A stretch of 31,282 bases of DNA, from NCBI GenBank assembly GCA_041586955.1, contig JBFGZE010000030.1:1-31282 (forward strand). The letters are read 5' to 3'. The notes under the pieces are model-generated. The model was given only the letters and a program-made list of their open reading frames with translations. It searched no databases and had not been told where the DNA came from. Shown piece by piece: positions 1 through 31,282 of this stretch; the stretch's first letter is position 1, and every line of letters begins with the position of its first letter. The position numbers and the translations under genes are program-made. The stretch is from Bacteriovoracaceae bacterium (GTDB lineage: Bacteria > Bdellovibrionota > Bacteriovoracia > Bacteriovoracales > Bacteriovoracaceae).

Positions 1-51
1 CAGGAGCGGCGCTATGGCAAGCTGAATGCCTAGATGTGTAAAGAATTCACC

Positions 52-381
52 TTAAACAAGTCGTAAACCGGGTCTATTCTCTCTTTTTTTCGCAGCTGGT
101 GGATTTGGTTGCTCGGGAAGATCTGGAGACTCAGAGGTCTCTTCTTGAATTTCTTTATCGACTTTAATTCGTGATTGCTCAAAGGCACGTGCATCGCTGG
201 CGGCCACTTGATACTCTTCTTCCGTCATCTCAAGACTTCCAAAAGTATAGGTATTGAGCTTTTTAGAGTTTTGAAGATTCATAGCATAAGCGGCCAGGGA
301 TCTAAAGTAATCATCAAGATTATCAGTAAGCGCAAAATAGGAACCGTCAAAGGCATTCGCAATATAAAAGACACGTTTCAT
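52..381 (-). CDS. Hypothetical 109-aa protein with Pro/Glu-rich linker and SspB-like C-terminal tail (RPGLRLV)
   Basis: ATG with upstream AAAGGA SD; protein-like composition; no recognised family for the N-terminal domain. Confidence 0.75.
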   Translation of the reverse strand: MKRVFYIANAFDGSYFALTDNLDDYFRSLAAYAMNLQNSKKLNTYTFGSLEMTEEEYQVAASDARAFEQSRIKVDKEIQEETSESPDLPEQPNPPAAKKRENRPGLRLV

Positions 382-676
382 TTAATTTTCCTTTAGTGAT
401 AAGTAAATTTAGCAAAATAAATATGAACTTTCCATGAAAAGAAGTGAGGGACGTTATTTTTAGCGTGGCGTTGAATGGATTTATTTCTAGAAGAAAGTGG
501 GAATATTTCCGCTTGGGGTTTATACTGCTAGGGGAAATTTAGGTCATTTCATCTTTGTTTATAGTTGACTGATTAGCGCGGCTAAAAAGCAACCCTTTTC
601 ACATGACTAAAGCTGATTTAATATAGTCTGGATTCAAAAATGAATCATTTCACCCCACGTGGCCAAGGAGAGTATT

Positions 677-1972
677 ATGGGGAACAAACCCGTCTACATT
701 GTGCAAGGAAAGCGTACACCCCAGGCCAAGTCCGGGACTCAGTTAAAGGATGTTGATGCACCTTATTTAGGGGCCTATCTTATTCGTTATCTTCTCGATG
801 ATACTTCCATCCCTAATGATGCCGTTGATGAAGTTATTATCGGGAACACAGGGACACCTGCGAAATATCCTAATATTGGCCGAGTCATCGCTCTTGAAGC
901 TGGTCTTGATAAGAAAACTTCTGGCTATAGCTGCCACCGCAACTGTGCCTCAGGGATGGAGGCCGTCAGCCATGCTTATTTAAAAATAGCGAGTGGCCGC
1001 TCAGATATTATTTTAGCTGGTGGCGTCGAGAATATGTCTCAAATGCCGTTGATTTACGGCAAAGAAATGACGGAATTATTTGTCCAAATGATGAAGGCCA
1101 AAACTGTTAAAGATAAGCTTAAGGCCATCGGAACTTTTAGGCCGCCATTTCTCTCTCCCATTATTGCTATCGAACAGGGTTTAACAGATCCTTTTTGTGG
1201 CCTTAATATGGGGCAGACGGCCGAATTATTGGCCCGCGAGTTCGGCCTCACCCGGGAGCAACAGGATACTTTTGCCAATCGCTCTCATCAATTGGCCTGC
1301 CAGGCACAAGAGAAAGGGATTTGGGCAGAGGAAATTGTTCCATTGCCGGTTGGCCCTAATATGGAACATTTATTAAAAGACGATGTTGGACCTCGCAAGA
1401 ATTCAACGGTTGAAGGTCTTAGTAAAATGCGTCCCTATTTTGAGAAAAAATCGGGAACCGTTACTGTTGGTAATGCTTGTCCTATTACAGATGGTGGCTC
1501 CGTTCTCTTATTTGCTTCAGAAGAAGCAGTTAAAAAGTATGATCTTAAGCCTTTGGCGCGATTAGTGGATTATCATTTTCATGGCCTAGAACCCGAGCGC
1601 ATGGGGATGGGTCCTTTGCTGGCGATGGATGGTGTGCTCAAGCGAACGGGTATGACGATTGACCAAATGGACTATATTGAAATTAATGAAGCCTTTGCGG
1701 CCCAGGTTATGGCAGTGGTTGAGGCCTGTAAAAACCCTGAGGCGTCAGCTCGTTTTGGATTGGACCATACTATTGGTGAAATCCCCTTAGATAAGCTTAA
1801 TGTGAATGGTGGTGGGATTGCTCTTGGTCACCCTGTTGGTTCCACTGGATCTCGCTTAATAGTCACGTTAATGCACCAATTACGAAGGGAGAAGGCCAAG
1901 TATGGTATTGCATCTCTTTGTATTGGTGGTGGCCAAGGTGGCGCTGTAATTATTGAAAATCTTCAGGCATAA
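677..1972 (+). CDS. fadI: Acetyl-CoA C-acyltransferase (3-ketoacyl-CoA thiolase)
   Basis: Thiolase motifs HRNCASG (catalytic Cys), NEAFA, GHPVG, CIGGGQG; ATG at 677 follows AAGGAG SD (preferred over GTG 659); adjacent to fadJ-like gene. Confidence 0.93.
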   Translation: MGNKPVYIVQGKRTPQAKSGTQLKDVDAPYLGAYLIRYLLDDTSIPNDAVDEVIIGNTGTPAKYPNIGRVIALEAGLDKKTSGYSCHRNCASGMEAVSHAYLKIASGRSDIILAGGVENMSQMPLIYGKEMTELFVQMMKAKTVKDKLKAIGTFRPPFLSPIIAIEQGLTDPFCGLNMGQTAELLAREFGLTREQQDTFANRSHQLACQAQEKGIWAEEIVPLPVGPNMEHLLKDDVGPRKNSTVEGLSKMRPYFEKKSGTVTVGNACPITDGGSVLLFASEEAVKKYDLKPLARLVDYHFHGLEPERMGMGPLLAMDGVLKRTGMTIDQMDYIEINEAFAAQVMAVVEACKNPEASARFGLDHTIGEIPLDKLNVNGGGIALGHPVGSTGSRLIVTLMHQLRREKAKYGIASLCIGGGQGGAVIIENLQA

Positions 1973-1986
1973 AAAAGGATCTTACC

Positions 1987-4107
1987 ATGACTTATAAACG
2001 TATTAGTTTTGATATCGATGATAACATTGCCAAAGTTGGTTTTGGCCATAATTGCGATAAATCCATGACTGTTTTGGACGAGGAAACTCTGACAGAATTA
2101 AAGGGTGTTCTTGGAGACCTTAAAGCTCAAAAACGCGATCTTAAAGGGGTGATCTTTTTCACTCATAAAAAGCGTTGTTTCTTGGCCGGCGCGGACATTA
2201 ACCTTATTGCTAGTATGAATACAGAAAGCGAAGGAGCTGATGGCGCTGAACAAGGACAAAGTCTTTTTAATGAATTGGAGGATCTTGGCCTCCCGACTGT
2301 TGCCTGCGTTCATGGCGTTTGTCTTGGCGGAGGGACAGAATTCGCTCTCGCTTGTAAATCGATTATTATGTCTAGTGATTCTTCGTCGGCGATGGGATTG
2401 CCGGAAGTTAAATTAGGTTTGATACCCGGTTTCGGTGGCACTTACCGTCTTCCTAAAAAAGTAGGACTTCCCAATTCTCTTGATATGATTCTTACGGGAA
2501 AAATGATTAAGGGTCGCAAGGCGAAGAAAATGGGACTTGTGGATGAAGTCTACCCGAAAGAGAACTTGGTGGCCTGTGCGCAAAGACATTTCAAAAATAT
2601 TCAAAAGAAGGGTAATTTAAAAGATACCTTGGAGCATTTTGCTGCTGATAACTTTGTCTCTCGCAAAATTATTTTTCAAAAAGCACGTGAAAATGTCCTG
2701 AAAAAGACAAAGGGTTTTTATGAAGCACCGCTAAAAATACTCGACGTGATGGAAGCGGGTATGATGAAAGGTCGTGCTAGTTATTTGGCGAGTGAGGCCC
2801 AGGCCTTTGGTGAATTATGCACCAGTGAACAATCTAAAAATCTTCAGCATATTTTCTTTATGACCGAAACTGCTAAAAAGTATGCGGGACCAAAAGGTGA
2901 GGGTGAGTTGCCTTCACTGGAGCGAGGCGCCTGTGTTGGTGCTGGTACGATGGGTGGTGGTATTGCTTGGCTTATGGCCAATGCTCATATGTTTCCCATT
3001 ATGAAGGACCTAAGTACTGATGCCCTGGATATTGGTTTACGTCAATCCTCACAAAATTTTATGGGGGCCGTTAAAAGGCGGAAAATGTCACGCGATGAGT
3101 TCAGTCGCAAACAACGAAGTATTACGGCGCAATTGGACTATCATGGTTTTAAGCGGGTTGATTTATTGATTGAGGCCATCGTCGAAGATATGAAGATCAA
3201 AAAGGCGGTCTTCGCTGAAGTGGAAAAAGAAGTCCGGCCTGATTGTCTACTCACTTCCAATACCTCTTCTCTTAGTGTCACTGAAATGGCGACAGCTTTA
3301 GAGAATCCTGCTCGTTTTGCTGGGTTACACTTTTTTAATCCCGTTCATCGTATGCCATTGGTGGAAATTATTACTCACGATAAAGTGGCGCCTGAGACGG
3401 TCGAGGCCTTATATAAATGGGCCCTAAAAGTTAAAAAAACACCTGTCATCGTCAAAGATGGCCCGGGATTTTTAGTCAACCGTATCCTTATGCCTTATCT
3501 CAATGAAGCGGGCTTTCTTCTCGAAGAAGGTGTCTCCATTGAAGATATTGATAAGGCCTGTCTCAATTTTGGGTTACCTATGGGGCCATGCCGCCTTCTC
3601 GATGAAGTGGGGCTTGATGTTGGTCAAAAAGTGGCCAAAATTCTTCATGATGGGCTTGGTGATCGTGCCATGCCTTCAGGGCTTGTTGCGGGGATGGTTG
3701 AAAAAGGTATGCTCGGCCGCAAAACTCAGGCAGGTTTTTATCTCTATGATGAAAGTGGCAAGGCCGTCTCAGAAAATGAAGATGCCAAGGCGCTTTTACC
3801 TTCTCATTCTAAAAAGATGAGTGAAGTTGATATTCAAATGCGAGTCATTTTACCCATGATTAATGAGGCATCTATTTGTCTTTCAGAGGAGATTGTTGCA
3901 ACCCCTGGTGAATTAGACTTGGCCTTAATCTTTGGCATCGGCTTTCCTCCTTTTAGAGGAGGTCTGTTGCGCTATGCTGACTCTCAAGGGCTTGACCGTT
4001 TAGTCGAGGCCCTTAATAAGAGGGCGGAGAGTATTGATCCGTATCGCTATGGCGCTTCTCCTTATCTGTTAAATCTGGTTAAGGAAAAGAAGAAGTTTTA
4101 CGAATAA
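1987..4107 (+). CDS. fadJ: Multifunctional fatty-acid oxidation complex alpha subunit (enoyl-CoA hydratase / 3-hydroxyacyl-CoA dehydrogenase)
   Basis: Crotonase motifs FLAGAD, GGGTE, LPEVKLG; dehydrogenase motifs GAGTMGGGIA, SNTSSL, HFFNP, GFLVNR; 706 aa. Confidence 0.93.
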   Translation: MTYKRISFDIDDNIAKVGFGHNCDKSMTVLDEETLTELKGVLGDLKAQKRDLKGVIFFTHKKRCFLAGADINLIASMNTESEGADGAEQGQSLFNELEDLGLPTVACVHGVCLGGGTEFALACKSIIMSSDSSSAMGLPEVKLGLIPGFGGTYRLPKKVGLPNSLDMILTGKMIKGRKAKKMGLVDEVYPKENLVACAQRHFKNIQKKGNLKDTLEHFAADNFVSRKIIFQKARENVLKKTKGFYEAPLKILDVMEAGMMKGRASYLASEAQAFGELCTSEQSKNLQHIFFMTETAKKYAGPKGEGELPSLERGACVGAGTMGGGIAWLMANAHMFPIMKDLSTDALDIGLRQSSQNFMGAVKRRKMSRDEFSRKQRSITAQLDYHGFKRVDLLIEAIVEDMKIKKAVFAEVEKEVRPDCLLTSNTSSLSVTEMATALENPARFAGLHFFNPVHRMPLVEIITHDKVAPETVEALYKWALKVKKTPVIVKDGPGFLVNRILMPYLNEAGFLLEEGVSIEDIDKACLNFGLPMGPCRLLDEVGLDVGQKVAKILHDGLGDRAMPSGLVAGMVEKGMLGRKTQAGFYLYDESGKAVSENEDAKALLPSHSKKMSEVDIQMRVILPMINEASICLSEEIVATPGELDLALIFGIGFPPFRGGLLRYADSQGLDRLVEALNKRAESIDPYRYGASPYLLNLVKEKKKFYE

Positions 4108-4108
4108 A

Positions 4109-5281
4109 ATGAATACTTCATTTTTTCGCTATCTCGTTCAATTTATCTTTAAGGCCGGCTCTCGCCAAAGATTATTATTTTTGGCCTTGGCCGGACTTTT
4201 TTTAAGCTCCATGGCGCTTATCGTTTTACAATCTGCGATGGGAGGGCTCCAGACAAAAGTTATTGGTCGGTCAAAAACGGCCATGGGCTCCGGCACCATC
4301 TTATTGGAGTCGATGGAGGAAACTCAGGTTCTCAAAATCCTAAAGGCCTTGCGCCATAAATTTCCAGATAATATTATTTTACCTGAGTATGAAATAGAAT
4401 TACTTTTGGGCAAGGGGAAGTTTCTTACGCCTGTCGTTGCTCATGGTATTGACCCAAAGGGCATTAGGCCCCCCTTATTAAAAGATCTACAATTTAATGA
4501 GGTGGTACTAACACGCACGATTCGCGAAAACCTCTCTCTTTGGCAGGATCAGATTCCTATTCGTCTTATTAGCCCGGGCCATGTGGATTCTCTTTTTGAA
4601 GATATTCCCCGGGTCATAGGCCTCAAGGTTGATGATTTTGCCCTCTCTCATGTCAAGGAAGTGGATCAATTTCATATATGGGTTGCCTTAACAAAAATAC
4701 AAAATCTTATTCGTAAAAGAGATCTCAATCGTATTCGCTTTTTTGGTGATCTCGACCGTGACGAAGTTTTGGTTAGCATGAAAGAACTTAATATCCCTGG
4801 TGAGTTAGTCATGTGGGAGGATATTAACCAATCGTTAGTTTGGGCCCTGGGCCTTGAATCCCATGTCATGATTTTTCTCTTTACTGCTATGACCTGCTTA
4901 GTTTCTTTGTGTATTACCTCTGGCCTCTTTATTTTCTTCTCTAAAATAAAAAAAGACCTGACGTCTTTTTGGATTTTAGGAATGGGGAAAGAGGAAATTG
5001 GTCGGCATACATCGCGACTTGTTCTTTTATTATCATTTGCTGCTATTGTTTTAGGTCTTTTTTCTGGAATTGGTCTTTTGGCCTTCTTGGAGCTGACTGG
5101 AATTAATATTATGTCCAGTCGCTTTGTCGACCGAAATGTAGGTTTACATTTGACCGCCTCTAATCTCGCCATTAGTTTTTTTGTCCCACTCGCTATTAGT
5201 TGGATATTCTCGGCCTTATCATTGAAAATTTTTAAAAAAGAAACCAATTATTTAGACTATGTTCGCAGTGTTGGACAATAA
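4109..5281 (+). CDS. LolC/LolE-like (FtsX/MacB family) ABC transporter permease
   Basis: One N-terminal TM helix (LIVLQSAMGGLQ), large periplasmic region, WEDINQSLVWALGLE motif, then three C-terminal TM helices; 390 aa. Confidence 0.75.
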   Translation: MNTSFFRYLVQFIFKAGSRQRLLFLALAGLFLSSMALIVLQSAMGGLQTKVIGRSKTAMGSGTILLESMEETQVLKILKALRHKFPDNIILPEYEIELLLGKGKFLTPVVAHGIDPKGIRPPLLKDLQFNEVVLTRTIRENLSLWQDQIPIRLISPGHVDSLFEDIPRVIGLKVDDFALSHVKEVDQFHIWVALTKIQNLIRKRDLNRIRFFGDLDRDEVLVSMKELNIPGELVMWEDINQSLVWALGLESHVMIFLFTAMTCLVSLCITSGLFIFFSKIKKDLTSFWILGMGKEEIGRHTSRLVLLLSFAAIVLGLFSGIGLLAFLELTGINIMSSRFVDRNVGLHLTASNLAISFFVPLAISWIFSALSLKIFKKETNYLDYVRSVGQ

Positions 5282-5439
5282 GGTTCTATCCATTTGACCG
5301 AATCAAAATTACTTAGATCAAGCAAGAAAATGTAGTGTTTTATTCAGTTATTATTATGCCCTTTAGGTCTAGTCAGTAAGGAATTTCCAACCTTTCTTTA
5401 ATTCTTTCTTTCTTATATTATTATACTAGAGGAAATTAT

Positions 5440-6522
5440 ATGAAAATTAATAATAAGGGCTTTTCCCTTATCAGTGTCATGGTTGCAGCTGGCCTATTGG
5501 GAGGGCTTTCATTAGGTGTTATGCAGCTGATAAAAAATATGTCAAACACTCAAACTTTCTCCCAGTCGAGTACTGATTATATCGATTTATCTCAGGAGGT
5601 ATCATTATTAGTGTCGTCCCCTGAAGATTGTACCGCATCTTTTAAAGGAGTTTCTTTTAAAGGGAGTAATATCCAGGGAACTCCTGTCGATGTTGAACTT
5701 TGGAGCGCAGATCAGGATGGAAATCGTTCAAGGTTGAGGTTTTCAGGTAATTCAGATTTTGGAAAGTTACAAATAGATGCCATTCGGCTTTCCATGCCAG
5801 ATTATACTGGTGGGGATTTTCCACAAGGATCTGGTCAGTCTTTTAATGCTCTCTTAGAAATTGTGGGTAAGAAACAAATTACATCAAACCAAGATCGCGA
5901 TATAAAGGCGATTTCTAAATCATTCAAATTATATTTTGACACGGATAGCGGAGGAAATAGTACGATCACAGGGTGTACTGCAGCCTCTTCACCTAGTTCC
6001 GGGGGGGATGTTGTTTTAGACTCATGCTCCTGGTCTGGTTATGTTAATAATTATGATGGCCCTGTTAATTATACTTGCCCTGGGGATAAGGTTATATCCG
6101 GCGTTAGAAGTGTGCATTCTAACGGAACTGAAGATAGGCGTTTTGAATATAAATGTTGCCGAGCTTCTGTCAGTGGAACTGCATTAGTAAAAAAATACTG
6201 CTTATTTTCTGGAGATGTTAATAACAAGGACAACCTTGTTAATTATACTTGCTCACCTCCACTTGTTTATGGTGGTGTGCAAAGCAACCATGATAGTGGA
6301 ACTGAAGACCGATCTTTTTCATTTCAGTGTTGTGACATGAAACTAACCGAATCGGCAGAAATAAAAGACTGTGAGATTTCTGGTTATGTGAATATTTTCG
6401 ATGGCGCAGTTGATTATACCTGCCCTATCAATAAAATATTAGTTGGGGAGATGAGCTATCACGACGGCGGATTTGAAGATCGCAGATTTCGATATAAGTG
6501 CTGTTCACTGTTGGCCCGCTAG
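5440..6522 (+). CDS. Type IV pilin-like protein (class III signal peptide) fused to three dermatopontin-like repeats
   Basis: MKINNKG/FSLISVMVAAGLLGGLSLG prepilin N-terminus; C-terminal 3 x 45-aa Cys-rich repeats with SxHxxGxEDRxFx[YF]xCC; GAGGA SD upstream. Confidence 0.85.
   Translation: MKINNKGFSLISVMVAAGLLGGLSLGVMQLIKNMSNTQTFSQSSTDYIDLSQEVSLLVSSPEDCTASFKGVSFKGSNIQGTPVDVELWSADQDGNRSRLRFSGNSDFGKLQIDAIRLSMPDYTGGDFPQGSGQSFNALLEIVGKKQITSNQDRDIKAISKSFKLYFDTDSGGNSTITGCTAASSPSSGGDVVLDSCSWSGYVNNYDGPVNYTCPGDKVISGVRSVHSNGTEDRRFEYKCCRASVSGTALVKKYCLFSGDVNNKDNLVNYTCSPPLVYGGVQSNHDSGTEDRSFSFQCCDMKLTESAEIKDCEISGYVNIFDGAVDYTCPINKILVGEMSYHDGGFEDRRFRYKCCSLLAR
6025..6504 (+). repeat. Three tandem protein-level repeats (6025-6159, 6199-6333, 6370-6504)
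   Basis: Each unit reads C-x2-SG-x-VN-x2-D-x2-V-x-YTC...G-x2-S-x-H-x2-G-x-EDR-x-F-x3-CC, at aa 196-240, 254-298 and 311-355. Confidence 0.9.
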
Positions 6523-6577
6523 CTGAAGTTAAATGGCCATAATCACACCTTTGCTAAAGAGCGGTCGTATGGCCTGG

Positions 6578-6607
6578 CCACACCATTATGATGTCATAAT
6601 GGTGTGG
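6578..6607. repeat. Perfect 14-bp inverted repeat between convergent genes (hairpin, possible terminator or stabiliser)
   Basis: CCACACCATTATGA-TG-TCATAATGGTGTGG; no following U-tract on either strand. Confidence 0.7.
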
Positions 6608-6618
6608 ATAAAAAATGG

Positions 6619-8922
6619 TTAAAGTTTTAAGTTTTTAAGCGCAGCAAAGGCATTGTTTTTTAATTGCTTCGTTTCCTGACGAGGTGCTTTGGGGGCCTTC
6701 TTATTGGCACCACCGCGAGTCCCGGTGACAGATCCAGAATCACCTTTTTTTAAACTCATGGCAATGCGTGAGCGGTCAAGATCAACTTCGATTACACGTG
6801 CTTTGACCTCTTGCCCCACTTTAAGAACTTCAAGGGGGTTGTCCACAAAACGATCGGCCATTTCAGAAACATGAACTAAACCATTTTCTTTAATTCCGAT
6901 ATCGATGAAGGCACCAAATTTAGTAATATTGGTAACAATGCCGGTATACCAAGTTCCCGGTTCAAGGTCACTCATTTTGCGGATGTCTTTGCGGAACTCT
7001 GTTGACTGAAACTCTGTCCGTGGATCTTGGCCAGGAGTTTTTAGAGACTTGACGATATCAGCATGTGTGAATTCGCCCAATTCATGGGCCAAGTCTTTAT
7101 CTTTTTCTAATTGCGTAATGAAATCCGTCTCTGCCGCCAATTGCTTTAAGGTACAATTTTTTTGGGTAACCCATTTTTCAAGAAGAGGGTATTTCTCTGG
7201 GTGAATAAAAGTGCTATCCAGAGGATTTTCACCATTATAAATACGCATGAAGCCCGCAGATTGTTCAAATATTTTTTGACTAAAACGGGGGACATCCATT
7301 AATTCGCTACGGGATTTAAAACCACCAATCTTTTCACGAGTCTTAACGATATTTTCAGCTAAGGTCGGGCCGACACCTGAAATATAACTGAGAAGAGGAG
7401 CTGAGGCGGTATTTAAATCAACACCGACAAAGTTGACACAATTTTCAACAATATGGTTGAGGTTTTTTTTCAATTTGGCCTGGTTAACATCGTGCTGGTA
7501 CTGACCGACACCAATACTTTTAGGATCAATTTTTACCAATTCCGCAAGAGGATCTTGAAAGCGACGAGCGATAGAAATGGCCCCACGGACGGTAGCATCT
7601 TTGTTGGGGAATTCTTTAGCGGCAATAGGTGACGCCGAGTATATACTGGCGCCGGATTCATTGACCAAGGTGGCCTTGACTTCACCTTTTTTAATGGCCG
7701 GAATATGATCTTCTAAAAAGTGAAGGGTTTCGCGACCAAAGGTCCCATTTCCCACAGCAATATGCTTAACATTATAATGTTCGATCAAGCGCTCAATGAT
7801 ACGAGCGGATCCTTGAATATCTCGTTGAGGTTCATGGGGATAAATAACAGTATCAAAAAGAAATTTACCAGTATGATCAACGACTGCTGTTTTACAGCCA
7901 GTGCGGACTCCTGGGTCCAGGGCCAATACTGCCTTCGCTCCTAAATAAGGTTGTAATAAAAGACTTTTTAAATTGATGCCAAAGACATCAATCGCTGATT
8001 CATCGGAAGTCTTCTTAAGTTCTGATTTTAGCTCAAGATCAAGTGAACTATGGATATAAAGAGTAAAGGCCTTTTTGGCACAGGCCTCAAGCCAATCAAG
8101 TAGTGGGTGCTTATCATCATCAAAATAAACAGAGCGAATGAGGCCCGTTCCACTTTCTATAGGAAATTGAACTTCAACTTTAAGAACCTTTAGGGTCATC
8201 CCACGGCGCATCGCCAGGAAGCGGTGGCCATTTCTGGGGTCGAGAAGTTCAGATGCCTTTTGCTCAAATTCAAAATAGTCTTTGAATTTTTCAAAATCTT
8301 TAATTTCTTCGGCCTTGGGCCTTTTACTAGAGACGACGACTGCGTCTCTCCAATAATCTTTTCTGAGGGTGTCTTTAATTTCTGGATCGTGGGCAAACGT
8401 TTCAATCAAGATAGCAAAAGCACCATCAAGGGCATCCTTTATGGTCTTAATTTTCTTATCGGGATTGATCAGAGTTTCGGCCATTTTTTGCATCTCTTCG
8501 TGCTGACCTTCACCTTTGAGAATTGCATCCGCTAACGGCCCAAGACCGGCTTCTTTGGCCAACATTCCTTTTGTTTTTTTCTTCGCTTTAAAAGGAGCAT
8601 AGATATCTTCTAATTGAACCAGTGTTTCAGCTTTAAGAATGGCCTGTTTAATTTCCGGTGTCATCATTTCTTGCTTGGTGATCGCTTCAAGAATATAGGC
8701 ACGTCGTTTTTCTCTTTCGAGATAGGCCTCGTAGGTGTCAATAATATTACGAATTTGTTCCTCGTTAAGGTCCCCCGTTTTTTCCTTACGGTAGCGGGTA
8801 ATGAAGGGCACAGTACAATCTTCCATATAAGTAAGTTGGAGGACGGCAGCGACGGATTGAGCTTTAATTTCCGTGGCCTGTGTGGCAAAAATGGCCCCTT
8901 CTGGGTTAATCGTTTTAGACAT
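6619..8922 (-). CDS. tex: Tex family RNA-binding transcriptional accessory protein (YqgF-like, HhH and S1 domains)
   Basis: TVPFITRYRKEKTG, LDPGVRTGCK, ESGASIYSAS, DPKSIGVGQYQHD, C-terminal S1 domain; likely start ATG 8922 (MSKTIN) with CAGGAG SD. Confidence 0.95.
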   Translation of the reverse strand: MSKTINPEGAIFATQATEIKAQSVAAVLQLTYMEDCTVPFITRYRKEKTGDLNEEQIRNIIDTYEAYLEREKRRAYILEAITKQEMMTPEIKQAILKAETLVQLEDIYAPFKAKKKTKGMLAKEAGLGPLADAILKGEGQHEEMQKMAETLINPDKKIKTIKDALDGAFAILIETFAHDPEIKDTLRKDYWRDAVVVSSKRPKAEEIKDFEKFKDYFEFEQKASELLDPRNGHRFLAMRRGMTLKVLKVEVQFPIESGTGLIRSVYFDDDKHPLLDWLEACAKKAFTLYIHSSLDLELKSELKKTSDESAIDVFGINLKSLLLQPYLGAKAVLALDPGVRTGCKTAVVDHTGKFLFDTVIYPHEPQRDIQGSARIIERLIEHYNVKHIAVGNGTFGRETLHFLEDHIPAIKKGEVKATLVNESGASIYSASPIAAKEFPNKDATVRGAISIARRFQDPLAELVKIDPKSIGVGQYQHDVNQAKLKKNLNHIVENCVNFVGVDLNTASAPLLSYISGVGPTLAENIVKTREKIGGFKSRSELMDVPRFSQKIFEQSAGFMRIYNGENPLDSTFIHPEKYPLLEKWVTQKNCTLKQLAAETDFITQLEKDKDLAHELGEFTHADIVKSLKTPGQDPRTEFQSTEFRKDIRKMSDLEPGTWYTGIVTNITKFGAFIDIGIKENGLVHVSEMADRFVDNPLEVLKVGQEVKARVIEVDLDRSRIAMSLKKGDSGSVTGTRGGANKKAPKAPRQETKQLKNNAFAALKNLKL

Positions 8923-8974
8923 CTGTGTGTGACTCCTGTAAAAAATAATCGAACCACAATGGTAAGAGAAAGAT

Positions 8975-10015
8975 ATGAAATGGCAAGAAGCGAATGTGAA
9001 ATATGAGGTGGATATCCTGGTTTTGGGAGCGGGTATTTTAGGATGCTCCGTGGCAAATGCCTGCTCTGAGTTCTTATCTCCAGACAAGATCTTAATCATC
9101 AATGGAAAACGTTTGGCCGCTCCGTGCTCATTAAGCTCGACAGGTATCATTTGTAAAATGGGGATTAAGACCGGTATTAGTCCACTGGGTGATCTCCTTT
9201 CTCGTGCCTATGATTGGACCGTTCATAGTGATGAATTTACCCATCATGGAATTGAACCCTCGCGCTTTTTCACATTAGCACCTGCTGAAGATAAAGGCAG
9301 AGTTGAGACTTTGACTCGCCGTTATGGATCTCTTCATAATTGCTCTTTGGGCCAGCACCAAGACTTTTTAGCGCATGAAGAAGAGGCCTTTTTAGTTGAC
9401 CCCAAGAGGTTAATCAAACATTTAGCGCAGGATATCCTAACTATAGATGATACCGCCTATGAAGTGCGACGAGTGGATGATTATGTGGAAGTGGTCTTGG
9501 CCTCTGGCGCCATGGTCCGTAGCCGACTTTTATTTGTCGCCATGGGCGCCTATCAAGATCTATGGCAGATTTTTAAAGCTGATCTCAAGGCCGGGAATGA
9601 TCAAAAGACTTGCAAGGTAGTTCCCGGTAGTTTTCTTCTGGGCAAAACAAACCTAGAGTTTCTTGGCCGGCAAAGTTTTGTCCTGCAGATGCCCTATGGC
9701 CAGCTGATTAAACGCGCTGATGGGACGACCATGATCGGCTCCACTCATATTAACGAGGGTCCTTATCTATCAGGGAAGGCCGAGCTCAAAATGATGAAAG
9801 ACCGATTTGAAGATTTATTTCAATTGTCCTTAGGTACGATGGCGATTGAATCTGGGCAGCGGGCCAAGGCACCGAAACGGAGACCGGTTTTGTACGCCCT
9901 CGATAATGAAGAGAAAGTTTGGACCGCCAAAGGTCTTTATAAAAATGGTTGGACCTTGGGCCCATTATTTGGCCATGAATGGGCGATTAAGGCCCGACAC
10001 ATTCTCCAGGGCTAA
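8975..10015 (+). CDS. FAD-dependent oxidoreductase, DAO/glycine oxidase-like family
   Basis: Rossmann motif ILVLGAGILG, IGST, and C-terminal KGLYKNGWTLGP resembling the ThiO/DadA GHxRNGxxxAP motif. Confidence 0.75.
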   Translation: MKWQEANVKYEVDILVLGAGILGCSVANACSEFLSPDKILIINGKRLAAPCSLSSTGIICKMGIKTGISPLGDLLSRAYDWTVHSDEFTHHGIEPSRFFTLAPAEDKGRVETLTRRYGSLHNCSLGQHQDFLAHEEEAFLVDPKRLIKHLAQDILTIDDTAYEVRRVDDYVEVVLASGAMVRSRLLFVAMGAYQDLWQIFKADLKAGNDQKTCKVVPGSFLLGKTNLEFLGRQSFVLQMPYGQLIKRADGTTMIGSTHINEGPYLSGKAELKMMKDRFEDLFQLSLGTMAIESGQRAKAPKRRPVLYALDNEEKVWTAKGLYKNGWTLGPLFGHEWAIKARHILQG

Positions 10016-10202
10016 ACTTTTGCTTCGCGCATCCGGCCTTGCAGGCATTGGCATAAGTTAATCCATCTTTACCACAAACAGGATCATATATTTCAATACA
10101 GAGACATTCTGCCTTCGGTTTTGATTTCTTGGGAGCATTACTACAAGAGTTGGCGAGAGAAAATGTAAATGTCATAAGGGTGATTAAATAAATTGCTTTC
10201 AT
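9987..10202 (-). CDS. Exported (possibly lipoprotein) Kazal-type serine protease inhibitor
   Basis: Signal peptide ending LANSC, then CLCIEIYDPVCGKDGLTYANACKAGC...GEC, the six-Cys Kazal pattern; 3' end overlaps the convergent oxidoreductase by 29 nt. Confidence 0.88.
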   Translation of the reverse strand: MKAIYLITLMTFTFSLANSCSNAPKKSKPKAECLCIEIYDPVCGKDGLTYANACKAGCAKQKFSPGECVGP

Positions 10203-10248
10203 AGAGTCATTCTATAAAATACAGGGCGAATTACAATGGAAAAAAAGA

Positions 10249-10325
10249 TGGTAGCGACGGGCAGACTTGAACTGCCAACCTCAGCGTTATGAATGCTGTG
10301 CTCTAACCAGTTGAGCTACGTCGCC
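10249..10325 (-). tRNA. tRNA with CAU anticodon (most likely elongator tRNA-Met; tRNA-Ile2 not excluded)
   Basis: Reverse complement GGCGACGTAGCTCAACTGGTTAGAGCACAGCATTCATAACGCTGAGGTTGGCAGTTCAAGTCTGCCCGTCGCTACCA folds as a 77-nt cloverleaf with encoded CCA; anticodon at 10289-10291. Confidence 0.95.
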
Positions 10326-10342
10326 ATATGTGTGTGGCCAAA

Positions 10343-10371
10343 ATACTAATGAAACTGTAATGTACTGTCAA
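10343..10371 (-). promoter_or_regulatory. Sigma70-type promoter for the tRNA
   Basis: TTGACA (10371-10366), 17 nt spacer, TAGTAT (10348-10343) directly upstream of the tRNA 5' end. Confidence 0.8.
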
Positions 10372-10409
10372 TACGTCCTTCTAAATATTTTAGAGAGATT
10401 TTGGCCAGT

Positions 10410-11720
10410 ATGAAACGATGTCTTAGCGATCAACAAACCATCCTTAGAAAATACACTCACCATTGCTTGGAGTTTATGGATGGCATGAAGCTATGGCCAC
10501 GCTCTGGCGCAACCGTCTTGGTGGGCCTATCCGGTGGCGCTGATTCAGTCGCTCTTTTGCACTTATTAATGAGTCTACAAAAACATCGCTCCTTTAATCT
10601 ACGCGCTATCCATATTAATCATGGACTCCGATCGGAGTCATTGTCCGAGCAAGAATTTGCCACTAATCTTTGTAATCGTTTCAATATTCCTTTAATAGTG
10701 GAAACTGCCACAGATTTACAATTAGGAGATGGCGAGCATGGCTGGCGGCAAGAGCGCTACCGTCTTTTTCGTCAGCATCTTAAAAAGGGCGATCGACTCG
10801 CCCTTGGCCATCATATCGACGATTCCTATGAATGGGCGCAGATGCAACGTGGGAAGACAACATCATTAAAAGCGACTATTGGCATTCCGGTTATTAATGG
10901 TGCTGTCATCCGTCCTTTAATGGCCTTTACACGTGCCCATATCTTGCGCTATCTCCAATTATTACAGGAGGATTTTGTCCATGACCCAAGTAATGACGAT
11001 GGCCGATTTGAGCGCAATTATTGGCGGAAAGAATTAATCCCACCGATCGCTCAAAAGTACCCCCATTATCTAAAGTTTTATAGTCATCAGGCCCGTCAAT
11101 TGGCAGGGCAGTTGGGATTAGCGCGACAGGAAATGGTAACTTATCCATATTTTAAAGATAGTCTTAGCTCTTGCCTTTACCTTCACCCTAACGGGCGCAA
11201 TGAATTTCCCGGGTTACAGGAGCAGGCGCGTCAGACGATTCATTATTTATCCTCCAGAGAAAATGGTAAGGTTTACCAGGCCCTTCAGAAGTTTGAGAAT
11301 ATGGGGCGTCATGGAAAACGTGGACCAATGGATTTTAGTGGTGGTGTGAAAGGGATTCGCTACCCTGGGGCGACACTCTTTTATCATGAAAGTAATAAAG
11401 GGCTGATTTTATCCTGGGAGAGTTTTTGGCTCAAGCGGCTAGAAGATCCTATAAGCTGGCAGAATGAGGTGCTTCAATGGAGAAAGGGACAAGTCTTACC
11501 TCCTTTTGGTGGCCTTATTCTTACTAAAAAGCGCTTAACTAAAGGGACCAATTTGAAAACTTTTCCTCTCCTTTCGAGCCTCCCTGCGTTAGCGCAACAG
11601 AAATTTGGGGGGCTTTATGCCCTGTGTGAACTGCAGAATCGCTTTCCCCAACAGGGTCTAGAGGATTATTTGATTCTGGGCAACATGACGGCCGATCAAA
11701 TTACTTTCGTAAATTCTTGA
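10410..11720 (+). CDS. tilS: tRNA(Ile)-lysidine synthetase
   Basis: PP-loop SGGADS, HINHGLR, GHHIDD, IRPL, DPSN, RNYWR; canonical position upstream of ftsH; start uncertain (TTG 10401 or ATG 10410). Confidence 0.88.
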   Translation: MKRCLSDQQTILRKYTHHCLEFMDGMKLWPRSGATVLVGLSGGADSVALLHLLMSLQKHRSFNLRAIHINHGLRSESLSEQEFATNLCNRFNIPLIVETATDLQLGDGEHGWRQERYRLFRQHLKKGDRLALGHHIDDSYEWAQMQRGKTTSLKATIGIPVINGAVIRPLMAFTRAHILRYLQLLQEDFVHDPSNDDGRFERNYWRKELIPPIAQKYPHYLKFYSHQARQLAGQLGLARQEMVTYPYFKDSLSSCLYLHPNGRNEFPGLQEQARQTIHYLSSRENGKVYQALQKFENMGRHGKRGPMDFSGGVKGIRYPGATLFYHESNKGLILSWESFWLKRLEDPISWQNEVLQWRKGQVLPPFGGLILTKKRLTKGTNLKTFPLLSSLPALAQQKFGGLYALCELQNRFPQQGLEDYLILGNMTADQITFVNS

Positions 11721-11745
11721 TTCTTAAGGAATCGAAGCATAAAAT
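11717..11745 (+). promoter_or_regulatory. Sigma70-type promoter for ftsH-folP
   Basis: TTGATT (11717-11722, overlapping the tilS stop), 17 nt spacer, TAAAAT (11740-11745). Confidence 0.65.
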
Positions 11746-11787
11746 AGTGAGGACAATAATGTCCGGTTCGAAGTAATCAAAAGGAAT

Positions 11788-13725
11788 ATGATGAAACCAC
11801 AGCAAAAGACATTCACATTATGGATCATGGTTGTCCTTGTTACGCTTTTTGTCGCCAAAATGGCCAACGAGGGTAAGCAAGATTATAAAAATATAACCTA
11901 TCCAGAATTTGTGAAAGCAATTGAGGCCAAGCACATCGGCGAAGTGACCTTTAAGGGTAAAAACAAGATCGTTGGTAAGTTTAAAGATGCCTATGATAAT
12001 GGCTCTCGTTTTCAATTGACGGGAAATACTGGAGACACCACTTTTAATATTTTGAAAGAAAATGGACTCATCCCTGAATACGAAGAAGAGGAAAAGCAAA
12101 CATTCTTTGCCTCGCTTCTTATTAATTGGGGACCGATGATTCTTTTAATTGTTATTTTTTATTTCTTTCTAAGGCAGATTCAGGCCGGTGGTGGCAAGGC
12201 GATGAGTTTTGGTAAATCCAAGGCGCGGATGCTTTCTGCCCATGAGAAAAAAGTCACTTTTACTGACGTCTCTGGTGTCGAAGAGGCGAAGGAGGAGTTA
12301 AAAGAGGTTGTCGATTTTCTCAAAGACCCAAAAAAATATACGAAGCTCGGAGGCAAGATTCCCAAAGGTGTGATCCTTGTTGGTCCTCCTGGTACCGGGA
12401 AAACGCTTTTAGCGCGAGCAGTTGCTGGAGAAGCGGATGTTCCTTTTTTCTCTATTTCTGGCTCAGATTTTGTTGAAATGTTTGTCGGTGTCGGTGCCAG
12501 TCGTGTGCGTGACCTTTTTGAACAAGGAAAGAAGCATGCTCCTTGTATTATTTTTATTGATGAAATTGATGCCGTTGGACGCCATCGGGGTGCCGGTCTA
12601 GGTGGCGGACACGATGAGAGAGAACAAACTCTTAACCAATTATTAGTTGAAATGGATGGCTTTGAATCCAATGAAGGAGTCATCTTAATCGCCGCCACCA
12701 ATAGAATTGATGTCCTCGATCCGGCCCTCTTGCGTCCCGGTCGTTTTGACCGACGGGTAACGGTTGGTCCTCCAGATGTTCGTGGTCGTCTTGGTATTTT
12801 AAAAGTTCATACTCGAAAAACACCTCTTTCTGAAGAAGTGAATCTAGAAGTGATTGCCAAAGGGACCTCTGGTTTTACTGGTGCAGATTTACAAAACCTC
12901 GTGAATGAGGCGGCCCTTAATGCCGCTCGTTTAAATAAAACAAAATTGGAAATGACTGATTTTGAAATGGCGAAGGATAAGGTCTTAATGGGACCTGAAA
13001 GAAGATCTATGGTTGTCTCCGATCAGGAAAAGCGCAATACCGCTTTTCACGAGGCGGGACATGCTCTCGTCGGCCTTAAATTGCCTAATACTGACCCTGT
13101 TCATAAAGTCTCTATTATGCCACGTGGTGGTGCCCTTGGCGTTACGATGACTTTACCTGATGAAGATCGATTGAGTATTAATACGACATTTGCTCACAAC
13201 CAAATTGCTGTCCTAATGGGGGGGCGTTGTGCCGAAGAATTAGTCTTTGGCGATTATACCTCTGGTGCCTCAAATGATATTGAAAGAGCGACTCAATTGG
13301 CGCAGAATATGGTTTGTAAATGGGGTATGAGTAAGGAAATGGGGCCGCTTAATTACCATAAGTCTAATATGACAGTGGCCTATTCTGGCCAAGAAATTCA
13401 CGATTATTCAGAAAAAATCGCGGAGAAAATTGACTCGGAAGTTCGTAAATTTGTTCAAGATAATTATGAAGTTGCCATGAACCTTCTTAAAGAAAATCGC
13501 CAATACCTTGATGCCATGGCAGAGGCCCTTATTGTCTGGGAGACTCTTGACCGTGAACAAGTTGAGGCCATTTGTCGCGGTGAAGACATCGGCGTGCCGG
13601 TTGTTGAGCTCAAAGCGAATGAAGACAAGGGGAGCGGGCCATTTGGCGGAGAAAGCACTACGGACACTCAAGATGAGGAGAAGAAAGACGATTCGACTCC
13701 CTCTGACGATCCTGTTTTGGCGTAG
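11788..13725 (+). CDS. ftsH: ATP-dependent zinc metalloprotease FtsH
   Basis: Two TM helices, Walker A GPPGTGKT, Walker [21 protein letters not shown], zinc motif HEAGH. Confidence 0.98.
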
Positions 13726-13740
13726 CGCCTAGGATATTTC

Positions 13741-14637
13741 ATGAATCCATTTAAGGGAATGGGGGTCATCAATTTGACTCCCAATTCTTTCTCGGACGGT
13801 AATATTCACTTAAATGAGGCCACTCTGTCTCATACTCTTAAGGAATGGCAATCCCTTGGTGTCGACGCTTTGGATATTGGCGCAGAATCGACCGCCCCTT
13901 TTAACGAAGGAATCTCTGCGGATGAAGAATGGCGGCGCTTAGAAAAGCATTGGTTACCCCAGGCCTTAAAATTAGACCCAAACTCCTGTCCCTTACTATC
14001 ATTTGATACTTACCATATAGAAGTGGCATATCGGCTTTTAAAATGGCATAAAGAGCGTGGTTTTACGCGCCTGTTATGGAATGATGTTTCTGGTCAATTG
14101 GATCAAGATGTTATTGACCTTCTTTTGGAATTTGAAAGCGCACATTATTGTTTTTGCCATAATGAAGCGCCTTCCAGGGAGGAGTGCCAGAATCATATGA
14201 GCTACCTTTTTGAGGGTGATCCGCTGCCGCGAATCGCGAATTTTTTTCAAAAGAGGCTATCGCGTGCCCTGAAAAAAATACCCAAGAACCGCCTTTGGCT
14301 GGATCCCTGTCTTGGTTTTTCGAAAAATTTTACACAGAACGAAGCAATCTTACTGCGCTTTGAAGAGCTCATTCAGGCCTTTCCAGGGCATCCGTTTGTT
14401 CTTGGTATGAGCCGCAAAAGCTTCTTGCGCCAAAGGGTGAGTATGGCATTGGGGTATGAGGTCCAACCCCCTGAAAGCATTGAGTTATCGGAGTATTTGC
14501 AGATGGCGCATCTGTTGCGCATTGGACCATTTTTACAGCACCATAGTGATATTTGGTGTCGGCTACATCGAGTAAAGTTATTGGGCCTGGCCAACAACTT
14601 CTTACACCTGGGCCGGAGAGACCCTAAAACCCTATAA
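13741..14637 (+). CDS. folP: Dihydropteroate synthase
   Basis: MGVINLTPNSFSDG, DIGAEST, SFDT, NDVSG, LDPCLGFSK, SRKSF; conserved ftsH-folP synteny. Confidence 0.9.
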   Translation: MNPFKGMGVINLTPNSFSDGNIHLNEATLSHTLKEWQSLGVDALDIGAESTAPFNEGISADEEWRRLEKHWLPQALKLDPNSCPLLSFDTYHIEVAYRLLKWHKERGFTRLLWNDVSGQLDQDVIDLLLEFESAHYCFCHNEAPSREECQNHMSYLFEGDPLPRIANFFQKRLSRALKKIPKNRLWLDPCLGFSKNFTQNEAILLRFEELIQAFPGHPFVLGMSRKSFLRQRVSMALGYEVQPPESIELSEYLQMAHLLRIGPFLQHHSDIWCRLHRVKLLGLANNFLHLGRRDPKTL

Positions 14638-14736
14638 AACTTTCACTTGTATTGCGTCATTAGTTGTCGATACGACGGCCACTCCCTAATGTCCCATTAA
14701 CGTGATCAGCGGATAGCGATGAAGGGGAAAAATAAA

Positions 14737-15612
14737 ATGAATAGCAAGTTAAATGGATTATTATTATTGGGGTTGTTGGCGGCACAAGTCACGTCAGTCG
14801 TAGCAAAAGAAAAAGTAGTTTATGGACAAGATAATAGAGTATTCTATGCTAATTCCAAAAATGAAGTTTATCAATCTTGGGCGCGTTCGACTGCGGTTCA
14901 AATTAAAAACAGTCGTTTTGAAAAAAATAAAAGTGGTCATTATGAATTACAAGATTTTCGTCTCAGTGATTTTGTGGGCCTTTGTGAGGGCGCAAAATAT
15001 ACGAAAGAGTTGGCAGTCGGCAATTGCAGTGGTTTTCTCGTTGCGCCCGACCTTTTAGTGACCGCGGGACATTGCGTACCTAGTCAGTATCAATGCGATA
15101 ATACTATTTGGGCCTTTGATTACCGCTCAGACCTATTAAAAAAATCACTGACATTACCAAAGAAGAATGTTTATAACTGTAAAAAGATTATTAAAACAGA
15201 ACTTAATCAATTTACAAGAATGGATTATGCGGTGATTCAATTGGATCGTCCTGTTGCTGGACGCACACCTTTAGAGTATAGACAAGAGGGAGCGGTTCGT
15301 TTATTTGATCCATTAGTTCTTATTGGCCACCCTTCTGGGTTACCCAGCATGATCGCCGATGGGGCCTTTGTTCGCGGTAATAATAACCTCACATTTTTCA
15401 CAGCAACGACTGATTCCTTTGGGGGGAACTCTGGTAGTCCAGTAATTAACGACAATACTGGTGAAGTTGAGGGGATTCTGGTTCGTGGGGAGAGAGACTA
15501 TTATTTTGATCCACAATCGTCTTGTTATCGTGTTAAACGTTGCGAAAGCGACGCCTGCCGCGGAGAAGATGTAACCCGTATTACAAATGTTTCGGAAATT
15601 TACAAAAAATAA
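14737..15612 (+). CDS. Secreted trypsin-like (S1) serine protease, paralog 1
   Basis: Signal peptide; catalytic triad TAGHC / DYA / GGNSGSP; start either 14719 or 14737. Confidence 0.92.
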   Translation: MNSKLNGLLLLGLLAAQVTSVVAKEKVVYGQDNRVFYANSKNEVYQSWARSTAVQIKNSRFEKNKSGHYELQDFRLSDFVGLCEGAKYTKELAVGNCSGFLVAPDLLVTAGHCVPSQYQCDNTIWAFDYRSDLLKKSLTLPKKNVYNCKKIIKTELNQFTRMDYAVIQLDRPVAGRTPLEYRQEGAVRLFDPLVLIGHPSGLPSMIADGAFVRGNNNLTFFTATTDSFGGNSGSPVINDNTGEVEGILVRGERDYYFDPQSSCYRVKRCESDACRGEDVTRITNVSEIYKK

Positions 15613-15635
15613 AAAATCTCTTGAACGTTTGCCAT

Positions 15636-15665
15636 AAGGCCCGCTTTTTAGTGGGCCTTTTTTTT
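15636..15665 (+). terminator. Rho-independent terminator
   Basis: AAGGCCCGCT-loop-AGTGGGCCTT followed by a T run. Confidence 0.8.
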
Positions 15666-15717
15666 AGCAATCGATTGCCTGAAATTATTCTGAGTTACCC
15701 TTACGGCACCACTTGTT

Positions 15718-15915
15718 TTAATGCTTGATAGAATCATAAAATGACTTACATTCCTGCTCCGCCTTGGATTTATCGTAGTCATAGGCCATCTTAATTTTGT
15801 TGGCGAGCTGGCCCATATGGCCGTGGAGACTTTCTATGTCCACGTTACTCAATTTTCCAAATCTTTTCTTGATCTTTCTTCGGAGAATCTTCCATTCATG
15901 ATTTTTGGTAACCAT
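15718..15915 (-). CDS. CsbD/YjbJ-like small stress protein
   Basis: WKILRRKIKKRFGKLSNVDI..GHMGQLANKIKMAYDYDKSKAEQE parallels YjbJ WKQFKGKVKEQWGKLTDDD..GKRDQLVGKIQERYGYQKDQAEKE; AGGAGAGG SD. Confidence 0.8.
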   Translation of the reverse strand: MVTKNHEWKILRRKIKKRFGKLSNVDIESLHGHMGQLANKIKMAYDYDKSKAEQECKSFYDSIKH

Positions 15916-16175
15916 ATGACCTCTCCTAGTTGGGAACTATAGAATTTGTTTATGTCATATTTATACAATTTCTTATAATGAGTATTTCCTATATAGCATA
16001 TAGAAAAAATAATGGCCTGTAATGAGCTTAACCATTTGATCATAATAATTAGCTTTCTAAGATTATTCCTTCCTTCTGTCGGTTCAGGGTTGGAGGGCCA
16101 GGAAAAAATAGATTTAGGTGCTCTGCGTCCGCAGCTCCTCACTTTTACATTCCATAACGGAAAAGGTATTTAGTT

Positions 16176-16919
16176 TTGAACACTTTCTGGAGTCATTTTA
16201 TCAAAGCGATCGCCCTTATCATTTTGCTCAGTAATTTTTTTCCTCAAATTGCTTATGCCAAGGACAGAGATAGTAGACTGATCTCAATTAAAGACTATAG
16301 AAAATTAGATCAACTCAGTGGAGATAATTTAAAATCGGCCATCCGATTGATATTATCAGAAAATTATAATTCTCATGGGTATAAAAAGGCCAAAAAAATC
16401 ATTTATACAAAACTTGATAATTCATACGGAGAAGTTTGCTGCGTTTACGGAAATAAATGCCTTAGAACTAATAAAGTTCCCCGTCATACCATTATGAATG
16501 TCGAACATACTTGGCCTCAATCAAAAGGGGCCAAAGGTATTGCGGCCAGTGACCTTCATCATCTTTTTCCAACGGCCAGTAAATTAAACTCTAAACGATC
16601 AAGTTTTCCCTTTTGTGATGTTGATAAAGTAAAATGGGAAGGAGAACTCAGTAAATTTGGAAAAGATGACAGAGGTGTTTCGTGTTTTGAGCCTCCTCAA
16701 GAACATAAAGGCAATGTGGCCCGGGCCTTATTTTATTTTTCCATCCGCTATCGATATAAAATTGAAAAAAATGAAGAAGAGACTCTTAGGCGTTGGCATG
16801 AGGAAGACCCTGTTGACTTTAAAGAGATTGAAAGAAATCAAAAAGTATTTAATTATCAAAGAAATTCAAATATTTTTATCGAATACCCTGAGATTGTGGA
16901 TAGGGTAGATAATTTTTAA
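16176..16919 (+). CDS. Secreted endonuclease I family nuclease
   Basis: Signal peptide; NVEHTWPQS, SDLHHLFPT..NSKRS, KGNVARALFYFSIRY, WHEEDPV..E.ERN motifs; TTG start. Confidence 0.9.
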   Translation: MNTFWSHFIKAIALIILLSNFFPQIAYAKDRDSRLISIKDYRKLDQLSGDNLKSAIRLILSENYNSHGYKKAKKIIYTKLDNSYGEVCCVYGNKCLRTNKVPRHTIMNVEHTWPQSKGAKGIAASDLHHLFPTASKLNSKRSSFPFCDVDKVKWEGELSKFGKDDRGVSCFEPPQEHKGNVARALFYFSIRYRYKIEKNEEETLRRWHEEDPVDFKEIERNQKVFNYQRNSNIFIEYPEIVDRVDNF

Positions 16920-16979
16920 ATCTTGGGCCCATCTTTCCAATGACTGCTGGCACTTCACTCAGTCTTTGATCATAAGGAC

Positions 16980-17014
16980 AAAAAAGGCCACCAATGATTT
17001 TAGTGGCCCTTTTT
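16980..17014. terminator. Bidirectional Rho-independent terminator
   Basis: A-run-GGCCAC...GTGGCC-C-T-run between convergent genes. Confidence 0.7.
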
Positions 17015-17030
17015 AATAAGATGAAATAAT

Positions 17031-17321
17031 TTAAAAAATAATAGAAATTAATGCTTTCGTCGGCCTTATTATTATGGCGTTGAATATCTTTCCTAAAAAG
17101 GCGAGGGGAGCAAAGTTCCAAGCGGGATTGGTATCTTCCGGGCGTAAATGTTTTTTCTCTTCAGGAAAGAAATAACGGAATTGAAAAAAGACAAAAAAGA
17201 TAACAGACACCATGACAAAACTTTCTGCTATTTCAATTGCCGCTGTAGGGATATTATAACTATCTACTGGCTGTGCAACTTCAACAGTTCCCAATACTGG
17301 GTGCTTAATTCTTTGGCCCAT
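17031..17321 (-). CDS. Hypothetical small membrane protein (96 aa)
   Basis: AAAGGA SD, central hydrophobic segment SFVMVSVIFFVFF, terminator immediately downstream. Confidence 0.65.
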   Translation of the reverse strand: MGQRIKHPVLGTVEVAQPVDSYNIPTAAIEIAESFVMVSVIFFVFFQFRYFFPEEKKHLRPEDTNPAWNFAPLAFLGKIFNAIIIRPTKALISIIF

Positions 17322-17635
17322 AAAATCACGATCCTTTAGTTAGAGGGAGTATGTTTTTAGTTTTAAGGGGAAATTCAAAACGGGAAAATGAGCTTGATCA
17401 TGAACATTATTTGTTTGATTGGGCACTCTCACTCTAAATGGTGATCTAGGTCATAGGACCTATATACTTTTACTCCCTTGGTAATAGAAAATAAGGTATT
17501 TATGAAAGCTATAATGAAGGAAAAAAAGTTTTTCAGAATGAGAAAAGTTACTAATTAACGACAAAAAAGAGCTTAATTGAATGGCCGACTTTTGAGGGTG
17601 TCAGTAAGGGAAACTGATTCAAAAATATCAGGGTT

Positions 17636-17663
17636 TTGAATCCTTTCGAATTTAGGTTAAAAT
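17636..17663 (+). promoter_or_regulatory. Possible sigma70 promoter
   Basis: TTGAAT, 16 nt spacer, TAAAAT about 30 nt upstream of the next CDS; AT-rich context lowers specificity. Confidence 0.4.
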
Positions 17664-17693
17664 AAAAAGAGTCTTTTAAACTCGGATGGTTTG

Positions 17694-18035
17694 ATGCATT
17701 TTAATCAATTTGTTTTATCAACGGCCCACCCTTATGAATTACAAAAATTCCTTATGGGTTTATTTGACCTCGTGCCACAAGTTGAAAAGGAAGGTCAGTC
17801 AATTGCCCTGCAGGGCGAAAATTGGCGCTGCCAATTAAATTTAAGTGACAAAAAAGTAATAGTAGGAGGCGCTTCGTGTCATTTTTGGCTCGATGCAGAA
17901 GAGTGGGATGACCTCACCTCTAAAATTGAATTCATTTCCTATCGTGATCAAATTGATATCCCCTATACTATTGAGAAGCAGCAGCTAGTGGCAATTGACC
18001 CCGATGGGCGAGAGTGGCTATTTGAGCGCCGTTAA
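17694..18035 (+). CDS. VOC/glyoxalase-like fold protein (divergent)
   Basis: About 113 aa; N-terminal HFNQFVL..P....F...LF pattern and C-terminal DPDGREW motif typical of VOC proteins. Confidence 0.65.
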   Translation: MHFNQFVLSTAHPYELQKFLMGLFDLVPQVEKEGQSIALQGENWRCQLNLSDKKVIVGGASCHFWLDAEEWDDLTSKIEFISYRDQIDIPYTIEKQQLVAIDPDGREWLFERR

Positions 18036-18206
18036 CCATTTCAAAGAAAAATGACACATGATCTGAATCTGTAATCACTAAATATTATTTGGAGTAACTC
18101 GATTTTCTTACATCTGCTGTAAGAAGTTGTAAGTTGTCATGATTAGTGGGATTCGCTTTAATACTGCCATTAAACGGCAAACCAAAACGACAACAAGGAA
18201 TAAAAC

Positions 18207-19097
18207 ATGAAATTAAGGACGATGATGACCGCTGGGTTGATGTGTCTTCTGGCCTTTTCAGCTCACACCAAGGAAAAGGTGGTTTACGGCGTTGACGATA
18301 GACTTGATTTATTTGAGACAATTAATCCTCTACATGCCCGCCTCGCAGCTTCAACTGCCGCAATGATACCCAACTATAAACTAGAGGCAAATCTCAATGA
18401 TGGAAAAGTCGGTATTAAAGGCTCAGTTTTAAAGAGTCGTGGGATTTGTGAAGATGCTCGCTTTGCTCAACAAATGACTTCAGCAAGTTGCTCAGGCTTT
18501 CTTGTGGCACCCGATCTTATCATAACCGCAGGGCATTGTATTCGCAGTGAAGGTGATTGTTCACAAAATTCATGGGTTTTTGATTTCGCCAAAATGACTG
18601 CTGATCAAAGTGAGACAGAATTTGCTGTTGACGAAAGTAAAGTTTATCGTTGTAAAGAAATTGTCGCTCGTGATCTATCTCGCTTTTCCAAAAATGATTT
18701 TGCACTTATCCGCCTCGAGAGGCCTGTCGCTGACCGCACACCTTTGACGGTTAGAACAGAAGGTCGTATCGAAGATCAAACTCCTCTCGTTATTATCGGT
18801 CACCCTACGGGGCTCCCGGTTAAAATTGCAGATGGGGCCTTTGTTCGTCGTAACGATAATGATGTGTTTTTTGTTGCTAACACTGATTCTTTCGGAGGTA
18901 ACTCTGGCAGTGCTGTTTTTAACTCTGATACTGGAGTGGTTGAAGGCATTCTTGTCCGCGGTGAACAAGACTATGTTTATGATGCTGGTCTTGGTTGTCG
19001 AGTCCCTCGAGTCTGTGACATGGACAGTTGTCGTGGTGAAGATATCACCCGCATTACCAATGTTAAGGCATTGATGGCCATATTAAAAAATCAATAG
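18207..19097 (+). CDS. Secreted trypsin-like (S1) serine protease, paralog 2
   Basis: Signal peptide; TAGHC / DFA / GGNSGSA triad; AAGGA SD; collinear with 14737-15612. Confidence 0.93.
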   Translation: MKLRTMMTAGLMCLLAFSAHTKEKVVYGVDDRLDLFETINPLHARLAASTAAMIPNYKLEANLNDGKVGIKGSVLKSRGICEDARFAQQMTSASCSGFLVAPDLIITAGHCIRSEGDCSQNSWVFDFAKMTADQSETEFAVDESKVYRCKEIVARDLSRFSKNDFALIRLERPVADRTPLTVRTEGRIEDQTPLVIIGHPTGLPVKIADGAFVRRNDNDVFFVANTDSFGGNSGSAVFNSDTGVVEGILVRGEQDYVYDAGLGCRVPRVCDMDSCRGEDITRITNVKALMAILKNQ

Positions 19098-19114
19098 AGT
19101 TCGACGGATTGAAT

Positions 19115-19139
19115 AAGGCACCTTTGGGTGTCTTTTTTT
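19115..19139 (+). terminator. Rho-independent terminator
   Basis: AAGGCACC-tttg-GGTGTCTT followed by a T run. Confidence 0.8.
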
Positions 19140-19152
19140 CGGTAACGAAAAT

Positions 19153-19176
19153 GCCTCCATGGATGGGGGTTTTTTT
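19153..19176 (+). terminator. Second hairpin with T-tract (may also serve the convergent SBP gene)
   Basis: GCCTCCAT-gg-ATGGGGGT followed by a T run. Confidence 0.55.
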
Positions 19177-19193
19177 GTCAAAACTTTCTGACT

Positions 19194-19970
19194 TCATTTA
19201 GTGTTATCTTTATATTTGCTGATGATGGACTTTATCGTCCCGTCTTCTTCCATTTTTTTAAGAGTTTCTTCTAACTGATACTTTAAGTTGCGAGGTATTG
19301 TTTTTTTTGAAAGAACCATATAGGTCGGCCAAGAGAGGGCAATAAGAGGGGCCTTCGTTTCTTGATCATTGATCACCTTTACTTTATCTGCCAGTCCCAT
19401 TCTGTTAAGTTCGAAAGCGATCACTGAATAATCGGCGACAATAAGGTCGACTCGATTTCTATTGAGAAGTAAAATACTTTGGCGACTGGAGTCAACACCA
19501 ATAATTTCCCTGAAATGTTTTTGATCCATGGCCTTACGCAATCTTCCCTGGCCGTACAGGTAGCCGTTTCTAACACCAAGTCGCAAATTATTCGCGTTGG
19601 AGAAGTTTTTGTTGAGCTGGATTTTACTGTCCTTTTTGGCCAAGAAAACATACTTTTGCCAGATCAGGGGATGCTCAACGTAATAGGCCCATTTCTGCCT
19701 TCTATCATTTTTTCCGGCGTTAAAGAGGATGTCATACTTTCCTTTTTTGACACTTAGAACCGCTCTTTTCCAGGGCAGAAAAGTGATATCAATACCATGG
19801 CCTAATCGTTGAAGGGACTCCTTTATGATGTCGACTGCTAAGCCTTTAATCATGTTATTTTCACGATACTGATAAGGAGGGTAATCAAGAGTGGCACCCT
19901 TAAACGTTTTACCAAATGTTAATGAGGTTGATAGAAGGGATAATATTAAAATTACATTTCTAGATATCAT
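19194..19970 (-). CDS. Periplasmic solute-binding protein, family 3 (orphan)
   Basis: Signal peptide; DYPPY..IKGLAVDII, LPWKRA...VKKGKYD, RVDLIV, KMEEDGTIKSIISKY. Confidence 0.88.
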   Translation of the reverse strand: MISRNVILILSLLSTSLTFGKTFKGATLDYPPYQYRENNMIKGLAVDIIKESLQRLGHGIDITFLPWKRAVLSVKKGKYDILFNAGKNDRRQKWAYYVEHPLIWQKYVFLAKKDSKIQLNKNFSNANNLRLGVRNGYLYGQGRLRKAMDQKHFREIIGVDSSRQSILLLNRNRVDLIVADYSVIAFELNRMGLADKVKVINDQETKAPLIALSWPTYMVLSKKTIPRNLKYQLEETLKKMEEDGTIKSIISKYKDNTK

Positions 19971-20104
19971 AACGACCTATTTGGGTGAAATAAACACCGC
20001 CCAAGGGTAAGGATCTTAGTCATGAAATACAAGGGGCTTAAGAGGCGGTTTTCTGTTGGCAAGCTCATATTCATGATCAAATAAATATAGATGACCAAAA
20101 GGAT

Positions 20105-20143
20105 AAGGTGCTTTTAAGAGGAGTGAGCTCTTAAAAGCACCTT
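20105..20143. repeat. Perfect 16-bp inverted repeat (likely minus-strand terminator hairpin)
   Basis: AAGGTGCTTTTAAGAG-7 nt-CTCTTAAAAGCACCTT; on the minus strand it is followed by ATCCTTTT. Confidence 0.75.
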
Positions 20144-20220
20144 GATGGAGGGGGTGTTAACCTTTATTTGGGATGATTATAGAGACCTTGAAATGGTCTA
20201 CGGAGGGAAGACTATCATTG

Positions 20221-20418
20221 TTAACTTAATAGGTGAGTACCTTTGTTGATGATGAGGTTTTTCGTTAAAATGGTTCCTAACTTTTCATTTTTGATAGTGG
20301 TGGAGTGAAGGGGACCTTGAAGAGGAATTTTAGGCCCGCTTTGGTTTATCAAGTGATGGCCTCCTGACATGAATGTAAAGGAAGTGATAAAAAATAAAGT
20401 CATAAGTAATCGCGGCAT
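20221..20418 (-). CDS. Hypothetical 65-aa protein with hydrophobic N-terminus
   Basis: Purine-rich GAGAGGGAGA SD; signal-like N-terminus MPRLLMTLFFITSFTF; no recognised family. Confidence 0.5.
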   Translation of the reverse strand: MPRLLMTLFFITSFTFMSGGHHLINQSGPKIPLQGPLHSTTIKNEKLGTILTKNLIINKGTHLLS

Positions 20419-20584
20419 TTTCTCCCTCTCATGAGTATGAAAATTTTCTCAATGGTTTTTATTTAGCCACAAATGTCTTAGTATAAAAAGTGTTGCTTAA
20501 AAAGAGGCCCTGTAAATCCTTCATGATCATTTAATCAATGAAGTTTCGGAGAGGTTTGAGACGTTTAAGTAGACCTATAGGTAT

Positions 20585-21553
20585 TTAAGAGATGTTAACT
20601 TGGTACTTCAAGGGTTTATTTTCCAGTCCAAGAACACAATTTTCCGCTGCTAAAAGGGCCATCTCTTGCCTTGCCTCTTTCGTCGCTGAACCAATGTGAG
20701 GGGTAATAAGACATTCTGGGAGCTGGAGAAGGGGATGTTCTGGTGATAACGGCTCAGGCGAAGTGACATCGAGAGCAGCACCTGCCAAATGACCATTTTG
20801 GAGAAGGACAAGGAGGTCGTCTTGATTAAGAACGTCACCGCGAGAGGTGTTGATGACGTAAGAGCCGTGGGGTAAAAGGCCGAGAACTGAATGATTAATG
20901 AGGCCTTGAGTTTGTTCATTGAGTGAACAATGAAGAGATAAGATATCACTATGCCGCGCCAATTCGGTTAAACTTTGATGGTATTTTGCCTGGCAATATT
21001 TTTCAACTTCTGGCCTTCTGCGGGGAGAGTGATAATGGACGGCCATGGAGAAGCCGTGATACGCACGCCTTGCTACTTTTGCCGCAATGGCACCCATGCC
21101 AACAATACCAAGGCGGAGACAACCTAAGTCTCGTCCAAGAAGGCCCTGAGGTTCCCAAGCTCCCCAAGTGCCACGACGAACTTGAGATTGGCCTTGAGGC
21201 AATTTCCGGACGACGGCCAGTATTAAGGCCATGGTTAAATCAGCGGTGGCATCGGTAAGGACATGAGGGGTATGGCCAACGGGAATATTGAGAGAACTGG
21301 CGAATTGTATATTGATATTGTCGACACCAACTGCCATTTGTGAAATGCATTTTAAATGTGATAGCGCCTGAATCACTTCTTGATCGATGCAATCGTTAAT
21401 TGTAGTGATCAGGCCATGGGCATCTTGTGCTTTTTCTATTAACTCTTGTTTGTTTAAAGGAATGCTAGAGTCATGGTAATCCCATTCGATCCCTTTTTCT
21501 GTGAGGTAGTCGCAGGCATTGGTGGGGATGGGTCCAGATATAAACACTTTCAT
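20585..21553 (-). CDS. D-isomer-specific 2-hydroxyacid dehydrogenase (glyoxylate/hydroxypyruvate reductase-like)
   Basis: AVGVDNI, LTDATAD, GIVGMGAI, INTSRG, LDVTSPEP, TPHIGSAT; ATG 21553 with AAGGAG SD. Confidence 0.92.
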   Translation of the reverse strand: MKVFISGPIPTNACDYLTEKGIEWDYHDSSIPLNKQELIEKAQDAHGLITTINDCIDQEVIQALSHLKCISQMAVGVDNINIQFASSLNIPVGHTPHVLTDATADLTMALILAVVRKLPQGQSQVRRGTWGAWEPQGLLGRDLGCLRLGIVGMGAIAAKVARRAYHGFSMAVHYHSPRRRPEVEKYCQAKYHQSLTELARHSDILSLHCSLNEQTQGLINHSVLGLLPHGSYVINTSRGDVLNQDDLLVLLQNGHLAGAALDVTSPEPLSPEHPLLQLPECLITPHIGSATKEARQEMALLAAENCVLGLENKPLKYQVNIS

Positions 21554-21686
21554 AGACGGATCTCCTTGAAGCAAAGATAGTAAAAGTTAGAGAATAGATC
21601 TTTATTATTTTATAGGAAATTAGAGATAATAGCATGTCACATTTTGAAACTTGACTAAAAAACTATTTTTTGCGCACGGAGGCCAT

Positions 21687-23024
21687 ATGAAAACAAGTTT
21701 ATTAGTAGCCCTAATTATCTTTTGGAGTTGCAGTTCACAGGCATCTCTCATTGCTATTATTGATTCCGGTACAGATATGAAGCACGATGCTATCAAGGAG
21801 TCGGCCTGGAATAATTCTGTCGATATTCCGATGAATGATCGGGATGAGGATTTTAATGGGTATCAAGATGATTTTTACGGTTGGAACTTTGCTGAGTCAA
21901 ATAGCCAGGTCATCGATTATAATTATCTTGGTACTTTGAATGACAAGATCCGTCGCTTTTTTGATATCCAAACCACCATTTTAATGGGGACAGCATCACG
22001 CGGTGATGTTGATTGGGCACGTGGGCAATTAAAGGACCCCGCCTTTATTAAACGTATTTCTATTTATGGAAATTTTATGCACGGGACACATGTCGCTGGT
22101 ATTGCCTTAAAGCAATCTCCTGAGAGTCAGATTCTTGCGGCCAAGATTATTCCCACTGAGGCAAAATTACCTGGTCAAAAGTTAAACTCTGAAAAGGGTC
22201 TTGGAACTTTTCTTTTAAAGAAAGGACTTGGCGTCTTGGCCGGCCAACAAATGAAGTTAATGGCCGAAGTGGCGGCTTATATTGATGGGCATAAGGCCCT
22301 TATCGCGAATGGTAGCTTTGGTACCGGTTACCCCCAATCTAAAAAAATTGTCGAAACCTTGGCAAAAACTTTTCTTCGTCGGGAGTTAACGAAAGAGGAA
22401 AGTCACGAGGTGACATTACATTTTTTGGAGACTCTTTTAAAAAAGGGACATAAAATGGTCGAAGCGGCTCCTAATACTCTTTTTGTCTTCGCCGCTGGTA
22501 ATGATGGCCTGAATAATGATCAATTTCCTGTGTCGCCAACAAATATTGATGCCCCCAATGTCATCTCTGTGGCGGCAACAGCCGGTATGAGAGGATTGGC
22601 CCCCTTCAGTAATTATGGCCTTAAGGTTCATGTCGCCGCCCCTGGCGTTGGAATTCAATCAACTGTTCCTGGCAATGAATATTTGGCGGTTAGTGGGACA
22701 TCTCAAGCGGCGCCCTATGTTGCTGGCGTTGCAGCTTCGATCCGTGATTTAAATGACCAATTAACACCTGCGGAAGTCAAGGCCCTTCTCATTAAGACTG
22801 TGGATCATAGAGACGATCTCAATGGTAAGATTCTCTCTGGTGGAATTATTAATGCTGATCGGGCCAAAGAAGCCGCTCGCTTAAGCCGTCAAATGACCTT
22901 GGAGCAGGCCATTGAAGTGGCAAAAAATGATATCGCAGATCGTCCTCAAATTGGTTATAAGTCAAATCATGAACTCGTGAATATGCCTGGTATGGTATTA
23001 CCCCTACCAAACCCATTTAGATAA
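21687..23024 (+). CDS. Secreted S8 subtilisin-like serine protease, copy 1
   Basis: IAIIDSG / HGTHVAG / AAGN / GTSQAAP; ATG 21687 after GGAGG SD; signal peptide. Confidence 0.95.
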   Translation: MKTSLLVALIIFWSCSSQASLIAIIDSGTDMKHDAIKESAWNNSVDIPMNDRDEDFNGYQDDFYGWNFAESNSQVIDYNYLGTLNDKIRRFFDIQTTILMGTASRGDVDWARGQLKDPAFIKRISIYGNFMHGTHVAGIALKQSPESQILAAKIIPTEAKLPGQKLNSEKGLGTFLLKKGLGVLAGQQMKLMAEVAAYIDGHKALIANGSFGTGYPQSKKIVETLAKTFLRRELTKEESHEVTLHFLETLLKKGHKMVEAAPNTLFVFAAGNDGLNNDQFPVSPTNIDAPNVISVAATAGMRGLAPFSNYGLKVHVAAPGVGIQSTVPGNEYLAVSGTSQAAPYVAGVAASIRDLNDQLTPAEVKALLIKTVDHRDDLNGKILSGGIINADRAKEAARLSRQMTLEQAIEVAKNDIADRPQIGYKSNHELVNMPGMVLPLPNPFR

Positions 23025-23050
23025 GAGCTTAGCTTTTAACGAAGTTCTTT

Positions 23051-23078
23051 GGGAGGTCTTTGGACCTCCCTTTTTTTT
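23051..23078 (+). terminator. Rho-independent terminator
   Basis: GGGAGGTC-tttg-GACCTCCC followed by T8. Confidence 0.9.
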
Positions 23079-23173
23079 CTGAAAAAAAATAATTGAAATC
23101 CATAAATAGCTAGATAAAAATTTTGAGTTTTGTTAATGTGAGGCAATTTTTATTTATCATTCAGGGAGGATGT

Positions 23174-24520
23174 ATGAAAAAGTTACTCTTAATTGCTTTT
23201 CTGAGTCTCATTAGTGTTTACGCCGACGCATCTCTCATTAGTATTATTGATTCTGGTGTGGATATGCTTCATGAATCTATTAAAGACGCTGCCTGGACTA
23301 ATTCAAAAGAAATTCCGATGAATCGAAAGGACGACGATCGAAATGGTTATAAAGATGATTACTTCGGGTGGAATTTTGTTAGAAATAATAATCAAGTGAT
23401 TGATTATCGTTACCTTGGTCTCCTTGATAAAGATACCCGTCGCTTTTTTGAAATTCAAACAAAAGAAATCCGTGATGAAGCGACCCAAGAAGAAAAAGAT
23501 TGGGTAAAAACGATGATGAAAAAGAAAGTATTTTTAAAGCGCCTGATCACCTATGCTAATTTTATGCATGGGACTCATGTCGCTGGGATTGCGGCGAAAG
23601 GTAACCCTGGAGTCAAAGTGATGGCGGTAAAAGTCATCCCAACTGAGATTCGTTTTTTGAATCATCTTATCAACGATTTAAAAAATGTTGAAGATAAGGG
23701 CCTTATTACTTTTTTATTAAAGCAGGCCTTGAGCTTTGTGGCCAAACTCCAAGTGAAGTCTATGGTCAAAGTGGCCAAGTATATCGATGGCCATCAAGTT
23801 AAAATTGCCAACGCTAGTTTTGCTATTCCTTATAATATGACTGTCACTCGTATGAAAAGATTATTAAAGGGTTTTTTGAGTGAAAGTGATATCAAGGACG
23901 TGGTGGCCGATTATATTAATACTCTCGGACGGGAAGGAGTAGAGATCGTGAAGGCCGCACCCAATACTCTTTTTGTTTTTGCTGCAGGCAATGAATCCCT
24001 TGATAATAGTCAGCTACCAACTTTTCCCGCCAATATCAAAGCGCCGAATGTTATAGTTGTGGGTGCCTCGGTTGGACTAGGAAAATTGGCCAAGTTTAGT
24101 AATTTTGGCCGAGAGGTTCATCTTGCTGCTCCGGGAGTGGGGATTGAATCTTCTGTTCCTGGCAATCAATACCTAGCACTTAGTGGTACCTCGCAGGCAG
24201 CACCTTATGTTGCTGGTATCGCCGGTAGTATGGCCCTTCTCAATCCCGCCTTAACACCTGAGCAATTAAAAACCATTATTGTCGACACCGTTGATAAGGT
24301 GGAAGGCCTTGTGGGTCAAGTGTCATCTGAAGGTGTTATTAACGGAGAGCGGGCGAAGGAAGCGGCTCGCTTAAGTCAGCAAACTGGGGTGCAGCCGGCC
24401 ATTGCCATTGCCATTGATGCGATACCAGATAAGTTGGCAGAGGATTATCTCTTAGCTCCTGCTATTGACGAGGAGAATTTATGGGTTAACCCACTTCCTA
24501 ATCCGTTTCCAATTAAATAA
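23174..24520 (+). CDS. Secreted S8 subtilisin-like serine protease, copy 2
   Basis: ISIIDSG / HGTHVAG / AAGN / GTSQAAP; ATG 23174 after GGAGG SD; collinear with copy 1. Confidence 0.95.
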   Translation: MKKLLLIAFLSLISVYADASLISIIDSGVDMLHESIKDAAWTNSKEIPMNRKDDDRNGYKDDYFGWNFVRNNNQVIDYRYLGLLDKDTRRFFEIQTKEIRDEATQEEKDWVKTMMKKKVFLKRLITYANFMHGTHVAGIAAKGNPGVKVMAVKVIPTEIRFLNHLINDLKNVEDKGLITFLLKQALSFVAKLQVKSMVKVAKYIDGHQVKIANASFAIPYNMTVTRMKRLLKGFLSESDIKDVVADYINTLGREGVEIVKAAPNTLFVFAAGNESLDNSQLPTFPANIKAPNVIVVGASVGLGKLAKFSNFGREVHLAAPGVGIESSVPGNQYLALSGTSQAAPYVAGIAGSMALLNPALTPEQLKTIIVDTVDKVEGLVGQVSSEGVINGERAKEAARLSQQTGVQPAIAIAIDAIPDKLAEDYLLAPAIDEENLWVNPLPNPFPIK

Positions 24521-24545
24521 TTAATTGATTGTATTTTTCAAAATG

Positions 24546-24571
24546 AAAAGGGACTGGAAGGTCCCTTTTTT
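24546..24571 (+). terminator. Rho-independent terminator
   Basis: AAAAGGGAC-loop-GTCCCTTTTTT. Confidence 0.85.
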
Positions 24572-24669
24572 AGTATTAATGCTATTGTGTTTTAAGATTA
24601 ATGACGCATTTACTTAAAAGTAAAAATTTCCTCTATAGGATAGAGGGTTTTTTATGGCATAATCAATTT

Positions 24670-26019
24670 ATGTTTAGAGTATTACTTGTAGATTCTGGGG
24701 AGCAGATCCTCGAAATATTACCTATTCTTCTGATATCGGAATATAATTTCGAATTCGTGGCAGCATCGAGTCTTGCCGAGGCGATTAAGCACCTTGAGTC
24801 GAAAGAATTCCAATTGATTATTTCTGAATACCAATTAGATGATGGAAATGCCGTTCCTCTCTATGAAAAGGGCCTGGCCCAATTGGGAATTCCCTTTATC
24901 CTTTATTCTGATCGCCCATTAGATGATTGCCAAGGCCTTGAAAACTTTCTCACCGGACATCATCAAAATCGTTTGGTGACAAAGTCCGGAGGTCTTGACC
25001 CTTTACTCGCGGTGATTCAAGACTGCATGGTGATTACAGAAGGTGATTTGCAATCTGCCCAAAGTGACCCCTATAGACCAATCCCCATTCATTTTTTTAA
25101 AAAATACCAACCTCAAGGGGTTTCTCTTTTTATTAAATTGAGTGAGCATAAGTATGTAAAGGCCTTTCTTGAGGGGGAGATTGATCAAGAGCGCTTAGAT
25201 CATTATTTAGAAAAGAAATTAGATTGCTTTTATATTCAAAGGGAAGACTTTCCCAAATTGCGGGTTGACTTAAAAAGCCTTTTACAATCGCAACAGGCAA
25301 GTGAATTCCAAGAATTATCATTTGCCCAAGATGTTCTTGGCCTTAATTTTGATCTTTGTTTTGACTGCATGAAAGAATTAGGATTGGACGAAGAGCAATT
25401 GGAGAGTGTTAACAAGGGTGTGAATAATACCATTGATCTGGTTAAAAATAATAATGATCTCTTTGGTCTATTTAAACAATTAAAGAAAACGGGATCTTTT
25501 CTTAAAGATCATTCACTTTTAACTCTTTACATCGCAGGGCCTATCGCCATTGAAATTGGCGAATGGGACAGTAACGTTGTTATTGAAAAAATGGGATTAG
25601 CGGCCTTCTTCCACGACTTTGGTTTAAGCAAAGAAGAGCTAGTTATTGTGGAAAATGAGTCTTTTAGTAATTTACGTTTAGATAAAGAGAACCTTAAGGC
25701 CTTACGCAATCACCCCAGAAAAGCTGTTGAACTTTTAGACCCCTTTGATGAGCTCAGTCTGGATACGCTTAGTATAATTGAGCACCATCATGAATTGCCT
25801 GATGGCAGTGGGTATCCTGATGGACTAAAAGGAAGTGAGATCACAGAGCTAGGAGCACTTTTTAATTTTTCCCATAATTTGGCGTGCTTTATTATCCAAA
25901 ATGATTACGATATGAAGAAAATCCGAGGCTTTCTTATGATGAATAAAAGGCTTTATTCTGTCGGTCATTATTTAAGGCCCTATCAGACCTTCTGTAAGAT
26001 GATTGGTTTTAAATCTTAG
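24670..26019 (+). CDS. Receiver-like domain plus HD-GYP domain protein (degenerate)
   Basis: N-terminal REC pattern (RVLLVD..LIISEY..PFILYS..VTK); C-terminal FHDFG, HP, HHELPDGSGYP; start ATG 24670 inferred from the REC boundary. Confidence 0.85.
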   Translation: MFRVLLVDSGEQILEILPILLISEYNFEFVAASSLAEAIKHLESKEFQLIISEYQLDDGNAVPLYEKGLAQLGIPFILYSDRPLDDCQGLENFLTGHHQNRLVTKSGGLDPLLAVIQDCMVITEGDLQSAQSDPYRPIPIHFFKKYQPQGVSLFIKLSEHKYVKAFLEGEIDQERLDHYLEKKLDCFYIQREDFPKLRVDLKSLLQSQQASEFQELSFAQDVLGLNFDLCFDCMKELGLDEEQLESVNKGVNNTIDLVKNNNDLFGLFKQLKKTGSFLKDHSLLTLYIAGPIAIEIGEWDSNVVIEKMGLAAFFHDFGLSKEELVIVENESFSNLRLDKENLKALRNHPRKAVELLDPFDELSLDTLSIIEHHHELPDGSGYPDGLKGSEITELGALFNFSHNLACFIIQNDYDMKKIRGFLMMNKRLYSVGHYLRPYQTFCKMIGFKS

Positions 26020-26219
26020 AAGATATTGAGTTTCTTCATTAAAGTAACAACATTTTGATAAGTTTTGGTATCTTTAGGAGTCATTAGAAAATTATGAATA
26101 CCCTGAGTCAGATTATGATTTTTTTTGATAATTTTATCTGCTTGTACCGCCGTTGAACCCTCATTTTTAAGAATTTCGGCCTGGCGTCTTAGCTGGTCAG
26201 TTGGATTAAAAATTTTCAT
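26016..26219 (-). CDS. Hypothetical 67-aa protein
   Basis: ATG ORF filling the gap, stop overlapping the convergent HD-GYP stop; no clear SD. Confidence 0.5.
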   Translation of the reverse strand: MKIFNPTDQLRRQAEILKNEGSTAVQADKIIKKNHNLTQGIHNFLMTPKDTKTYQNVVTLMKKLNIF

Positions 26220-26347
26220 ACAAAACTAGTCGGGCTTTCTTCTTCAAAACTTTAATAATTTTTTCTAAGTCATTGAATTGGCGATGACGTTGCCGAGGTG
26301 GGTACTGTCTCAAGTCTGTGATTTGTGGTGCGCCCAAATTTTAGGCG

Positions 26348-26379
26348 AAAAAAAAGGCCTTCAAGTGAAGGCCTTTTTT
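26348..26379 (-). terminator. Rho-independent terminator of nrdB-nrdA (bidirectional form)
   Basis: A8-GGCCTTCA-ag-TGAAGGCC-T6. Confidence 0.9.
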
Positions 26380-26404
26380 AATTTAAATTGATTTAAAGGC
26401 TGCT

Positions 26405-28762
26405 CTAAGAACCGCACATGACACAATCATCGGGATTTTCAATGGAGCAAATCATCGCCGCTGCATTCTCTGCAGCACTTTTTGTATCGTCAGCGGTATT
26501 GTTTTTAACTGTAAATTGAACAGCATTAACCGCAGCACGAGTTCTTAGGTAATACATCCCTGTTTTAAGACCTGCCTTCCAGGCATAAAAATGCATGGAA
26601 GATAATTTACCAAAGTTAGGATCTTCCATATGAACATTCATACTTTGACCTTGATCGATATAAGGAGCACGGCCTTGGGCCAAGTCAATCACTGACTTTT
26701 GCTTGATTTCCCAAACCGTTTTATAAAGCTCTTTTATCTCTTCGGGAATACGCTCGATCGATTGAATTGAACCGCTATTAGCGATAATTTCATTTCTCAT
26801 CTCGTCGTCCCAAAGACCTTGTGCCACAAGATCGGCCACGAGGTATTTATTAACCACAGCGAATTCCCCGGATAGCACACGGCGGACATAAATATTAGAT
26901 GTGATCGGCTCAAAGCATTCGTTATTACCAAGGATTTGGCTGGTTGAAGCAGTTGGCATAGGGGCGACTAATAAGGAGTTGCGCACGCCATGTTGCTTGA
27001 CTTCTTCTTTAAGCGCATTCCAATCCCAGTTTTTACCTTCTGGCGTTACATTCCATAAGTCAAATTGAAACTGGCCTTGAGAAATAGGTGACCCCTCATA
27101 GGTTTGATAGGGGCCATCTTTGATTGCCAAGTCTTTTGAGGCGGTAAGGGCAGCAAAATAGATCGTTTCAAAGATCTCGTTATTAAGAGTTAATGCCTCC
27201 TGAGATTCAAATGGTAAGCGCATAAGAAAAAAGGTGTCCGCTAGGCCTTGAACCCCAAGCCCGATTGGGCGGTGGCGCATATTGGAGTTTTTCGCCTCGG
27301 GAACCGGGTAGTAATTGATATCAATAATGCGATTTAAGTTAAGAGTCGCGCGGTAAACAACATCATAAAGTTTCTTATGATTGTATTTCCCGTCCTCAAC
27401 AAAGCGGTTAAGGGCAATGCTCGCAAGATTACACACGGCCACTTCGTCAGGGCTAGTATACTCCATTATTTCAGTACAAAGATTAGAAGACTTAATAGTC
27501 CCTAAGTTCTTTTGATTGGATTTCTCATTCACAGAATCTTTGTAGAGCATATAGGGGGAGCCAGTTTCAATTTGGCTCTCTAAAACGCTGAACCAAAGAT
27601 CTTGTGCTCGGATCACCTTTTTAGCGAGGCCCTTCTCTTCATAACTTTTATAGAGCTTTTCAAATTCAGCGCCGTAGCAATCAGCAAGGCCTGGGGCCTC
27701 ATGTGGGCAGAAAAGTGACCACATTCCGTCCTCTTCAACACGCTTCATGAAAAGGTCGGGGATCCACATGGCGTAGAAAAGGTCACGTGCACGTTGCTCA
27801 TCCTTGCCCGTATTTTTCTTCATTTCGAGAAAGTCATGGATATCAGCATGCCATGGCTCAAGGTAAATGGCGAAGGCCCCTTTACGCTTTCCACCACCCT
27901 GGTCAACATAACGAGCGGTATCGTTGAAGACCTTAAGCATTGGTACAACGCCATTACTGGTACCATTGGTGCCTTTAATAAAAGAGCCTTTGGCGCGAAT
28001 ATTATGGATGGATAAACCAATACCGCCTGCGCTTTGAGAAATAAGTGCCGTTTGTTTAAGAGTTGAGTAAATTCCCTCGATACTATCTTCTTGCATTGTT
28101 AAGAGAAAACAACTGGATAGTTGAGGTTTATTTGTTCCCGCATTAAAAAGCGTAGGGGAAGCATGAGTAAAGTATTTTTCACTCATAAGATTATAAGTTT
28201 CGATGGCCGCATCGATGTTATTCATATGGATCCCAACAGAGACCCGCATAAGCATTTGACCTGGTCTTTCAACGATCTTACCGTTCATCTTAAGAAGGTA
28301 GCTACGCTCAAGTGTTTTAAAGCCAAAGTAATCGTAACCAAAATCTCTTTTATCGACGATTGCTTTATCAAGTCGTTCAGCATTGGCCATGACAGTCTCG
28401 TAAAGCTCTTTTGAGACGAGAGGACTGTATTCGCCGGTCACTTCGTTGACACAGTTATACATGTTTTTAATATTTTCACTGAAGCAGCCGCGTGTTTCTT
28501 TATGCAAATTGCTGGTGGCAATACGCCCAGCAAGTCTTGCATAGTCAGGCTGCTTGGTGGCCATATAAGCGGCCGTTTCTGCGGCCAATTGATCCAATTC
28601 TCTGGTGCTAATACCGTCGTAAATACCTTCAATTACTTTTTGAGTAATGAGTGTGCTGTCAATTGAATCAGCATGGAGTCCGAATGTTAATTGATTAATT
28701 CTTTCAGTGATTTTATCAAATTTAATGGGCTCTCGTTCACCGCTCCGTGTGATTACGTACAT
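26405..28762 (-). CDS. nrdA: Class Ia ribonucleotide reductase alpha subunit (eukaryote-like type) with ATP cone
   Basis: ATP cone, [47 protein letters not shown]-terminal CVMC. Confidence 0.98.
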
Positions 28763-28764
28763 AA

Positions 28765-29733
28765 TTAAAACTCCGCATCTAAAGTAAAGACATTTTGTGT
28801 TTTATCACTCATAACGCCTGATTTTTGATATTCTGAAACTCTTTTTTCAAAAAAATTCGTTTTCCCCTCGAGACTGATTAATTCCATCCAATCGAAAGGA
28901 TTATCGGAATTAAATGCCTTTGGGCATCCTAATTGATCAAGCCAATGATCAGCAACAAATTCAATATATTGTTTCATCAGATCGGCGTTGATACCAATGA
29001 GAGACACGGGTAATGCCTCGCTAATAAATTCTTTTTCGATTTCCACCGCTTCCAAAATAATAGAAGTAATCGTTTCTTTAGTCGCTTGATTTTCTTTTTC
29101 GAGCATACCGTGCAAGAGACAAGCGAATTCACAATGAAGCCCTTCATCACGGCTAATAAATTCGTTGGAGGTGCAAAGGCCCGGCATAAGGCCTCGTTTT
29201 TTCAGCCAGAAAATAGCACAAAATGAACCAGAGAAGAAGATCCCTTCAATCGCGGCAAAGGCCACCATTCGCTCGGCAAAAGAGCGGTCAGACTGGATCC
29301 ATTTCATGGCCCAGCTGGCCTTCTTCGCGACACAGGGAAGGTGGTCTATCGCTGTAAATAGCTTCATTTTTTCTGCTTGATCTTTAACGTATGTATCGAT
29401 CAAAAGGCTATAAGTTTCACTATGGATATTCTCCATGGCGATTTGGAACCCGTAAAAGCAGCGAGCTTCAGGAATTTGTACGTCATTGTAAAAACGTTGC
29501 GCTAAATTTTCATTCACAATGCCATCACTCGCGGCAAAAAAGGCCAGGACGTGAGTAATGAAATGTCTCTCATTATCAGTAAGCTTTTCCCAGTCGGCAA
29601 GATCAGGAATGAGATCAATCTCTTCAGAAGTCCAGAAAACTGCCATATGTTTTTTGTACATCTCCCAAACAGCGTGGTGTTCGAGTGGAAAAATGACAAA
29701 GCGCTTGTCACTTGGTGTGAGGATTGGATCCAT
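28765..29733 (-). CDS. nrdB: Class Ia ribonucleotide reductase beta subunit
   Basis: [43 protein letters not shown]-terminal FTLDAEF; GGGAGG SD. Confidence 0.98.
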
Positions 29734-30179
29734 TATGCCTCCCGTGCAATTCTATTCCAGCTAAATTTTAGTGTATGTGTCGCTGGGTTTTATCCAAAAA
29801 AAAGTTAATCAAAACCTTTTTTATGTTGTTTTTGAGGGCCCATAAATATCTGTTGTGAGCGAAGTTAGACTAACAATCCGTTTGGCCTTTGAACACTAGA
29901 ATTTTTTTTGATTTTCTCACTTTAAATTCAATAAATTAGATACCAACACTTGAAACTACTTTAAATAGGGGGTTTGGGGCATTGTCGCTCAAACCGTAAA
30001 AGTTCTAAAATGACCTTACATTTCAATCGGGAATTTGTGCTTCGCTATAGACGCGGGATTTCATGCGCAAAGTTTTGACATAAATTGAAGAGTTTAGTCT
30101 TGACAACCTCTGGCCTTCCTTTTTGCTTCTAATTGAACTGAAACTTTTACGGATTTTATTATTGCGCAGCTGGAGTACC

Positions 30180-30210
30180 AAAAAAAAGACCTCTTAAAAA
30201 GAGGTCCTTT
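30180..30210 (-). terminator. Rho-independent terminator downstream of the desaturase
   Basis: A-run-GACCTCTT-aaa-AAGAGGTC, giving hairpin plus U-tract on the minus strand. Confidence 0.85.
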
Positions 30211-30235
30211 CATCTATCTAAAGCTGATCAATTAT

Positions 30236-31261
30236 TTAGGCCGCGACACATTGGCGCTGCCAATGGCGGTAAGCTTGGTAGAGGTACTGATGAGTAATAA
30301 TTCCTGGCGCCTCCTTACTCTTTTGTTTTAACAAAGCGAAATGGCCTACCAATGAATCGTAAACATGCGCTAATTGCTCTTGTTTATGGGAAGGTAATTG
30401 CTCCCAATCTTTATTGACTTTAGCGCGAAAGATTTCTTCCCATGGAGTACTTTTTAGATTTGTGGCCAAACCCAATTTTGCGAGAACCAGTATTAACCAT
30501 TTTGTGGGGTCAAAATCATACCAGCGGATACCGTTTCTATAATCAGTTTGAAAGCGGTGGTGAAAATTATGATAACCTTCGCCAAAAGTAAGAAAAGCGA
30601 TCCAGCCATTATCACGGGCAGTACTCTTTTCATCAAAGGGTTTACGGCCCCAAACGTGGGCCAGAGAATTAATAAAAAAGGTTGAATGGTGAATGGCCAC
30701 AATTTTAAAAAGGCCACCGATTAAAAGTCCTCCCCAGAAATTACCAAGAGCAAGACCTATAAGGGCAGGTAGGATAATTCCAAAGAGGATGGCAATGGCG
30801 ATGTAATACTTATGCTGGAACATGACCATACGGTTAGCAAGAAGATCTTTAGGAAAGGGAAAGCGCTCAATATGGGGGTCTTGGTTAACTATCCAACCCA
30901 TATGCGCCCACATAAAACCTTCGTTGATATTATAGGGGTCGAGATCCTTATCGGCATGGGTATGGTGACGGCGATGATCTGTAGACCATTTCAAGCATGA
31001 GTTTTGAAAAGCGGTGGCACCAAATACCAAAAGTAAAAATTGGACAATAGGGTGAGCTTGAAAGGCGCGGTGAGAAAAGAGCCGATGATATCCAGCTGTA
31101 ATTGAAATACCAGCAAGGGTAAAAAAGCCTAGAAATAGGGCAACGAGCGTCAGATCAAAACGACCGTCAATAAAGTAATAACTGATGGCCCCTGATATTC
31201 CTGCTGTGTGTAAGAAGGTGAGCCAAAACCAATTGAATTTGTCTGGAGTTTTAGTTTTCAT
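30236..31261 (-). CDS. Delta-9 acyl-CoA (fatty acid) desaturase
   Basis: Three His boxes HRLFSH, HRRHH, HNFHH; INSLAH, GEGYHN, DYRNG, DPTKW; multiple TM segments. Confidence 0.95.
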   Translation of the reverse strand: MKTKTPDKFNWFWLTFLHTAGISGAISYYFIDGRFDLTLVALFLGFFTLAGISITAGYHRLFSHRAFQAHPIVQFLLLVFGATAFQNSCLKWSTDHRRHHTHADKDLDPYNINEGFMWAHMGWIVNQDPHIERFPFPKDLLANRMVMFQHKYYIAIAILFGIILPALIGLALGNFWGGLLIGGLFKIVAIHHSTFFINSLAHVWGRKPFDEKSTARDNGWIAFLTFGEGYHNFHHRFQTDYRNGIRWYDFDPTKWLILVLAKLGLATNLKSTPWEEIFRAKVNKDWEQLPSHKQEQLAHVYDSLVGHFALLKQKSKEAPGIITHQYLYQAYRHWQRQCVAA

Positions 31262-31282
31262 GAGTAAAGGATAACATGTGAA

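Follow-up and report, generated by a model that had tools for sequence, protein, structure and literature searches.

An open reading frame from a Bacteriovoracaceae bacterium encodes a protein that combines a type IV pilin module with a complete dermatopontin (DERM) domain of three repeats, the two being connected by a short linker. It adds a member to the known class of modular pilins, and the fusion is not unique. The reading that we favour, and hold to be reasonably probable, is that of a modular type IV pilin-family protein that would be processed by PilD and would carry a lectin-like DERM knob at the tip of a pilus.

The gene and its surroundings

The frame (positions 5440-6522, + strand) is open throughout and encodes 360 residues; it lies in a window of 31,282 nucleotides, by which we mean the whole stretch of DNA that was analysed. 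An AT-rich gap of 158 nt separates it from the preceding gene, which ends at 5281, and downstream it converges with tex (6619-9150, - strand). Its neighbours are a thiolase gene, a fadB-like gene, a gene for an FtsX-like permease and tex, with no pilus operon around. In a promoter and terminator scan of 5200-6700, no + strand promoter immediately 5' of the gene was convincing, and a terminator was not found 3' of the stop codon. The G+C content of the gene (0.375-0.41, against 0.392 for the genome) carries no compositional sign of recent transfer. No conserved locus was found, the nearest genome-borne relatives of its N-terminal scaffold (G019 and G035) having unrelated neighbourhoods. Four marine-metagenome DNA runs, all of one study and one of them possibly the source, contain the sequence, and no RNA run is listed. 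The features of the gene are as follows.

5429..5433, + strand: Shine-Dalgarno sequence GAGGA, 6 nt 5' of the ATG, read from the sequence
5440..5460, + strand: leader peptide MKINNKG of the class III (prepilin) type, aa 1-7; cleavage site predicted to follow Gly7
5461..5643, + strand: pilin alpha-1 helix, aa 8-68; hydrophobic N-terminal half FSLISVMVAAGLLGGLSLGVMQL, Ser12 at +5, Cys64 near the C-terminal end
5644..5982, + strand: head of the pilin module, aa 69-181; antiparallel beta-sheet with the conserved STITGC, which holds Cys179, at its end
5983..6012, + strand: Ser/Gly-rich linker of 10 residues, aa 182-191, AASSPSSGG (aa 181-189) with flanks; module junction
6025..6159, + strand: DERM repeat 1, aa 196-240; regular expression and self-alignment, Pfam DERM, four model strands
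6199..6333, + strand: DERM repeat 2, aa 254-298; regular expression and self-alignment, Pfam DERM, four model strands
6370..6504, + strand: DERM repeat 3, aa 311-355; self-alignment, Pfam DERM, model strands; Cys328 and Cys354 kept
6520..6522, + strand: stop codon, end of the frame

An atypical pilin module

The N-terminus reads MKINNKG followed by FSLISVMVAAGLLGGLSLGVMQL, that is, a short basic leader ending in Gly and then about 20 hydrophobic residues. The G/F junction is common to all seven aligned fusion proteins, in which G7, F8 and L10 are invariant. The first-pass annotation had described a prepilin leader here, and of that description the leader and the hydrophobic helix stood, but the proposed profile check failed and the glutamate at +5 was missing. 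Pfam N_methyl (PF07963) scored 14.7 bits (E 0.022), under its gathering cut-off of 21.2, and 18.7 bits in a six-frame scan of the genome; NCBIfam gave no match above threshold, the best being T4P_ComGE with 14.7 bits against a cut-off of 49. Position +5 of the predicted mature protein is Ser12 in place of the canonical Glu, the residue that normally drives the docking of pilin subunits. Due to the sub-threshold profile match and the Ser at +5, we regard the protein as an atypical pilin, probably of the cap type rather than the standard one.

The pilin nature of the N-domain is backed by its sequence relatives, which are described below, and by its predicted fold. In the full-length AlphaFold model (pLDDT 92.8; pTM 0.66, with the placement of the domains relative to each other uncertain), the lollipop shape of a pilin was predicted, with a helix at residues 10-68 (in two parts, 10-59 and 61-68) and DSSP strands within 72-181, followed by the linker and a knob. 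The pLDDT was about 90 or higher in the alpha-1 helix and mostly above 90 over the pilin module, and fell to a mean of 72 in the block of residues that holds the linker. The pilin-sized domain with C64 and C179, which had been proposed from the sequence, is thereby borne out, and the Ser/Gly linker AASSPSSGG is present between the pilin head and the DERM domain. In a VIA-align comparison of the full model with 48,161 chains, pilins and pseudopilins made up 19 of the best 50 rows, covering model residues 8-182 and including GspK (Z 4.4), FimA, Streptococcus sanguinis PilA and PilB, ComZ and PilA4/5, at Z values of 3.1-4.4 that are weak, lie in a range described by the tool as common and compare with a guide value of 8. 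Foldseek returned nothing from the PDB at E <= 1e-3 for either the full model or a model of the DERM region.

The dermatopontin domain

The C-terminal half of the protein was assigned to DERM, the Pfam profile (PF14704) scoring 155.4 bits (E 1.7e-45) against a cut-off of 28.3 in two stretches that span the three repeats, a similarity far beyond chance. Six-frame scans gave DERM scores of 89.9 and 81.2 bits, and DERM, N_methyl and ET were the only Pfam matches at E <= 10. The earlier claim of three repeats of 45 residues with four Cys each was confirmed by regular expression and by self-alignment, the pattern being C-x3-SG-x-VN-x2-D-x2-V-x-YTC...S-x-H...EDR-x-F...CC. The pairwise comparisons gave 25, 28 and 21 identical positions in 49 aligned columns. 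The Cys residues of the whole protein are at positions 64, 179, 196, 213, 239, 240, 254, 271, 297, 298, 311, 328, 354 and 355. In an alignment of 45 DERM rows, the S, H, E, D, R, N and Cys columns were at least 90% conserved.

Dermatopontin is best known from animal adhesion proteins, and its family includes the Limulus haemagglutinin/aggregation factor; we know of no ligand for a bacterial DERM domain. The bacterial protein shares with this family the three tandem repeats of about 45-50 residues, the EDR-x-[FYW] motif and the Cys framework, and exceeds the Pfam cut-off five-fold. It differs from the animal dermatopontins in that a pilin fusion replaces the secretory signal peptide, and in that all 12 Cys are present, four in each repeat.

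In the full model, the domain forms a knob of 12 strands, in three groups of four with pseudo-threefold symmetry, and the DERM-only model was predicted with still higher scores (pLDDT 96.5, pTM 0.90). The knob would be rich in disulfides, the putative pairs being 196-240, 213-239, 254-298, 271-297, 311-355 and 328-354. The best fold match to the latter was Vip3A 540-707 (Z 7.1 over 115 aa at 3.4 A, under the Z 8 guide), followed by a second Vip3 chain (Z 6.7) and chains of the PCSK9 C-terminal domain (Z 3.4 and 3.1), with jacalin-type lectins and VMO-I at Z 2-3 among the few matches remaining. The PCSK9 domain was also recurrent in Foldseek, with a probability of 0.8-0.9 and TM of 0.4-0.5, above E 1e-3. 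No DERM chain was found in the PDB by whole-protein sequence (E <= 10), and an alignment profile searched against the PDB returned only two chance-level rows (E 0.2-0.3). The weak lectin-like fold matches of the predicted knob, together with the occurrence of DERM elsewhere alongside Ricin_B, F5/8-C and CBM60 domains, hint that it may be lectin-like.

One scaffold, many C-terminal modules

A survey for the same N-domain with other C-terminal domains had been suggested, and such proteins were found both in the genome itself and across the Bacteriovoracaceae. The N-domain belongs to a large pilin-scaffold family of the Bacteriovoracaceae, present in 79 of 121 genomes, and its profile matched 59 proteins. 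In one relative (P0003), aa 3-179 align at 62% identity and all relationship is lost beyond Cys179; in another (P0172), a similarity at 33% identity stops at the same Cys. The swapped modules begin exactly after it. Those carried by the scaffold are DERM, collagen-IV NC1 (188 bits, in a related genome), Peptidase_S74 (on contig C64 of the same genome, and in P0012), Hint, Gly_rich_2 and many unnamed Cys-rich ones, together with a weak match to H_lectin. On a tree of the N-domains, the DERM label requires three changes, at least two of them forced by starred branches. The DERM protein is probably one interchangeable sticky tip among many on a common pilin scaffold.

The scaffold relatives also bear on whether the protein enters a filament at all, since with Glu5 absent it might not polymerise. 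It is distinctly unlikely, in our view, that the protein, though pilin-like, never enters a polymer and that its helix (cleaved or not) serves only as an inner-membrane anchor, with a DERM domain that acts at the cell body or within the periplasm, for instance in sensing or in binding the envelope. Such an anchor would accord with the missing Glu5, the N_methyl score, an orphan gene distant from the pilus genes and the paralogues on contigs C39 and C27 that adjoin genes for histidine kinases and response regulators. DERM is also found on lipoprotein-like anchors (P0029, P0071 and P0104), so a filament is not required as its carrier. At +5, however, 37 of the 59 relatives have Glu, eight have Ser, five Gln and four Gly, while Asn, Thr and Ala each occur once and the residue is unreadable in two. 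Glu5 kept in so many, along with the whole pilin head, is hard to square with a mere anchor. The N_methyl cut-off was passed by 13 of the 46 relatives scanned. Hypervariable, outward-facing modules such as S74, the lectin-like ones and NC1 resemble parts for surface recognition, and the cap pilins of known filaments likewise do without Glu5 (PMC10191384).

Distribution and relationships of the fusion

DERM is rare in the phylum, scoring above its cut-off in three of the 401 genomes. At least ten proteins combine a prepilin-like N-terminus with DERM above the Pfam cut-off, and two pilin-DERM fusions, with generic names, are in NCBI. The first-pass annotation knew of no described pilin-dermatopontin fusion, and we found none in the literature searched, the papers listed on BALOs and pili included; the architecture itself is not unique. 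A pattern search of the genome contigs returned one locus, in the same MAG as the G035 relative, and says little about the wider distribution because a single narrow pattern was used.

The phylogeny that had been proposed for the repeat domain separated the pilin-borne DERMs from the others sampled. Every one of the 11 pilin-fused DERMs falls in a distinct clade of 17 rows (SH-aLRT 95), which also contains two lipoprotein-like proteins; the rows outside it are without taxonomic labels, so the direction of any transfer cannot be read from the tree. Within the clade that contains the pilin fusions, 14 of 15 rows have Cys328 and Cys354 of the third repeat; among the other rows, the two residues are present in 5 of 30 and 4 of 30, respectively. 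With its own clade, its repeat-3 Cys pair and a G+C content equal to that of the genome, the domain was overstated as 'animal-type'. The architecture that had been proposed (pilin module, linker and full three-repeat DERM) is one on which Pfam, model, fold matches and relatives agree.

Proposed assembly and type of filament

The genome has machinery of the kind that the tip-pilin reading would need. A PilD-like peptidase (A24_N_bact and Peptidase_A24) is encoded in a pilB-pilT-pilC-pilA...pilD-pilM cluster on contig C6, and contig C20 carries a gspD-E-F-G operon with three further pseudopilin genes and then a 473-aa ORF without a family match. We envisage that the protein would be inserted into the inner membrane via its hydrophobic N-terminus and cut after Gly7 by the PilD-type prepilin peptidase of the genome, and that it would fold oxidatively in the periplasm with up to seven disulfides, the pilin head being closed by Cys64 and Cys179. 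The alpha-1 helix would then insert into a type IV filament, where the absence of Glu5 and the bulk of the module suggest a place at the tip or close to it, in a capping or priming role. From there, the DERM knob could bind a ligand on the surface of prey cells or of particles, the likeliest being a glycan or other repetitive surface structure, and retraction of the pilus would draw the cell onto its target. The gene is part of a repertoire in which the same scaffold, in this genome and across the Bacteriovoracaceae, takes interchangeable C-terminal modules.

The need for a folded 170-aa knob to pass the secretin was counted against the tip-pilin reading. So were the sub-threshold N_methyl match, the lack of Glu5, the position of the gene outside a pilus operon and the weak fold matches.

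The gspD-E-F-G operon and its additional pseudopilins also raise the prospect that the protein belongs to the pseudopilus of type II secretion, or to some other type IV filament, and not to a retractile T4a pilus. It would then act as a GspK-like cap, with its extra domain docking either the secretin or a substrate to be secreted. The top pilin-class fold match was indeed the GspK of a GspK-I-J complex, at a Z of 4.4 that is tied with many type IV pilins within one Z unit. Two relatives in NCBI are named 'type II secretion system protein' and 'prepilin-type N-terminal cleavage/methylation domain-containing protein', the former being the generic label for N_methyl proteins. Like the present protein, the capping pilins GspK, PilK and PilX have no Glu at +5, exceed the major pilin in size and have a predicted place at the top of the filament (PMC10191384). 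The present protein differs from the GspK class in the absence of a T2SSK match, even at E <= 10, in having its module at the C-terminus and in a gene that lies outside a minor-pilin operon; DSSP of the model showed no helical alpha-domain inserted in the pilin sheet. A single conserved secretion cap does not accord with genomes that each have many swapped paralogues with differing modules, and we consider this alternative very unlikely.

Known modular pilins and predator fibres

The closest precedents are the modular pilins PilB (vWA) and PilC (lectin) of S. sanguinis, in which a pilin module is likewise extended, by way of a short linker, with a grafted adhesive domain; this domain is not pilus-specific and is proposed to be exposed at the tip (PMC8179133). 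The pilin-DERM protein falls within the definition of a modular pilin given there, and differs from the streptococcal proteins in its diderm, predatory-type host, its lack of Glu5 and its sub-threshold N_methyl match. Raynaud et al. 2021 catalogued 264 modular pilin architectures, including IPR012902-IPR030392 (S74, 29 proteins), so that S74 is common to their architectures and to the Bacteriovoracaceae scaffold (contig C64); DERM (IPR026645 / PF14704), collagen-IV NC1 and H-type lectin are absent from their Dataset S1 (PMC8179133). Because the N_methyl match is sub-threshold, a census based on InterPro (IPR012902) would probably miss the pilin-DERM protein.

Two other predator systems have parallels with the scaffold family. 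The MAT (mosaic adhesive trimeric) fibres of Bdellovibrio bacteriovorus, as described by Caulton et al. 2024 (PMC10769870), are likewise a multi-gene repertoire with a conserved carrier and diversified tips, the latter comprising S74, C-type-lectin, TNF-like and novel beta-sandwich folds, and S74 tips are thus common to the fibres and the pilin scaffold. As described there, MAT proteins are not pilins but trimeric beta-helix fibres of about 1,000 aa, which have a signal peptide and an N-domain that is conserved and rich in beta structure. In the present family, a pilin module acts as a monomeric carrier, and the pseudo-threefold symmetry of the predicted DERM knob arises within one chain. The Kil (Tad) pilus of Myxococcus xanthus has, according to Herrou et al. 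2025 (PMC12075869), interchangeable minor-pilin 'Tips' with variable domains fitted to different prey. On that account, Kil is a Tad/Flp system with operon-encoded multi-protein tips, in contrast to the single-chain, genome-scattered modular pilins of T4a/T2SS style (G/F) found here.

Targets and significance

Bacteriovoracaceae are known for preying on bacteria, which weighs against a further alternative that we think unlikely, namely that this is a pilus adhesin with a target other than bacterial prey. The DERM knob, and the sister NC1 module, would then bind eukaryotic matrix or surfaces, such as those of hosts among the animals, protists or algae, or marine particles; alternatively, they would serve to aggregate pili with pili or cells with cells. 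The collagen-IV NC1 domain on the same scaffold in a related genome is consistent with such a target, as is the role in the extracellular matrix and in cell adhesion that has been described for animal DERM proteins (PMC7971027, PMC4133350). The separate clade of the pilin-borne DERMs and their Cys pattern, unlike that of the other DERMs sampled, argue in the other direction. The mechanism would be the same as in the tip-pilin reading, the ligand alone being different.

Dermatopontin, collagen-IV NC1 and H-type-lectin-like domains are thought of as hallmarks of the animal extracellular matrix. A broader proposal, which is tentative and on balance rather doubtful, is that the Bacteriovoracaceae have a cassette-swapping repertoire of pilus tips. 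Its scaffold, often without Glu5 and hence placed as the filament cap, would acquire its knobs by recombination immediately behind the last Cys, from a pool that includes these three kinds of domain, and matrix-type domains may have been exchanged with the ancestors of animals, in either direction. In that case, the symmetric 12-Cys bacterial DERM would count as a candidate ancestral form.

Prey recognition by bacterial predators is still poorly understood, and the pilin-DERM protein may belong to a third, simpler route of recognition in marine Bacteriovoracaceae, beside MAT fibres and Tad-pilus tips, with plug-in knobs on single-chain pilins and a precise module boundary after Cys179. The compact, disulfide-stabilised bacterial DERM domain might lend itself to expression, and could provide the first experimental structure of its family because no dermatopontin structure is known. 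The presence of dermatopontin and collagen-IV NC1 as cargo of a bacterial pilin scaffold bears on the origin of 'animal' matrix domains, and, if the repertoire reading is true, it is the tips of the pili that would determine which prey or hosts fall within the range of the predator.

The pilin-DERM gene and its surroundings

The draft genome, of 3.46 Mb, 39% G+C and 88% completeness, includes a 31,282 bp contig (C30, the window in full) on which the forward-strand ORF at 5440–6522 encodes 360 aa. The two pilin-domain cysteines, the Ser/Gly linker and the three four-Cys repeats with a dermatopontin (DERM) signature that the first-pass annotation had read in this protein were all found there, as follows:

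6 nt 5' of ORF 5440–6522, + strand: ribosome-binding site GAGGA
N-terminus: leader MKINNKG, then FSLISVMVAAGLLGGLSLGVMQL
Cys64 and Cys179: cysteines of the pilin domain
AASSPSSGG: linker
aa 196–240, 254–298 and 311–355: DERM repeats, 45 aa and four Cys each

Each of the three repeats has the signature VN-x2-D ... S-x-H ... EDR-x-F ... CC, and the Pfam DERM profile, proposed earlier as a check, matched with an E value of 1.7e-45 and 155 bits (cut-off 28.3). This is the sole DERM gene of the genome, its G+C agrees with that of the genome, and it is an orphan: a thiolase gene, a fadB-like gene and one for an FtsX-like permease lie to one side of it, and tex lies to the other.

The neighboring genes merit brief description. 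The upstream 390-aa membrane protein (4109–5281, +) matches FtsX below threshold (19 bits vs 25.5), and since the stop of the fadB-like gene at 4107 abuts its start at 4109, it probably shares a transcript with the genes for fatty-acid oxidation and not with the pilin gene. The tex ORF (6619–9150, −) has 843 aa as listed, including an N-terminal extension of ~75 aa without a family match; as the Tex_N domain begins only at residue 90, translation probably begins at an internal Met. At 14719–15612, 18207–19097, 21651–24520 and 16176–16919 there are two trypsin-like peptidase, two adjacent subtilase and one Endonuclease I genes, a load of secreted hydrolases typical of predatory bacteria.

A divergent pilin-like head

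The earlier claim of a prepilin leader stood in part: the MKINNKG leader is present, but N_methyl (PF07963), the prepilin leader family, scores 14.7 bits, below its cut-off of 21.2. The residue at +5, counted from the predicted cleavage at Gly7, is Ser instead of Glu, and the formal pilin criteria apply only partly to the N-terminal half. The full-length AlphaFold model, built on a 46-row alignment (pLDDT 92.8), has a helix at residues 10–68, an antiparallel sheet up to residue 181, the linker, whose 10-residue block has a mean pLDDT of 72, and then an all-beta domain. A Foldseek search with this model gave no significant match; in a Foldseek-independent scan of 48,161 PDB chains, pilins and pseudopilins made up 19 of the best 50 rows, all on residues 8–182 and including GspK, FimA, the PAO1 pilin, S. 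sanguinis PilA and PilB, ComZ and Thermus PilA4/5, with Z values of only 3.1–4.4, a range that the tool flags as common.

A search of 1.84 billion representative proteins produced 1,568 matches at E <= 1e-3, and a custom profile of the N-domain, hereafter the scaffold, matched 59 of the proteins gathered by the searches. At +5 these relatives have Glu (37), Ser (8), Gln (5), Gly (4), or Asn, Thr or Ala (one each), two being unreadable fragments; the N_methyl cut-off was passed by 13 of the 46 scanned, and two carry NCBI names, one that of a type II secretion system protein, the other that of a prepilin-type cleavage/methylation protein. From the model, the fold scan and these relatives it follows that the N-domain belongs to a genuine family of type IV pilin-like proteins, within which it is divergent. 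That the protein is held in the membrane by this head without being polymerised is an unlikely reading.

A scaffold for exchangeable modules

The idea that the same N-domain might occur with swapped C-terminal domains was borne out by a survey, for example in P0003, in P0172 and in an S74-bearing paralogue. P0003 is 62% identical to the window's protein over aa 3–179, and the likeness ends exactly at a conserved ...STITGC, beyond which lies an unrelated Cys-rich domain. P0172, from the related genome G322, breaks off in the same way: it is 33% identical over aa 3–186, has Ser at +5, and ends in a collagen-IV NC1 module (Pfam C4, 188 bits, two stretches). The modules identified on the scaffold were:

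G322 contig C45, L039:1486–2766, +: P0172 gene, scaffold with NC1 (Pfam C4)
Genome G022, L067:1492–2780, −: second scaffold with NC1, split gene
Own contig C64:1104–2369 (= L006:1104–2366), +: scaffold with Peptidase_S74 (49 bits), as also in P0012
P0051: Hint/intein-like module (38.6 bits)
P0103: Gly_rich_2 module (36.6 bits)
P0006: H_lectin module, sub-threshold (20 bits vs cut-off 24)

Many further modules are unnamed Cys-rich domains. In G022 a frameshift or an assembly error divides the gene into a pilin ORF of 231 aa and a C4 ORF of 171 aa, and the C4 domain occurs in 2 of 121 family genomes. The S74 of the C64 paralogue is an intramolecular-chaperone domain at the C-terminal end, a module of the type found in tail fibres and in the mosaic adhesive trimeric (MAT) fibres of Bdellovibrio.

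Seven or more additional pilin-like genes of about 335–420 aa are present in the genome itself (on C27, a tandem trio on C39, on C64, and two on C157); their products resemble the window's protein only over the N-domain's first ~70 residues. The trio (C39:12157–15665, −; 395, 395 and 337 aa, with Cys-rich C-termini lacking a Pfam match) lies immediately upstream of a PAS/GAF hybrid histidine kinase of 1,042 aa, and the C27 paralogue adjoins a kinase and two response regulators. At E <= 1e-6 the N-domain was matched in 79 of the 121 family genomes, this one counted, many matches covering the first ~80 residues only, in open frames of about 100 to 1,000 aa. In an N-domain tree of 53 rows (quick IQ-TREE, SH-aLRT only; 6 of 59 rows with <150 profile positions left out), the ten DERM-bearing rows require three gain or loss events, of which starred branches force two or more, and the window's protein groups with P0002 and the non-DERM P0003, a 99* branch parting them from the other eight DERM fusions.

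The DERM knob and its spread

The model of the DERM part alone (pLDDT 96.5, pTM 0.90) has twelve strands, four per repeat, and reached Z >= 2 with just 18 of the 48,161 chains: Vip3A residues 540–707 (Z 7.1, 115 aa, 3.4 A) and Vip3Cb1 (Z 6.7), then the three-lobed C-terminal domain of PCSK9 (Z 3.4), and, at Z 2–3, the jacalin-type lectins WGA16, Calsepa, ZG16, SALT, Mevo and Heltuba as well as VMO-I. As none attained the guide value of Z 8, the model is taken for no more than a pseudo-threefold knob that resembles a beta-prism and may be lectin-like; no solved dermatopontin structure was found in the PDB by sequence and profile. Cysteines vanish in pairs across a 45-row alignment (196 with 240, 254 with 298, 328 with 354), which suggests one outer and one inner disulfide per repeat.

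DERM is rare in the lineage, occurring in 2 of 61 close relatives and above cut-off in 3 of 401 genomes of the phylum, this genome being included in both counts. In an unrooted DERM tree of 96 rows (rows with <130 profile positions, P0004 and P0160 left out), a single 17-row clade (SH-aLRT 95) takes all 11 pilin-fused DERMs, together with two lipoprotein-like proteins and four others. Nearest to the window's DERM is P0002, followed by the lipoprotein-like P0029 and P0071, and by P0021 and P0037, whose pilin heads differ from the window's. Cys328 and Cys354 are kept in 14 of 15 rows of this clade vs 5/30 and 4/30 elsewhere, and rows outside it, all unlabelled as to taxon, often bear Astacin, MACPF, Sushi, ShK, Ricin_B or F5/8-C domains.

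P0029, P0071 and P0104 (376–598 aa) have a C-terminal DERM of the same clade behind N-termini that resemble lipoprotein signals (...SYQNC, ...FQNC), so the knob is in use on a non-pilin anchor as well. The 495-aa P0010 has a CBM60, short Cys-containing motifs in tandem and, at the extreme C-terminus, a single DERM repeat, 67% identical to part of the window's protein; it may be a fibre, and several of its chains could together rebuild the knob.

A prepilin-like N-terminus and an above-cut-off DERM are combined in ten proteins (P0001, P0002, a G035 protein, P0015, P0016, P0018, P0021, P0037, P0088 and P0127); P0161 is a further fusion by the custom profile, and P0114 has a degenerate, sub-threshold DERM (24 bits). 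Since P0021, P0037 and P0127 match the window's N-domain in the helix only, DERM has become attached to pilin heads of at least two kinds.

Pilus machinery and a putative function

The genome is equipped with machinery able to handle such a pilin-like protein. Contig C6 bears a pilB-pilT-pilC-pilA ... pilD-pilM cluster, and C20 a gspD-E-F-G operon accompanied by additional genes for pseudopilins; another two genes for minor pilins lie on C76, and a second, shorter A24 peptidase is encoded on C72. The C76 cluster (C76:5912–11821 = L035:2912–8821, − strand) has N_methyl-type genes of 158 and 345 aa, flanked by ORFs of 475 and 1,009 aa without a Pfam match that could be PilY1-like tip partners. 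Residence of the window's protein in a T2SS or other filament rather than a T4a pilus is improbable, somewhat more so than the non-polymerised membrane form.

The protein fits best as a modular pilin as Raynaud et al. 2021 (PMC8179133) define the term. It would be cleaved after Gly7 by a PilD-type peptidase, fold oxidatively in the periplasm, enter a filament via alpha-1 and be displayed at the tip, with DERM as the binding part and retraction doing the pulling; the absence of Glu5 fits a cap role. In Bdellovibrio the tips of the MAT fibres have diversified into S74, lectin and TNF-like forms, and some of them bind LPS (PMC10769870); in Myxococcus the tips of the Kil pili can be exchanged and are matched to prey (PMC12075869). 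By comparison with these, recognition of prey surfaces by the knob is a reasonable guess; the extracellular-matrix flavour of DERM and NC1 means that the target may also be a eukaryote surface or particle.

Known and new

Modular pilins form an established class, for which 264 architectures are listed (PMC8179133), and the S74-bearing paralogue matches the IPR012902-IPR030392 architecture in that list. Dataset S1 of the same paper has no DERM, NC1 or H-lectin identifiers among the 264. Literature searches for dermatopontin together with pilin found no description of the fusion, the papers listed for BALO and pili do not mention dermatopontin, and PF14704 is mentioned in one snail-genome paper; candidate horizontal transfer of dermatopontin-domain genes has been discussed for a choanoflagellate (PMC7971027). 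NCBI already includes the pilin-DERM architecture, under generic names, and it is recurrent in environmental data and rare in genomes. On the level of sequence and model the fusion is solidly documented, its function is putative, and the interest lies in the wider pattern, that of a cassette-swapping pilin scaffold carrying “animal” matrix domains.
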